From assembly GCA_022791255.1 (NCBI GenBank), contig JAAVYR010000004.1, positions 25,992-89,991 on the forward strand: DNA of 64,000 nucleotides. Reading direction: 5' to 3'. This document shows positions 1-64,000 of the stretch, in pieces. The position numbers and the translations under genes are program-made. Within the stretch, counting starts at the first letter, position 1. Every line of letters begins with the position of its first letter. Under the pieces are notes generated by a model. The model was not told the DNA's origin and did no database searches. It saw nothing but the letters and a program-made list of their open reading frames with translations. This stretch comes from Peptococcaceae bacterium (GTDB lineage: Bacteria; Bacillota; Dehalobacteriia; UBA4068; JAAVYR01).

Positions 1-594
1 ATGGCTCAAGTCCTCTTGTTGCTCTTTATCAAAATATTCTGCGTCCCAACCATGATACAAGAAATCTGTCGGCACCAGATAAAGATAAGGCGCCGTAATA
101 ATGGCCAGCGCCAGACAAAGCCGTTTGGCTTTTGCCCCTACTTGAGGCAGCTTGGAAAAGAGAAATTTATAATTTAAGAAGTAAATCAGCCCTCCCGCAA
201 GAACGAGAGAAAGAAATACCATAGCAAAGCCGGGGATAGAAGTCCATGGATTTAGGATGACTGGCATCGTCACCTGGTTCTGCCACCATTCTCCCAGCTC
301 CAACTGACTAAGAAGTAAAGACGCCGCACCGACGATATCCGCAATAAAACCAAAGGCCCAAACACCTAAGATAGTCTTCTTGTAGATTTTCCCCTTTTCC
401 TCCACCTTCAGCATATGCAGCGCTAAAAGCAGCACAATGCTGTCGATGATAAAATTAGCCGGCATGGCATAAAGCCATGCAATCGGAAATAACAACAAAA
501 ACCAAACGGGAAAAATGACATTATAACAACGAACTGAGCAGCTTCCAGTAGCACCCTTTGCCTGCTTTAGTTGTTTTTCTGGTTTCCTCTGCTC
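1..594 (-). CDS. hypothetical integral membrane protein (5' portion; runs off window start)
   Basis: Manual minus-strand translation from ATG at 594..592 gives MEQRKPEKQLKQAKG… followed by several hydrophobic helices (VIFPVWFLLLFPIAWLYAMPANFIIDSIVLLLALHML…). There is no stop before position 1. It is absent from the ORF track because it is truncated by the window edge. Confidence 0.5.
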
Positions 595-685
595 CATCCT
601 CCTGCCTACCCCCTTCATAGCTTGATATAGCTTAATATAGTTTTCTATAATTCGATAAGATATAGATTATCGGATATAGATTATG

Positions 686-721
686 AAAAAAGATGAAATA
701 AGCCTATTTCATCTTTTTTTC
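686..721. terminator. bidirectional rho-independent terminator downstream of ftsH
   Basis: Hairpin agatgaaata-agcc-tatttcatct flanked by A-run and T-run. Confidence 0.6.
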
Positions 722-725
722 TTAC

Positions 726-2702
726 TTATTCTAGCTCTTTTTCTGGATTTTCCGAGCACTCTTCCGCAAAATCAATAGATACCTTCGGTGCGCAAGCCTC
801 TTCCTCTTGGTCTAAAAGGTCCCAAGTAGGTTCCTCTGCCACTGCGGATGGCACCTCTCCTGCTTCAGCAGCCATAGCCGCTTCTTCTGCAGCAGCTGTC
901 CGTCCTTCCATGATAGCATAAAATTCATCTGCTTCGATGGTTTCCTTTTCCATCAAGGCTTGGGCTACCTTGTGCAGCTTATCGATATGCTCCGTGAGAA
1001 TGGCAGTGGTCCGCTCATGGGCCTCGTCTATCATTCTTCTTGCTTCTTTGTCGATCGCATAGGCAATGGCGTCACTATAGTTTCGTTCATGAGAGATTTC
1101 CTTACCCAGGAATACTTGGCTATTGTCTTTCCCAAAGGTTAATGGCCCCAGTTCCTCAGACATCCCATATTGGGTAATCATAGAACGAATGGTCTCTGTC
1201 GCCCGTTCCAAGTCGTTTTGGGCGCCAGTGCTGACATCTTTTAAGATAATTTCTTCTGCGATACGCCCACCTAAGAAGGTGCAAAGCTGGTCTTCCAGAT
1301 AAGACTTGGTAATGAATTTCCGGTCTTCTTTTGGCAAAAGCAGTGTATAGCCGCCTGCACGCCCCCGGGGAATAATAGAGATTTTATGGAGCGGGTCAGC
1401 ATTAGGCAGATAATAAGATACCACCGCATGACCTGCTTCATGATAAGATACCAGTTTCTTTTCCCGTTCATTGATGGCGCGAGATTTCTTTTCAGGGCCG
1501 GCAATGACCCGCTCGATGGCGTCTTCTAAATCCTTCATAGTGATTTTACTTTGACCATGACGGGCAGCCAGAAGCGCCGCTTCGTTTAAAGTATTGGCCA
1601 AGTCCGCCCCAGTAAAGCCAGGTGTCCGCCGCGCTAATACATCCAAGTCTACGCCGGCTTCTAATGGTTTCCCTTTGGCATGGACAGCCAAGATTTGCCG
1701 TCTGCCGATAACATCTGGTAAATCTACCGTAATCTGTCGGTCAAACCGCCCCGGACGAAGCAGTGCCGGGTCTAAAATATCTGGTCGGTTGGTCGCTGCA
1801 ATGACGATAATCCCTTCATTGGCAGAGAAGCCATCCATTTCTACTAACAATTGATTTAAAGTCTGTTCCCGTTCATCATGTCCGCCACCTAGGCCTGCGC
1901 CTCTTTGGCGGCCTACTGCGTCGATTTCATCGATGAAGATAATGCAGGGCGCCTGTTTTTTGGATTGTTCAAATAAATCCCTTACCCGAGAAGCCCCCAC
2001 CCCAACAAACATTTCTACAAAGTCAGAACCACTGATGGTAAAGAAGGGTACCCCCGCTTCTCCTGCTACCGCTTTGGTAAGCAAAGTTTTCCCAGTCCCC
2101 GGAGGTCCATAGAGGAGCACGCCTTTGGGAATTTTCGCCCCAATGGCGGAAAACTTCCGTGGATTTTTTAGGAATTCTACCACTTCAGCCAGTTCTTCTT
2201 TAGCTTCGTCTACCCCCGCTACATCTGCAAAGGTAACCTTCTTTTTATCATCCGTAGAGAGCTTTGCCCGGCTTTTGCCGAATTGCATCACTTTCCCGCC
2301 GCCGCCCTGAGATTGCTGCATAAACAAGAAAAAGAATGCAATAATCAAAAGTGTCGGTAATAGCGTGGAAAATAATGTTACCCACCACGGCGGAGGCGGC
2401 TCTACATCATATTGTACTTTGATATCTTGGGCTTTTAAAAATTGCGGAAATTGCGGGTCAGGCGGTACTACGACCACATATTTACTTTTATCCCGCATGG
2501 TCCCAGATACCTGATACCGACCGCCATCGCTATCAGCCACAATGTCTGCCGTTTTGATGGTACCCTTCTCCACTTGCTCCATAAAGGTGCTGTAGTCCAA
2601 GAGTTTTACTTCTTGTGTTTGCGGTAAAAGCAAGCTGTAAGAATATAATAACATCAGTACCAACAGTGCAAATACTGTCATATTCTTGAGCGTCTTGTTC
2701 AA
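726..2702 (-). CDS. ftsH: ATP-dependent zinc metalloprotease FtsH
   Basis: N-terminal TM segments, AAA Walker A GPPGTGKT, second region of homology, HEAGHA zinc motif. 658 aa. Confidence 0.95.
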
Positions 2703-2879
2703 AATATTTCTCCTTTCCCCCCGGTATCCCCGGTTCCACTCTCTATCTCATCGCCCCAGGTAAAATCCCCTAAGGTCGTCTTTATATCTTCCTATATCTC
2801 GTTATTCGTTGTTATTATTTTATCATATCATAAATATTATTGCATTTCAAATCATATGCCAGTTTTCTTGCTATCTTTT

Positions 2880-4382
2880 TCATTCTTTCACGGTAAGATA
2901 CCAACCGCGAGCAGTCCCTTTTCGGTTAGCTTCTCCCATTTCTACGCACCTATTCCCATATCGCCTTGGTATCACCCAGAAGATTTCTTTGCCAGCAGCC
3001 AGCAACGGAATGCTGTTCCGCAAATCATTAGATACCTTTTCATTGATAAAATATTTTTTCAGCTTCATAGTGCCAGCCATACCTTTAGGAGAGAAAATAT
3101 CACCATCCCGTCTATTGCGAAGCACCATCTCCCGGCCCAGATTTTCCGGTAAAAAAATACGATTTTCTCCTAATATCAAGATGTCTTTCTCACTGTCAGT
3201 CTCCTGGCATCCTGGTCTTATCTCCACACGATGGCCAATTCCCGGAAAGGTAAGGGTAACCGGTTCTTCTATTTCCTTTAAGGGATAACAAAAATTTTTT
3301 TCTGCCGCCATGCTTTCCCGGTTTCTATGCCGCCTTAAATAAGAAAATACAAATTGCCTTTCTTCCCGGCAGCAAAGCACATCTCCCGGCAAAGTAATCT
3401 GCTCCCCTGCAACCAGAGAGCGAATAACTTCCACCATCTCAAAAGAAAGATGATTAACAGGCAGATGATGATTACTATTTGCTATCTTATCCCCTCCGCC
3501 TTGAAACATTCTGAAAAAATATTGTAAAACTCTTCTTTGTAAAGCAACCGATAAGTTCATAAATGGCTGCACAGAAAAAACACCCTGTTCCACACCTATT
3601 CTAGGCATTACTTTCCCATAGGCTGCAGCCGTCTCTTGCACAAGATATTCGTTTTCTGCTTCGCAAATCTCCCCTAACTGCCCAAGAACCGCAGTCACTT
3701 GTGGGTTGCATTGCCGGCAAAGAGGCATTAGCTGCCAGCGAATATAGTTCCGCAAATAAGCCGTGTCAAAGTTACTTTCATCAGTACAATAAGCAAGACC
3801 ATATGCCCTGCAATAAGCTAAGATTTCTTCTTTGGTTACCGCTAAAAAAGGCCGAATAATCCGATTATTTTTCGCCTGCATGCCGCCAAGCCCCTGCATG
3901 CCGCTGCCCCGCAACAGGTGCATGAGGATCGTTTCCGCTTGGTCGTCTAGGTGGTGGGCCGTGGCAATGACAGCGTCATCATACAATCCCGCCACTTCAG
4001 AAAGGAAATCATACCGCGCCGCTCTTGCCGCACTCTCCAGGTTATGGTCTTCGCTATCGTCCGCCAGCTGCTGCACACGACAGGCCTTGCTAAAGAGCGG
4101 AATGCCGGCCTCCTTGCAGTATGCTATGACCAGATTACGGTCGGCAGTGCTTGCCGTCCCACGGAGACAGTGGTCTAAGTGGGCCCCCACCACTTGGATA
4201 CCCCATGCTTTTCCCTGCTCATGGAGGAAGTGCAGCAACGCCATAGAGTCCGCCCCACCGGATACCGCCACGATGACAGTACCATGAGACGCCAGCAGTC
4301 TTTTTTGTTTGATAAAGTTTCCGATTTTTTCTTTTATTTTTTGCACCGGAACTGCATTTTTTTGCCGAGATTTATCTTCCAT
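2880..4382 (-). CDS. tilS: tRNA(Ile)-lysidine synthetase TilS
   Basis: PP-loop SGGADS near the N-terminus and a TilS-type C-terminal domain. Lies immediately upstream of ftsH as in Bacillus; no hprT between them. Confidence 0.9.
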   Translation of the reverse strand: MEDKSRQKNAVPVQKIKEKIGNFIKQKRLLASHGTVIVAVSGGADSMALLHFLHEQGKAWGIQVVGAHLDHCLRGTASTADRNLVIAYCKEAGIPLFSKACRVQQLADDSEDHNLESAARAARYDFLSEVAGLYDDAVIATAHHLDDQAETILMHLLRGSGMQGLGGMQAKNNRIIRPFLAVTKEEILAYCRAYGLAYCTDESNFDTAYLRNYIRWQLMPLCRQCNPQVTAVLGQLGEICEAENEYLVQETAAAYGKVMPRIGVEQGVFSVQPFMNLSVALQRRVLQYFFRMFQGGGDKIANSNHHLPVNHLSFEMVEVIRSLVAGEQITLPGDVLCCREERQFVFSYLRRHRNRESMAAEKNFCYPLKEIEEPVTLTFPGIGHRVEIRPGCQETDSEKDILILGENRIFLPENLGREMVLRNRRDGDIFSPKGMAGTMKLKKYFINEKVSNDLRNSIPLLAAGKEIFWVIPRRYGNRCVEMGEANRKGTARGWYLTVKE

Positions 4383-4498
4383 CTAGCTTCTTTCCTTTTG
4401 TCATGTTGCCCTTTTCTTTTTGCGTAAAAAAATAGAAAAGGATTTCCTTTTCTATTTTTTCGGTTTGTTATGGCTATTTCCTTTTTTACCGGCAAAAT

Positions 4499-6937
4499 TT
4501 ATGCAGTCATTTCTGCTACTAAGATGGTAATATCATCCTGTACATCCCCGCCACTCCTAGCAATAGCCTTTGCCAGCAGCTGTTCAGCCAGCTCCTGCGG
4601 GTCATGGCTTTCTATGTTTGCGATTTCCTCGATAATCCATTGATAAGTGCCCGCTTTGTCAGCGTCCATCAGACCATCGCTTGCCATGATAATCATATCC
4701 CCGTCTTGGATTTGCTCTTGGATACATTCTTTTTCCACCGAGGTTAAGATACCTACCGGCAGACTTGCTCCTTTTACTACTTGCACCTCGTCGCCTCGCT
4801 TGATAAAGCTAGGCGCCGCACCGGTTTTTACAAACTCCACACCGCCGGAATATAAATCCACCACACATAAGTCTAGCGTGACTAAAGCTTCTTCATTACC
4901 TTGCAGCGCCAAAGAAGCATTGACGCTATCAATGGCAGTGTCTTTAGAAAACCCGATTTCCAGATATTTAGACAAAGTTTCTATAGCCGCGCCAGAATGC
5001 GCCGCCGCCTTTGCACCAATACCCATGCCGTCACTAATCATCACTAACTGCTTGCCGGACTCCAGCATCATAGCACTACCCTGGTCACCACAGACCCCTT
5101 GGGTAGCCTTTGCCAGCTGTGCTTTGCCGATTTCCATTTTATGAGCACCTGCTTCTAAAAGGAAGAAGGAACAGTTTTCCCCGCATTTGCTGGTGCAGCT
5201 ATGCTCATGGATTTCATATTTTTTTCCTAAAAGTAGAGAGATTTCCTGTTCCAGAAGAGACCGACAAGCCGTTTCCCCTGGACATTGTGGGAAATTCACC
5301 CAAACAGAAAGAGACTTCCCATCAATGAAATTTACCCCAGCACCATCTACTGGTAGCCCGCGCGCAATGAGCGCCCCTGCCAGCTCCCGCTCTAAGGCTT
5401 CCCGCTCCTGGGAAAAACCGCCAATTTCCCGCGCGACTTGCTCCAATACCTGAGCCGTACCCAGCATTTGATGGGCGATGAGACTTTGCGAGCACTTCTT
5501 TTGGGCCTGCCAAAAACTGCTGCGGCAATACATTTCATAGAGACAGTTAATAGATGCTAATAACTCTTTTACATGAGGACAACGCTTGCGGAAATTTTCC
5601 GGCACATCCTGATAAGAAGCGGCTCCTTTTAATTCTGCTGCCTGGAATAAATCCATGACGCCTTTATAGGTTTTGCTATAATCAATGCGCCAGCAGATTT
5701 CCTGGACCGAACACTTGCTGCACATTTGGCGGGAAAGATGGTTCAATACCGTATGAATGCTGTCCTCTACCGGTTCTTCCTTTTCACTTAATACCAAAAG
5801 GTTTTGGCCCAATTCCTGGAAAAGCTCCCCTGCATTCCGAAGCCGCCGCACCGAAAGCCGCAACAGGCGCTCGCTTTTTTCCTCTTTCGCGCTGCGAAGA
5901 TTTGGCTGAGTGGTAGCTTTTTTTAGTTCCCGTATCCAGCCACGAGGAATAGCAAAGAAAATAATACCGGCAAGAGCCGAAGTAATAATGGCACTTGCCA
6001 TTTCCGAAGTTGGTAATATGTAGATAGAAAGAATTAAATTCCCTAAAATAAAGCCCATCAAAATCCCGGTGCGGCCAAAGCTGTTAAAAGCACCGGCTAA
6101 AAAACCAGCAAAGGCATAAATACCGATAATGCTAGGCGCTACCAATTCCGAAAGACTTGGTACAATGCCCATCATGGCCCCAATACCAGCCCCATGTCCA
6201 GCGCCCCCCAGTGCAGCGGCTAGCAGGATAACCACCCGACTTGCCACCTGTCTTAGCTCTATTCCACCGATCGTCCAGTCCCCAAAACCTGCCACTAATC
6301 CTAAAATCAACACAAAACAGCAGATTAACTCATCGGTGCTAAATCTCCGCTGGATATATAGCCGCTTCCAAGCAGAAAAAGCCACTAAGAAGACAACAGA
6401 CAACCCCGCCGCAAATAACCCCTCAAATAGCGTGACAAATAATCCATAGCTATCTCCGCCACCGATGGCAAGACTGCACCCTTTGATGACCGCAATACAG
6501 GAAAACACCAACGCCGGCACCAGATACCATTGTTTCTTTTTGTCCAAAGGATAAAAGGCAAAGAGCCCCGATGCCACACTAATGATTGCCAGATAGACCC
6601 AAAATTCCCCAAGGGGCATAGCCGTGTATAACCCAATAGCCACCGGCAAAAGAAGTGAAATAGCCTGCCGCCGATAGCTCACTGCCACTGCTGCAAGAAA
6701 GGCAGTAGCAAAAGGAAAGAGCCCACCTAAAAGCTGGGCACGGCTCATAAGAAACCCCATAATAGAGAGAACGATTAACTGCTGCGTTCCCAAGGAAATA
6801 CCCCACACCCCAGGAAGAGAAATACCCACCTTTTCTTCTTTAAGCATATCCTCTTCCTCTTGTCTGCGATAAGGATGTATTTGAGGATTTGTCGACATAA
6901 AACCACCGCCTCGTGAAAGATAGTATGTAGGAAACAT
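4499..6937 (-). CDS. spoIIE: stage II sporulation protein E (SpoIIE), membrane-anchored PP2C phosphatase
   Basis: About 10 N-terminal TM helices plus a C-terminal PP2C domain (MISDGMGIG…DGDMIIMASDGL). 812 aa, compared with 827 aa in B. subtilis. Synteny spoIIE–tilS–ftsH. The true start may be an internal Met (MSTNPQ… or MLKEEK…). Confidence 0.85.
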   Translation of the reverse strand: MFPTYYLSRGGGFMSTNPQIHPYRRQEEEDMLKEEKVGISLPGVWGISLGTQQLIVLSIMGFLMSRAQLLGGLFPFATAFLAAVAVSYRRQAISLLLPVAIGLYTAMPLGEFWVYLAIISVASGLFAFYPLDKKKQWYLVPALVFSCIAVIKGCSLAIGGGDSYGLFVTLFEGLFAAGLSVVFLVAFSAWKRLYIQRRFSTDELICCFVLILGLVAGFGDWTIGGIELRQVASRVVILLAAALGGAGHGAGIGAMMGIVPSLSELVAPSIIGIYAFAGFLAGAFNSFGRTGILMGFILGNLILSIYILPTSEMASAIITSALAGIIFFAIPRGWIRELKKATTQPNLRSAKEEKSERLLRLSVRRLRNAGELFQELGQNLLVLSEKEEPVEDSIHTVLNHLSRQMCSKCSVQEICWRIDYSKTYKGVMDLFQAAELKGAASYQDVPENFRKRCPHVKELLASINCLYEMYCRSSFWQAQKKCSQSLIAHQMLGTAQVLEQVAREIGGFSQEREALERELAGALIARGLPVDGAGVNFIDGKSLSVWVNFPQCPGETACRSLLEQEISLLLGKKYEIHEHSCTSKCGENCSFFLLEAGAHKMEIGKAQLAKATQGVCGDQGSAMMLESGKQLVMISDGMGIGAKAAAHSGAAIETLSKYLEIGFSKDTAIDSVNASLALQGNEEALVTLDLCVVDLYSGGVEFVKTGAAPSFIKRGDEVQVVKGASLPVGILTSVEKECIQEQIQDGDMIIMASDGLMDADKAGTYQWIIEEIANIESHDPQELAEQLLAKAIARSGGDVQDDITILVAEMTA

Positions 6938-7174
6938 GCTTGTCCTAGAAATTTTTCTTGGTTTTTACATTTTCTATTATACTGTTTCACTAGGGGAGAA
7001 ATATGTCTGTTCCTTGGGCATGAGAAGAAAACTTTCCGACCAAATCCGTCAGAGATATCCCCAAATATACAAAAAATCTTCACCCAGCCCCATCATCAAT
7101 GGGTTGTCTAAAGGTGAAGATTTTTATTAAGATTTTTATTTTTAACAAGATGTTATATTCTCTTGCTTTGCTTT

Positions 7175-8059
7175 CTAGTTACTAGCCGCAGTCTCATCTA
7201 CTTCCACCTGTTGCGCTAATTCTTCTATAGAAAGCCGCTGACTAAACTTTTCAGAACTAAAACCCAGTGCATAGATGCCCTCTCCTGCTGTTTCAAAATG
7301 TACATAACGGTAAGAGACGCCTGCTCCGTTTATGGTATCCATGACTTTTTTACATGCAGTAGCAAACTGTTCCTTAGATTGAAATTGATTTTTCATGCGC
7401 ACACGAATATCTACATAGTCAGAAGCCGCAATGTCAGAAATAGTCATTGTTTTGTCATAAGCTACCTCGCCTAAATATACATTCACATAGAGACTGGCAA
7501 TATCGTTATTGGCCTGTAGTTTCTCATAGCATACATTGTAGATTTCCTGTTCTAGGCGCGCTTCTGTCACCTGTCGTTCCGGTCCGAAATGTTCATAAGC
7601 AATAGGCAGTACCGTAACACCAGCACAACCACAAATCAACAAAAAGCAAATAATACTGCTGAAAATGTCATATTTAAAGCGAGCGTCTTGATACCGAAAA
7701 TAGTTATAGAGGATTTCCCCGCCCAGCATAATCAAGATAACCGGACCAAAATAAATGAGGAAAGACGGTATCACAGTCGGATTGAAAAGCCAGTAAAGGA
7801 TGAAACACCCCGTAAGGATAAGGGCTACCCCCATGGTAAGGGTGCCAATGCGCCGCACAGGACGGCTGTTTTTAGCAGCTTCTTTTTCCATACGCTTTTC
7901 CATACGGTGGCGCTGGATGCGTTCTTTTTCTTCCTGCTTTAATTCTTTGGCAGTTTTTTTTCTAGATACAGCAGGCGCTTCCGGGATAACCGCCGCCTGT
8001 TCCAGCTCCTCCATGGTCTCAGCTTGTTCCAGATCTTTATTCATGTTTGTCACCTTCAT
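7175..8059 (-). CDS. hypothetical membrane protein with charged N-terminal region
   Basis: ORF 7175..8140 trimmed to Met MKVTNM… so that it does not overlap the upstream gene. K/E-rich N-terminus, then 3–4 TM helices and a C-terminal soluble domain. Confidence 0.5.
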   Translation of the reverse strand: MKVTNMNKDLEQAETMEELEQAAVIPEAPAVSRKKTAKELKQEEKERIQRHRMEKRMEKEAAKNSRPVRRIGTLTMGVALILTGCFILYWLFNPTVIPSFLIYFGPVILIMLGGEILYNYFRYQDARFKYDIFSSIICFLLICGCAGVTVLPIAYEHFGPERQVTEARLEQEIYNVCYEKLQANNDIASLYVNVYLGEVAYDKTMTISDIAASDYVDIRVRMKNQFQSKEQFATACKKVMDTINGAGVSYRYVHFETAGEGIYALGFSSEKFSQRLSIEELAQQVEVDETAASN

Positions 8060-8585
8060 ATTCTTTAAAATCCGCCGGTTTTTCCAGCTTCTTTTCGCCT
8101 TTGACCAAGCGTATTCCCCAGACAATGATGAAAATTGCAATCAGCAAAGTCGGAAATTTATGGAAAATACCACGAAAACCAGGCAAATAGTTATCCAGAC
8201 TCCAAAGCAAATCCCGGAAAACATTATCAAAGAGGATATAAAGTCCTAATAAAACACAAATAACCCCTAAGAAAGCGTGCCCCTTCTTTAGTACGCTCTT
8301 AGCATCACCAGAGGACATCTGATATAAGCCCATCATAAAATCACTATCTGCCGCAATACGTTCTTCATAAGTAAGATGGCCGCTATTAATGGCATCAAAG
8401 AAGCTATAAAACCAAATCACTGGTAATAAAAATAACAATAATTCAAAGTAGAAAAACCCAGCGCAAAATGCCACCCCGCAAAAGAGCGTCATCAGCACTA
8501 ACCCTTTTTTCATCATATTCAGATACATTTGTCCTGCCCCAGGCATAAAGGAAAATAAAAATAATAATAATCTATTCTTTTCCAT
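8037..8585 (-). CDS. hypothetical multi-pass membrane protein
   Basis: 182 aa with 4–5 hydrophobic helices. Overlaps the anti-sigma gene stop, so probably the same operon. Confidence 0.5.
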   Translation of the reverse strand: MEKNRLLLFLFSFMPGAGQMYLNMMKKGLVLMTLFCGVAFCAGFFYFELLLFLLPVIWFYSFFDAINSGHLTYEERIAADSDFMMGLYQMSSGDAKSVLKKGHAFLGVICVLLGLYILFDNVFRDLLWSLDNYLPGFRGIFHKFPTLLIAIFIIVWGIRLVKGEKKLEKPADFKEYEGDKHE

Positions 8586-9078
8586 AAGATTGTTCCCCTC
8601 TCCAATTTAACTTTTCCACCCAATTTCCCATACTATCAGTGATTTCCGTGGAGATTTCTACCGTTTGTTGGCTAAAGGCCACAGCCCCCTCCACCATATC
8701 CGTTAAAAATCCCGCGTCCAGGTCCGCAAAGTTTGGGGAAAATACCCCCGCTACCCAAAAGAAAATAGCTAAACTTGCCGCTACCGCCATAGATAACCAC
8801 TTGCCGGCATAACCCTGTCGCTGCTTCTTCTCCAAGTCCCGCATTACTGCAGCTGTCGTTAGGTCAGAGGGAGGCAGCATATCTGCGTCAGACAGCAGCT
8901 CCGTGTAACGTAAAACACAAGTATCACAAAAAGCTAGATGCTCCGCAATTTCCAGCCGCTGCAATTCATCAAACTCGATAGGATGATTTGCATCTGTAGA
9001 CTGGATAAAGGCAGATAGGGCCTGGTCTGTTAAGTGTCCTTCTTCATCAAATAAATCTCCTTGCCAAATATGAGCCAT
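8572..9078 (-). CDS. anti-sigma factor (zinc-finger ZAS-type, single TM)
   Basis: HxxxCxxC motif (HLAFCDTCVLRY) and one TM segment (LSMAVAASLAIFFWVAGVF). Translationally coupled to the ECF sigma gene upstream. Confidence 0.7.
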   Translation of the reverse strand: MAHIWQGDLFDEEGHLTDQALSAFIQSTDANHPIEFDELQRLEIAEHLAFCDTCVLRYTELLSDADMLPPSDLTTAAVMRDLEKKQRQGYAGKWLSMAVAASLAIFFWVAGVFSPNFADLDAGFLTDMVEGAVAFSQQTVEISTEITDSMGNWVEKLNWRGEQSYGKE

Positions 9079-9079
9079 C

Positions 9080-9613
9080 TTATACCCCCTCCTCCTGTAT
9101 AGATTTTTTCAATGCATCTTTTAATATATTTTTTGCTCGGTAAAGCTGGGTTTTTACTGTTTTTACCGGTCTGTTTAGCTGCTCTGCGATTTCGGTGGTA
9201 CTTTTCTCCTGTAAGAAATAAAGTACCGAGACTTTTAAATAAGGTTCTTTCAGTTGATAAATTAGGTCTGTTACCTGCCTGATTTCTTCTTTTTCCAGAA
9301 AGATATCATCTGGCGATGGCCCCCCGCCACGCGAGGCTTTGCTGCTACCGATATCTACATCAATATCCTCACTGAGCTGCACACGCCGTATATAAGCGCT
9401 TTTTAAATAATCTTTTGCCTTATTAGCAGCAATCCGCGCCAGCCAAGGCTTTAGGTATGCCACCTGGCAACGGTCAATATGCTGGTAGGCTGAGAGAAAA
9501 GTTTCCTGGGTAAGATTTTGGGCCTCTTGATAATCCTGAACCAGCTGATAACATACGGTGAATACAAGCTTTTGATAAGTACCAACCAATTGTTGGAAAT
9601 CTTCATTTGTCAT
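9080..9613 (-). CDS. RNA polymerase ECF-type sigma-70 factor
   Basis: Sigma-70 region 2 (QETFLSAYQHI) and region 4 HTH (TTEIAEQLNRPVKTVKTQLYRAK). 177 aa. Confidence 0.85.
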   Translation of the reverse strand: MTNEDFQQLVGTYQKLVFTVCYQLVQDYQEAQNLTQETFLSAYQHIDRCQVAYLKPWLARIAANKAKDYLKSAYIRRVQLSEDIDVDIGSSKASRGGGPSPDDIFLEKEEIRQVTDLIYQLKEPYLKVSVLYFLQEKSTTEIAEQLNRPVKTVKTQLYRAKNILKDALKKSIQEEGV

Positions 9614-9774
9614 ATGCGCTCATACTCACCCCCCTTTTCTCTTACACTGATATAACGAACTGCATTTCCGTTTGACTTCAAAAATTCATGTTTCGTTTCT
9701 GTCTTTTACAGAAAATTTTTGCTATACTAAAAATAGTTGCTTACCAACAACCATTAAAAAGGAAAATCTATTTT

Positions 9775-10464
9775 ATGAAAACAACAGAACAAATAAAAAC
9801 AGCTACCTCTATTCCAATACTCATTTTCATAGGCTGCTTGATGATGTTTTGGGTAGAGCTGGTTTTACAACCTGGTTATTTTGGTAAATCTATTATGAAG
9901 CTGTGTCTATTTGCCTTACTGCCATTGGTCTACTGTAACTTAAAAAGACCGCGAATTTCTCTGTCCTTTTGTAAAATTCCCCAAGGAAAGTCCCTCATCC
10001 ATTGTTTGCTTTGGGGAGGTGGCGTCTATGCTTTTATCATCATCGCCTATTTTCTTTTTGCCGCTTTTATAGATTTACCACATATTGCAACCCTATTACA
10101 AGATAATTTAGCAGTCAACAAAGAAAATTTCATTTTTGTAGCAGGTTATATTGCAATGATGAACTCTTTTCTAGAAGAGTTTTTCTTCCGCGGTATAGCC
10201 TATTTTCCCTTGACTAGCATTTGGGGAAAAAGACGGGCAGCTCTATTTTCTGCTAGTGCGTTTTCTCTTTATCATGTGGCTATCCTATTCGGCTGGTTCC
10301 CCCTTTGGATGTTTCTTTTGGTGTTAGCAGGCCTATTTATAGCAGGGCTCTTTTTTCTTTGGCTAGATGAGCGATACCAGACCATCCTTGGTTCTTGGCT
10401 GGTTCATGGCTGTGCCAATCTGGCTATTAATACCATTGGCCTTTTTATGTTTGGCCTTCTATAA
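9775..10464 (+). CDS. CPBP family intramembrane metalloprotease (CAAX protease / Abi)
   Basis: EExxxR motif (LEEFFFRG), FxxxH (FSLYHV) and a conserved His (HGCANL). Start moved to ATG 9775, which has RBS aaaaaggaaaa. Divergent from the ECF sigma operon. Confidence 0.8.
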   Translation: MKTTEQIKTATSIPILIFIGCLMMFWVELVLQPGYFGKSIMKLCLFALLPLVYCNLKRPRISLSFCKIPQGKSLIHCLLWGGGVYAFIIIAYFLFAAFIDLPHIATLLQDNLAVNKENFIFVAGYIAMMNSFLEEFFFRGIAYFPLTSIWGKRRAALFSASAFSLYHVAILFGWFPLWMFLLVLAGLFIAGLFFLWLDERYQTILGSWLVHGCANLAINTIGLFMFGLL

Positions 10465-10613
10465 AATAGCGTTTTTCCACTATCTCTTCTTGCTCTGCTT
10501 GTGTTGCTTGTATCGCTTGTATTGTAAAAAAATTTTATTTGCCGTATAATAAATAATTAGAATAAGTATTTATCATTCTATCTTGATTACGCGTCAATAT
10601 AAGGAGAAGTTAT

Positions 10614-11708
10614 ATGAAATTAGGTATTGTAGGCCTGCCAAATGTAGGCAAAAGCACCCTGTTTAATGCCATTACTAATGCAGGCGCGGAGTCTGCCAAT
10701 TATCCTTTTTGCACCATCGACCCCAATGTAGGTATGGTATCTGTGCCAGATGAACGACTAGATAAATTAGCAGAACTATATAACCCTGAAAAGATTGTTC
10801 CGGCTGTTATCGAGTTTGTGGATATTGCAGGCCTAGTAAAAGGCGCCAGCCGTGGCGAGGGCTTAGGCAATAAATTCTTATCTCACATTCGTGAAGTAGA
10901 CGCCATCGTTCATGTGGTGCGCTGCTTCCAAGATGATAATATCGTCCATGTAGAAGGCAGCATCGACCCTGTTCGGGACATGGAAACCATCAACTTAGAA
11001 CTAGTTTTCGCCGATATGGAAACCGTAGAAAAACGCCTGGATAAAGCTACTAAGATGTTAAAAGGCGATAAATCTCTCGCTGGCGAAATTGAATTATTAA
11101 AACGAGTTAAGGAAACATTAGAACAAGGACTGCCCGCTCGCAGCTTAGACTATAGCGAAGAAGAAAAAGCACTCCTAGCTCCTATCTCACTTCTTACCAT
11201 TAAACCTATGCTCTATGCTGCTAATATGGATGAAGCAGGATTTAAAAACTATGCCAAAGACAATCCATTTTTTGCTGCCTTAAAAGCGCAGGCGGATAAA
11301 GAAAATGCACAAGTATTGCCTATCTGTGCCCAATTAGAACAGGATATTGCCGAGCTAGAACCAGAAGAAAAAACCATGTTCCTTGCAGAAATGGGCATCG
11401 AACAATCCGGTTTAGACCGTTTAGTGCAAGTAAGTTACAGCTTATTGGGGTTAATCAGTTTCTTAACGGCCGGCCCGATGGAAGTAAAAGCCTGGACTAT
11501 TAAAAAAGGTACCAAGGCACCAGGCGCCGCCGGGAAAATTCATAGCGACTTTGAACGAGGATTTATCCGAGCAGAGACCGTTTCTTATGATGATTTAATG
11601 GCTTGTGGCTCTATGGTCAAAGCCAAGGAAAAAGGCTTAGTCCGCTCCGAAGGCAAAGACTATGTAGTGAATGACGGCGATATTATCCTGTTCCGCTTTA
11701 ATGTATGA
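10614..11708 (+). CDS. ychF: redox-regulated ribosome-binding ATPase YchF
   Basis: MKLGIVGLPNVGKSTLFNA G1 motif and a TGS C-terminal domain. 364 aa. Confidence 0.95.
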   Translation: MKLGIVGLPNVGKSTLFNAITNAGAESANYPFCTIDPNVGMVSVPDERLDKLAELYNPEKIVPAVIEFVDIAGLVKGASRGEGLGNKFLSHIREVDAIVHVVRCFQDDNIVHVEGSIDPVRDMETINLELVFADMETVEKRLDKATKMLKGDKSLAGEIELLKRVKETLEQGLPARSLDYSEEEKALLAPISLLTIKPMLYAANMDEAGFKNYAKDNPFFAALKAQADKENAQVLPICAQLEQDIAELEPEEKTMFLAEMGIEQSGLDRLVQVSYSLLGLISFLTAGPMEVKAWTIKKGTKAPGAAGKIHSDFERGFIRAETVSYDDLMACGSMVKAKEKGLVRSEGKDYVVNDGDIILFRFNV

Positions 11709-11740
11709 TAAAACATTCAGAAAGAAGGCATCGTTATTTC

Positions 11741-12226
11741 ATGCAGCAAATAAGAAAAAACTATTTATTCACTTGGTTGCTGACAGTCGCTATTCTTCTA
11801 TGCGGCATTCTCCTAGTTAGCTGTAACAGTGATAATTTTTCCGTAACCATGATCACCACCAATGGTGGAGAACAAACGCCGCCAGAAGACAGTATTATTA
11901 TCGTCGTAACCGTACCAGCCACAGAAAATGTAGAAGAACATCAATATAACGCCCCCGTCCCGACAGAAGGAAAAGATGCCCTCACCTTGTTAAAGGATAT
12001 GGGAAAAGCAGTAGGTTTCCCTGTGATTACAGCCAACGGCTATGTGGAAAGCATTGACGGTGTTGCCCAGTTTGCCCAGGGAGCAGAGAGTGGCTGGCTG
12101 TATCTTGTCAATGGCAAAATGCCTTCTGTCAGCGCCGACCAATATATCCCAGAGGCAAATGATGTTATCAATTGGATTTATCTTACCAGCTACGACCAGT
12201 TAAAGAATTTTGAACCACTAGAATAA
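11741..12226 (+). CDS. DUF4430-like lipoprotein
   Basis: Lipobox LLVSC and a C-terminal domain (GFPVITANGYVESIDGVAQ…GWLYLVNGK) resembling the DUF4430 / intrinsic-factor-like fold. Start uncertain (11705 or 11741). Confidence 0.5.
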   Translation: MQQIRKNYLFTWLLTVAILLCGILLVSCNSDNFSVTMITTNGGEQTPPEDSIIIVVTVPATENVEEHQYNAPVPTEGKDALTLLKDMGKAVGFPVITANGYVESIDGVAQFAQGAESGWLYLVNGKMPSVSADQYIPEANDVINWIYLTSYDQLKNFEPLE

Positions 12227-12234
12227 AACAAAAA

Positions 12235-12268
12235 AGGAGCTGTCTACATAATGGGACAGCTTCTTTTT
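12235..12268. terminator. rho-independent terminator
   Basis: gagctgtc…gacagctt hairpin plus T-run. Confidence 0.6.
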
Positions 12269-12381
12269 ATTATGATTGTTATTATTCATTTTTTGTTCCT
12301 CTTTTTATTTTAATTTGATTTTTCCATATAAAAAGGCTCTCTACCACTGTTGCTTTCTTGAGCAGCAGGGAAGAACCTTTT

Positions 12382-12990
12382 TTAATCAATATTTTTATCT
12401 TGTTCTTTTTCCGCTTTTTTGGCAGCTTTCGCTCGCATCTTTCGTTCCTCATAGGTTAGCTTCTTCGCTTGTGGTACATATCGTAGCAAATATGGGTAGA
12501 ATTCTTTTCTTTTCGCCTTAAAACAAATGTAATCTCCGGATATAAAGTCAATTCGAATACCATCTATACCGTGGTCATATCTCGTTACATCCTTCCAATC
12601 GTAGCATTCAGATAGGTAATGTTTTTTCTGTCTTTTATCATATTCATATATAACCATCATCTCAGAATAAATTTCAATATATCCCCATGCTTTGCGAAAA
12701 ATAAAAGCTTCTAAAGGCCATAATATAGCAACAAGCACAAGAAGAAACAACCAATAACGCAACACAATATCAAAAGGAAATAGAAAACCACTATGCCCCA
12801 TAACGAAACAAGATGCAAATATTGCAATACAAGGAACCCCATAAGTATGACAATAAATAGGAACTCTGCAAATACATTCTTCAGAAGGCAGCATTTCTGC
12901 TATTTCAGCTTGATTTTCATCTATCCATAATCGATGTTGGCTTTGCTTTTTCAATTTTGCTTCCTGCCAAGGTCTTTTAAGAACAGACAT
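12382..12990 (-). CDS. hypothetical membrane protein
   Basis: 202 aa with central hydrophobic helices and a K-rich C-terminal tail. No recognisable motif. Confidence 0.45.
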   Translation of the reverse strand: MSVLKRPWQEAKLKKQSQHRLWIDENQAEIAEMLPSEECICRVPIYCHTYGVPCIAIFASCFVMGHSGFLFPFDIVLRYWLFLLVLVAILWPLEAFIFRKAWGYIEIYSEMMVIYEYDKRQKKHYLSECYDWKDVTRYDHGIDGIRIDFISGDYICFKAKRKEFYPYLLRYVPQAKKLTYEERKMRAKAAKKAEKEQDKNID

Positions 12991-13031
12991 TTTACAGCAT
13001 CTCCTTCCTCAACACAACTGCTATCACCATA

Positions 13032-14219
13032 TCAATCCATGCGAATACCAGCGTCCAAATCTTTACAATGCTCCTTTTGCAAATAAGCACTGACATTATC
13101 CCAAAACTCTTGAGTAAAAACACATTCAATGGATTTACCCACAATCGAAAAAATACCTGTTTCTGTTCCCACTTTCACTCCAGCATTTCGAAATGTATGA
13201 AACCAACTAGTGCCATCATTTAATTTAAACTCTACCTCCATCCAGGCAATTAACCCTACTGAAATAGGCCCGGCAATCGCAATGGTGCCCCCAACAAGCC
13301 CTAATTCCCTAACCATTTTACCCATATCCACTTCATCAGCAGTAAGGTTTGCTTCAATGGGCTCGGCAAATTGAAAAATCGTATTAAAGCGTTTCAATAC
13401 TTTTCCCAATTCCCCCAAACTATTCATAACTTTTTTATCTATCCAATGCCCCTCTTTACTCTTAGCCTTTAATGTATTTCGCCGTTCATTAAACGCTGTA
13501 CTAGCAACAGATGATACCAATTCCATCTCTTTAGAAACAGATGGATATCCCCAATGTTCAGTATCATCCGGCACCAGGTCGTTTTCATCCATGCCTAACT
13601 TTCTCCACAAGTCTCTGTCTATGCCATAAAGCACCCAAATTTCATCATAACGAAACATTGCCAGCGGGTACACTTCGTGCAAGAAGTACCCCATTCCTGC
13701 CGGGACCATATTACTTATCTGCTTAGAAACCGCTTCCGCCGTATCCCAATCATAAAAACCTGTTATCGGCACATTTAGCTTCTCTTGCAGCAAACCAATA
13801 GCGTTACTATATTCTTTATTATTATAACTACCATCCAAACTAATTACAAGATAAGGTGCCGGCGGGATTGGCTTTAACCGCTGCTGCACCTGTTCTAATG
13901 TACGACAAACAAGAAGGGGTTCCGGTGGCTCCAATGTTCCACTATCTACTAAAAACTGCCAGTAATAATCCGGATAACAGGCAAACATTCTAGCAATTAA
14001 TTCTTTTTGCCATTCTCTTCCGGCTAAATCCAAATTATAATCATTTACCATTTTATCACTAACGCCAGGCCACCAATAATGGCTATGGTAATCTATCCAT
14101 TGTTTTACCTCATTTTCCTGGTGCATAGTTAGTGCAGCCTGATAACTTGCCGGACTGATAATTCTGGAAAACTCTGTAATATCCTTTGCTCTATAATGCT
14201 TCATAATTTTTACCTCCAA
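13032..14219 (-). CDS. hypothetical protein (395 aa), unknown family
   Basis: Long ORF with consistent coding bias. No motif that I can recognise. Lies upstream of 12382..12990 on the same strand. Confidence 0.45.
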   Translation of the reverse strand: MEVKIMKHYRAKDITEFSRIISPASYQAALTMHQENEVKQWIDYHSHYWWPGVSDKMVNDYNLDLAGREWQKELIARMFACYPDYYWQFLVDSGTLEPPEPLLVCRTLEQVQQRLKPIPPAPYLVISLDGSYNNKEYSNAIGLLQEKLNVPITGFYDWDTAEAVSKQISNMVPAGMGYFLHEVYPLAMFRYDEIWVLYGIDRDLWRKLGMDENDLVPDDTEHWGYPSVSKEMELVSSVASTAFNERRNTLKAKSKEGHWIDKKVMNSLGELGKVLKRFNTIFQFAEPIEANLTADEVDMGKMVRELGLVGGTIAIAGPISVGLIAWMEVEFKLNDGTSWFHTFRNAGVKVGTETGIFSIVGKSIECVFTQEFWDNVSAYLQKEHCKDLDAGIRMD

Positions 14220-14528
14220 TTTTATTAGCTTTTATTTATTCGCCAATTACACCGTTAAGTTTCCATCTGCCTTACCTCCTTTTAGCCAAAAGAAAAAGCA
14301 CACCGGCTTGAAGCCAGAGTGCTTTTCTTTTATCAATTTTTAGTGGTACTTACACTTCCACACATACTAATTTTACCAGAAATTTAGTGCCTCGTTTCAC
14401 CATCTTTTTTAAATTTTCTTAAAATCTAATCTGCCGCACCTCAGCTTATTGGTTTACATATACTATCATTGTCCGAAGCAGACAAAACAAAAAAAAATAA
14501 AAACCAAAAAGGAAAGGAGACTGGACCA

Positions 14529-14717
14529 ATGGAAGAAGCACGCAGAGTGGTGGTCATGCGTCCCGGCTATACCTATGTGCCGCCGCAAAAATTCGAGACC
14601 ACATACAAACCAGATGAAGCATTAGAAAAGGGAACCTTATTCCCTATCCTATACCTGCCCATGTCTGTTTATGCAGACCCTATGGGCACCATGAAGGGGG
14701 ATGGACGCCGTGGCTAA
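14529..14717 (+). CDS. cotJA: spore coat protein CotJA
   Basis: About 62 aa with the conserved KGTLFPxLY segment. RBS aaaggaaaggaga upstream. Overlaps the start of cotJB. Confidence 0.65.
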   Translation: MEEARRVVVMRPGYTYVPPQKFETTYKPDEALEKGTLFPILYLPMSVYADPMGTMKGDGRRG

Positions 14718-14964
14718 TACACCAGACAGAAAAAAGCTGTTAAAGGAACTCATGGAATACGACTTTACCTTGCAAGAGTTAATCTTATTTTTAGACACCC
14801 ATCCAAATGATTGCGCCGCCCTGGATATGTACCATGACATCCAGGCAAAATGCGAACAAGCAAAGGCACGCTATGAACAATATTTCGGTGCTCTATGCCC
14901 AAGCAAAGTAAAAGATACAGACCAATGGACCTGGACGCGTGGCCCTTGGCCCTGGGAAAACTAA
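14701..14964 (+). CDS. cotJB: spore coat protein CotJB
   Basis: LLKELMEYDFTLQELILFLDTHPND matches the CotJB LYLDTHP signature. 87 aa, the same length as B. subtilis CotJB. Confidence 0.8.
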   Translation: MDAVANTPDRKKLLKELMEYDFTLQELILFLDTHPNDCAALDMYHDIQAKCEQAKARYEQYFGALCPSKVKDTDQWTWTRGPWPWEN

Positions 14965-14979
14965 AGGAGGTATCTCGTT

Positions 14980-15192
14980 ATGTGGCAATATGAAAAAAAA
15001 TTGCAGTTTCCCATTAACATTAAAAACCCTAACCCCGCCTTAGCAAGCTATATCATTAGTCAATACGGGGGACCAGACGGGGAACTGGCAGCCTCTCTCC
15101 GTTATTTATCCCAGCGGTATTCTATGACAGACGATGTTTGCAAGGGGTTACTGACCGATATCGGTACCGTGTTCCTAAAATGGAGAAAATAA
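14980..15192 (+). CDS. cotJC: CotJC (manganese-catalase-like coat protein) 5' segment, interrupted after codon 63
   Basis: MWQYEKKLQFPINIKNPNPALASYIISQYGGPDGELAASLRYLSQRY…LLTDIGT aligns to the CotJC N-terminus. After ggtacc (15163-15168) the frame diverges (VFLKWRK*). Confidence 0.85.
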   Translation: MWQYEKKLQFPINIKNPNPALASYIISQYGGPDGELAASLRYLSQRYSMTDDVCKGLLTDIGTVFLKWRK

Positions 15193-15229
15193 AAATCTCT
15201 AGCAATCCCGCATCAAGTATGCCTTGCGA

Positions 15230-16774
15230 TTAGCCTTGATATTGGACTGCATGAGACACCCCCTTAAAAAAGATTGTCATTTGTTCCTTGCCTTCAATGA
15301 TAATCTTTTCCACTATCTCCCGATAAAAATCTTCCCGATATACCGCACCAGCTAATATCTCTTCACAACAACCCATAATTTGCTCCATTTTATCCCGTCG
15401 ACTTTTCTCTGTATCTAATACTTTCCCAGCAAGCTGATGGCTTCTTATTTGCTCTTGTAGTTTTCTTATCATCTCTTGGTAGCTCCCATTCTTTCTAGTA
15501 AACAGGTCCTCTCCTATCTGCCCCTGCAAATAGATATGGAGCAATTTCTCTTGTTCCCGCTCTAGCTGGGATAAGCGGTCCGCCCACTGTTCCTGCTGCC
15601 GCTTATCATTACCATCCTGCTGTAACACCTGTTGTATTCCCCCATAAAAAGCAGCCATCCTTTGCCGTCTCTCCTCTGCTGCTATGATTGGCCTCAGCTG
15701 CACGGCCATAGCCTGCAAAAGGATTTGCTCCAGGTAAACTTGACTGATTGTAGGACAAGCGCAAGCAGCCGCTCCCTTTTTGATTTTCCCATAACACTGC
15801 CAGTAAAGATATGTTTTCTCCCCCCGTTTTTTGGTTCTCGCTACCAGCCGATTACCGCACTGGCTGCAATAAAGCTTTCCAGAGAGACCATAACTTTGAG
15901 AATAACGACTGCCCTCTCGTTGCCGCCTGCCCCGCTCTTGTAAGATGGCTGCCGCCTTGGCAAAAAGTGCTGGAGAGATAATTGCAGGATGGTGCTGCTT
16001 TAAAACGATGAATGGTTCTTCCCCTCGGTTTACTTTCTTTTTATGAGTCAGATAGCTAGGCGTATAAGTTTTCTTTTGTACTAAATCCCCCATATATTTT
16101 TGGTTTTTGAGGATTTTCAATACTACATTATGAGACCATTCTTGCCCACCACTAGGCGTAGGGATACCTGCCGCTGTTAATTCCCGCGCAATCAAAGAAG
16201 CACCCTTACCTTCTCGGACAAATTTATCAAAAATCTGCCGGACAACAGCAGCACCAGTTTCTTCAACTTCTAACGCCCCTTGTCGGAGCTGATAGCCTAA
16301 GAGGCTGTGTCCAAAGACAATGCCTTTTTCCATTTGTCGTTTTTGTCCCCACTTGACTCGCTCAGAGGTTTTGCGGCTTTCCTCTTGAGCAATAGAGGCC
16401 ATAATGGTCAGACGAAGTTCTGCGTCTGCATCCAGCGTGTTAATATTATCATTAAGAAAAATCACCCCAATACCCCATTCCTTCAGCTTACGGGTATAGT
16501 AAATGCTATCTAGCGTGTTACGAGCAAAACGGCTAATTTCTTTGGTAAGTAAAATCTGAAATTTGCCAGCTTTGCCGTCTGCCAACATTTTTAAAAAACC
16601 CCGCCGATGGTTTACAGCAGTCCCAGAAGCCCCCTCATCCACATAGATATCTGTTAGCTCCCAATCAGGTTGCTGCTGAATGTATTGGCGAAAAAATTGT
16701 TGCTGATTGGCTAAAGAATTAAGCTGTTCATCCCTTTCTGTAGATACCCGACAATAAGCCGCCGCCTTAATCAC
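15230..16774 (-). CDS. large serine recombinase (SpoIVCA/CisA-like)
   Basis: N-terminal resolvase catalytic domain (IKAAAYCRVSTERDEQ…SLANQ), a recombinase domain, zinc-ribbon cysteines (CSQCGN…CYGK) and a C-terminal coiled coil. Probable GTG start at 16774 (MIKAAAY) rather than the 16822 given in the ORF track. Confidence 0.9.
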   Translation of the reverse strand: MIKAAAYCRVSTERDEQLNSLANQQQFFRQYIQQQPDWELTDIYVDEGASGTAVNHRRGFLKMLADGKAGKFQILLTKEISRFARNTLDSIYYTRKLKEWGIGVIFLNDNINTLDADAELRLTIMASIAQEESRKTSERVKWGQKRQMEKGIVFGHSLLGYQLRQGALEVEETGAAVVRQIFDKFVREGKGASLIARELTAAGIPTPSGGQEWSHNVVLKILKNQKYMGDLVQKKTYTPSYLTHKKKVNRGEEPFIVLKQHHPAIISPALFAKAAAILQERGRRQREGSRYSQSYGLSGKLYCSQCGNRLVARTKKRGEKTYLYWQCYGKIKKGAAACACPTISQVYLEQILLQAMAVQLRPIIAAEERRQRMAAFYGGIQQVLQQDGNDKRQQEQWADRLSQLEREQEKLLHIYLQGQIGEDLFTRKNGSYQEMIRKLQEQIRSHQLAGKVLDTEKSRRDKMEQIMGCCEEILAGAVYREDFYREIVEKIIIEGKEQMTIFFKGVSHAVQYQG

Positions 16775-16973
16775 ACCCCATACCTTCTTCCAGATGAAGC
16801 AAACATTGTTGATATACCTCACCAGAAATCAGCTTTTCATGGTATAAGGATATGAGCAAAGCCTTTTGTATCATGGGCCAAAAGGAGCTGTTTTCCTTCG
16901 TAAGAAATTGACAGATACCGGGTTCTGTCTGCGTTTGAATAAATGTAAACATCATGCTTACCTCATTTTTCAC
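16767..16973 (-). CDS. small hypothetical protein upstream of and overlapping the recombinase start
   Basis: 68-aa ORF ending 8 nt inside the recombinase start, suggesting translational coupling. No known motif. Confidence 0.35.
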   Translation of the reverse strand: MKNEVSMMFTFIQTQTEPGICQFLTKENSSFWPMIQKALLISLYHEKLISGEVYQQCLLHLEEGMGCD

Positions 16974-17033
16974 TGATTATCCTGGTTTTATTTTATGAAG
17001 CGAGCTATTTTCTATGACCATAAAAAAAGCAAG

Positions 17034-17080
17034 CTGCTCTACTTCTGAACAGCCTGCTTCTTTTTATCTCAAAACCAAAA
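17034..17080. terminator. bidirectional terminator between the collagen-like operon and the small ORF/recombinase
   Basis: aagcaagctg…cagcctgctt hairpin flanked by A7 and T5. Confidence 0.55.
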
Positions 17081-17123
17081 ATCTTTACCGATTTACAGTT
17101 TAACCAATCCTTTATCCAAATCC

Positions 17124-18542
<1,419 letters not shown>

Positions 18543-18559
18543 CTATTCTTCGCCCCTTC

Positions 18560-19681
18560 TTACGCAATGCTGGGACCGATTTGGAAGATGGTCAGAGTCA
18601 CATTAGCACCACCGCTTCCATTATCGCTTAATGCAACAGTATAAGGAGATTTCACCCCTAAAAAGATTTGTTCCCCAGCTTGAAAAGGCGCTGTAAAGCT
18701 ACCACTAATAACAGTTTCATTGCTAAGGAAGGGAGCCCTCGCACCTGCCATTGCGGTCTTTGTGCCACTGCCCACTGAGACGATACCCATGGCAGCGTCT
18801 GCACTAGCACCACTACTAGGCATCACAGAATACATGATTACATATAATCCACCCTGCTGAAAAGTAATCGTTGTATTGTCTGGTTCCAGTGTAATACCAG
18901 TGTTGGTATTGGCTGTTAATGTAATGGGTGCATATGCCCCATCAGAGTCGATAGTTTGCGTTGCAAAAGATGTAAAGTTTGCTACTGATGGCGTCGGTAT
19001 CGTACCAGTGGCACCTGTAGCACCTGTTGCGCCCGTAGCACCGGTTGCGCCTGTAGCACCTGTAGCACCAGTGGCACCTGTTGCGCCCATAGGACCAGTA
19101 GCTCCTGGCAAACCTTGTGGACCTTGAGGACCTTGGGGACCTACCGGACCAGTAGCACCTTGCAGTCCGGTAGCCCCAGTGGCACCTGTAGCGCCTGGCG
19201 CACCTTGAGGTCCTTGGGGACCGATTGGTCCTACAGGACCAGCAGGGCCAGCTACCCCTTGGGGTCCAGTATTACCTCTTAATCCCTGGATACCAGGACA
19301 ACCTACATCACCTTTGGGACCAGGTTCACCTTGAGGTCCTTGAGGCCCAGTAGGACCGGCAGGCCCTTCTGCCCCAGGGCAGCCTCTAGGACCGATTGGC
19401 CCTTGATTACCCTGTGGGCCTTGGGGCCCCATGGGACCTTGGGGACCTATAGGACCAGTAGGCCCCACCTGTCCACCGCAAGAATTACAACCGCAATTAT
19501 GGCAACCACAAGTATCATCACAATCAGTATTTGTATCGCAGTCGCACCAATCATAATTGCGAGAATAGGCTGCATTGCTTACGGTATAGGAAACAGTGGC
19601 AGCAGCTGTTTCATTAGGATAGATTTTCCGAGCGCTGTTGGCATAAAAATCAGCACGAGGATCGCCTGCATAAAAACGCAT
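18560..19681 (-). CDS. collagen-like triple-helix repeat protein, BclA-like (second copy)
   Basis: G-X-Y repeats ([20 protein letters not shown]…), Cys-rich N-terminus ([25 protein letters not shown]) and a C-terminal globular domain. Start trimmed to ATG 19681, which has RBS aaggtaga. Lies 26 bp upstream of the other collagen gene, so probably one operon. Confidence 0.8.
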
Positions 19682-19909
19682 TCTACCTTGTTGAGTTGGA
19701 TATTCTTTCAATCTTTTCCCTCCAATCAAATTATTATCCGGAACGGGAAGATAAATAGAGATGAAAGAGAAATAGTACTAGTTTTCTTCATCAATGTATT
19801 ATATGAAAAGTTTGTCCCCAAGGTGCGAGGGGTTGCCCTGAAAAATAAGACAAATTTATCTGCTGCTAACAGCTGTCCACCCATTGTTGCCCATTTTGCC
19901 TCTTCTATA

Positions 19910-20302
19910 GGTACAGAAGAACTAGCCCACCTGGAAATGGTTGGCACCATCGTGCACCAATTAACCAAGAACTTAAAAGACTCAGATATTGAGGGAACAC
20001 CACTCGCCCCTTATTACATCGATCATGGTAAAGGCGTTTATCCTGCAGCTGCTGCCGGCCAAGCATTTGACGCCATGGCCATCGCCGTAAAAGGCGACCC
20101 TATTGCCGATTTAGTAGAGGATTTGGCTGCAGAACAAAAAGCTCGTGTTACCTATGAAAATATTTTGCGAGTTTCTGACGACCCGGATGTGAATAAAGTC
20201 ATTCGGTACTTACGAGAACGGGAAGTGGTTCACTTCCAACGGTTTGGTGAAGCCCTAGACCGCTTGCAAAGCAAAGCGGCAACCAAACCCAAACGGTTCT
20301 AA
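19910..20302 (+). CDS. cotJC: CotJC 3' segment (from the GT|EELAHLEM junction to the stop)
   Basis: GTEELAHLEMVGTIVHQLTK…GDPIADLVEDLAAEQKARVTYENILRVSDDPDVNKVIRYLREREVVHFQRFGEAL matches the CotJC C-terminal two-thirds. The upstream in-frame part of ORF 19331..20302 is antisense to the collagen gene and is not coding. Confidence 0.85.
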   Translation, partial: GTEELAHLEMVGTIVHQLTKNLKDSDIEGTPLAPYYIDHGKGVYPAAAAGQAFDAMAIAVKGDPIADLVEDLAAEQKARVTYENILRVSDDPDVNKVIRYLREREVVHFQRFGEALDRLQSKAATKPKRF

Positions 20303-20346
20303 TGACAAAAAGTAAATACGACAACCATAGAAAAATAGGAAAATAC

Positions 20347-20385
20347 AAAAAGGAAAGGATATTAATCCTTTCCTTTTTCTTTTAA
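20347..20385. terminator. rho-independent terminator downstream of cotJC
   Basis: ggaaagga-tattaa-tcctttcc hairpin plus T-run. Confidence 0.7.
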
Positions 20386-20404
20386 TTGTTTACATTTTAA
20401 AATA

Positions 20405-20444
20405 AAATAATCCCTGATGCCTAAATCGACATCAGGGATTTCTT
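20405..20444. terminator. bidirectional terminator downstream of tRNA-Thr
   Basis: tccctgatg…catcaggga hairpin flanked by A/T runs. Confidence 0.6.
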
Positions 20445-20520
20445 TGGAGCCACAGACCGGAGTCGAACCGGTGACCTCTACCTTACCAAGGTAGCGCTCT
20501 ACCTACTGAGCTACTGCGGC
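20445..20520 (-). tRNA. tRNA-Thr (anticodon GGU), CCA encoded
   Basis: Reverse complement folds as a cloverleaf: acceptor GCCGCAG/CTGTGGC, D-arm GCTCAGTAGGTAGAGC, anticodon loop TTGGTAA, T-arm ACCGGTTCGACTCCGGT, discriminator T plus CCA. Confidence 0.9.
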
Positions 20521-20579
20521 ACACAGCCACAACTGCAAGAGCTATTTTACCACAACCTTTTTCTATATGCAAGTAAATC

Positions 20580-21407
20580 TTAAAAATTTCTTTTGTTTTT
20601 TCCTTTCTTTTTTCCCCTCTGAGTTTTAGTTTGTCCATTCTCTCGTCTTTGATGACAATCATCTTCTTTTTTATCAGCTTCCTTTTTCTGCCAAGGATTA
20701 CCGCAAAAATCACAAGGCATACCACAGTGGGCATAACTAGCGTCAGGACAAGGAAAATATAACGAGGCTAAACCAAGATTAATAGGATCTGATGTTACAT
20801 AAGCATTATTTCCCAGGTAAAGCCCGGCGTCCCGCTCCCATAAAATCAAAAAAATAATAATGTAAAAATTAATGGGACTAATATTGGTCGTCACCGTATA
20901 CAAAGGAGACACCGCATTAGAATTGCTGCAATAGAGAGTAATGGACGGCACACAGTCACAATCCATTTTAGGTTCATCATCCAATAAACTGTTAATCATA
21001 TCATTGACCACCTTATCCTGATGAAAGACCATATCCTTTGTTTTTTTTACTTCTCCCAATTGGATTTGGTGGATGAGCACCGCTAAGAGAAAATTCGCAA
21101 AGGATATTTGATAGTTAATAGTAGACTGACAGGCAAAAGGAGCCAGATTATTTTTAATAAACGGGTTTTCATCGCCTTGCTGACAGAACAGATTAACAAA
21201 ACAATAAACCCGATTATAGTTAATAAAAATGCATTGTCCTTCTGCATTAACCATGGGATTGTAATTGTTTAAAAATCTCGCGCAAGGCGGTAGGTCAAAG
21301 CCGGCAAAGGGATTTTCACAAGGGTCCTCATGACGGCTTGCTCTTTCATTTTGGCGCTGGGTTTTATTGTCTATTTTCTTGCGGTTTCTGCCGTTATATT
21401 GCGCCAT
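20580..21407 (-). CDS. hypothetical Cys-containing protein with K/R-rich termini (possible spore-associated protein)
   Basis: 275-aa ORF with multiple Cys pairs (PCxxxxC, DCDC, CPDASYAHCGMPCDFC) and basic lysine-rich N- and C-terminal tails. No recognisable family. Confidence 0.45.
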   Translation of the reverse strand: MAQYNGRNRKKIDNKTQRQNERASRHEDPCENPFAGFDLPPCARFLNNYNPMVNAEGQCIFINYNRVYCFVNLFCQQGDENPFIKNNLAPFACQSTINYQISFANFLLAVLIHQIQLGEVKKTKDMVFHQDKVVNDMINSLLDDEPKMDCDCVPSITLYCSNSNAVSPLYTVTTNISPINFYIIIFLILWERDAGLYLGNNAYVTSDPINLGLASLYFPCPDASYAHCGMPCDFCGNPWQKKEADKKEDDCHQRRENGQTKTQRGKKKGKNKRNF

Positions 21408-21482
21408 AAAAGAAAAATCCCCCTCTTTCCTGACAGCGTTCTGATTACAATATATGCCGACAAAAGAAAAAGGGGAATTTAC

Positions 21483-21803
21483 CTATACCTGTTTTGGCAA
21501 CAAATCTAAAATCTGCTGTTTGGAACCAAAGCCTACATGGCGCGCTAAATCTTTACCGGCAACAAAACAGATAACCGTCGGAATAGAATAGACATGATAA
21601 GCTCTTGCTAAATTCTTCGCTTCCTCTACATTCACTTTTGCCACAACAACCCGATCCTTTTCTGTCTCTGCCAGCTGTTCCAGCATCGGCGCCAACATCT
21701 TACACGGCCCGCACCAAGGCGCGAAAAAATCTACCAGCACTGGTTTCTCCTGCCCTTTTAAAAATGCTGCAGCATTTTCTTCTGTCAAAAAAGGAATTGC
21801 CAT
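21483..21803 (-). CDS. trxA: thioredoxin
   Basis: WCGPC active site. About 106 aa from Met MAIPF…, which has an upstream aggagg RBS. Confidence 0.85.
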   Translation of the reverse strand: MAIPFLTEENAAAFLKGQEKPVLVDFFAPWCGPCKMLAPMLEQLAETEKDRVVVAKVNVEEAKNLARAYHVYSIPTVICFVAGKDLARHVGFGSKQQILDLLPKQV

Positions 21804-21896
21804 AGAACAAATATCCTCCTGTTTTTCTTTGCAAATCATATTGATAATATATGCAAAAGATACAAACAGGAGCATGTCCTCGAGGCAATTCCCTTT

Positions 21897-22601
21897 TTAT
21901 GCCTTATGAAAGCGCCATAAAAGAAACAAGGCAATAAGGCCAAAACCTGCCACAAAGAAAAGAATATCAACCAAACTGCTGCGAACCCAAGGCACCAGCC
22001 ACATAGCCCACATATCTAAAAGGATAAGCGGCACAACACTCCAGAATATCAGCAGCAAACAGAAAAATTTTAATTGCAAAGATTTACCATCCACCCGCTC
22101 CTCCGGGTAAAGTGCCTGATAGGCTTTGACTTCAAACTGCAATGACCAACAAGCCCCCATAAAGAGACAGACGCTTAATGCCTGGGCAATAAGTCCAATG
22201 CCAAAGCTATAATAATCCTGCTGTTCCAGCCAAACAATGCCAAAGCAAATGGTACCCAACAAACTGATAAAGAGCGCTACAAGGCAGTGTTTTTTAAATT
22301 TTTCTATTTGCCGCGCCAATTGATACCGATGAAGGGTAACGCCATCCGCTTCAGGTAGGCTGCCGCCTAGTTCTGCACAGTCCGCTACTGCCATGCTCCC
22401 TCGCAATAGCTCGTCGACTGATACCCCTAATACCTCGCTAATAACAGGAAATAGACTAATATCAGGCAGTCCCTCCCCCGTTTCCCATTTGGAGACGGCT
22501 TTATTGGTTACCCCTAATAGTTCCGCCAGCTGCTGTTGGGTATAGCCCAAGGCCTTTCGCTTTTCTAAGATAAATTGACCGATTTTCTGACTATCAACCA
22601 T
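21897..22601 (-). CDS. XRE-family HTH transcriptional regulator with C-terminal transmembrane domain
   Basis: N-terminal Cro/C1 HTH (GYTQQQLAELLGVTNKAVSKWETG) followed by 4 predicted TM helices. Confidence 0.75.
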   Translation of the reverse strand: MVDSQKIGQFILEKRKALGYTQQQLAELLGVTNKAVSKWETGEGLPDISLFPVISEVLGVSVDELLRGSMAVADCAELGGSLPEADGVTLHRYQLARQIEKFKKHCLVALFISLLGTICFGIVWLEQQDYYSFGIGLIAQALSVCLFMGACWSLQFEVKAYQALYPEERVDGKSLQLKFFCLLLIFWSVVPLILLDMWAMWLVPWVRSSLVDILFFVAGFGLIALFLLWRFHKA

Positions 22602-22644
22602 ACCCCATCCCGCCTTTCTGTTCCATTATATTTATTTCTCATGT

Positions 22645-23325
22645 TTATTTAGCTGCCTGGTCTATCACATCACACACCGTAAGCTTATCCCCATCAACAG
22701 TAAATCTCACATCAAAACCAGCAAAGGATACCCCATAAATCCGTTCTGGGTCATGGTGATAAGCAGGCCGCGGATCTTGAGCCAGAATGCCTAAGACAGC
22801 CCCTTGTTTCTCTGCAGGTAATTTCTGCAAAAGATGAGCGGGAAAATCCACTTGCAGCCCATATCCTTTCGTCTCCTTGGTATATCCTTCTGTGGCATCA
22901 GGATGACAGTCCGTATAGGGAATATAAGGTTTGACATCATAAATGGGTGTGCCATCTAATAAATCTGCTCCAGACACCCAGAGAATAGGACCAAGGTTTT
23001 CATCATAGGTGATGCGTTCTAACCGTACAGAAGAAAGCCCAATGGGATTAGGACGAAAAGGCGAACGGGTAGCAAAGACGCCCACACGGGTATTGCCATC
23101 GAGCCGAGGCGGACGGACAGTGGCCGACCAGTGTTCCTTTTCATTTTCCGAGAACTGCCAAAGTAACCAAATATGAGAAAACTGCTCCAATCCCCGGACA
23201 GCCTCCGGTGTGCGAAATTCCGGCGCAAAGACAATCCGCCCTTGTAACGCCGGTACCAGTCCGCTTTGCCGTGGAATGCCAAATTTATCTGAAAAATCAG
23301 TATGAATATGCCCAATCACTTTCAT
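22645..23325 (-). CDS. trmO: tRNA (N6-threonylcarbamoyladenosine-37-N6)-methyltransferase TrmO (TsaA/YaeB family)
   Basis: N-terminal TsaA-like β-barrel signature (GHIHTDFSDKFGIPRQ…RIVF) and a TrmO C-terminal domain. 226 aa. Confidence 0.75.
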   Translation of the reverse strand: MKVIGHIHTDFSDKFGIPRQSGLVPALQGRIVFAPEFRTPEAVRGLEQFSHIWLLWQFSENEKEHWSATVRPPRLDGNTRVGVFATRSPFRPNPIGLSSVRLERITYDENLGPILWVSGADLLDGTPIYDVKPYIPYTDCHPDATEGYTKETKGYGLQVDFPAHLLQKLPAEKQGAVLGILAQDPRPAYHHDPERIYGVSFAGFDVRFTVDGDKLTVCDVIDQAAK

Positions 23326-23460
23326 CTAAGCTATCCCCCTATTCCCTATGATGTTCTTTCTGCCTCAGCATAATACAAGACCAACAAAAAGGCAAGAAAC
23401 GCAATGTGGATACCTATCCACGGATAGTAGAATGCCCAGCTAGCCGACTATCCTATACAA

Positions 23461-23520
23461 TAAAAAAATACTTACTGCCAGCCGACCTCTGTCTCGTGTC
23501 AGCAGCAGTAAGTATTTTTT
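23461..23520. terminator. bidirectional terminator downstream of ggt
   Basis: atacttactgc…gcagtaagtat long hairpin flanked by A7 and T6. Confidence 0.55.
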
Positions 23521-23533
23521 AGGTATCAAGTGA

Positions 23534-25150
23534 TTAATAACAAGCGATTTGAGAGTCGCAACGGCGGTCGGTACCACCCATGAGTACGCCGGTTTTCGGG
23601 TCCCGCCAGATAATTTGCCCACGTCCAAAACCGTTTTCATCTACAGATGGCACAATGTCGTGTCCCATCCGGGCTAAAGCTTCTGCAATATGCTTTGGAA
23701 ATTCCGGCTCTACTTTGACGGTCCTTCCTTCGGTCCACATCCATCTTGGCGCGTCTAAGGCAGCTTGTGGGTTCAGGTGCCAATCAATGGTATTCATGAC
23801 TACTTGCAGGTGCCCCTGGGGCTGCATAAAGCCGCCCATAACACCGAAAGGCCCTACTGCTTCGCCATCCTTGGTAAGGAAACCTGGGATAATGGTATGA
23901 TAAGGCTTTTTCCCTGGCGCTAACGCATTGGGATGGGTTTCATCCATGGTAAAGCCAGCACCTCTATTTTGCAGGGAAATGCCAGTCCCCGGCACAACGA
24001 TACCAGAACCAAACTTCCGATAGTTACTCTGTATCATAGAAATCATATTGCCTTCGCCATCAGCTGCTGCCAGATATACTGTGCCGCCGCTAGGCAAAGT
24101 TCCCGGTTGCGGTAAGATGGCTTCTGCGGGATTAAATTGAGCCCGTCTCCCCGCTGCAAACTCCTCAGAGAGTAAATCCGCCACCTTGGCCTGCATAAAA
24201 CGAGGGTCGCTAATATATGCTTTGCCGTCGCTAAAGGCTAATTTTAATGCTTCGATTTGTTGGTGATAGGCAGCGGCTGTATCCTTGGCTGCAATGTCCA
24301 TACCATTTAAAGTGTTCAGGGCCATCAGGGCAACGAGACCTTGTCCGTTGGGTGGGATTTCCCATACATCATAGCCCCGATAATTAACGCTAATCGGGTC
24401 AACCCATTCCGTAGCAAAAGCAGCTAAATCCTCTTTACGAATAAATGCGTTATGTTTCCGAGAGAAAGCGTCGATTTTTTCTGCTAATTCTCCACGGTAA
24501 AAAGCTTCCCCATCAGTTTCAGCAATGAGCCGAAGCGTTGCACCTTGGGCAGGACAACGCCAATATTCCCCTGCAACGGGAGCCTTGCCCTCACTGTTGG
24601 TAAAGGTGTCAAAGAAAGGTTCTAATACTTCTCCCCAGTCTTTACTGCGATAATAGGCAATTTCATTGCGCCAGTACTTCGCCACGATGGGGGAAACAGG
24701 AAACCCTTCTTCTGCATAACGGATAGCCGGCGCTAAAGTTTCAATGAGCGGTAAACGGCCAAACTTCTTCGCAAGAGCTGCCCAGCCAGCAGGCGCTCCT
24801 GGCACCGTTACGGAAAGGAACCCCTCGGACGGCATTTCCGTAATGCCTCGTTCCTGCAAAGCTTCAATAGAAGCAAGTCCTGGCGCAAAGCCACTAGAAT
24901 TCATTCCATGGAGCTTGCCCCCTGTCCAGATAAGAGCAAAGTTGTCGCCGCCAATACCATTAGAGGTAGGCTCTACTACTGTGAGACATGCTGCCGTTGC
25001 AATAGCGGCGTCGATAGCGTTACCACCTTTTTGCAAGATGGAAAGACCAGCTTGAGCCGCAAGGTTTTGCGAAGTAGCAACCATACCGTTTTTCGCAAAG
25101 GTTGCAAACCGCTTAGAGGTATAGGGATAATACATGGCGTCCAAATTCAT
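23534..25150 (-). CDS. ggt: gamma-glutamyltranspeptidase
   Basis: GGT family: autoprocessing Thr region (PSGGTVYLAAAD) and small-subunit motifs (MIQSNYRKFGSGIVVPGTGISLQNRG). 538 aa. Confidence 0.9.
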   Translation of the reverse strand: MNLDAMYYPYTSKRFATFAKNGMVATSQNLAAQAGLSILQKGGNAIDAAIATAACLTVVEPTSNGIGGDNFALIWTGGKLHGMNSSGFAPGLASIEALQERGITEMPSEGFLSVTVPGAPAGWAALAKKFGRLPLIETLAPAIRYAEEGFPVSPIVAKYWRNEIAYYRSKDWGEVLEPFFDTFTNSEGKAPVAGEYWRCPAQGATLRLIAETDGEAFYRGELAEKIDAFSRKHNAFIRKEDLAAFATEWVDPISVNYRGYDVWEIPPNGQGLVALMALNTLNGMDIAAKDTAAAYHQQIEALKLAFSDGKAYISDPRFMQAKVADLLSEEFAAGRRAQFNPAEAILPQPGTLPSGGTVYLAAADGEGNMISMIQSNYRKFGSGIVVPGTGISLQNRGAGFTMDETHPNALAPGKKPYHTIIPGFLTKDGEAVGPFGVMGGFMQPQGHLQVVMNTIDWHLNPQAALDAPRWMWTEGRTVKVEPEFPKHIAEALARMGHDIVPSVDENGFGRGQIIWRDPKTGVLMGGTDRRCDSQIACY

Positions 25151-25220
25151 ATCTATTTCATCCTTTCCTTATAAGATATAGAAGCAGTAAGTATCTTTCT
25201 CGTACATGGTGACACGATCT

Positions 25221-25246
25221 GTCATCCTGAGCTTTAGCGAAGGATC
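25221..25246. repeat. dispersed short repeat (GTCATCCTGAGC-N-TAGCGAAGGATC family), copy 1
   Basis: gtcatcctgagctttagcgaaggatc. Related copies at 26539, 32322-32436 and 40151. Confidence 0.6.
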
Positions 25247-25414
25247 TTTTTCACCTGGCTTTATTTTACTAAAAAAATCCCCACCTTTCAACTAGGCAAC
25301 GACAATCGTTCTTTAAGATAAGTTATTGCTTTCTCAGGCAGCATTTGGTAAAATAGAGATACTAGTATAGGCTTAACATATGTCTATATCATAAATTTAA
25401 GGAGGACTTTCCAG

Positions 25415-26452
25415 ATGAAGATGAAAAAATCTCTTGCGCTCTTGTTATCTTTAGGGCTCGTTGCTTTTGCTTTCACTGGCTGCGGCAATAAAGATAACGA
25501 CGACCAAAAACAGGACGATGGTAAACAAGAAGCTGCTTCCAGCTATGTATGGGGCTCTGCTTCCTTAGGCTCTAACGGTTATGTTATTATTGAGTCCTTT
25601 GTTACTACGATTAACAAAAACAAAGAAGCTGTTCCCTTCCAAAACTCTTCTGTAGCTACTGGTGGCGGTGCTGAAAACATGCAGCTTTTGGATGACAACG
25701 AAATCCAATTCGGTCAAGGCATGAGCTCTGATATGGCTAATGCCAAAAACGGCTTGGAACCATACGGCAAAGTAATCGAATTCAACCAAATTTTAGGCTA
25801 TCAAAACTCTGACTTGCCTATCGTTGTATTCGAAGACTCCGCTTATCAAAAACCAGAAGACCTGAAAGGTGCAAAAATCGCTGTAGGTCCTGCTAATGGC
25901 GGTGCAGCTTTCGTTGCAAAAATTCTCTTTGAAGAATTAGGCATGTCTGATGATGTTACCTTTGTTTATGGCTCTTGGCAAGAATGCGCTGACGCTTTGA
26001 AAGTAGGTCAAGCTGACGCTGCTGTCAACTACCACATCAATGGTAAATATGTAACTTCTGTATTCCAAGAATTATACGAAACAAAACCAATGCGGGCTAT
26101 CGGTGTTGACCCTGCTGTTATCGAAAGCTTAGTTGAAAAACACGAAGGCTTATTCGTTTCTAAAATCTTAGACGGCGCTTATCCTGCATATAAAGGCGAA
26201 CAACCTTGCGTAGGTACCACTGCAGTTCTCTGCTGCCGGGCTGATGTGCCGGAAGATGTTGTTTACACTGTTACCAAAATCATTTTGGAAAATGTTGACA
26301 AAGTAACTGAAATGGCTCCTACCCAATTAGATGGCTTCAGCAAAGAAATGGCAATCAATACTTTAGTACCAGGGTATCCTATCCACCCAGGTGCTGCAAA
26401 ATACTTCAAAGAAGCTGGTCTCTGGACTGACGATATGGTAATGGCTGAATAA
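25415..26452 (+). CDS. TAXI-family TRAP transporter solute-binding lipoprotein
   Basis: Lipoprotein signal (LLSLGLVAFAFTGCG) and a TAXI/immunogenic-protein-like fold. Followed by a fused TRAP permease gene. Confidence 0.7.
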   Translation: MKMKKSLALLLSLGLVAFAFTGCGNKDNDDQKQDDGKQEAASSYVWGSASLGSNGYVIIESFVTTINKNKEAVPFQNSSVATGGGAENMQLLDDNEIQFGQGMSSDMANAKNGLEPYGKVIEFNQILGYQNSDLPIVVFEDSAYQKPEDLKGAKIAVGPANGGAAFVAKILFEELGMSDDVTFVYGSWQECADALKVGQADAAVNYHINGKYVTSVFQELYETKPMRAIGVDPAVIESLVEKHEGLFVSKILDGAYPAYKGEQPCVGTTAVLCCRADVPEDVVYTVTKIILENVDKVTEMAPTQLDGFSKEMAINTLVPGYPIHPGAAKYFKEAGLWTDDMVMAE

Positions 26453-26488
26453 TTTATAGCTCCATAGTTTTATAGTTTATATAAGAAA

Positions 26489-26520
26489 CGCTGGGAGAGT
26501 AATCTCTCCCAGCGAATTCT
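26489..26520. terminator. hairpin (attenuator or terminator) between the TAXI binding-protein gene and the TRAP permease gene
   Basis: cgctgggagag-taatc-tctcccagcg with a weak T-run. Confidence 0.45.
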
Positions 26521-26538
26521 TACCAGATATGAACGATT

Positions 26539-26584
26539 GTCATTCTGAGCCATAGCGAAGCAGCCATACCATTCTCAGCATGAC
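26539..26584. repeat. dispersed short repeat family, copy 2 (with inverted partner)
   Basis: gtcattctgagccatagcgaagcagc, followed by the inverted ctcagcatgac, forming a hairpin. Confidence 0.55.
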
Positions 26585-26705
26585 AGTAATACTTTAAATT
26601 AAATCAGAAAACTAGTAAGGGTTGTTCGTTTTAGAAAGAATGAAATGGACAACCTTTCTTAAAATATTGGTAATAAAAATCCTGAAAAGAAAGGTGGTTT
26701 TCCCC

Positions 26706-28682
26706 GTGACAGACCAGGAAAAACCTGCCTCCACAACAGAACAACCAGAAGTACAAGCCGCACCTAAAAGCAGCTTTGATACTTCTTTCTTGATGAAGTT
26801 TATTTCCATTTTCGCGCTAGTGGTAGCTGTTTACCACTTCTTAAACGCCCGCTTTATGTTCTGGGCCCTAGACCAACACAAAGCCATTCACTTAGGCACT
26901 GGCCTTGTTTTGGTATTCTTACTCTCCACTAAAAATAAATCTAAGTTTTATAAAATCATTTCTTATGCACTAGCAGCGCTCTCAGCTGGTGTGGCGATTT
27001 ACACAGCCATGAATTATTATGCCATCCAAGCCCGTATCACACCTAACGACGCAGACTTGATTTTAGGCATTCTCACAGTGCTCTTGGTGTTAGAAGGCAC
27101 TCGGCGTTCTTGGGGGCCTATTATCCCAGCTATCGTACTGCTTGCTATTGCTTATGCAGCTTTTGGTAATTATTTACCGGGGATATTCTATCACGGGGGA
27201 CTCAGACTCTCTCGTATCATCGCTTATATTTGCACCAATTTCACCGGTATTTACGGTTCTCTTTCCAGCTCTGGTGCTATGGAAGTATTCATGTTTGTCC
27301 TTTTGGGCTGCCTTTTGGAAGCCTCTGGCGGCATCGACTTCTTTATGAAAATCTCCAAAGGCATCGGTAGCCGGTTCCGTTCCGGCCCAGCACAAACAGC
27401 CGTTATCGCCAGCGGTTGCATGGGTACCATCTCTGGTTCTATTGCTGCCAATGTTGTTACCACTGGTAGCATCACCATTCCCATGATGATTAAGACCGGT
27501 TATTCCAAAGAATTTGCAGGAGCCGTAGAAACCTGCGCCTCCACCGGCGGACAGCTCATGCCGCCTGTTATGGGGGTAGCAGCGTTCCTGATTGCCTCCT
27601 CTACCAGCCTTCCTTACATCACCATTTGTAAGATGGCACTGTACCCGGCTCTGGTTTATTTCTTATACCTTTGCTTCAGCATTCAGATTAAAGCCTTAAA
27701 GCTCCATCTGCCAAAAGGTGAAAAGGTATCCGAAACCAAACAAGCCTTCAAGGAAAACGGTCATTTGCTGTTGTTCTTGCCGGTACTGATTTATCTCTTA
27801 TCCATCAGCACACCGCCAGCCATTGCCGCCTTCTGGACTTGCGTTGCTCTTATTGGCCTGGTAGCAGCCAAAAAGCTAGTTACTTGCAAAGGTGATATGC
27901 ACCGCTTCTTTGTAGAAATGAAAGAATTTTTATATTTGGGCTTTAAAGACGGTGCGATCCAAGGGACCAAAATTGGTTTGATTTTAGCTTGCCTTGGCAT
28001 TATGGTAGAAATTTTCGTTATTACCGGTTTCGCTCAGAAAATGTCCTTCCAGATGATTGAACTTTCTGGCGGCATTTTACCATTACTTCTCTTCTATGTA
28101 GCGCTTACCTGTATCTTGTTTGGTATGGGCATGCCCACTACTGGAGCATATCTGGTAGTATCTATTTTAGCAGCACCAGCATTGGTTACCTATGGCATTC
28201 CCCTGGCTGCGGCTCACTTCTTCGTGTTCTATTACGGCCTCATGGCCTCTGTTACCCCACCAGTAGGGGTAGGGGCAATTGTCGCCAGCGGTATCTCTAA
28301 TGGTAACTATATGAAAACCGCTATCGAAGCTACCCGGTTAGCCCTTCCTGGTTTTGCCCTGCCGGTATTCTTCATCTACCGTCCAGAAATTCTCTGGATA
28401 GATGCAGGTTTTGTCAGTGCAACCCTTGCTTTTTTAAGCGCTCTTATTGCTTGCGCATGTGTAGCAGTGCTCTTAGAACGGTTTTATCTCACCAAGCTGC
28501 GCCTTTGGCAGGCAGCTGTGCTCCTGGTTATTTTAGCACTAACCATCGACCCAGGCGCTCTCACTTCTATTGCAGGGATTGCCGCTTTTGTGGCGCTTAC
28601 GGTCATCCAATACAAACAATATAAAAATGAATATGACCTAACAGCACCACCAATTTTACAAAATCAACCGAAAGTAAAATAA
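26706..28682 (+). CDS. TAXI-TRAP transporter fused 4TM/12TM permease
   Basis: About 660-aa polytopic membrane protein typical of TRAP-T DctQ/DctM fusions encoded next to TAXI receptors. Probable GTG start at 26706 after RBS aaggtgg. Confidence 0.7.
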   Translation: MTDQEKPASTTEQPEVQAAPKSSFDTSFLMKFISIFALVVAVYHFLNARFMFWALDQHKAIHLGTGLVLVFLLSTKNKSKFYKIISYALAALSAGVAIYTAMNYYAIQARITPNDADLILGILTVLLVLEGTRRSWGPIIPAIVLLAIAYAAFGNYLPGIFYHGGLRLSRIIAYICTNFTGIYGSLSSSGAMEVFMFVLLGCLLEASGGIDFFMKISKGIGSRFRSGPAQTAVIASGCMGTISGSIAANVVTTGSITIPMMIKTGYSKEFAGAVETCASTGGQLMPPVMGVAAFLIASSTSLPYITICKMALYPALVYFLYLCFSIQIKALKLHLPKGEKVSETKQAFKENGHLLLFLPVLIYLLSISTPPAIAAFWTCVALIGLVAAKKLVTCKGDMHRFFVEMKEFLYLGFKDGAIQGTKIGLILACLGIMVEIFVITGFAQKMSFQMIELSGGILPLLLFYVALTCILFGMGMPTTGAYLVVSILAAPALVTYGIPLAAAHFFVFYYGLMASVTPPVGVGAIVASGISNGNYMKTAIEATRLALPGFALPVFFIYRPEILWIDAGFVSATLAFLSALIACACVAVLLERFYLTKLRLWQAAVLLVILALTIDPGALTSIAGIAAFVALTVIQYKQYKNEYDLTAPPILQNQPKVK

Positions 28683-28789
28683 CACACAAAACATGGAGGG
28701 CAGGAAAAGAGTAATTTCCTGTCCTTTTTACAAGAAATCATAGATTTTTGCGCAATACTATCATACCTATCTAAAGGAGGTTTTTTCCT

Positions 28790-30010
28790 ATGTCTAAATT
28801 ATTTTATCATGCCAATCTCATCGACGGTGTTCAAGACCAACCGATAACAGACGCCTGGCTGCTTGTAGATGAAAAATCCGGTACCATCACAGCAGTAGGC
28901 ACAGGGGATTGCAGCAAAGAAAAAGCAAATCTCGCCCCGGAAGATATCGTAGATGTGCAGGGGGCCTACATCGTTCCCGGCCTTATTGACTGTCATGTCC
29001 ACACCATGCGAGACGGTAGCCATAGCCCAGATACCATCCTCCGCACCGAACGACCAGAAATCATCGCCATTCGCTGCATCCGCAATGCCCAACGACACTT
29101 GGAAGTAGGCATCACCACGATCAAAGATAACGGCTCCCCGGGACTTTCCGCTATCTCTGCCAAGAAGGCCTTTGATATGGGGCTTTTCGTAGGTCCACAT
29201 ATGCTAGCAGCAGGCGCTCCTATCATCATGACCGGCGGACACTTTAAGACTGGCGGCGTAGAAATAGACGGCGCAGACGAAGCTAGAAAAGAAGCTCGTC
29301 TCCACCTGAAAAACGGCGCAGACTTTATTAAAATGCTAGCCAGCGGCGGTATTAATTCTCCAAAAGGCGAAGAGCCCGGCTCCCCAGAGCTTACTGTAGA
29401 AGAAATGCGAGCAGCTGTAGAAGTAGCCCATGCCAAAGGCCGCATCGCTTCTATCCACGCAGAAGGCTTAGAAGGTATCCGCAATGCCTTAGTCGCCGGT
29501 GCCGATACCATTGAGCACTGTTGCTGTGCAGACGATGACTGCATTGCAAAATTTGTTAAACAAGGTACTTACATGATACCTACGATTAAAGCCATCCGCA
29601 TTGTTGCAGAAGAAGACCTAGGTCTTCCTGCCCAAGTAGTAGAAAAAGCCAAAAAGATTGCCGCCGTCCACTTCCCCGTGCTAGAAAAAGCCATCAAAGC
29701 TGGGGTAAAGATTGCCACCGGCACCGACTCTTGCTCTCCTGGTTTCCCACCAGAACGATACTTTGAAGAACTCCTATGTTATGAAGAAGCCGGCATGACC
29801 AGAATGGAAGTTATTAAAACTTCTACTGCCAATGCAGCAGAGGCCATTGGCTTAAAAGATGAGCTAGGCACCTTGCGACCAGGCTTACGGGCAGATTTTC
29901 TCATCTTAGAGGCAAACCCCTTAGACGATTTAAGAAATCTCAGAAAGCAGCGAGATATTTATCATGATGGCAAACGGGTAGCGTTGCCCTTAGTCTGCCC
30001 ATTACCATAA
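28790..30010 (+). CDS. amidohydrolase-family metal-dependent hydrolase
   Basis: HxH motif (DCHVHTM), downstream His/Asp metal ligands and a C-terminal GTD…PG motif. Strong RBS aaaggagg. Confidence 0.75.
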   Translation: MSKLFYHANLIDGVQDQPITDAWLLVDEKSGTITAVGTGDCSKEKANLAPEDIVDVQGAYIVPGLIDCHVHTMRDGSHSPDTILRTERPEIIAIRCIRNAQRHLEVGITTIKDNGSPGLSAISAKKAFDMGLFVGPHMLAAGAPIIMTGGHFKTGGVEIDGADEARKEARLHLKNGADFIKMLASGGINSPKGEEPGSPELTVEEMRAAVEVAHAKGRIASIHAEGLEGIRNALVAGADTIEHCCCADDDCIAKFVKQGTYMIPTIKAIRIVAEEDLGLPAQVVEKAKKIAAVHFPVLEKAIKAGVKIATGTDSCSPGFPPERYFEELLCYEEAGMTRMEVIKTSTANAAEAIGLKDELGTLRPGLRADFLILEANPLDDLRNLRKQRDIYHDGKRVALPLVCPLP

Positions 30011-30022
30011 GAAGCAAGTTAT

Positions 30023-30051
30023 TTGACTTCTAAAATATCTTTTGTTATAAT
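30023..30051 (+). promoter_or_regulatory. sigma-A-type promoter (TTGACT-17-TATAAT) for the MATE leader
   Basis: Consensus -35 at 30023-30028 and -10 at 30046-30051 with a 17-nt spacer. Confidence 0.6.
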
Positions 30052-30078
30052 AAGCGCAATTCATCCATCTGATTTGTT

Positions 30079-30147
30079 GAGGCGTTCGGAAGTTACCCCT
30101 GTGGTGCAGCAATCGCTGCATGGTAGCTTTCCGTCCGCCTCTTTTTT
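30079..30147 (+). terminator. leader-region intrinsic terminator (attenuator) upstream of MATE gene
   Basis: gaggcgttcggaag…ctttccgtccgcctc stem enclosing an inner hairpin, followed by T6. The downstream aggcggacg at the RBS is complementary to the 3' arm. Confidence 0.5.
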
Positions 30148-30183
30148 GAAACTACCCGAGAAAATTAGAAAGGCGGACGACCA

Positions 30184-31518
30184 GTGAAACAGGATTTGAC
30201 AAAAGGCAGCATTGCCAAAACTTTAGCACTGTTTACCATTCCCCTCATCTTAAGCGGCCTTTTGCAGCAGCTTTTCAACTGGGTGGACGCCTTCATCGTG
30301 GGCAATGTAGAAGGAGAAAGTGCCCTTGCCGGCATCGGCGCCACCACCTCTCTCTATAATTTATTTGTGACAGTCATTGTCGGTTTCACCTCAGGCATCT
30401 CGGTGCTCACCGCCCAACGCTATGGCATGGGGGAACGAGAACAGCTAAAAGACATTTTATCCTCTTTTGTTTTCCTGCTAGGCGCCGCGTTTCTAGCTAT
30501 CACAGCCATCGGCATCCCGCTGACAGCACCCATCCTTACGCTTTTGGATACTCCAGCAGATATTTTTTCCATTGGCAAAAGCTACATGCAAATCATGTTC
30601 CTAGGCATCCCCTGCCTTGCCATTTATAATGTGTATGCAGCCGTACTCAGAGGCCTAGGGGATAGCAGAGCCCCCTTTTTATCTGTCTTGGTTTGCTCTG
30701 GACTTAATGTCCTTTTAGATATCCTCTTCGTCGTGGTACTGCCTTATGGCGCCACAGGTGCAGCGGCAGCTACTGTCATTTCCCAGGCCGCCATGACGCT
30801 CTTCGTCATTGGTTACACCCTCCGGAAATATCCTCTATTACGCTTCCCTTTCAGAAGAAGCTCTCCCAATGGACTTATTTTATCCAGCGGCACCATGTTT
30901 AGCTTGCCGCCGGCGGTACAAGCAGGCACCACCTCACTGGGAAATATTTTCCTGCAGCGCTTTATGAATGGGTTCGGTGAACAAACAGTCGCTGCCATCA
31001 CCACAGCCTACCGCGTCGATTGTGTCATTATTCTGCCCATTATTAATTTCGGCTCCGGCATCGCCACCATTGTCGCCCAAAACATCGGCGCCGGCAATGA
31101 GAAACGAGCCCAAGAAACACTAAAAACAGGCACCATAATGATTGGCATCATCGCCCTTTGTCTTACAGCCATCGTATTATTTGCCGGCGGACCCCTCATC
31201 GCCCTCTTTGGGCTCACAGCAGAGTCCGTTGCCATTGGCAAAGCCTTCTTCCAATCTATCGCTGTCTGCTACATCGTCTATGGACTGGCCATGGCAGTGC
31301 GGGGTTATCTAGAGGGCCTAGGAGATATGCTTTTTTCAGGCCTTGCCGGTATCACCGCCCTTGCTGTCCGCATTGGTGCGTCCTATGGATTTGCCGACAG
31401 GTTTGGTAACCTGGTCATCGGCTATGCAGAGGCCTTTTCTTGGCTGGTGTTGCTAGCCATCTATCTCTGTCGCTTTTGTCTGAAGAACAAACATAGGCAA
31501 TCACTAAAACAACCGTAA
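30184..31518 (+). CDS. MATE family efflux transporter
   Basis: 12-TM MatE-type sequence. GTG start with RBS aaaggcgg. Confidence 0.85.
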   Translation: MKQDLTKGSIAKTLALFTIPLILSGLLQQLFNWVDAFIVGNVEGESALAGIGATTSLYNLFVTVIVGFTSGISVLTAQRYGMGEREQLKDILSSFVFLLGAAFLAITAIGIPLTAPILTLLDTPADIFSIGKSYMQIMFLGIPCLAIYNVYAAVLRGLGDSRAPFLSVLVCSGLNVLLDILFVVVLPYGATGAAAATVISQAAMTLFVIGYTLRKYPLLRFPFRRSSPNGLILSSGTMFSLPPAVQAGTTSLGNIFLQRFMNGFGEQTVAAITTAYRVDCVIILPIINFGSGIATIVAQNIGAGNEKRAQETLKTGTIMIGIIALCLTAIVLFAGGPLIALFGLTAESVAIGKAFFQSIAVCYIVYGLAMAVRGYLEGLGDMLFSGLAGITALAVRIGASYGFADRFGNLVIGYAEAFSWLVLLAIYLCRFCLKNKHRQSLKQP

Positions 31519-31617
31519 TAAACGATTACAAAAATCTCCTTTCTAGTATTTCTATGATTTTGACACATTCGTTCAAGAGGCCCCAGAGCAATAAATGATA
31601 ACAAAGGGAGTTTTATT

Positions 31618-32217
31618 ATGATTATTCCAGAAATCGAAACGCGCCGCAGTATCCGCAAATTCCAACCCCAGGAAGTGCCCCAAGAAACCATAGAACAGCT
31701 TATTGCCGCCGCACGGCTTGCCCCCTCCGGCACCAATAAGCAGCCTTGGAAATTCATCATCTACCGAGGGGAAGCAAAGGTGCAGCTAACCGCAAAAATG
31801 GCAGCAGGCCTAGCCCGAGAAGAGCTAGGAGAGGATATGGTCTTAAAGGACTCTCGCTGGGGACTGCCCGACGCGAAGAACACCTTGCGCATTATGGAAG
31901 AAGCGCCTATCCTCATTGCTGTGCTCAACACTTGCGGCAGGTCTATATTGACGCCTCTTACCAGGGACCAACGGGTCACAGAAATCGTGGATAGCCTCTC
32001 CATCGGTGCTGCCATCGAAAACATGCTGCTCCAAGCAGAACGAGAAGGCGTCGCCACCCTCTGGATTGCCAATACCTGTTTTGCCTACCCAGAGCTAGTG
32101 GAATACATCGGCACCGAGCACCAGCTTATCGGCGCTATCGCTATAGGCTACGCCGCCGAGAGCCCCGCCCCTCGCCCCCGGAAGCCTCTTACAGAAATCC
32201 TCGAATACCGAAAATAG
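31618..32217 (+). CDS. nitroreductase family protein
   Basis: RRSIRKF…SGTNKQPW signature. 199 aa. Confidence 0.85.
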   Translation: MIIPEIETRRSIRKFQPQEVPQETIEQLIAAARLAPSGTNKQPWKFIIYRGEAKVQLTAKMAAGLAREELGEDMVLKDSRWGLPDAKNTLRIMEEAPILIAVLNTCGRSILTPLTRDQRVTEIVDSLSIGAAIENMLLQAEREGVATLWIANTCFAYPELVEYIGTEHQLIGAIAIGYAAESPAPRPRKPLTEILEYRK

Positions 32218-32321
32218 GCCACGGATGACGCCACTTTGTGCAAAAACGAAACCTACTACTTCTTAGGCAAAAGTAACTGTCAGAAGTAGTCCGTAGTTTT
32301 TTGTACCGCGTGGCATGACAG

Positions 32322-32436
32322 GTCATCCTGAGGCGCTTTAAGATCCTTCGCATTCGCTAACGCTCTGCTCAGGATGACAATCAGAAGTACACACTGCCTC
32401 TATATGTCATCCTGAGGAACACAGTGACGAAGGATC
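32322..32436. repeat. cluster of three copies (mixed orientation) of the dispersed short repeat family
   Basis: gtcatcctgag…gatccttcg, then ctcaggatgac (inverted), then gtcatcctgag…cgaaggatc. Forms a long hairpin in a convergent intergenic region. Confidence 0.6.
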
Positions 32437-32475
32437 TTATCCCCCTACTCATCAAAAGAATAATTATTTAATTCC

Positions 32476-32775
32476 TCAATCATAATCTTCTGCCACTAAA
32501 TCTGTTTGATACACTTCTGCCATAATTTTCATTCCCAAACGAAGTCCATCCAAAAACATATAGGCGATATCCCATTCTGTTTCCAGATATCTCGCGTCTG
32601 ACATTTCATTAAACGCCTTCCCATACTTTGGGTCCATTTTCTCTAAAGCTTCTCCTATCCAATCATAACGGATTTTTTGTTCATGTAATAAATCCTTATG
32701 TTCCTCTAAAATTGGTTCATATCTTGCTCGCGGGTCTATTTCTCCTTTATACAGTTGATATAAAATACTTTTCAT
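32476..32775 (-). CDS. hypothetical protein (99 aa)
   Basis: ORF with reasonable codon usage. No known motif. Confidence 0.4.
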   Translation of the reverse strand: MKSILYQLYKGEIDPRARYEPILEEHKDLLHEQKIRYDWIGEALEKMDPKYGKAFNEMSDARYLETEWDIAYMFLDGLRLGMKIMAEVYQTDLVAEDYD

Positions 32776-32904
32776 CCTATTTTCCCCTTTCTATTTTCCT
32801 TCTGCTTTTCAACTCCATTATAGCAATTAAAAAACCACCATATTGCGATGTGTTGCAATATACGAAAGTCGCTTAATATTAATTTTTTTAAGGAGTTGAA
32901 AACC

Positions 32905-33045
32905 ATGCATACTATGCTTGCCCATATGAAACTAAGCGATACCACAAAGAAGGGTATTGACCAGCTCTATAAGCGGCTTTATGCTCCTTTTGAAAAGAAC
33001 CTATGGATTTTCTTTAACCTGGGCTACGACTGCTGCCAGGCATAA
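32905..33045 (+). CDS. small hypothetical protein (46 aa) ending GYDCCQA
   Basis: Strong RBS taaggag 8 nt upstream of the ATG. Preceded by palindrome atattgc-N8-gcaatat. Confidence 0.3.
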   Translation: MHTMLAHMKLSDTTKKGIDQLYKRLYAPFEKNLWIFFNLGYDCCQA

Positions 33046-33167
33046 GATTTAAAATAAAAAACTTAAATTTTTCTCTGGTAAAAAATGAAAAAATGATTAT
33101 AATAAGAAGAAACCGAAATAATAGTTTTATTTTCAAACTATTATTTAACATAAAGGAGCATCTAATT

Positions 33168-34541
33168 ATGGGTCACCATACGATTAAAAATGGCTATCAA
33201 AGTTTTGCCGATCGGCTTAATCTCTTACCTCAGGGAGCTCCGCAGACCGAGGCCCTCTTTCCCCTTTTGCGTGCTCTGGTCAGCGAGAAAGAGGCCGAGA
33301 TCCTCTCCCTCTTGCCCGTTCGTCCTTTTTCCGTGGAAAAAGCGGCCAAGGCTCTGAAAAAACCAGTCACCGAAACAGAAAAAATCCTCACCGATTTAGC
33401 ATCCAAAGCCATGCTCCTGGATGTAACAGACCCCGCAGGCAACAGGCAATTCATTCTGCCACCACCCATGGCAGGCTTCTTTGAGTTTTCCCTTATGCGC
33501 ATGGGAGGACAAAGGGACCAAAAGCAAATCTCTGCCCTTCTTTATGAATATCTCAATGTAGAAGAAGATTTCGTCCGAGAATTATTCGTCACCAATACCA
33601 AACTAGGCCGCATATTGGTCAACGAAAAAGCTTACGAACAAAGTAAAGACAAGGAACAAGACGAAAACATCCCCCACGAACTGCACATCTTAGACTATGA
33701 ACGGACCAGTCATATTTTAAAGAGCGCCGGCACCATCGCCGTGGGCACCTGCTATTGTCGGCATAAAATGCTCCATATGGGCAAAAACTGCGACGCGCCG
33801 CTGGATGTGTGTCTCACCCTAGGCAATACCGCCAAATCGTTAATCAAATATGGACATGCCAGAGAATTAACCTTGTCTGAAGCTATGGACGCCATCGAAC
33901 TTTCCCAGGAGCACCACCTGGTGCAAATCGGCGAAAACGAGCAAAAGGACATGCCCTTCATCTGCAACTGTTGCGGCTGCTGCTGTGAAGCGCTCCTAGC
34001 TATCAAGCGCTTTGGCACACTCAATTCTATTAATACTACTTCTTTCCTGCCGCAAGTATCAGATAACTGTATCGGCTGTGGCAAGTGTGCGAAAATCTGT
34101 CCGGTAGACTGTATCCAGCTGGAGAAAATCCCTCTGACAGAAACAGAACTCTCAGAGCCCAATGACTTCACCGTCACGAAACAGGAAAGCAAGCGCACCA
34201 TCAGCAAAAAGCAAGGAAAATACCGTATCCGCCTCACCATAGACGAGTCCGTCTGCCTGGGCTGCGGCTTATGCGTGCAGGCCTGTCCTACCCAGGCCAT
34301 TACCCTGCGGCAGCGGGAAAACACTATCATCACCCCGGTTACTGCCTCACACCGCATCGTTCTTGCCGCTATCGACAAGGGCAGGCTGGCTAATCTCATC
34401 TTTGATAATCAAGCTTTCGCCAGCCACCGGGCTATGGCCGCCATCCTTGGCGCCATCTTAAAGCTACCGCCAGCCAAGCAATTGCTAGCCAAGGAGCAAA
34501 TCCGCTCCCACTATCTTGCCAATTTGCTGGATAAAAAATAA
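33168..34541 (+). CDS. 4Fe-4S dicluster domain-containing protein (Cys-rich, function unknown)
   Basis: Two ferredoxin-type CxxCxxCxxxCP motifs (CIGCGKCAKICP, CLGCGLCVQACP) plus a CNCCGCCC cluster. RBS aaaggagc before ATG 33168. Confidence 0.6.
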   Translation: MGHHTIKNGYQSFADRLNLLPQGAPQTEALFPLLRALVSEKEAEILSLLPVRPFSVEKAAKALKKPVTETEKILTDLASKAMLLDVTDPAGNRQFILPPPMAGFFEFSLMRMGGQRDQKQISALLYEYLNVEEDFVRELFVTNTKLGRILVNEKAYEQSKDKEQDENIPHELHILDYERTSHILKSAGTIAVGTCYCRHKMLHMGKNCDAPLDVCLTLGNTAKSLIKYGHARELTLSEAMDAIELSQEHHLVQIGENEQKDMPFICNCCGCCCEALLAIKRFGTLNSINTTSFLPQVSDNCIGCGKCAKICPVDCIQLEKIPLTETELSEPNDFTVTKQESKRTISKKQGKYRIRLTIDESVCLGCGLCVQACPTQAITLRQRENTIITPVTASHRIVLAAIDKGRLANLIFDNQAFASHRAMAAILGAILKLPPAKQLLAKEQIRSHYLANLLDKK

Positions 34542-34626
34542 AATTGTCTTTTGGCGAAAAATTGCTATAATAGAAATAATAGGAACTATTAAAAAAACTG
34601 TTAAAAACGATGATGGGGGCGCAAGC

Positions 34627-35418
34627 ATGAATTGTTTTCAAGAAGCAAAGCGTATCGTGGTAAAAGTAGGCACATCTACCCTGACCCATGCTACTGGCAT
34701 TATCAATATCCGCCGCATGGAGCACCTGGTAAAGGTTCTAGCTGATATTAAAAACTCTGGCAGAGAATTAGTAGTGGTAACCTCTGCTGCTATTAGCGTA
34801 GGTGTAGGGAAACTAGGTCTAAGCGAAAAGCCAAAAGACATGCCCTCGAAACAGGCTGCTGCTGCCGTGGGCCAGTGCGAGCTCATGTATCTTTATGACA
34901 AGGCATTTTCCGAATACAATCACACCGTATCTCAGCTGCTCTTGACCAGAGATATGATGGAAAACGACCACTGGAAACAAAATATTAAAAATACTTTTTG
35001 CCGTCTCTTAGAGATGGGGGCTATCCCTATCGTCAACGAAAACGATACCGTCAACACGGAAGAAATCGAGTTTGGCGATAACGATACTTTATCAGCCCTG
35101 GTTGCCACCCTAGTAGAGGCAGACGCTCTGATTATTATGAGTGATGTAGACGGCCTTTATACGGAAAACCCTCGGAAAAATCCAGTAGGCGCCAAGCTTA
35201 TCCCTACCGTCACCGAAATTGACGACCGCATACTTGCTATCGCCCAAGGGGCTGGCACCGCTTTCGCCACTGGCGGCATGATTACCAAGCTTCATGCAGC
35301 AGATATTGCCATGCAGGCGGGTATCGATATGGCCATCATCAGCGGCGACCACCCGGAAAATCTCTACCGTCTTTTTGACGGAGAACCACTCGGCACCCAT
35401 TTCGTCGCTCAAAAATAA
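34627..35418 (+). CDS. proB: glutamate 5-kinase (no PUA domain)
   Basis: KRIVVKVGTSTL…VVVTSAAISVG amino-acid-kinase family. proA lies immediately downstream. Confidence 0.9.
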   Translation: MNCFQEAKRIVVKVGTSTLTHATGIINIRRMEHLVKVLADIKNSGRELVVVTSAAISVGVGKLGLSEKPKDMPSKQAAAAVGQCELMYLYDKAFSEYNHTVSQLLLTRDMMENDHWKQNIKNTFCRLLEMGAIPIVNENDTVNTEEIEFGDNDTLSALVATLVEADALIIMSDVDGLYTENPRKNPVGAKLIPTVTEIDDRILAIAQGAGTAFATGGMITKLHAADIAMQAGIDMAIISGDHPENLYRLFDGEPLGTHFVAQK

Positions 35419-35455
35419 TTATTTCAATTATTTCTATTAGGAAGAAGGTGTATCC

Positions 35456-36721
35456 ATGGCAAACGCAAAACTTTCCCCCTTAGAAACCTTAGCAGCCTCT
35501 GTCAAAAACAGCGCTAAAACATTAAATATCGCCCCCTCTGCAAAGCGCAATGAGGCCATCAGCCGTATCGCCAAGAACCTGCTGGCACGGCAAGCAGAAA
35601 TCTTAGCTGCTAACGCAAAAGATATTGCCGCTGCAAAAGAAAACGGCATTGCTGCTGCAATGATAGACCGTCTTTCTCTGACAGAAGACCGCATCAAAGC
35701 CATCTCTGCTGCCTGCAAACAAGTGATAAGCCTACCAGACCCACTGGGAAAGGCGGACTTTGGCACCACCTTACCAAACGGCCTGGAAATGGTGCGGGTA
35801 AAAGTACCCCTTGGCGTCATCGGTATCATTTATGAGGCTCGCCCCAATGTAACGGTAGACGCCGCTGTTCTTTGCCTGAAGTCTGGTAACGCTTGCCTCT
35901 TAAAAGGGGGCAAGGAAGCCCTCCACTCAAATATGATATTGCGGGATATTATGCAGCAATCCCTAGAGGAAGCAGGTCTTCCTACCCATTGTATCGCACT
36001 GGTAGAAGACACCGCCAGAGAAACGACCACCCAGATGATGCGGCTCAATGGCTATCTGGATGTGCTCATTCCCAGAGGTGGGGCAGGTCTTATCCGCGCA
36101 GTAGTAGCCAATGCCACCGTCCCAGTTATCGAAACTGGCGTAGGCAACTGTCACATCTATGTAGATGAAACAGCGGACCTTGCCATGGCAGTAAACATCA
36201 TCGACAATGCGAAAACATCTCGTCCCAGCGTGTGCAATGCAGTAGAGACCATCCTCATCCACGAAGCAATAGCACCACAGCTCTTGCCCCTGCTAAAAGA
36301 ACAGCTGGATAAGCACCAAGTAACCTGGCGCGGCTGTCCCAAGACCGAGGAAATCCTGGGCATGGCCATCCAACCGGCTACCGAAGAGGACTACACCACC
36401 GAATATAACGACTACATCATTTGCTGCAAAATCGTGCAGGATATGACAGAGGCTTTAGCCCATATCGACCGCTATTCCACCCGCCATTCGGAAGCCATTA
36501 TTACCAACGACTATGAACGAAGCCAGGAATTTACCAGAAAAGTAGACGCCGCTGCCGTCTATGTCAATGCTTCCACCCGCTTTACAGATGGCGGGGAGTT
36601 TGGCTTTGGTGCGGAAATCGGCATCTCTACCCAGAAGCTCCACGCCCGAGGTCCTATGGGGCTAGACCAGCTCACCAGTTGGAAATATATCCTCCGCGGC
36701 AATGGACAAATCCGCAAGTAG
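35456..36721 (+). CDS. proA: glutamate-5-semialdehyde dehydrogenase (gamma-glutamyl phosphate reductase)
   Basis: ProA family, 421 aa, with catalytic Cys region (VGNCHIY…NASTRFTDGGEFG). Confidence 0.9.
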   Translation: MANAKLSPLETLAASVKNSAKTLNIAPSAKRNEAISRIAKNLLARQAEILAANAKDIAAAKENGIAAAMIDRLSLTEDRIKAISAACKQVISLPDPLGKADFGTTLPNGLEMVRVKVPLGVIGIIYEARPNVTVDAAVLCLKSGNACLLKGGKEALHSNMILRDIMQQSLEEAGLPTHCIALVEDTARETTTQMMRLNGYLDVLIPRGGAGLIRAVVANATVPVIETGVGNCHIYVDETADLAMAVNIIDNAKTSRPSVCNAVETILIHEAIAPQLLPLLKEQLDKHQVTWRGCPKTEEILGMAIQPATEEDYTTEYNDYIICCKIVQDMTEALAHIDRYSTRHSEAIITNDYERSQEFTRKVDAAAVYVNASTRFTDGGEFGFGAEIGISTQKLHARGPMGLDQLTSWKYILRGNGQIRK

Positions 36722-36805
36722 TGCTATCCTCTACAAAAGAGCTAGGCTACACCCATATACATTCTGATATATCTAATCTTATAAAGAAAAGAGGCATCCA
36801 CTATT

Positions 36806-38011
36806 ATGACTGAAAAAAACAATTCATCTGCAATCGACCAATTATTATCTGAGAGAATTAAATCCACTCCGCCATCTTTTGTAAGAAGTATTTTAAAAGT
36901 TGCTGTTGACCCAGAAATCATTTCTTTCGCCGGAGGTCTGCCAAATCCTGTTTCTTTTCCTCAGGAAGACTTGCTCAAATCTATGGAACGGATTGTAAAA
37001 ACCTATGGAGACAAAGTATTCCAATACTCTGTAACTGCTGGCATTTCAGAATTACGAGGACTTCTCGCTGAGCGCTACAACAAACGCTATGGAGTAAACT
37101 TGACCGAAGACAACATCCTCATCACCACTGGTTCTCAGCAGGCTCTGGACTTAATCGGCAAAGTGCTCCTCAATGACAACGATGGCGTTATCGTAGAAAA
37201 ACCAAGTTATCTAGGCGCCATCCAAGCCTTCTCCCAATATCATCCTACCTTTTACCCAGTAAATCTGACAGAAGAAGGACTAGATTTAAATCAATTAGAA
37301 GAAGCATTAACCCATGAAAATATCAAATTTGTCTATGCGATCCCAGACTTCCAAAATCCAACTGGTCTTACCTATTCTGCTGAAAACAGAAAGAAAGTCT
37401 GCGAAATCTTACAAAAGCATAATATTGTCTTAATCGAAGACGACCCATACGGCGACTTACGCTTCACTGGAGAACGCCTACCATACATTGGCCTGGGTAA
37501 ACACCCCAACAGCATTGTCCTGGGTACCTTCTCAAAGACTGTGACCCCTGGTATGCGCATCGGTTTCATCGTATCCGAAAATAAAGACCTGTTAAAAAAC
37601 ATCTCTATTTCCAAAGAAGCCAGCGACCTGCACACCAATGTGTTCTCTCAATATTTAATTTATGATTATCTCAGCAACAATGATGTAGACGCACACATTA
37701 ACGATATCAAAAATTTATACCAAAGCCAGGCCCAAGCCATGTTGGATGCAATGGCAGAATACTTCCCTGATACCGTATCCTATACCAAGCCAGACGGCGG
37801 TATGTTTATCTGGGCAACCCTACCAGAAGGCGTTAGCGCTCTAGAACTGTTCCCCAAAGCACTAGAAAAGAAAGTAGCCTTCGTGCCAGGGGACCCCTTC
37901 TACATTAACCAGAAAAATGTCAATACCATGCGGCTGAACTATACCAATGCCGACAGCGACACCATCCGGGAAGGCATTCGCAGATTAGGCGAACTCTTAA
38001 AAGAATTATAA
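36806..38011 (+). CDS. PLP-dependent aminotransferase, class I/II
   Basis: SKTVTPGMRIGF Lys-containing PLP motif and overall AspC/PatA-like fold. 401 aa. Confidence 0.8.
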   Translation: MTEKNNSSAIDQLLSERIKSTPPSFVRSILKVAVDPEIISFAGGLPNPVSFPQEDLLKSMERIVKTYGDKVFQYSVTAGISELRGLLAERYNKRYGVNLTEDNILITTGSQQALDLIGKVLLNDNDGVIVEKPSYLGAIQAFSQYHPTFYPVNLTEEGLDLNQLEEALTHENIKFVYAIPDFQNPTGLTYSAENRKKVCEILQKHNIVLIEDDPYGDLRFTGERLPYIGLGKHPNSIVLGTFSKTVTPGMRIGFIVSENKDLLKNISISKEASDLHTNVFSQYLIYDYLSNNDVDAHINDIKNLYQSQAQAMLDAMAEYFPDTVSYTKPDGGMFIWATLPEGVSALELFPKALEKKVAFVPGDPFYINQKNVNTMRLNYTNADSDTIREGIRRLGELLKEL

Positions 38012-38025
38012 AATAAATAAGAATA

Positions 38026-38062
38026 AAAAAAGAGAACGGCTTTGCCGTTCTCTTTTTTTATT
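38026..38062. terminator. bidirectional rho-independent terminator
   Basis: agagaacggc-tttg-ccgttctct hairpin flanked by A and T runs. Confidence 0.7.
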
Positions 38063-38063
38063 C

Positions 38064-38672
38064 TTATAATGTGCTGTAAAGACCACACAAAGCATTGATA
38101 CAACCTTCTACACCTAGCTTATCTACATTTAAGCAGATATCATAGTTCAGTGGGTCAGACCAACTTTGTTTGGTATGATAATAATAAGAGTCTTTTCTCT
38201 TTTGTTCTTTCTTCTTAATGGCACGGATAGCAGCAAACTCGCTTAAGCCTTCTGTCTTCATCACATAATCGATTTTAAAATCCATAGACCCAATCAGCTT
38301 TACCCGCAAAAGCTTAATTGGTTCATCTTTTAAGGCAAAATTCCCACAACGGCCTACTACGATATAGTCCTTTTCTTGGGCAGCTTTTACCAATACATCT
38401 TTTTGCAAGGAATAAAGAACATCGCTGACAGTAGTAGCTTTTGGTGCATGTTCATTGCCGATAGAAACCCGTTTATAAAAGGCTAAGTTAGGAGATTTTT
38501 CATCTACACGTTCTAAAACGCCTGGTTCGATGCCACCGTGTTCGATTGCCATATTTACCAGGTTACGGTCATAGTAGTCAATACCCAACCGTTTTGCTGT
38601 TTCAGAAGCAATTTCAGAACCACAGCAACCATATTCACGGTTCATGGTAATTACTTTATGCATATCTGTCAT
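38064..38672 (-). CDS. cytidylate kinase-like family protein
   Basis: ITMNREYGCCGSEIASETAKRLGIDYYD matches the PF13189-type N-terminus. Confidence 0.6.
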   Translation of the reverse strand: MTDMHKVITMNREYGCCGSEIASETAKRLGIDYYDRNLVNMAIEHGGIEPGVLERVDEKSPNLAFYKRVSIGNEHAPKATTVSDVLYSLQKDVLVKAAQEKDYIVVGRCGNFALKDEPIKLLRVKLIGSMDFKIDYVMKTEGLSEFAAIRAIKKKEQKRKDSYYYHTKQSWSDPLNYDICLNVDKLGVEGCINALCGLYSTL

Positions 38673-39075
38673 ATCAAATCAACTCCTTAATTATTTCACA
38701 TGCGCTATTGATACAACCAATCATTCTGCATCACATAGTCATGATGATATGCTTTTTACTATTATATCAGAAAAATTTTTAACATTCAATCACCCAATGG
38801 CCGCCTAGCAGAAAAAAAATAAAAATTTCTTGCAGGATTTTACCAAAAAGTTCCTCCCCCTTTTTGGTTAAAAAAGAAAGATTGCGGCACACTAGAAAAG
38901 GACCCCCAAAATCCAAAGATTAACATTTTCTTTCGCCGGTGTAAATAACTAGGAAAACGCCCAATATAAAACCCAGTTTTTCTAATTATTTATTAGCGGC
39001 CGTAAATAAACTCTTTGCAATTACCCCAAAAGGCAGTGCAAAGAGTTTTTTGCATAGAGGACAGAAAACAAGCCG

Positions 39076-39573
39076 CTATGCTTCATAAATACCGCTTAAT
39101 ACTGCCTCTGCCAATATGTGGCCCTGCATAGCCCGACATAGCTCATTATAGAAGAAACCATTTTTCAGTGGCAATAAGGTATCCAGCGCATAGACCTTTA
39201 AATCATAGATATGAGGTTGATCCGGCGGTGCCATACCGCCATAGACAGCAGCCTCTTCTCTCGTCATATTCCCATGGCTATAGCGACTATTTACCCCTTG
39301 GATAAAACCTGTCGCCGTAATACTTTCATTTTCCGCTAAGCTGGTATGAGTCAGATTGGCCACCAACCAGTGGAGCCACACAAAACCACACACCGGCACA
39401 GCGTCCATATCGTCAAAAACAATTACATAGGATTTTGTTCCTACCGGCGCGTCGTGGATTTCCAGAGGAATAGAATAAGTGGGCATAGCATCTTTTCCAA
39501 ACTGTGTACCTCGCTTGCCGTAAATATCCTTCCAGTGCCCTCGCTCATCTAATCCACTGCTAGTTATATACAT
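39076..39573 (-). CDS. YbhB/YbcL-family Raf kinase inhibitor-like (PEBP) protein
   Basis: PEBP signature (YVIVFDDMDAV…HWLV). 165 aa. Confidence 0.75.
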   Translation of the reverse strand: MYITSSGLDERGHWKDIYGKRGTQFGKDAMPTYSIPLEIHDAPVGTKSYVIVFDDMDAVPVCGFVWLHWLVANLTHTSLAENESITATGFIQGVNSRYSHGNMTREEAAVYGGMAPPDQPHIYDLKVYALDTLLPLKNGFFYNELCRAMQGHILAEAVLSGIYEA

Positions 39574-39704
39574 AAAAAGACCTCCTTATCAGTTCATCAA
39601 TGATATTGCTTTATTGCAATAGATAAGCTCCACTAATTTTATTTGCTATTTTCTACAAAAAGTATATAATAAAATTTAAGTTTTGTAAAAGTGGGAGGTA
39701 GAAC

Positions 39705-40055
39705 ATGACAATTTTTAATGTATTAGATGTAACGGATATCCCTACCAATCCTCATGAAGAGGAACGATCCAATCTACTGTGTGCCGGCAAAACAGGTCGG
39801 ATTGAACGCCTAGTCTCTACCGGCCAAATCTCTCCAGCTGGCTTTTGGTATGACCAAGTAGAAGACGAGTGGATTGTTCTTTTATCTGGAGAAGCGCACA
39901 TCGCCTTTGAGAATGAGCAAGTCCAACTCAAAGCCGGCGACTCCCTACTCATCCCTGCCCACAAAAGACATCGAGTGGAATACACCAGCACCACACCGCC
40001 CTGCATTTGGCTTTGCGTCTTTGGGCACTACCACTCTGAAGAAAACTTTGGATGA
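39705..40055 (+). CDS. cupin domain protein
   Basis: Small β-barrel cupin motifs (EWIVLLSGEAHIAFE…GDSLLIPAHKRH). Confidence 0.65.
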   Translation: MTIFNVLDVTDIPTNPHEEERSNLLCAGKTGRIERLVSTGQISPAGFWYDQVEDEWIVLLSGEAHIAFENEQVQLKAGDSLLIPAHKRHRVEYTSTTPPCIWLCVFGHYHSEENFG

Positions 40056-40150
40056 TAACCACAAAGTACGAAAAAACAACAAACTGCTTCCGACAATTAC
40101 ATGAGACACGGGAAAAAATTCGTATGGGCTCGTAGATAGCAGCATAGTAA

Positions 40151-40177
40151 GTCACCCTGAGCCTAGCCGAAGGGTCC
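40151..40177. repeat. dispersed short repeat family, divergent copy 4
   Basis: gtcaccctgagcctagccgaagggtcc. Confidence 0.5.
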
Positions 40178-40240
40178 TAAAATCAGTATCATAATGAGAA
40201 AATAAATAATGCTTTTTCAAACGAGAGAAAGCTAACATCG

Positions 40241-40276
40241 AAAAAGACTGCCATCTTTGGCAGTCCTTTTTATTTA
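40241..40276. terminator. bidirectional terminator between convergent genes
   Basis: aagactgcca-tcttt-ggcagtcctt hairpin plus T-run. Confidence 0.65.
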
Positions 40277-40546
40277 GCAGTTACAGTTTGGGTCATCGCA
40301 GCAATGGCCGTTATGGTGATGATGAGAATGATTGCAGCAACCATCCTCTTTTTTTACCAACCGTTGTTCATTACCTGCTTCATCCACCATGACTACATTA
40401 TCTAGCTGAGAAATAAGGCTTGCCTTCATAGCGTCGATATATTCTCGGCGCAGCGCCTGCTGCTCTATTTTCTCCCCGTCGGTTAATCCTTCACCTTTGG
40501 CCTTTCTCGCTAGTTCATTGATCCGCTCTATTTTAGACTGATCCAA
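40274..40546 (-). CDS. DUF896 (UPF0291/YnzC-like) protein with Cys/His-rich C-terminal tail
   Basis: N-terminal ~65 aa resembles DUF896 (IERINELARKAK…LTDGEKIEQQALRREYIDAMK). C-terminal CCNHSHHHHNGHCCDDPNCNC. Confidence 0.65.
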   Translation of the reverse strand: MDQSKIERINELARKAKGEGLTDGEKIEQQALRREYIDAMKASLISQLDNVVMVDEAGNEQRLVKKEDGCCNHSHHHHNGHCCDDPNCNC

Positions 40547-40640
40547 TCAAAACACTCCTCTCTTTCCCTTTTCCTGTTAGCATACCGCTTGCGAGAAAAT
40601 TTATACACTATCGTTATCCCACTTGCAACATTTACCCTGC

Positions 40641-41102
40641 TCATTCTTTTGCTAAGAAATTTAAAATTTCTCCCGCATTATCATCAGGCTTTGCTTTAGG
40701 GTAAATCTTGATAATGGTTCCTGCTTCATCTATAACAAAAGTAGAACGAACTACACCAAAGCTGACTTTGCCATACATTTTCTTTTCCTGCCATACGCCA
40801 TAAGCCTGGATAGCTTCTTTTTCCACATCCGCAAGGAGGATAAACGGCAACTCGTATTTGGTAATAAATTTCTCGTGGGAAGCCTCACTGTCTTTACTGA
40901 TGCCGATGACAACAATATCTTTGGCTTGAAAGTCTGCATAGCGTTCTTTGAAGGCACAAGCCTGTCTGGTACAGCCTGGCGTATTATCTTTCGGATAAAA
41001 ATACACTACCACCTTTTTACCACGAAAATCTGATAACCGCACTAATTCACCCTTTTCATTGGGCAGCGCAAAATCCGGTGCCTGCATACCTACTTCTAAC
41101 AT
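40641..41102 (-). CDS. bcp: thioredoxin-dependent peroxiredoxin Bcp
   Basis: FYPKDNTPGCTRQAC peroxidatic Cys motif. Start at ATG 41102, which has a GGAGGA RBS. Confidence 0.85.
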   Translation of the reverse strand: MLEVGMQAPDFALPNEKGELVRLSDFRGKKVVVYFYPKDNTPGCTRQACAFKERYADFQAKDIVVIGISKDSEASHEKFITKYELPFILLADVEKEAIQAYGVWQEKKMYGKVSFGVVRSTFVIDEAGTIIKIYPKAKPDDNAGEILNFLAKE

Positions 41103-41205
41103 ACTATAAATCCTCCATATATCCAAAATTAATTCCCTTTTCTACCTCTTTCTACCTCCCAAATCCTGCGCGAGAGACAGTCAGTCACTTCCCAGCAGGA
41201 TGTGG

Positions 41206-42771
41206 CTATATAATTTTGGTAGTCCAGTCTTCCACACTCCAGATGTCTGTCACCAAGTCCTGATAAAACTCCGGCTCGTGACTAACCAAGAGGACCGTGC
41301 CCTTAAAGGCAGCAATGGCGTCATGGAGAGACTCTTTGGCGTCTACATCCAAGTGATTGGTCGGTTCGTCCAAGACCAGGAGATTGACTTCCTTTTGCAT
41401 CAACTTACACAAACGAACTTTCGCATTTTCTCCACCGGAAAGCACCTTCATCAGGCTGGAGATATGGTTGGCTGTCAGTCCACAACGAGCCAACTCCCCA
41501 CGGACTTCACTATTAGAAAGGTGAGGAAACTCACTCCATACTTCTTCCAGAGCCGTCTTATCAGAGTTTTCCTCCTCCTGCTGGAAATAGCCTACCTCTA
41601 CAAACTGCCCATGGGTCACTTGCCCAGATACCGGCGGGATAATCCCCAATAAAGTTTTCAATAAAGTAGATTTTCCCAGACCATTAACGCCGCGGATAGC
41701 GATTTTCTGATTGCGTTCCACTAGTAAATTTAAAGGACGAGTCAGGGGCATATCATAGCCGATGACCAAATCTTTTACCACAAGTACCTCTCTATCTGGC
41801 GTGCGGCCTTCCCGGAACCGGAAAGAAGGCTTGATCTTCTCTCTGGATTTTTCAATAATATCCAGCTTGTCCAGGCGTTTCTGACGGCTGCGGGCTAGGT
41901 TTGCCGTGGCAGCCCGAGCCTTGTTTTTGGCGATAAAGGTTTCCAGATTTGCGATTTCCTTCTGCTGCCGCTCGTATGCCTGGTCCTGCTGCTGTTTCTT
42001 GAGGGCATGCATTTCCATGAATTGATAATAATTTCCTGTGTAACGCGTCAGCGTTGCGTCCTCTACATGGTAAATCACATTGGTTACTTCATTCAGGAAC
42101 GGCACATCGTGGGAGACCAGGATAAAGGCATTTTTATAGTTTTTCAGGAAGTTTGTCAGCCAACGGATATGGTTTTCATCCAGGAAGTTAGTAGGTTCGT
42201 CTAATATCAAAATCATCGGGTTCTGCAGCAATACCTTGGCTAAAAGAACTTTTGCCCGCTGCCCACCGGAAAGGTCTGTCACATCTCTATCCAGGCCGAT
42301 TTCCCCTAAGCCCAGGCCATTGGCATATTCTTCGATTTTCGCATCAATCATATAGAAGCCATTGTTTTCCAAGCTTTCCTGGATATCGCCCACATCTTCT
42401 AGAAGACGGTTCATCTCTTCTTCCGAGCAATCCGCCATTTTATCATAATCCGCCAGCATTTCCGCTTCCAGGTCATACATATACTGGAAGGCTTCCCGCA
42501 GCACTTCCCGGATAGTTTTCCCTTGAGAAAGGGTGCTGTACTGGTCTAAAAAGCCAGTGGTAATCCGTTTGCACCAGCTGATTTTTCCTTCGTCTGGCAT
42601 GAGTTTGCCGGTAATAATATTCAAAAAGGTAGATTTTCCTTCGCCATTAGCCCCTACCAGGCCGATATGCTCTCCCTTTAACAGGCGGAAGGAGGCGTCG
42701 TCTAAGATTTGTCTGCCGCCGAAACTATGGCTCACATGTTCTACCGTTAAAATGCTCATACTGTCCTCCAA
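41206..42771 (-). CDS. ABC-F family ATPase (tandem ABC domains, no TMD)
   Basis: Two Walker A motifs (GANGEGKST, GVNGLGKST), two LSGG signatures and an inter-domain linker. 521 aa. Confidence 0.85.
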   Translation of the reverse strand: MEDSMSILTVEHVSHSFGGRQILDDASFRLLKGEHIGLVGANGEGKSTFLNIITGKLMPDEGKISWCKRITTGFLDQYSTLSQGKTIREVLREAFQYMYDLEAEMLADYDKMADCSEEEMNRLLEDVGDIQESLENNGFYMIDAKIEEYANGLGLGEIGLDRDVTDLSGGQRAKVLLAKVLLQNPMILILDEPTNFLDENHIRWLTNFLKNYKNAFILVSHDVPFLNEVTNVIYHVEDATLTRYTGNYYQFMEMHALKKQQQDQAYERQQKEIANLETFIAKNKARAATANLARSRQKRLDKLDIIEKSREKIKPSFRFREGRTPDREVLVVKDLVIGYDMPLTRPLNLLVERNQKIAIRGVNGLGKSTLLKTLLGIIPPVSGQVTHGQFVEVGYFQQEEENSDKTALEEVWSEFPHLSNSEVRGELARCGLTANHISSLMKVLSGGENAKVRLCKLMQKEVNLLVLDEPTNHLDVDAKESLHDAIAAFKGTVLLVSHEPEFYQDLVTDIWSVEDWTTKII

Positions 42772-42941
42772 ACTTACATTCTCATCAACTTCTTAAGATA
42801 AGATTTTATCATACTTTTCCCGAGAAAGAAAGACTCTTAGAAGCAAATGCCCGCTCCTTCCATAAGACAAAAAATACTACCTCTTACACCATATCGTTTT
42901 GTAAGAGGTAGTAGGTAACGCCTGTTTAGTTGGAGGGAAAA

Positions 42942-44069
42942 TTACTTTTCTTTTTCGGCGGCAAGGGCCAGGATACGGTTAAAGATTTTATTTCTTGCGG
43001 TATCAATGCGTTCATAATCCATAGCCTGGCAATAAAAAGCTTCTAAATCGTCATGACGGCTTTTAGCACGCTTCAAGTTATCTACTGCATTTTGGATAAA
43101 GCCTTCATACTGTGTCTCCTGGTCAGAAATATTCACATGACTACCACTAGTAGCAGCATCAACCGCACCAAGTTCGCCTGGCTCTATCCTTTTTATTTCC
43201 ACTAAGGATAAGGGGATATCCCGCTCCTGCAGCGTAGCATTTTTACCAAATAACTCCTCTGTCAGCATGGCAACACCTAGGTCAGGTAAGACTACCATTT
43301 CCAGCTGATTAGGGTCTAGGGGCATATGATAGACAGTCACCCGGTGACCTCTCAAGGTAGCCTGCTCTACCAGACGAGAAAGGACTTTGGTCTTTGCAGC
43401 CAAGGACCCCCCTTGCAAAATGTAGCGTTCTCGGCAATTTTCCGTAATATTTTGCACCATATTCACCACACCGCCAGGTGTAATGGCACTGGCAAAGAGA
43501 TGCCGCGGTGCTGTCTTTTCTGGTGCAAAGATAAGCCCCAGCCATTGTTCCGCAAGACTTGCGATTTTCCCCTCATCCTCTAGAGCTGTTTTTGCTGCTT
43601 CTATTTCCTTGAGCACTGTGAAAGCTTTGGCTAGTTCCCCATAGGCCGCTGCAAAATAACCAGAGACCTCTTTATTCACAGCGATGATTTCCTTCTTGCG
43701 GGTCCAGAGATAAGCGTCGTCCCAAAATTCTCCTAGGTTAATCCACTCTCCGGCAGCTCCAGGATAAATAGGGTCTAACACATGAGGATAAGTACCGTCT
43801 ACCACTGCCACTTTGAGGGCTGGCACCATAACCCCATCCAAAGAGTCGTTATCAGAAGAACACTGCCATAGCTCTACATCATAGCCCCGTTCTATCATGG
43901 CCATAGAGATTTTTTTAATAATCGTAGATTTTCCGCTGCCTGGACCGCCTTTCAGTGTAATCACCTGTTCTAAATCTGCCAAATTTTCCCGGTAAAAAGA
44001 TTGGAACCCTTCTGCTGTATTGCTGCCAGGAAAGGCATATTTGATTTTCCCTTGCCGCATAACCGTCAC
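42942..44069 (-). CDS. hypothetical P-loop NTPase (PRK06851-like)
   Basis: Walker A GGPGSGKST near the N-terminus. 375 aa, no other recognisable domain. Confidence 0.5.
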   Translation of the reverse strand: MTVMRQGKIKYAFPGSNTAEGFQSFYRENLADLEQVITLKGGPGSGKSTIIKKISMAMIERGYDVELWQCSSDNDSLDGVMVPALKVAVVDGTYPHVLDPIYPGAAGEWINLGEFWDDAYLWTRKKEIIAVNKEVSGYFAAAYGELAKAFTVLKEIEAAKTALEDEGKIASLAEQWLGLIFAPEKTAPRHLFASAITPGGVVNMVQNITENCRERYILQGGSLAAKTKVLSRLVEQATLRGHRVTVYHMPLDPNQLEMVVLPDLGVAMLTEELFGKNATLQERDIPLSLVEIKRIEPGELGAVDAATSGSHVNISDQETQYEGFIQNAVDNLKRAKSRHDDLEAFYCQAMDYERIDTARNKIFNRILALAAEKEK

Positions 44070-44251
44070 TCCTTTTTTAAGAAAAACATCATCTTGTACA
44101 GATATTTTCCTCTTTTCTTCTTTTGTGATTTATGTTATGCAGGGGCAACTCCTTTAGGTGCTTATACCATAACACAAAATATAAAAATACTTACTACCTC
44201 TAACAATTTTATATTGTCTGGGATAGTAAGTATTGCCTTAGTAAAATGTAG

Positions 44252-45001
44252 TTAGATTATAAAGCCGCCGTTAGGGCTGATAATCTGTCCCGTGATAAAA
44301 GCCCCCTGAGAGGACACCAAAAAGCTAACCAATCCTGCTACATCCTGAGGTGTTCCAATCATACCCAGCGGCGTTTCTTCTTTTAGCACTACCATATCTG
44401 CTGCCGATAAATGGCTATTCATCGGCGTATCAATGACCCCCGGCGCTACACAGTTTACCGTAATGCCAGAAGGACCAACTTCTTTGGCTAACGCTTTGGT
44501 AAAGCTAATCAGGGCCCCTTTGGTAGTGCTGTAGGCCACCTCACAAGAGGCGCCTACCATCCCCCAGATAGAGGAAATATTAATAATCTTCCCTGCTTTT
44601 GCATGGATCATGCTAGGCAAGGCCCGCTTGCTGCACCAAATAGCACCAGACACATTGGTCTGCCATATTTCCTGCCACTGGTCTTCCGTCATATCGGTAA
44701 AAAGCTCCTGCCGGGCAATGCCGGCATTATTCACTAAGACATGTACAGGCCCCCATTGCTTTTCTACCTGGTCAAACATTGCGGCGACTTGAGAGGCAGA
44801 ACGGATATCACAGGCAAGAGAGAGCGCCTCCCCGCCGTCGGCAATGATTGCATCGCACGATGCCTCGCAAGCTTCCCGGCTCTTATAATATTGCAATACT
44901 ACCCGATAGCCGTCTGCCGCCAGCTGCCGGGCAATCGCGCTACCAATACCGCCAGACGCTCCGGTTACTAAGGCAATCTGTTTCTTTGCTTGAGGTTCCA
45001 T
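44252..45001 (-). CDS. SDR family oxidoreductase (FabG-like)
   Basis: TGASGGIGSAIA Rossmann motif. 249 aa. Confidence 0.85.
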   Translation of the reverse strand: MEPQAKKQIALVTGASGGIGSAIARQLAADGYRVVLQYYKSREACEASCDAIIADGGEALSLACDIRSASQVAAMFDQVEKQWGPVHVLVNNAGIARQELFTDMTEDQWQEIWQTNVSGAIWCSKRALPSMIHAKAGKIINISSIWGMVGASCEVAYSTTKGALISFTKALAKEVGPSGITVNCVAPGVIDTPMNSHLSAADMVVLKEETPLGMIGTPQDVAGLVSFLVSSQGAFITGQIISPNGGFII

Positions 45002-45014
45002 TTTGCTTCTCCTT

Positions 45015-45650
45015 TTATAATTCCTTTTTCATAAAGACAGCAACAGACACAAGATAGGACCCGATAAATCCTGCTAATACAAGACAAGGTAAGATTTTCA
45101 GCCACACAAGAACAGTAGCCTCATCTGGCATAGGGATACCCTGCGCTTCCATAAATTTTACAGCACCTAACATGAGTATAACAGGAAGCAAGCAAACTGC
45201 CAACATCAGGATACGGCCCTTTTCTACACCAAAGCGATACATCAGCGGTAAAAGCACCGCTAACATGAAGAGAGCCGCTACCGCCCCGCCCAGGCAGCTG
45301 GGTAAAACTTCCTCTGCAAAAGAAATATCTTGCGTCAAGCTCAAGAAATATCCACCCAATATTCCCAACGCCAATCCAATGACCAACATAATCAGAGCAA
45401 AGAGATATTTACCACCAACAATTTGTCGGCGAGAAACAGGCAGAGAAAGACAATATTTATTCCATTTACCGTATTCATCATAAGAAAAAGAGGAGAGGAC
45501 CAGCATGGCGCAGAGAAAAGACATCATCGCGCTGACGAAGCTGGCCGGCTGCCCTAAAAAAGCCAGCACCATATAAAATCCTATTAACGCCAGCATGGTC
45601 TTACCATACCGCGCCATAGTATAGAAATCTTTTAAGATTAGTCCTTTCAT
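45015..45650 (-). CDS. ABC-2 family transporter permease
   Basis: 6-TM protein directly downstream of an ABC ATPase and a GntR regulator (YtrA-like operon). Confidence 0.6.
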   Translation of the reverse strand: MKGLILKDFYTMARYGKTMLALIGFYMVLAFLGQPASFVSAMMSFLCAMLVLSSFSYDEYGKWNKYCLSLPVSRRQIVGGKYLFALIMLVIGLALGILGGYFLSLTQDISFAEEVLPSCLGGAVAALFMLAVLLPLMYRFGVEKGRILMLAVCLLPVILMLGAVKFMEAQGIPMPDEATVLVWLKILPCLVLAGFIGSYLVSVAVFMKKEL

Positions 45651-46567
45651 TATGCTTCCTCCTTTTCCCTATGGTTTTGCTCTTTTTTCTGCAAAAAGAC
45701 CATAAGCTGTTCTATGCTGATATTTTCCATTACTGCCTGAGGATACTTTGCTGCCATAGTTTTCCGCTCTCGCACCAGCACTTCCACACCAAATTGATTT
45801 TCCCGGTAGGAGACTACATCACTATCCGCCATCTGAGCAAAATCCTCTTTACTGCATTTAAGGAGAGCATAGCCGAATAAGATGTCTTCCCGCTCGCCAT
45901 AGAGCATCTGCTCACCCTCATGAAGATAGAGCAAATAATCTGCTACTTTTTCCATATCGCTAGTAATGTGAGAAGAGAATAAAATGCTATTTTCTTCCGA
46001 CTGGACAAACTCTAAAAACAAATCTAAAATCTCATTACGGCAAACAGGGTCGATGCCGCCTGTGGGCTCATCCAACAGCAATAATTTAGGATGATGGGCC
46101 AAAGCCGAGACAAGGGATAATTTCATTTTCATCCCTTTGGAAAATTCTTTCACCGGCTGGTCTGTTGGCAAGGAAAACCGCTTCAAGTAATCATAAAATA
46201 ACGGTTCGTCCCAATTCCCAAAAACATTACTTAACACTTTTCCTATCTGACGAGGGGTCATGCCTTCATAGAAAAATCCCTCATCCAAGACAACACCAAT
46301 CTGGCTTTTTATTTCTTTTTCATGGTGCTCCAAGTCCTTTCCCCAGAAGCGAATGGTGCCGCTATCCCGAGAGATGGCATTTAACAACAGCTTAATTAGG
46401 GTCGTTTTCCCAGCACCATTTTCCCCTATCAATCCTAAAATGGTCCCCGCCGGTAATGTAAAGGACACATCCCGCAGTGCAAAGCCTCTGCTTTTTTTAG
46501 GTGCTTCATATTGTTTATTTAAATGAGCGACAGAAATAGCCGCTACTTCACTAGATACGGATGTCAT
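45650..46567 (-). CDS. ABC transporter ATP-binding protein
   Basis: Walker A GENGAGKTT and signature LLLDEPTGGIDP. Confidence 0.85.
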   Translation of the reverse strand: MTSVSSEVAAISVAHLNKQYEAPKKSRGFALRDVSFTLPAGTILGLIGENGAGKTTLIKLLLNAISRDSGTIRFWGKDLEHHEKEIKSQIGVVLDEGFFYEGMTPRQIGKVLSNVFGNWDEPLFYDYLKRFSLPTDQPVKEFSKGMKMKLSLVSALAHHPKLLLLDEPTGGIDPVCRNEILDLFLEFVQSEENSILFSSHITSDMEKVADYLLYLHEGEQMLYGEREDILFGYALLKCSKEDFAQMADSDVVSYRENQFGVEVLVRERKTMAAKYPQAVMENISIEQLMVFLQKKEQNHREKEEA

Positions 46568-46613
46568 AAAGTCTACCGCAAACATAAAAGTCCCTCCTTA
46601 AACAAAAAGACGG

Positions 46614-46994
46614 TTAAACCCCTTCATAAAGCAGCTGCAACATCTCTAATATCTGTTCAAAAGAAATATTCCCTTCTTTGGCCAAATCCACACTTTGCCC
46701 CAAAAGGTCCTCAATGCGGCGCAAATATTCCTCTCTCACCAGCTCCATATCTTTCCCCGCCACAAAGCTGCCTTTGCCAGTGACGGTGGTGATAAACCCT
46801 TCCCGCTCTAATTCTTCATAGGCACGTTTCGTAGTAATCACACTGATACGCAGCTCTTTTGCCAGTAGGCGCATAGAAGGCAGGGGCGTCCCCTCTGCCA
46901 GCTCCCCTCTTAAGATAAGCTGTTTGATTTGTTGTACAATCTGCTCATAAATAGGCGTATCACCAGTATTGCGAATAAGGATATCCATAAACAT
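46614..46994 (-). CDS. GntR family transcriptional regulator (YtrA subfamily)
   Basis: GntR wHTH (LPSMRLLAKELRISVITTKRAYEELEREGF). 126 aa, the short YtrA type. Confidence 0.85.
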   Translation of the reverse strand: MFMDILIRNTGDTPIYEQIVQQIKQLILRGELAEGTPLPSMRLLAKELRISVITTKRAYEELEREGFITTVTGKGSFVAGKDMELVREEYLRRIEDLLGQSVDLAKEGNISFEQILEMLQLLYEGV

Positions 46995-47010
46995 ACTCCA
47001 TTTATTTTAA

Positions 47011-47037
47011 TATTGTATATATACTATATATACAATA
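47011..47037. promoter_or_regulatory. perfect 13-bp inverted repeat, candidate GntR operator
   Basis: tattgtatatata-c-tatatatacaata, 17 bp upstream of the gntR start. Confidence 0.55.
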
Positions 47038-47195
47038 TAACTCTGTCATCATTTCTTGTCAAGAGAAAATAAAAATAGGCAACTATTGCCACATTTCGAC
47101 ATATGATAAGATGTAACTACTAATCTTCCTTACATTTTATTTCTTCATTATTTTATTATTTTCAATTTTTTATTTTTTCATTATGCTTCCTCCAA

Positions 47196-47245
47196 AAAAA
47201 GAACCCTTATCTATCAATAACAAAGATAAGGGTTCTTTTTTCTTT
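47196..47245. terminator. bidirectional terminator downstream of the S41 peptidase gene
   Basis: agaacccttatc…gataagggttct hairpin flanked by A7 and T6. Confidence 0.7.
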
Positions 47246-48488
47246 ATGCCGCCTCTTCTTGCTCGGCAGCAACAATTTTCGCTTGTAATACTTCTACAGC
47301 CTTTGCCAACTGAGGGTCTTTTTCTACCAGACCAGAAAGGGAGTCAGAAAGAGGTAAATTTTCTGGCCAAGGCACTTCATAGTCAGCAGCTAAGCCCTTC
47401 TTATGGACTTCCCGTCCCTGGGCAGTGAAGTACTGCGCATAGGTATAACGGACGCCGGCGCCGCTAGGAAGACCGATGACATATTGGGCAATGCCTTTGC
47501 CATAGCTATTGGTGCCCACCGTATCCGCCCGATGATAGTCCTGCATAGTGCCGATAAATACCTCTGAAGCACTAGCACTGCCATCGTTTTGCAGGATGAC
47601 AATAGGGATATCAATCCCTTCCATATCCCCTACATAGCGCTTTTTCCCAGTATTATCATTCATCAAAAGCAGCGTATCTTCTTTGGGCAGGAAATAGTCT
47701 AAAAGCCAAAGAGCACCATCCAACACACCGCCTGGATTATAACGTAAATCAATAATGATACCGTCTAAGTCCCCATCTTCCTTCTCTGCCAATAAATCTT
47801 CATAAACAGTTTGAAATTCTTCAGAGATATTCATATTAAAGCTGCTAATGCTGATATAGCCTAGATTAGCATTTTCCTTCTCCAGCCGTTTGCCAGTAAC
47901 AGCTTGGGCAGAGACTTCTTCCCTTGTCAGTGTTTTTATGGGCAAAACCTTACCATCCCGCTGGATTTCAATGCGGACCTTGGTGCCTATCTCACCCTTC
48001 ATCTTACCGGTCACATAGTCTAGGTCCTTACCACGGACATCTTCCCCATCAACGCCCACTACAATATCGCCATATTGTAAACCGGCCCGCTCCGCCGGAG
48101 AATGACGAAAAGGCATCATCAACATGACAGCTTTATCCTCTGGCCGCGTCGTCACATAAATACCGATGCCGCCATAAGTACCAGAAAGCTTACTAATCAC
48201 ATCATCATATTCCTCTGCTGTGAAATAAGCAAAATAATCATCATGGTTCCGCTCCACAAAAGCATTCATCGCTGTCGTTACAGCTTCAGCTCGCTGGGAC
48301 CCATCTATGGCACCATTGTCCCCCAGGAAGCTACTATTTACGGTCGACTGCCAATAAAAAAAGCCAAAACTACCCACTAGTATCAAACACACTGCAGCAA
48401 CCATTTGCCACCAGCGGATAGGGCGTTGTTCCATTTCCATAAACATTCTCCTTCTATAATTAAAATCAAAAATATGATTAACTACCAC
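47244..48488 (-). CDS. S41 family carboxyl-terminal processing peptidase (CtpA/CtpB-like)
   Basis: PDZ domain plus S41 catalytic region (GGVLDGAL…SASASE). N-terminal TM anchor. Confidence 0.85.
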   Translation of the reverse strand: MVVNHIFDFNYRRRMFMEMEQRPIRWWQMVAAVCLILVGSFGFFYWQSTVNSSFLGDNGAIDGSQRAEAVTTAMNAFVERNHDDYFAYFTAEEYDDVISKLSGTYGGIGIYVTTRPEDKAVMLMMPFRHSPAERAGLQYGDIVVGVDGEDVRGKDLDYVTGKMKGEIGTKVRIEIQRDGKVLPIKTLTREEVSAQAVTGKRLEKENANLGYISISSFNMNISEEFQTVYEDLLAEKEDGDLDGIIIDLRYNPGGVLDGALWLLDYFLPKEDTLLLMNDNTGKKRYVGDMEGIDIPIVILQNDGSASASEVFIGTMQDYHRADTVGTNSYGKGIAQYVIGLPSGAGVRYTYAQYFTAQGREVHKKGLAADYEVPWPENLPLSDSLSGLVEKDPQLAKAVEVLQAKIVAAEQEEAA

Positions 48489-48632
48489 TTAGCACTCCCT
48501 CAAACAACAGAGGCAGCATCTTACTTTTTTGCATTTTGTGGCTATATCTATATTTATATCCTGTAATTTTATTAAGTATACCACAAGTCATCTAGAAAAA
48601 ACAGAAGGGGTATTTCCCCTTCTGTTAGATTT

Positions 48633-49913
48633 TTATTTGAGGTACGGCCATGGGCTGGTATGTTTCCCATTAATTCTGGTTTCAAAGTGGAGGTGATTGC
48701 CAGTGCTATAGCCGGTAGTACCAACCTTCCCTACTTCGTCCCCAGCCTTTACTTGTTGCCCCGTGGTCTTCATGGTGATGGCACTCATATGACCATAGAG
48801 GCTAGAGAGCCCATTACCATGGTCAATGATAACCATATTGCCATAAGCATTGTTCCAGCCAGAGAAGATGACTTTGCCATCAGCTGCCGCAATAATCTGG
48901 GTACCTTTGGGCGCCGGCAAGTCGATGCCGGTATGCCACTTATAGACTTTCAGCACAGGATGCAACCGTTGGGCATATTCAGAAGAAACTCGGGTATGTC
49001 CCGGCAGCGGCCAAGTAAAGATACCGTTATATTTCCCGCTGCCTTTTGGCTGCAGCGCTTGGATTTTTTTAGCGATGTCAGCGTCTGCCGCTTCCATTTC
49101 ATTATAAAGCTGTTGGGCTTGTTCCCGGTTGTTTTCTGCCGCTTCTAAGAATTTTGCCTTTTGGTCTTTCATATTTTCCAGGTTTTCCATGGAGGTTTCT
49201 TTTTCTTTTTTTAATGCTTCTAGTGTCGCTTTTTTCTCTTCTAGAGCAGCTTTTTTCTCTTCGATAACTTGTAAATCTGCCTCGATTTGCTGGAGCATTT
49301 TCTTATCTACTTCCATGACGCGACCCCATAATTCATAGCGAATGAGGAAGTCGCTAAAGCTGGTGGAGTCAAAAACCACATCCATCATAGAAACTTCACC
49401 ATTCATATAGATTTCCCGCATACGGTTTTGGAAAAGAGCCATCCGTTCATCTAACTCCCCTTGGGTCTTTTCCAATTCTTTGGTCGTCACAGAGATTTGG
49501 TCTACCGCTTGGGAAAGTTTCTTTTCGACGCTATTCATTTCCTTTTCCATGGTAACCAGTTCAGCGTCTAGTTCTGCTACACGAGTACGCAGTTCTTTTT
49601 CTTTGGTTTTAGCCGCCTGGAGTTCTTTTTTTTGAGCAGCCAATTCTTTTTGCAGTTGGGCTTGTTCCGCTTTATATTGGGCCAGCAAGTCCTCATTATC
49701 CCCATACACCGGGAAGATAAACATAGACGCCGCCATCATCACCGCACAAAGGGTAAGACCGACTTTAGACCGGTTTCGCATTTTGCTAAAGGCCAGCTCC
49801 GACCAGGAAAATGGCACCTTTTCCCCAGCATGACGGTCCCGCCAAAAATCCATCATATTTTCATTCACTGCATTTTTTTCATCTTTTTCATCTATCTGCA
49901 TGGATTTACACAC
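48633..49913 (-). CDS. M23 family peptidoglycan DD-metalloendopeptidase with coiled-coil region (EnvC/PcsB-like)
   Basis: Long coiled coil followed by an M23 domain (HTGIDLPAPKGT…GNHLHFE). Encoded directly downstream of ftsEX. Confidence 0.8.
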   Translation of the reverse strand: MCKSMQIDEKDEKNAVNENMMDFWRDRHAGEKVPFSWSELAFSKMRNRSKVGLTLCAVMMAASMFIFPVYGDNEDLLAQYKAEQAQLQKELAAQKKELQAAKTKEKELRTRVAELDAELVTMEKEMNSVEKKLSQAVDQISVTTKELEKTQGELDERMALFQNRMREIYMNGEVSMMDVVFDSTSFSDFLIRYELWGRVMEVDKKMLQQIEADLQVIEEKKAALEEKKATLEALKKEKETSMENLENMKDQKAKFLEAAENNREQAQQLYNEMEAADADIAKKIQALQPKGSGKYNGIFTWPLPGHTRVSSEYAQRLHPVLKVYKWHTGIDLPAPKGTQIIAAADGKVIFSGWNNAYGNMVIIDHGNGLSSLYGHMSAITMKTTGQQVKAGDEVGKVGTTGYSTGNHLHFETRINGKHTSPWPYLK

Positions 49914-49922
49914 CTCCTGTCC

Positions 49923-50813
49923 TCACACTTTTAAGAACCGTATCAGGGAAAAGACGCTGCCCACAATGCCTAAAAGCGCGCCTCCTGCAATCAAATACAA
50001 AGATAACATGGGCAAGACTCCCGACATGGCCGCCATAGGGAAAAAGCCAATAGCAGAATTAATATAGTCAGCCACCTTCCCATAAGAGAAAAACAACACC
50101 GCCACCGCAATGATCGCGCCAAACATCCCTAAAAGAGCACCTTCAATAATAAACGGCCAGCGAATAAACCAGTCTGTCGCCCCTACATATTTCATCAGCT
50201 GCACTTCCTTGCGGCGAGCATACACCGTAAGACGAATGGTCATCCCCACCAGAACGACTGCCCCTACAGCAAGGAGCACCATGACCCATAGGCCAATACT
50301 GCGCACCACATCGGTAAAAGCAAAGAGCTTGTCCACCGTTTCTTTCCCATAGTTCACCTTGAGCACCCCAGGTAATGTGGCAATTTTAGAGGCTAAGCCA
50401 TCGATTTGCTCTGGCGTCTCTGCCTTCACACTATAGCAATCCGGGAAAGGGTTCACCCCGCCAAGCGCCGTAAACAAAGTCTCACCATAGCGTTCCACCA
50501 TAAAATCCATGGCGTCGTCTTTGGTAATAGCCGTTACTTCAGCGACGCCCGGTAACCCCTCTAAAGTAGTCTTCATCCCCGCTAAGGCTTCCTCTGTCAC
50601 AGTATCTTCTAAGAATACGGCGATTTCTACATCAGACTCCAAGTTTCCCGCCGCATAGTTTACATTAAATAAAAGAATGCCAAATACCCCACACAAAAGC
50701 AGTGTAATGGCCATGGTCGTAATGGCAGCAAAAGACATCCAGCCATTCCGCTGCAAAGAGTGGAAGGCGTCCGGCACAATATAACGCATACTTTCTAGCT
50801 TCATAAGGACCAC
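49923..50813 (-). CDS. ftsX: cell division ABC transporter permease FtsX
   Basis: 4-TM FtsX topology with a large extracellular loop. Overlaps the ftsE stop. Confidence 0.85.
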   Translation of the reverse strand: MVLMKLESMRYIVPDAFHSLQRNGWMSFAAITTMAITLLLCGVFGILLFNVNYAAGNLESDVEIAVFLEDTVTEEALAGMKTTLEGLPGVAEVTAITKDDAMDFMVERYGETLFTALGGVNPFPDCYSVKAETPEQIDGLASKIATLPGVLKVNYGKETVDKLFAFTDVVRSIGLWVMVLLAVGAVVLVGMTIRLTVYARRKEVQLMKYVGATDWFIRWPFIIEGALLGMFGAIIAVAVLFFSYGKVADYINSAIGFFPMAAMSGVLPMLSLYLIAGGALLGIVGSVFSLIRFLKV

Positions 50814-51484
50814 CCTCCGATACGGTCTGAGATAAGTCTGCCCTTTTCTAACACTAATACCCGCTTTTGCATAGTATCTACCAAGTTACGGTCGTGAGTC
50901 GCCATGATAATGGTGGTGCCACTATCGTTAATTTCCCGCAACAACTCCATCAGTTCTTCGGAAGTATCTGGGTCTAAGTTCCCTGTTGGTTCGTCAGCAA
51001 AGAGAATGATCGGGTCGTTGATAATCGCTCTCGCTACAGCCACCCGTTGCTTCTCCCCACCAGAAAGCTGATGGGGAAAATGCTTCAGTCTGTTTTTTAG
51101 CCCCACCCGTTCTAAGATTTCTGGAACCTTTTTATCAATTTCCTTTTTCGGCCGTTCAATGACGCGCATAGCAAAAGCCACATTTTCCTCCACGGTCTTA
51201 TCCTCTAAAAGACGAGAGTCCTGAAAGACCATGCCCACATTACGACGGAAAATCACTGTTTCCTTAGAGGATAGGCGAGAAAGACTTCTTCCTGCTACGA
51301 TTACCTGCCCAGAAGTAGCCAACTCCTCCCGAAACAAAAGACGGATCATAGTGGATTTCCCTGCACCACTAGCACCAGTCAAAAAGACAAACTCGCCTTT
51401 ATCGATGGCAAGATTAATATTCTTTAGCGCCACTACATTTTGCTTTTTATAGATACGGTCCACATTGACCATTTGGATAATCAA
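50801..51484 (-). CDS. ftsE: cell division ATP-binding protein FtsE
   Basis: Walker A GASGAGKST and LSGGEKQR. 227 aa. Confidence 0.9.
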   Translation of the reverse strand: MIIQMVNVDRIYKKQNVVALKNINLAIDKGEFVFLTGASGAGKSTMIRLLFREELATSGQVIVAGRSLSRLSSKETVIFRRNVGMVFQDSRLLEDKTVEENVAFAMRVIERPKKEIDKKVPEILERVGLKNRLKHFPHQLSGGEKQRVAVARAIINDPIILFADEPTGNLDPDTSEELMELLREINDSGTTIIMATHDRNLVDTMQKRVLVLEKGRLISDRIGGWSL

Positions 51485-51959
51485 CAGGCCATTCCCCCCT
51501 TATCCCACTATTTAAATCCTGCTTTCCTGCTCAGTGGCATATTCTATTAACTTTTATCCTTTCGACACATTTTTTTCTTTTCCTTTTTCCTTCACCTAAT
51601 TTTCACATTCTTTTCCCTTACTCTCTTACATAGACAGAAAAGAGCGAGTTATAGTTCCCAATCATTACCTTTTTAGAGCCCCTTTTTCCCAGCCTTCCTA
51701 TAGTACAACACCAAAGAGAAAATTTCTCACTCTGCTTTATCTTACACTTTCCCCCGAAACTAATCAGCAACCATATTTCTATTTAACCAGCTTCCCACAT
51801 AAAGAGATACATATTACCCTCAAAATGTATTTCCAGCACAAAATCGAGCGCTATCCCCTCGTCATATTTTTTTCTTTTGGCGAAATTTCTATTTTCCCTG
51901 GTCAAAAAAGTTTCCTTTTTCGTGATTTTTTGGTAAAACTATCCCCAGAAACATCTTGT

Positions 51960-51994
51960 TTATCCACAAAATTTTTTGTGGATAATGTGGATAA
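51960..51994. promoter_or_regulatory. cluster of three perfect DnaA boxes (TTATCCACA), two forming a palindrome
   Basis: ttatccaca (51960-51968), then tgtggataa (51977-51985) and tgtggataa (51986-51994), in the 620-bp intergenic region upstream of ftsEX. Confidence 0.6.
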
Positions 51995-52107
51995 CATTGT
52001 TAATAACCTGTTAAATTTTAAGAAAGTTATCCCAATCCCATCCAAAATCCATTCACAATTTGTTTCTTTTTGTCGAAAAATACAATTTTTGTATTTGGAA
52101 AAACAAC

Positions 52108-52857
52108 TTATTGAAAATCTCTGCCGGCAGCCACCGTAATCACCCAGACGCCTGCCGCGCCCATCTGCTTCAACGCTCTGCCGCAAGCATAAGCTGTAGC
52201 ACCAGTGGTAAAGATATCATCTACCAGCAAAATCCGCTTTCCCGTTAAATCCACATCAAGCGGTACAATGGCGTCTCGCATATTGGCAATACGCGCCTCT
52301 CTGCCTAAAGTCGTCTGAGATACTACATCTGCCCGTTTCGCCAGCAGATGGTCGGCCCAGGGCACATCGATGCCACGGCTTACCGCCTGGGCCAAAAGTA
52401 AACTTTGGTTATAACCCCGTTTTGCCATGGTTTTCTCCGTCACCGGCACTGAAGAAACAAAATCAAAAGAAATATAGGGGTATTCCCGTCTCACTAATTC
52501 GGTTAGCAACACACCAAACCCCTTGGCCAAAGATTTTTGTCCTTCATACTTGAAAGCAAGCAGCTGGTCCCTAAGATATCCCTGGTACACTGCTACCGCC
52601 CGTGCACTCTCAATAAAAAGCGGCCGTTCTATCTGACACCAATGACACAAACTATGCTCCGAACGAATAAACACCCCGCAACAATCACAAGACCTACCCC
52701 AGCTATGATGGTCCCATTTTGCAGCACAACTGGAACAAAGATATCCTTGAGGAGTAGATTTACCGCAAAGAAGACATTTTTCTCCTGGAAACAGCAATTC
52801 TACTGCAGCTGCACCATATTCCTTTAACCATGTAAAAAGACGACTTTCCATAGCCAC
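52108..52857 (-). CDS. comFC: ComF family protein (ComFC, phosphoribosyltransferase-like)
   Basis: N-terminal Cys4 zinc finger and a C-terminal PRTase motif (LLVDDIFTTGAT). Confidence 0.8.
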   Translation of the reverse strand: MAMESRLFTWLKEYGAAAVELLFPGEKCLLCGKSTPQGYLCSSCAAKWDHHSWGRSCDCCGVFIRSEHSLCHWCQIERPLFIESARAVAVYQGYLRDQLLAFKYEGQKSLAKGFGVLLTELVRREYPYISFDFVSSVPVTEKTMAKRGYNQSLLLAQAVSRGIDVPWADHLLAKRADVVSQTTLGREARIANMRDAIVPLDVDLTGKRILLVDDIFTTGATAYACGRALKQMGAAGVWVITVAAGRDFQ

Positions 52858-53182
52858 GGCCCCTTACCATTTTTATAAATTTCCGATTATTTTTTATAAT
52901 TATTTCTTATATAAATTATTTTAGCTTATCCCCTAGGAAAAAGGCAACTCCTCTCTGAAACTAGTGAAACTAAAAACATCAGAAAATGATTTCATATTTA
53001 CCGCTGCCACTACATACCATAAAACAAAAGAAACCAAAACCATCTCCTGTCAAAAGCGGCCCAAATCAGAATGAACCCAATCAAGCCTGTCGGGATTTGT
53101 AAGAATATTTGGGCAGGAAATACAGGTCTTGCACCGTATTCTAATATTGACAGCGGCAAGAAGGCATGTAAGGAGGAATACT

Positions 53183-53425
53183 ATGTCACCCACCCATCCA
53201 TCTGAAAAAGCCCTGTTTATCACATTCAGTAACACCACACAAGCCATGAATATGGAAGAATGCTGCAGCAGATATGGTCTGCCGGGGCAATTGGTCCCCG
53301 TACCCAGGGACATCAAAGCGTCCTGCGGTCTCGCCTGGAAAACGACGCCAGAACAAAAAGAGCCGCTAACACAAATGATGAAACGAGAAAAAATCCGTCC
53401 AGAAAAATTCGTGCTGCAACCCTAA
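53183..53425 (+). CDS. DUF3343 domain protein
   Basis: About 80 aa (ALFITFSNTTQAM…VPVPRDIKASCGLAW). RBS taaggagg before ATG 53183. Confidence 0.55.
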   Translation: MSPTHPSEKALFITFSNTTQAMNMEECCSRYGLPGQLVPVPRDIKASCGLAWKTTPEQKEPLTQMMKREKIRPEKFVLQP

Positions 53426-53761
53426 CCATATAAAACGATAACCCAGCCATGGACAAAAAATTTTTTCATAGCCAAGCAGGGATTTCTTCTTCCCCAAAGG
53501 AAAGTTTTTTAGGAATTAAGAAAAAAGAGTTGAATTTTTCAAAAAAGTGTGTTAGAGTGGTTATAGTAAGAAGCGGGCGTTTTAGCCCTAAAGTTTTTAT
53601 TGCATTGATGCCCCTGTTTTTGGACAGGGATACACATATACTTTTTCACAACTACATATGGTTTGTACAGGAGCTAAACACTTTTTAGCTTAATACCTCG
53701 GGTTTACATCTCATGGTGACTTACATGATTTACTTTGCATCCAATTTTATGACACCGTTAC

Positions 53762-53790
53762 TTGACATCTTGGGAATTGAGATATTATAA
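53762..53790 (+). promoter_or_regulatory. sigma-A-type promoter upstream of the isochorismatase-family gene
   Basis: TTGACA, a 17-nt spacer, then TTATAA/TATTAT, followed by RBS gaggagg and ATG 53812. Confidence 0.5.
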
Positions 53791-53811
53791 AATTTGAGGA
53801 GGTATTTTCCA

Positions 53812-54471
53812 ATGGGTAAAAATTGTTTCATGATCATTGACCAACAAAAAGACTTTAACTTAGAAGGGGCTCCTTATCGCGTAGACTGCGGTTTAGAAGC
53901 ATTGCCTTACATCAAAAAAGCTTTGGAAGCATCCAGAGAAGCTGGTATTCCAGTAGTTCACGTTTTCCGGTATTACAGAGCTGATGGTTCTGATGTTGAA
54001 TTAACCAGATATTTTGGTTTCCATCAAGTAGGTGGCGGTTGCGTACCTGGCACCGAAGGCGCTGAAGAATGCGACGAAATCAAACCTATCGAAGGCGAAT
54101 ATTTGGTAGTTAAACAACGTTGGAGCGCTTTCTTCCAAACTGAATGCGATATGTTGCTCAGACGTTTAGGCGTTACCCAAATCATCGTTTCTGGTGTTCA
54201 AACTCCTAACTGCGTACGTGGTACCGTTTGGGATGCAAACTCCTTAGACTATGAAGTAATCGTATTGACCGATGCTACTGGTGCTAAAACTCCTGAAGTT
54301 CACCAAGCAAACCTCTTCGACATGAAGAACATCGGTATCAAAATGATGACCACTGATGAATATTGCAAAGCCTTGAAAGAAGGCGGCCCAGCTACCACTT
54401 TGATCGACGAAATCCGCAAAGACATGGCTGGCAAAAAAATCACTCCAGAACCAGTTGTACTCTACAAATAA
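53812..54471 (+). CDS. isochorismatase-family cysteine hydrolase
   Basis: CFMIIDQQKDF N-terminus and catalytic Cys region (VQTPNCVRGTVWDA). Confidence 0.8.
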   Translation: MGKNCFMIIDQQKDFNLEGAPYRVDCGLEALPYIKKALEASREAGIPVVHVFRYYRADGSDVELTRYFGFHQVGGGCVPGTEGAEECDEIKPIEGEYLVVKQRWSAFFQTECDMLLRRLGVTQIIVSGVQTPNCVRGTVWDANSLDYEVIVLTDATGAKTPEVHQANLFDMKNIGIKMMTTDEYCKALKEGGPATTLIDEIRKDMAGKKITPEPVVLYK

Positions 54472-54495
54472 TTTCGGTTATTTACTCAGTACACA

Positions 54496-54532
54496 AAAGG
54501 GAAAGCGTTCTTCGCTTTCCCTTTTTTATTTT
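54496..54532. terminator. rho-independent terminator
   Basis: aagggaaagcg-ttct-tcgctttccctt hairpin plus T-run. Confidence 0.7.
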
Positions 54533-54594
54533 TGCCATTTCTCCTCCTCTCCCCCAACATAAACAAAACCATAGAAAGGAACATTAAAACAATC

Positions 54595-55989
54595 ATGACG
54601 GAACAAAGACAAGAAAATTTGCAGCAGCACGACGGATTTACCAATCCACAAAGCTATATCCAGTTTCTTTCCTATATTTTTCCGTCCATGGTAACCATGA
54701 TATTCCTTTCCTTTTATACCACCATTGACGGTTTTTTCGCTTCTCGTTTCATCAATAAGGAAGCCCTTGCCGCCATTAATATCGTATTACCCATTACTTG
54801 TATTTATTTTGGTCTAGCTGTCATGCTGGCTACAGGGGCTAGCGCTGTTATCAGTATGAAGCTAGGAGAAGGCAGAGATAGTGAGGCAAGTAGCTTTTTT
54901 TCCTTTACCCTGCAGGTTTTGGTAGGCGTGGCACTGCTACTTACGGTAGGAGGCATTATTTTTTTGAAACCCATATTAGTAGCATTGGGCTCTACAGAAA
55001 TCTTACTGCCCTATACCATTCCTTACGCTTTGGTTTCCATTATCTTTATCTTACCTATGATGTTAAAGCTGTTTTTAGAATATTTTGTCCGAGTAGATGA
55101 CGCACCAGGTGTAGCTTTAGCCATGTCAGCTACTGGCCTTATCGGCAATGTCTTATTAGACGCATTGTTTATCATCGTTTTTGATATGGGCATTTTAGGA
55201 GCAGCCCTCGGCACAGCTATTGCCATTACCATTTCCGCAGCCATCGGCGTCCATTATTTTCTCTGCCGCAGTAAACGGCTGAAGCTAGGCAAACCGAAAG
55301 CCAACTGGCACCTGCTGGGCTATTGCTGTTATAATGGCAGTTCTGAAATGTTTACAGAGTTTTCCACCGGCATTGCCACCTTTCTTTTTAATTTGGCAGT
55401 ATTACAAGTTTATGGAGAAGCAGGCGTTTCTGCTTATTCCCTGATTACCTATGCTTATTACTTCTTTATTGCTTTTTATTTTGGCGTATCAGTGGGAGCC
55501 GCCCCTGTTATCAGCTATAATTACGGCGCCGGCAACCCTCGGAAAATGCGGGAATATTTCCGCTATAGCATGGGAACCATTTTAGGAGCCTCTGTTATCA
55601 TCTTCCTCATCTCCCATTTTGGTAACGACTGGCTCATCCATCTCTTTAGCAAGGAAGCAGAGGTTATCGCCATTGCAGCGCCGGCATTAAGGTTGTTTTC
55701 TTATGGGTTCTTGTTTATGGGTATCAATACATTTGCCGGCAGCCTCTTTACAGCCGTCTGCAACGGGAAAATCTCAGCGTTAATTTCTTTACTGCGTTCT
55801 CTGGTTTTCGTCATCCTGGGCCTTTATCTGTTACCGCGAACGCCCTTGGGCGTCAAAGGTATCTGGCTAACAGTTCCTTTTGCCGACTTCTGCACCCTGA
55901 TGATTACACTTATCTGCTTTTATCATTATCGCAACATCTACTACCCACCCTTATTGCAGCCAGAAAACAAACAGAATATGCAAAACTAG
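54595..55989 (+). CDS. MATE family efflux transporter
   Basis: 12-TM MatE-like protein. The ORF-track start at 54532 is a TTG; ATG 54595 is preferred, but the start is uncertain. Confidence 0.75.
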   Translation: MTEQRQENLQQHDGFTNPQSYIQFLSYIFPSMVTMIFLSFYTTIDGFFASRFINKEALAAINIVLPITCIYFGLAVMLATGASAVISMKLGEGRDSEASSFFSFTLQVLVGVALLLTVGGIIFLKPILVALGSTEILLPYTIPYALVSIIFILPMMLKLFLEYFVRVDDAPGVALAMSATGLIGNVLLDALFIIVFDMGILGAALGTAIAITISAAIGVHYFLCRSKRLKLGKPKANWHLLGYCCYNGSSEMFTEFSTGIATFLFNLAVLQVYGEAGVSAYSLITYAYYFFIAFYFGVSVGAAPVISYNYGAGNPRKMREYFRYSMGTILGASVIIFLISHFGNDWLIHLFSKEAEVIAIAAPALRLFSYGFLFMGINTFAGSLFTAVCNGKISALISLLRSLVFVILGLYLLPRTPLGVKGIWLTVPFADFCTLMITLICFYHYRNIYYPPLLQPENKQNMQN

Positions 55990-56074
55990 CCAATAGGTCC
56001 AAGGCACAAGCCCGGTTATGAATACATAAAATAATAGTACATCCTTAGCTACATTAAGGAGGTACTATTATTTT

Positions 56075-57154
56075 ATGGTTACCATTAGCTTATGTATGAT
56101 TGTAAAAAATGAAGAAGCCGTACTAAAAAGACTCTTAAGCGGAGTAACAGACCTGGTAGATGAAATCATCATCGTCGATACAGGGTCCACAGACCGCACG
56201 AAAGAAATCGCCAGAGAGTTTACCCCTCATGTTTATGATTTTCCATGGCAGGAGGATTTCGCTGCTGCACGGAATTATGCTTTTTCCCACGGCACAAAAG
56301 ACTATCTGCTCTGGCTGGACGCCGACGATGTCATCTTACCCAAAGCAAAAGAAAAATTCTTGCAACTAAAAAAGACCCTTTCTCCTATGGTAGATGTGGT
56401 GATGCTACCATATGAAACAGCCTTTGATGAACAAGGAAATCCGACCTTTTCCTATTTCCGGGAACGGCTCATCAAAAACCATGCCGGCTTCCGCTGGGAA
56501 GGAGAAATTCATGAAGTCATCACCCCGAGAGGTAATATCATCTATGGGAACGCGCCTATTACGCACCAAAAGATAAAGGTAGCAGATCCAGAGCGAAACC
56601 TGCGTATTTTCGAAAAGATGCTGGCAGAAGGCAAAACCCTCTCTCCCCGGCACCAGTTTTACTATGGCAGAGAGTTATTCTATCATGGCCAGGAGGAAAA
56701 AGCCGCTACGATTTTCGAAGAGTTTTTAGCAAATCCTAATGGCTGGAGCGAAAATAAAATCGAATGCACCCGCCAGCTGGCAGCTTGTTATTTTCATCAG
56801 GGCCTGGAAGAGCTGGGCATTACGACTTTATTCCGTTCCTTCCTCTGGGATAAGCCGCGAGCAGAAATCTGCTGTGATATTGGCGCCTATTTCTTAGGAA
56901 AGCAATCTTATGAACAGAGTATTTTCTGGTACACCTTAGCGGCAGATACCTCTCGGGACGACACCAAAGGCGGCTTTATACTGGGGGACTGCTATGGGCT
57001 TATCCCCTATCTACAGCTCTGCGTCTGCTATGACCGACTAGGCGACCGAGAAAAAGCGCTGCATTATCACCAGTTAGTAGGGAAAATTAACCCGAACCAC
57101 CCTAGTTATTTGCAAAATGAACAGTATTTCCAAAATAAAAAAGAGACTCCATAG
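56075..57154 (+). CDS. family 2 glycosyltransferase with C-terminal TPR repeats
   Basis: GT-A fold N-terminus (ISLCMIVKNEE…DTGSTDRT…DADD) followed by TPR-like helical repeats. Strong RBS taaggagg. Confidence 0.8.
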   Translation: MVTISLCMIVKNEEAVLKRLLSGVTDLVDEIIIVDTGSTDRTKEIAREFTPHVYDFPWQEDFAAARNYAFSHGTKDYLLWLDADDVILPKAKEKFLQLKKTLSPMVDVVMLPYETAFDEQGNPTFSYFRERLIKNHAGFRWEGEIHEVITPRGNIIYGNAPITHQKIKVADPERNLRIFEKMLAEGKTLSPRHQFYYGRELFYHGQEEKAATIFEEFLANPNGWSENKIECTRQLAACYFHQGLEELGITTLFRSFLWDKPRAEICCDIGAYFLGKQSYEQSIFWYTLAADTSRDDTKGGFILGDCYGLIPYLQLCVCYDRLGDREKALHYHQLVGKINPNHPSYLQNEQYFQNKKETP

Positions 57155-57183
57155 AGCCTCTTTTTATTTTGCTTTAGGAAAAT

Positions 57184-58605
57184 CTATTTGGTCAGACTGT
57201 TAATGGCCGCCCATACATCGCTTGGCACACGACCCATACGCCATACGGCAACACCGGCCAGGTCATATTTTTTCACTAAGTCCATTTTTTGTCCGATGCT
57301 GACAGCGTCTTCAAACCATACAGATACTTTACCTTTATCAGGACTTTCATAATCAAAATGAGGCACGCCGCTGGCCTCATCGCACAGCACTTCTACCCCT
57401 TGTTCCTTCGCCAGGTCAAAGGCAGGCTGGATGAAAATAGCACTGCCTTTGCCATTTTCTGGCCAATATCTGCCATAAGCACCAATACCGACAATAAATT
57501 TCTCTTTTGGAATGTATTGACTTAGGTATTTGATACTGGTTTCCATCCAGTCAATGCCAGCAATAGGACCGGCCTCGCCACCATTATAATGCTGGTCATA
57601 CATCATGACGATGCATTGGTCAGCATATTTGGCAAGACCTGCATAGTCATAGCCGTCCAGCCAAGTTTGACTATCATAAGTGCGGCAGCGCAGAGAAAGA
57701 GAAAGGACCACATCCCTAGGAAGTGCTGCCTTTAAGTCTCTTACAAAGGCGGTGAAGTTATCCCGCATAGAGACAGACACCACTTCATAGTCTAAGTTTA
57801 CCCCATCAAAATCTTCCTCTTTGACAAACTGAACAATACTGTTAATCGTATTGGTGCGCAGGGCCTCATCACCCAGCACCGCATCGGAGATAGTCCGGTC
57901 AAAGGCTGTTACCAACATTTGTGTTTTCATGCCTTTTCGCTCTGCCAGTTGTTTTCCTTCTGCAGCAAATTTATCACCGGCAAAGTTATCTTTTTCCCGG
58001 ACAGTACCATCTGCCTTCAGTAAATAGCCAAAATGGATAACATCTGAGAAATCAGCAGCGTCCCCTGTAATATCATCTAAAGAATAATAGTCATAATAAA
58101 AACCCATAATCTTTTTACTGCTAAGAGCTACATCAGTCGTCGGCTTTTGATAAATGACGGTGACTTCCTTTGCGGCACCATCCCAGTTGACAGTGGCGCC
58201 TAAATTTTCCCCAGCAAAGCGCAGTGGAACGAAAGTCCGACCTTGAACGATTTCTGCTGCTACATCCATAACAACAACTTGTCCATTGACCATGCCTTCT
58301 TTGCTGCCAATGACCAGATCTACTGTTTTCCCATCTAGGGTCAGCGAGGCTTTGCCGCCAGCACCATTCTCACCAGGCTGCCAAGAAAGCACAGCGCCTA
58401 ATGGCTCCGTAATAAAGCGAATAGGCACCATGGTGCGGTCGTTTTTCAGATAAGGAACAGCGTCTGCATTTACTTCACTGCCGTTAACGATGATTTTAAT
58501 GGTATCGTCTGCCCAGGCAGAAACAGTGCAGGACAATAAAAGAAGCAACACCATCAGTAATAAAGAGAACATGTGGTGTTTTCCCATGGTTTTTCCTAAT
58601 TTCAT
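57184..58605 (-). CDS. GH18 glycoside hydrolase with two N-terminal copper-amine-oxidase-like (stalk) domains, secreted
   Basis: Signal peptide, two VNG…RTxVPxRF…LGAxVxW repeats, and the GH18 catalytic motif DGVNLDYE. Resembles spore cortex-lytic YdhD/SleL-type enzymes with non-LysM targeting domains. Confidence 0.75.
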   Translation of the reverse strand: MKLGKTMGKHHMFSLLLMVLLLLLSCTVSAWADDTIKIIVNGSEVNADAVPYLKNDRTMVPIRFITEPLGAVLSWQPGENGAGGKASLTLDGKTVDLVIGSKEGMVNGQVVVMDVAAEIVQGRTFVPLRFAGENLGATVNWDGAAKEVTVIYQKPTTDVALSSKKIMGFYYDYYSLDDITGDAADFSDVIHFGYLLKADGTVREKDNFAGDKFAAEGKQLAERKGMKTQMLVTAFDRTISDAVLGDEALRTNTINSIVQFVKEEDFDGVNLDYEVVSVSMRDNFTAFVRDLKAALPRDVVLSLSLRCRTYDSQTWLDGYDYAGLAKYADQCIVMMYDQHYNGGEAGPIAGIDWMETSIKYLSQYIPKEKFIVGIGAYGRYWPENGKGSAIFIQPAFDLAKEQGVEVLCDEASGVPHFDYESPDKGKVSVWFEDAVSIGQKMDLVKKYDLAGVAVWRMGRVPSDVWAAINSLTK

Positions 58606-58690
58606 CTAACAAAATTCCTTTCTAATAACTAATTCTCAGAAGTAGTAAGCTGTTGTAATGTACTGAGTGGCAATATTCAATATTTCATAT

Positions 58691-59644
58691 TTATTCTTTG
58701 TTGAGAATATAATTGACCGTTTTGTTGACAGAGAGAGGCATTTCGATATCGGTGCCCTCTGGTAAGAGGTCATAGGGCTCCCCGTCGATTAAAAATTGGA
58801 CGGTTTCTACTTCTGGAAACTGTGCAAAAGTAGCTAGCACCGATTGGACAAATAAATATTCAAAAGCGGTACCGCCCCCATAAGCCACTGCTTCTTTGGA
58901 CAAGTCTACCATTGCCTTGCCATCGGCTACCGTCACACCATTAAGTTTCGTTCCCTGATAAACAGTAGCCACTAGACCAGTCGCTTTTGGTGGGCCTTCT
59001 ACCAGCTTTTTCATGACAAAAGTATAGGCGTCTTCCTCTGGTCTTACGAAGCTGACAGGCGTCAGATACATGGCCTGGTCATCGCTGAAATACACCTGTA
59101 CCCTTTGGCTATCCGCCGTTACATTAGCGTCAGCTGGATTAATGGGGGTATAGGTTAGCGGCTGGCTGATTTCTCTTTCACCGATTTTTTCTACTAATTG
59201 ATGATTAACCAATATGTTTACCTGTTTTTCAGGGGCAGCCCAGCCTACAGTAGCCACGATACAGCGCAGGCTGTTATCGACTTGTTCCGGCGCCGTCTGC
59301 AAAAACTCTTCTGTCAGTTCTACACAAAGGATCCCTTTTTCTACATACAAGTCCTTAGCTTTAATCCCTGCCGGCAAAGGACTTTTTACAAAGTCATTTG
59401 GTGCGCCAGCTAAAAGCTTTTGCAAGGCAACAAAAGCAACCTCTCTTGTTTCATTGGTTTGCATGGTAAGAGGCACTAAGTTTTTTTCTTGAGTGTCTAA
59501 GAAATAAGCAACCACTGTCTGACTAGGGGAGACCGTCAGCACTTTCGTGCTAGGCTCTGGAGAAGGCCGCAGCGCCGGGTCCTCTGGTGCATTATCACAG
59601 CCGGTAAGAGCTAAACACAATCCTAAGCAAAGAGTAAGCGCCAT
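58691..59644 (-). CDS. gerM: GerM-like lipoprotein with tandem GerMN domains
   Basis: Lipobox LALTGCDN and two GerMN-like domains. Size similar to B. subtilis GerM. Start trimmed to MALTLCLG…. Confidence 0.6.
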   Translation of the reverse strand: MALTLCLGLCLALTGCDNAPEDPALRPSPEPSTKVLTVSPSQTVVAYFLDTQEKNLVPLTMQTNETREVAFVALQKLLAGAPNDFVKSPLPAGIKAKDLYVEKGILCVELTEEFLQTAPEQVDNSLRCIVATVGWAAPEKQVNILVNHQLVEKIGEREISQPLTYTPINPADANVTADSQRVQVYFSDDQAMYLTPVSFVRPEEDAYTFVMKKLVEGPPKATGLVATVYQGTKLNGVTVADGKAMVDLSKEAVAYGGGTAFEYLFVQSVLATFAQFPEVETVQFLIDGEPYDLLPEGTDIEMPLSVNKTVNYILNKE

Positions 59645-59891
59645 GCCTCTGGCAGACTTATATACTTGGCACGGAGCAGAACCTTTTAATTTTGTTTGCT
59701 TTGTCGTTATTAGGAAGGGCTTCATCTACATGCCCCTTTCTTTTTATAGATATATTTATGAAACCAATGTTTATTAGTCCTACTATTAAATCTAATATTA
59801 GACTTACTGTAAAACATTCTGGTTCCCTGGATAAAAATCCTGCTTAGCAATATCTGATAATATCCAGCAATATCTGGAAATATGCTGTTTA

Positions 59892-60530
59892 TTATTTTAA
59901 AATAATTTCTTGCAATTGGTCAATAGTATCAGCAAAATATGTAGGCTGATACGCCATTAACTGGTCTTTTGTAGCCATGCCCCAGGTAACGCCGCAAGTA
60001 GCAAGGGCAGCGCCTTTGCCGCATTGGATATCATAAGGGCTATCACCGACAAAAAGTGCATGGTCTGCCGGTTTCCCCAATCTTTCCAGTGCTAAAAGGG
60101 CTGGTTCCGGGGAAGGCTTATGAGAGCAAGGTTCAGAGGCCGTGATAATCACCGAAAAATAATCTTCAATGCCCGTCTCTGAAAGAGACATCATGGCAGA
60201 GTCATGGATTTTCGAGGTCACCACTGCCATGGTGATTTGTTGTTGTTTTAAGGTCTTCAACATTGGCAAGATGTCAGGAAAGATTTTGATTTTCTCATCA
60301 TGAAGCTGATGAAAATATTTTAAATAAATGCTGCGATAAAACTCTCCCTGGCCTTTCCCCAGTAAGATTTCACCGGTTTCTATGAGAGGAATGCCTATCA
60401 TGGAACGAATATGTTCCTCGTCCCACGGCAGACCAATCTCCGCCCCAGCCAAACGAGAACACTCTATGATTAACGGCAAAGAGTCTATCAACGTGCCGTC
60501 TAAATCAAATAAAACTGTTTGAAAAGACAT
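59892..60530 (-). CDS. HAD-superfamily hydrolase (PpaX/Gph-like)
   Basis: DxDGTLxDS motif (FDLDGTLIDS). 212 aa. Confidence 0.8.
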   Translation of the reverse strand: MSFQTVLFDLDGTLIDSLPLIIECSRLAGAEIGLPWDEEHIRSMIGIPLIETGEILLGKGQGEFYRSIYLKYFHQLHDEKIKIFPDILPMLKTLKQQQITMAVVTSKIHDSAMMSLSETGIEDYFSVIITASEPCSHKPSPEPALLALERLGKPADHALFVGDSPYDIQCGKGAALATCGVTWGMATKDQLMAYQPTYFADTIDQLQEIILK

Positions 60531-60646
60531 TTGGTTTTGTTACTCCTTTTTTGTGTTTATTGTTATTTTATCATATTCTCCAAGATACTTGCTGAATTTA
60601 CCTGAAAGAAGCAATTTTTTTCCTTAATTTTTCATAAAGATTTTCT

Positions 60647-62278
60647 TTACGCTTGGGCTTTTTTGTATAACGCCGGCAGGAAAATCCGGAAGGCTCCCGG
60701 TAATGGTACCCGCTCCTCTAGTTCTGCCAAACTTACCCAAGTAAAGGCCTCTGCCTCTCGCTCACAGGTCATATAGTATGCCTGCATATGCCACTCGATA
60801 TGGGTGAAAATATGCTTCTTCTCTGTGGCATACCATAGATTACGAGGGAGCACCCCCCAAGCTGTCGCCTGATTTAGCGCTTGCTGTTCGCGATACACAC
60901 CTGCCTCATTTGGAAACTGCCAATAACCAGATAGAAGCCCTGGCTCCTGCCGCTGGGTAAGAGCGATTTTATCTTGACAGCAAAGCACCCACACGGTGAG
61001 CTGCACTACCTTTCGCAGCGGCTTTTCTGCCTTCACCGGCAAAGATAACGCCACTTCCTGTCCAGCCACTAGACAAAAGTCGGCCAAAGGGCAAATCTCG
61101 CATTTAGGCGTGCCGCCTGGCACACAGACGGTAGCCCCCAGCTCCATAAGGCTTTGGGTGAAATCCCCACAATGTCCTTTCGGGTAAACCGCCGCTAAAT
61201 CAGCTTGTCGCTTAGCCTTGACTACCGGCAAGTGAATAGGCGCAAAGTCCCGAGTAAGCCGGGCTGCCACTCGCAACACATTGCCGTCTACAGCAGCCTG
61301 TACCTCCTCAAAACAGATAGAAGCAATGGCTCCCGCCGTATAGTCCCCAATGCCTGGTAGCGCTCGGATAGCCTTATAATCAGAGGGAAACACACCACCA
61401 TACTCATTCATAATGACTTGGGCTGCTTTCTGCAAGTTTCGCGCCCGACTATAATAGCCCAAGCCCTCCCAAAGCTTCAGTAATTGCTGCTCCGGGACAA
61501 CAGCCAAATCCTCTATGGTGGGTAACGCTGCCATGAAACGAGTATAGTATGCTTTTACTGCCTCTACCCGGGTCTGCTGCAGCATAATCTCTGACACCCA
61601 GACATGATAGGGGTCTTTTGTCTTACGCCAAGGAAGCTCCCGCTGGTGCTGCTCATACCAGGGTAAGAGCGCCTCTGGTAATTTCCCATAGAGCCATTGC
61701 CGTTCTTTTTCTATGGCAAGGATTTTGTCATACAGCTCCTGATAAATGGGGAGCATATGGGCCTCTTTGCAATGAGTTTCCAGCTGGTCTACAGGTAACC
61801 AGGCCACTGCTTTGTTTTCATCCGGCTTCACAGTAAGTTTTTGCTTCTCTGGGGCTATCAGTCCATAAGCAATAACAAAATGGTAATGAGCAGGAATAAG
61901 CTGCCCCCTTTTTTCATGAGCAGGTACCGGTAACACATAAATGCCTAAGATATCCGGCGTATAGCACCATAAAGTCTTTATTCCTGTTTCCTCTTTGGTC
62001 TCCTCCATAGCTTTGGTAAGCAGGTCCATTGCCCCATCAGCATGTCCCCCTGTCCAAGAGAAGGCGTCATAAATCAGATGATGGACCATCAAGGTTTTCT
62101 GTAAATCAGGGGAAAGCACCAAAGCGCTCACTGTAAGGTGGATATCCTCTCGGTCTCGAGAAAAAAGAACCTCGCCGCTTTCCCCTAGCGCTGCCAACAA
62201 TTGCTTTTTTGCCTTGCGTTGGTCAGAGGATGCAGGCTGAAAGGCTTCTATTTCTTTTTGAAAATCCTGTATATTCAT
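60647..62278 (-). CDS. mutY: A/G-specific adenine DNA glycosylase MutY with N-terminal NUDIX-like domain fusion
   Basis: Residues ~200-543: HhH-GPD domain and the 4Fe-4S Cys cluster (CxxxxxxCxxC…C) of MutY, plus the C-terminal MutT-like domain. Residues 1-190: an extra NUDIX-like fold with a degenerate Nudix box (GGHADGAMDLLTKAMEETKEETGI). Start at ATG 62278, which has an AAAGGA RBS. Confidence 0.75.
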   Translation of the reverse strand: MNIQDFQKEIEAFQPASSDQRKAKKQLLAALGESGEVLFSRDREDIHLTVSALVLSPDLQKTLMVHHLIYDAFSWTGGHADGAMDLLTKAMEETKEETGIKTLWCYTPDILGIYVLPVPAHEKRGQLIPAHYHFVIAYGLIAPEKQKLTVKPDENKAVAWLPVDQLETHCKEAHMLPIYQELYDKILAIEKERQWLYGKLPEALLPWYEQHQRELPWRKTKDPYHVWVSEIMLQQTRVEAVKAYYTRFMAALPTIEDLAVVPEQQLLKLWEGLGYYSRARNLQKAAQVIMNEYGGVFPSDYKAIRALPGIGDYTAGAIASICFEEVQAAVDGNVLRVAARLTRDFAPIHLPVVKAKRQADLAAVYPKGHCGDFTQSLMELGATVCVPGGTPKCEICPLADFCLVAGQEVALSLPVKAEKPLRKVVQLTVWVLCCQDKIALTQRQEPGLLSGYWQFPNEAGVYREQQALNQATAWGVLPRNLWYATEKKHIFTHIEWHMQAYYMTCEREAEAFTWVSLAELEERVPLPGAFRIFLPALYKKAQA

Positions 62279-62416
62279 ATGAAAAAGTCCTTTCACTTTC
62301 AAAGGAAATATATAATTTATTATACCACAAATAAAAAACGGACTGCATCAACAGTCCGTTTTACTTTTCTGCTTTTTATCTATTCTGACTTTATCCATTC
62401 ACTTAGAATATTAAAG

Positions 62417-62926
62417 TTAGAATGTTAAAGAAGGTGGGTTATAGGTGCGGCCAGCAAGCTCACTGTTGAGCATATAGAGGCCTTTGGCGTCACTGCCAAA
62501 TAATTCCATTTTAGTGATTAAGTCAGAAGCGTTCTTTTCTTCTTCCCCTTGTTCTTTGACAAACCAATCCAACATCTGCATAGCCCGGAAGTCTTTTACC
62601 TTAAAAGCTGCGGCATAAATGTCGTGAATGAGAGAAGTTACATATTGTTCATGTTCCAGACCAGCCTTTAGTGGGTCCATGTTGTTTTTGAATTTCTTAT
62701 CTGGTTTGGCAATGGCTTCCAAGGTGATTTTTTCACCGTTGTTTTGCAAATATTGATAGAAGAGCATGGCATGAGCTTGTTCTTCTTGGGCTTGGATTTT
62801 ATACCAATTTTCAAAGCCATCCAAACCTACTTCACCATAATAATTAGCAAAGTCTAAGTAGAGATAAGCAGAATATAATTCTTTGTTAATTTGGTCATTG
62901 ATTAAAGCTGCTACTTTTTTATCCAT
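62417..62926 (-). CDS. ftn: ferritin (non-haem, bacterial Ftn)
   Basis: Ferritin-like diiron ligands (E…EExH…). 169 aa from Met MDKKVAAL…. Confidence 0.85.
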   Translation of the reverse strand: MDKKVAALINDQINKELYSAYLYLDFANYYGEVGLDGFENWYKIQAQEEQAHAMLFYQYLQNNGEKITLEAIAKPDKKFKNNMDPLKAGLEHEQYVTSLIHDIYAAAFKVKDFRAMQMLDWFVKEQGEEEKNASDLITKMELFGSDAKGLYMLNSELAGRTYNPPSLTF

Positions 62927-63103
62927 TGTCAATATACACTCCTTTAATTTTACAAGATATTTCGTCGTACCCTCCCGCAAGAATGACAAAAACCAAACAG
63001 GACGGATTTATCGACGAATTTTGTCTAACGATATTCTATCACAATTGGACAAGAAATCAACAGCTAATCAGGAATTATTCTCAACAAACTTTATTTTTAA
63101 ACA

Positions 63104-63343
63104 CTATTTCTTTTTCTGGTCCTTATCTTGTTGTTCTTTTTCTATGGTATATACTAAATAATCCAGACAGTCGATTTCCCCCTGGCACTGGTGCATTTTA
63201 TCCAGCAAACACCGACGATGGCGAGAAAGCATCCGCAGCTGCCTTTCCTGGCAACTGCACTCTGTAAACTCGGCTATAAAGCAATCATCACAGCCAGAGT
63301 CCTTTAAATTCTCAGCTATCTTTTCCTCTCTAGCGCTTCCCAT
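63104..63343 (-). CDS. small Cys-rich hypothetical protein
   Basis: 79 aa with CDDC…C.C…C…C.C motifs. Divergent from the LysR gene. Confidence 0.35.
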   Translation of the reverse strand: MGSAREEKIAENLKDSGCDDCFIAEFTECSCQERQLRMLSRHRRCLLDKMHQCQGEIDCLDYLVYTIEKEQQDKDQKKK

Positions 63344-63518
63344 ATCTGTTTCTGCTTCCTCCTTTTTCTATGGGGCAGTCTATCTTGTTTTCATTATAGC
63401 GTTACTCACTCTATTTATCTAATACTTATAGTAAATATTCATCTATGCTTGACGGCTATAGAAAACTCATGTTAAGCTAAAACCAGCTAATCCACTGTAA
63501 GAGGAGGTTATTCTGCTG

Positions 63519-64000
63519 ATGATAGAAGTAAGAGTACTAAGATATTTTCTAGCCGTTGCTAGAGAACAGTCTATTTCTGGAGCAGCAGAACTGCTGCACC
63601 TATCCCAGCCGACCCTTTCCCGCCAGCTTATGGATATGGAGGAAACATTAGGCAAAAAACTCTTCATCCGCGGCAATCGCCGTATTACCTTAACAGAAGA
63701 AGGCATGTTTCTTCGCAAACGAGCAGAGGAAATCGTTGACTTGGTAGACCGGACAGAAGCAGAAATCATCTCCTCTGATGAAATTATTAGCGGTGATGTC
63801 TATATCGGTGCAGGAGAAACAGATGGTTTCCGCACCCTCATGTCAGTCGCAAAGAGTATTAAAGCCGATTACCCGGATATTCGTTACCATATCTCCAGTG
63901 GCAATGCAGAGGATGTCCTGGAAAAGCTAGAAAAGGGGTTATTAGACTTCGGCCTGCTCATTGACCCGGTAGGTATCGAGAAATATGAAAGCCTGGTTTT
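63519..64000 (+). CDS. LysR family transcriptional regulator (5' portion; runs off window end)
   Basis: MIEVRVLRYFLAVAREQSISGAAELLHLSQPTLSRQL is a LysR HTH. The frame stays open to the window end. Not in the ORF track because it is truncated. Confidence 0.85.
   Translation, partial: MIEVRVLRYFLAVAREQSISGAAELLHLSQPTLSRQLMDMEETLGKKLFIRGNRRITLTEEGMFLRKRAEEIVDLVDRTEAEIISSDEIISGDVYIGAGETDGFRTLMSVAKSIKADYPDIRYHISSGNAEDVLEKLEKGLLDFGLLIDPVGIEKYESLV

Follow-up and report, generated by a model that had tools for sequence, protein, structure and literature searches.

A conserved DnaA-box cluster of predicted high affinity upstream of ftsEX in an uncultured gut Peptococcaceae bacterium

Gene organisation around ftsE

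The window is the whole stretch of DNA analysed here, 64 kb in length. The best genome match for its FtsE is an uncultured Peptococcaceae MAG from mouse gut (97% identical). The genes flanking the region of interest, a comFC-like gene on one side and a row beginning with ftsE on the other, are all encoded on the minus strand:

52108-52857, minus strand: comFC-like gene with double zinc ribbon and phosphoribosyltransferase domains, upstream of the spacer
50801-51484, minus strand: ftsE, first gene of the downstream row (47244-51484)
49923-50813, minus strand: ftsX, in the downstream row
48633-49913, minus strand: hydrolase with a PcsB-like coiled coil and an M23 domain, in the downstream row
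47244-48488, minus strand: S41/PDZ peptidase of the Ctp type, in the downstream row

Between the comFC-like gene and ftsE there is a gene-free spacer of 623 bp with a GC content of 0.37, in agreement with a preliminary description that had noted about 620 bp here with no convincing gene. No conserved open reading frame was found in the spacer: translated similarity to the relatives runs through all frames, which are interrupted by indels of 1, 10 and 12 nt. A 104-aa open reading frame (51825-52139, plus strand) is rejected as a gene for these reasons, and so is a 112-aa gene called in the related contig L081, the start codon of which falls in the variable spacer. No Rfam family matches the spacer at its gathering score; the SpF25 RNA family gives 25.8 bits against a gathering score of 48, and because this hit is simply the inverted boxes described below, aligned as a stem, we discount it. 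Motif scans for LexA, parS and the strict SigH pattern (AGGAWWW ... GAAT) returned nothing, and CodY-like matches appear only with three mismatches.

Elsewhere in the window SpoIIE, TilS and FtsH are encoded at 726-6937, and YchF is encoded as well. The comFC-like gene has no comFA beside it (window 52108-53794). In the relatives a divergent 80-aa gene resembling Se/S carriers precedes comFC, and the corresponding open reading frame in the window (53449-53688, plus strand) has no Pfam hit at 1e-6. A large serine recombinase gene (15230-16822) adjoins genes for two collagen-triple-helix-repeat proteins (17124-19729) and a tRNA gene (20448-20520), and the segment 15230-20520 may be an integrated element.

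The DnaA-box array and its conservation

Three perfect DnaA boxes lie in the part of the spacer nearer to comFC, two of them in tandem and the third inverted:

51960-51968, plus strand: perfect DnaA box TTATCCACA, the R box, reading TGTGGATAA on the ftsE-coding strand; invariant in relatives
51969-51976, no strand: 8-bp gap between the R and F2 boxes; invariant in length, free in sequence
51977-51985, minus strand: perfect DnaA box, F2, placed head-to-tail with F1, which it abuts
51986-51994, minus strand: perfect DnaA box, F1; invariant in relatives

Both the string and the coordinates (51960-51994) match those given in the preliminary description. The 64-kb window holds 3 perfect matches to TTATCCACA against 0.63 expected, all of them in this cluster. 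Boxes with one mismatch number 19 against 16.5 expected, so that the window as a whole is not enriched. From the rate of 0.63 we calculate by our own arithmetic that a TTATCCACA triplet within 35 bp would arise by chance about 2e-8 times per window.

ComFC homologues with 60-87% identity gave access to the spacers between comFC and ftsE in related genomes. The arrangement TTATCCACA-TTATCCACA-N8-TGTGGATAA is present in all contigs long enough to include the site (L001, L081-L083, L086, L091 and L092), and L087 has both tandem boxes before the contig ends. When six sequences are aligned, the columns average 56% identity; none of the 27 box positions varies, and the gap keeps a length of 8 bp throughout. 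The gap reads AAAAATTT in the window and ATCAATGC, AGAAAAAA, AAAAAAAC, ATTTTTTG and AAACCAAC in the relatives, its first base being the only conserved position. Because the 9-mers and the length of the gap are invariant while the gap sequence drifts, selection acts on the three 9-mers and their spacing, and not on a palindrome. The 26-bp palindrome remarked upon previously has two arms of 12 bp and, between them, a TT that breaks the symmetry (24 of 26 positions symmetric), and its conservation in the relatives is limited to the 9-bp arms. Since the gap changes freely, the palindrome is incidental and without significance of its own. Assemblies of relatives (L084, L085 and L087-L090) tend to end about 40-120 bp past comFC or within the tandem boxes; strain-level differences in the spacer, or further copies of the box module at other places in these genomes, may be the cause.

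The three boxes form part of a larger composite block, which contains weaker DnaA-box-like 9-mers and motifs of other types:

51939-51947, plus strand: weak DnaA-box-like 9-mer CTATCCCCA, positionally conserved
51998-52006, minus strand: DnaA box with one mismatch, TTATTAACA, which is also the proximal half of the WalR-type repeat
51998-52014, plus strand: direct repeat TGTTAA-TAACC-TGTTAA (TGTTAATAACCTGTTAA)
52027-52035, plus strand: weak box-like 9-mer TTATCCCAA, in 11-bp register, positionally conserved
52038-52046, plus strand: weak box-like 9-mer CCATCCAAA, in 11-bp register, positionally conserved
52049-52057, plus strand: weak box-like 9-mer CCATTCACA, in 11-bp register, positionally conserved
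52071-52077, plus strand: TGTCGAA, the consensus heptamer of the Spo0A box

These five additional box-like 9-mers are kept in position and have at most two mismatches to TTATNCACA in most lineages, bringing the total to as many as eight sites in 119 bp (51939-52057). The preliminary count of three boxes in 35 bp therefore stands for the boxes themselves and is too small for the element, a composite block of about 150 bp. The three 9-mers in 11-bp register (52027-52057) come closer to the consensus in the most distant relatives, with 1-2 mismatches. Spacings inside the block are constant across the relatives, and the distance from the block to ftsE varies from 364 to 536 bp.

The direct repeat fits the WalR consensus TGTWAH-N5-TGTWAH (PMC9210968). 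On the ftsE strand it reads as a PhoP-type TTAACA-N5-TTAACA, so the predicted site would suit either regulator. It is the one match in the 64-kb window, where 0.61 are expected, it is complete in 5 of 6 relatives, and it lies 3 bp from the perfect boxes. A predicted WalR-type site fits an operon that encodes FtsEX together with a PcsB-like hydrolase. The Spo0A-like heptamer, which on the ftsE strand is TTCGACA and starts 83 bp upstream of box F1, is exact in 4 of 6 relatives, has one mismatch in L091 and is lost in L092.

Predicted affinity was expressed as the A value, obtained by adding the affinities of four successive boxes and dividing by the mean spacing between them, using boxes with at most one mismatch to TTATNCACA and a threshold of 0.3. 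In Bacillus subtilis A exceeds 0.3 only at eight stably bound regions, which score 0.36-1.64 (Ishikawa 2007, PMC2533591). The boxes at 51960-52006 give A = 2.79, the same value as in all five relatives tested, while the best other four-box set in the window that uses none of these boxes gives 0.026 and outgroups lacking the boxes give 0.01. The site is intergenic, outside oriC and above the value of 0.3 that marks stable binding by the B. subtilis metric, and on sequence grounds it appears to be a genuine, selectively maintained, predicted high-affinity DnaA-box cluster outside oriC. That it is a secondary cluster of the B. subtilis type, as proposed in the preliminary description, gains support from the margin over the threshold and from the strict conservation across relatives.

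Like the B. subtilis clusters at yqeG-sda, ywlC-ywlB, yydA-yycS, gcp-ydiF, ywcI-vpr and thdF-jag, this one is intergenic and has at least four close boxes including TTATCCACA; it also shares with them a location away from oriC, lineage-specific neighbours and an A value over the threshold (PMC2533591, PMC3245932). Unlike them, it occurs in an uncultured gut member of the Peptococcaceae (class Clostridia) and has ftsEX as its neighbour, and its core is tighter, with three perfect boxes in 35 bp and a predicted A of 2.79 against a maximum of 1.64. The B. subtilis clusters have two roles, as operators (sda is activated; ywlC and yydA are repressed) and as negative regulators of initiation (PMC2533591, PMC3245932).

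The association of the boxes with ftsEX is young. In sister lineages (FtsE 73-74% and 65% identical) the genes run secA-prfB-x-tkt-tkt-ftsE-ftsX-M23-S41, and the spacer upstream of ftsE, only about 150-300 bp long, lacks DnaA boxes. No perfect box was found within 800 bp upstream of ftsE at any of 79 other ftsE loci, and this result, together with the box-free nearest outgroups, leads us to reject the idea that such boxes are generally present upstream of ftsE. We also considered them as an ancestral feature of the region downstream of comFC; a distant ComFC locus (42% identity) has no cluster, which carries little weight because the synteny is unrelated. Closer to ftsE there is a second conserved element:

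51561-51584, minus strand: proximal ftsE motif AGGAAAA-N11/12-(T)GTCGAA, lying 77-100 nt before the start of ftsE; conserved in all relatives

The outgroups without boxes keep AGGAAA(A/T)-N11-GTCGAA about 50-70 nt before ftsE (at about 4925-4952 in L156, 4940-4971 in L158 and 3920-3950 in L161). The motif may represent the -35 of a SigH-type promoter whose -10 is unusual; a Spo0A box (TGTCGAA) is the other possibility. Since it is shared with box-free outgroups, ftsEX presumably had a proximal promoter before the DnaA block arrived, and the promoter-like motif is older than the boxes. The block was added later, in the lineage in which comFC came to abut ftsE.

Recurrence of the box triad in metagenomic contigs

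A scan of metagenome contigs for the exact pattern of two tandem boxes, 8 bp and one inverted box, the gap being fixed at 8 bp by design, identified the triad in 63 gut-metagenome contigs, none of which has comFC or ftsE adjacent to it. In 59 of the 63 (within L093-L155, for example L099:4906-4949) the triad sits between murC and a dnaB/dnaD-like gene with a DnaB_2 domain, followed, where the contig is long enough, by a dnaI/dnaC-like gene with an IstB/DnaA-ATPase domain. Pairwise identities among the DnaB_2 proteins of these contigs range from 37 to 100%, which indicates a broad clade. The tandem pair is preceded there by a further box, in most cases ATATCCACA, and most families have TTCGACA 31-61 bp upstream. 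From the end of the inverted box it is 26-27 nt to an extended -10 (TGTGGTACACT, TGTGTTATGAT and similar), and the co-oriented gene starts about 100 nt downstream. In the remaining four contigs the triad is upstream of other co-oriented genes. In all five gene contexts found the polarity of the module with respect to the downstream gene is constant. In L128, L131, L146 and L114 the triad lies within larger box clusters, and the downstream genes, judged by their N-terminal sequences alone, resemble trmB, feoA and cytidine deaminase, with one unassigned.

As the triad is found just upstream of an extended -10 in 59 contigs, we interpret it as a recurrent, polar, promoter-associated DnaA operator, putatively clostridial. 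The arrangement in the murC contigs looks like a conserved operator for DnaA, and possibly Spo0A, that would act on replication-initiation genes across a broad clostridial clade. The ftsEX site has the identical core TTATCCACA-TTATCCACA-N8-TGTGGATAA in the same polarity, and a TTCGACA upstream, as in most families of the murC module. It differs from that module in having a weak candidate promoter in place of a clear extended -10, in the distance to the next gene (475 bp as against about 100 nt) and in carrying the WalR-type repeat where the murC module has its third tandem box ATATCCACA.

Three boxes of which two point in the same direction and one in the opposite direction also make up the core of the Escherichia coli DARS1 and DARS2 elements (Sugiyama 2019, PMC6868365). 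The opposed boxes are 8 bp apart here, in all six lineages, and 5 bp apart in DARS; moreover, all three boxes are perfect here, whereas DARS1 has the full consensus at box II only. DARS2 requires IHF and Fis sites (PMC6868365). Given the difference in the gap, the resemblance to DARS is only formal. We know of no DARS-type activity in Firmicutes.

Candidate promoters and possible roles of the cluster

Two pairs of promoter-like hexamers overlap the array. They come from our own positional scan of the six sequences, and the first of them falls below the threshold of the prediction tool:

51938-51966, minus strand: candidate distal promoter toward ftsE, with -35 TGGATA in the R box, a 17-bp spacer and -10 GATAGT/GATATT
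51988-52017, plus strand: candidate divergent promoter into the comFC 3' end, with -35 TGGATA in F1, an 18-bp spacer and extended -10 TGtTAAATT; in 5 of 6 sequences

Both candidates are weak and each is made up partly of a DnaA box. The distal pair, which is sigma-70-like, occupies the same position in 6 of 6 sequences but is a weak match to the consensus (8 of 12 positions), and its candidate -10, GATAGT at 51943-51938 on the ftsE strand, lies inside the invariant GGGGATA(G/T)TT.

We propose that DnaA, probably as a cooperative oligomer of ATP-DnaA, would occupy the array as a transcription factor. Its target would be the distal promoter, with the -35 inside the inverted box, firing toward the genes for FtsE, FtsX, the M23 hydrolase and the S41 protease, and repression is the most probable sign of the effect, given the overlap of box and -35. 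An input of replication status would in this way be added to an operon that already had its older proximal promoter, the WalR-type and Spo0A-type sites would be further inputs, and the same site may also hold DnaA away from oriC, as B. subtilis clusters do. Control of ftsEX by the cluster is plausible, and the coupling to ftsEX and sporulation put forward in the preliminary description would be a reasonable extension of it; a more specific reading, for which we see about an even chance, has array-bound DnaA acting on a distal promoter that reads into ftsEX, probably as a repressor. In its favour are the polarity of the module toward ftsE, the same as in the murC contigs, and the -35 and -10 elements that overlap the boxes in 6 of 6 sequences. 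Against it, the boxes are 364-536 bp from ftsE, and their distance to the conserved proximal motif varies between relatives from 293 to 393 bp, so they cannot act on the proximal promoter in a fixed geometry. The distal promoter matches at only 8 of 12 positions and is partly the box itself, its -10 might just as well be a weak DnaA box, a second candidate promoter faces the other way, and the outgroups run ftsEX without boxes.

DnaA boxes upstream of division operons are found at C. crescentus ftsZ, at the B. subtilis ftsL promoter (by DnaA ChIP) and at E. coli ftsQAZ (PMC8203912), a placement that, like the one at ftsEX, suggests a connection of replication with division. The ftsEX site differs from these in its target, which is FtsEX with its hydrolase partners and not a gene of the Z ring or the late divisome. 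The E. coli boxes upstream of ftsZ proved to be non-regulatory, and, according to the same review (PMC8203912), it has yet to be demonstrated for any case that it determines when cells divide.

How replication is coupled to division and sporulation in Clostridia is poorly understood, and a strictly conserved site of very high predicted affinity in front of an FtsEX-hydrolase operon is a concrete candidate for such coupling. A bolder version of the proposal, which on present evidence we consider unlikely, makes the triad a dedicated clostridial DnaA sensor that, in this Peptococcaceae lineage, was joined to a WalR-type site and wired to an operon for FtsEX, a PcsB-like hydrolase and a CtpB-like protease. 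If true, the sensor module would constitute a direct checkpoint from replication status to septal wall remodelling and entry into sporulation; Clostridia, to our knowledge, lack the Sda checkpoint of Bacillus. DnaA-box clusters outside oriC are known as such, and what is new is this example upstream of ftsEX, with its FtsEX and hydrolase target, its composite control region and a reusable box architecture that can serve as a simple pattern when DnaA regulons are sought in uncultured Firmicutes. Should its function be titration only, the site would be one more lineage-specific DnaA-box cluster.

Titration is the essence of the main alternative, in which the site is a DnaA sink or initiation regulator, like the B. 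subtilis clusters or E. coli datA, that binds and possibly inactivates DnaA and so restrains re-initiation, with ftsEX an incidental neighbour. We regard this as possible though somewhat improbable. The array offers up to eight sites in 119 bp with an A value above that of every B. subtilis cluster, ftsE is far off at a variable distance, lineage-specific clusters beside different genes are typical of Bacillus genomes (PMC2533591), and deletion of six B. subtilis clusters leads to early initiation (PMC3245932). What this reading accommodates less well is the fixed polarity of the triad toward the downstream gene in five contexts, its association with a promoter in the dnaB/dnaD-like context, and the adjoining WalR-type and Spo0A-type motifs, which point to a transcriptional control region; in B. 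subtilis, however, the sink and operator roles are not exclusive. The skew polarity, which places oriC to the right of the window, and the SpoIIE-TilS-FtsH genes would also suit a sink, being compatible, by the gene order of B. subtilis, with an origin-proximal position, which is usual for such clusters. An actual chromosomal origin at this site, or a part or relic of one, is a different matter and hardly credible, for all that dense boxes in both orientations lie in an AT-rich spacer (GC 0.37) and three boxes in 11-bp register recall the DnaA-assembly regions of origins. Each of the 32 2-kb bins has a negative GC skew, and cumulative skew declines monotonically across the window with no inflection. 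GC3 skew oriented to the plus strand keeps its sign (-0.23 to the left of the site and -0.17 to the right; -0.36 and -0.34 for plus-strand genes alone), so that the minus strand is the leading strand on both sides. A Pfam scan of those window open reading frames of at least 100 aa that were judged to be genes found neither dnaA nor dnaN in the 64 kb, and the close sister lineages with the same ftsEX row have no such element. The initial view that this is not oriC is borne out by each of these observations.

Two further alternatives turn on the ability of the region to form hairpins. The inverted boxes can pair as a 9-12 bp stem and a terminator is otherwise not predicted after comFC, so they might belong to a hairpin in the comFC transcript, or else to the operator of some dimeric regulator, or be there by chance. 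A role of this kind, with no part for DnaA, is very improbable: the third, tandem copy is outside any hairpin yet equally invariant, all three copies are exactly the highest-affinity DnaA consensus, the palindrome drifts beyond the 9-mers, the stem is not followed by a U-tract, chance would produce such a triplet about 2e-8 times per window, and the triad recurs at a replication-initiation operon in unrelated, putative Clostridia. The module might instead drive another transcript, either an antisense RNA into the comFC 3' end, as the plus-strand pair TGGATA and TGtTAAATT kept in 5 of 6 sequences would allow, or a short non-coding RNA toward ftsE that would end before the proximal ftsE promoter. 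For the latter there is, under relaxed criteria, a hairpin with a T-run 135-158 nt downstream of the inverted box in 6 of 6 sequences, and the L001 hairpin is strong (dG -17, z -4.6). The other five hairpins do not exceed shuffled sequences in stability (z above -1.5), the RNAalifold consensus is -2.7 kcal/mol with negligible covariation, a stricter terminator scan was negative in the window, L086 and L091, and Rfam provides nothing beyond the weak SpF25 match; we consider such a transcript distinctly improbable. No convincing terminator was found between the boxes and ftsE, and a conserved terminator or short RNA about 150 nt past the boxes is rejected because only 1 of 6 hairpins beats shuffled sequences and the consensus structure is negligible. 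Between the DnaA block and the proximal ftsE promoter, L086 (about 5250-5285) and L091 (about 5245-5285) each have a hairpin with a T-run at the same alignment position, with differing stems, CTGTTATG/CATAACAG and GGCAG/CTGCC; the window lacks a stem at this position.
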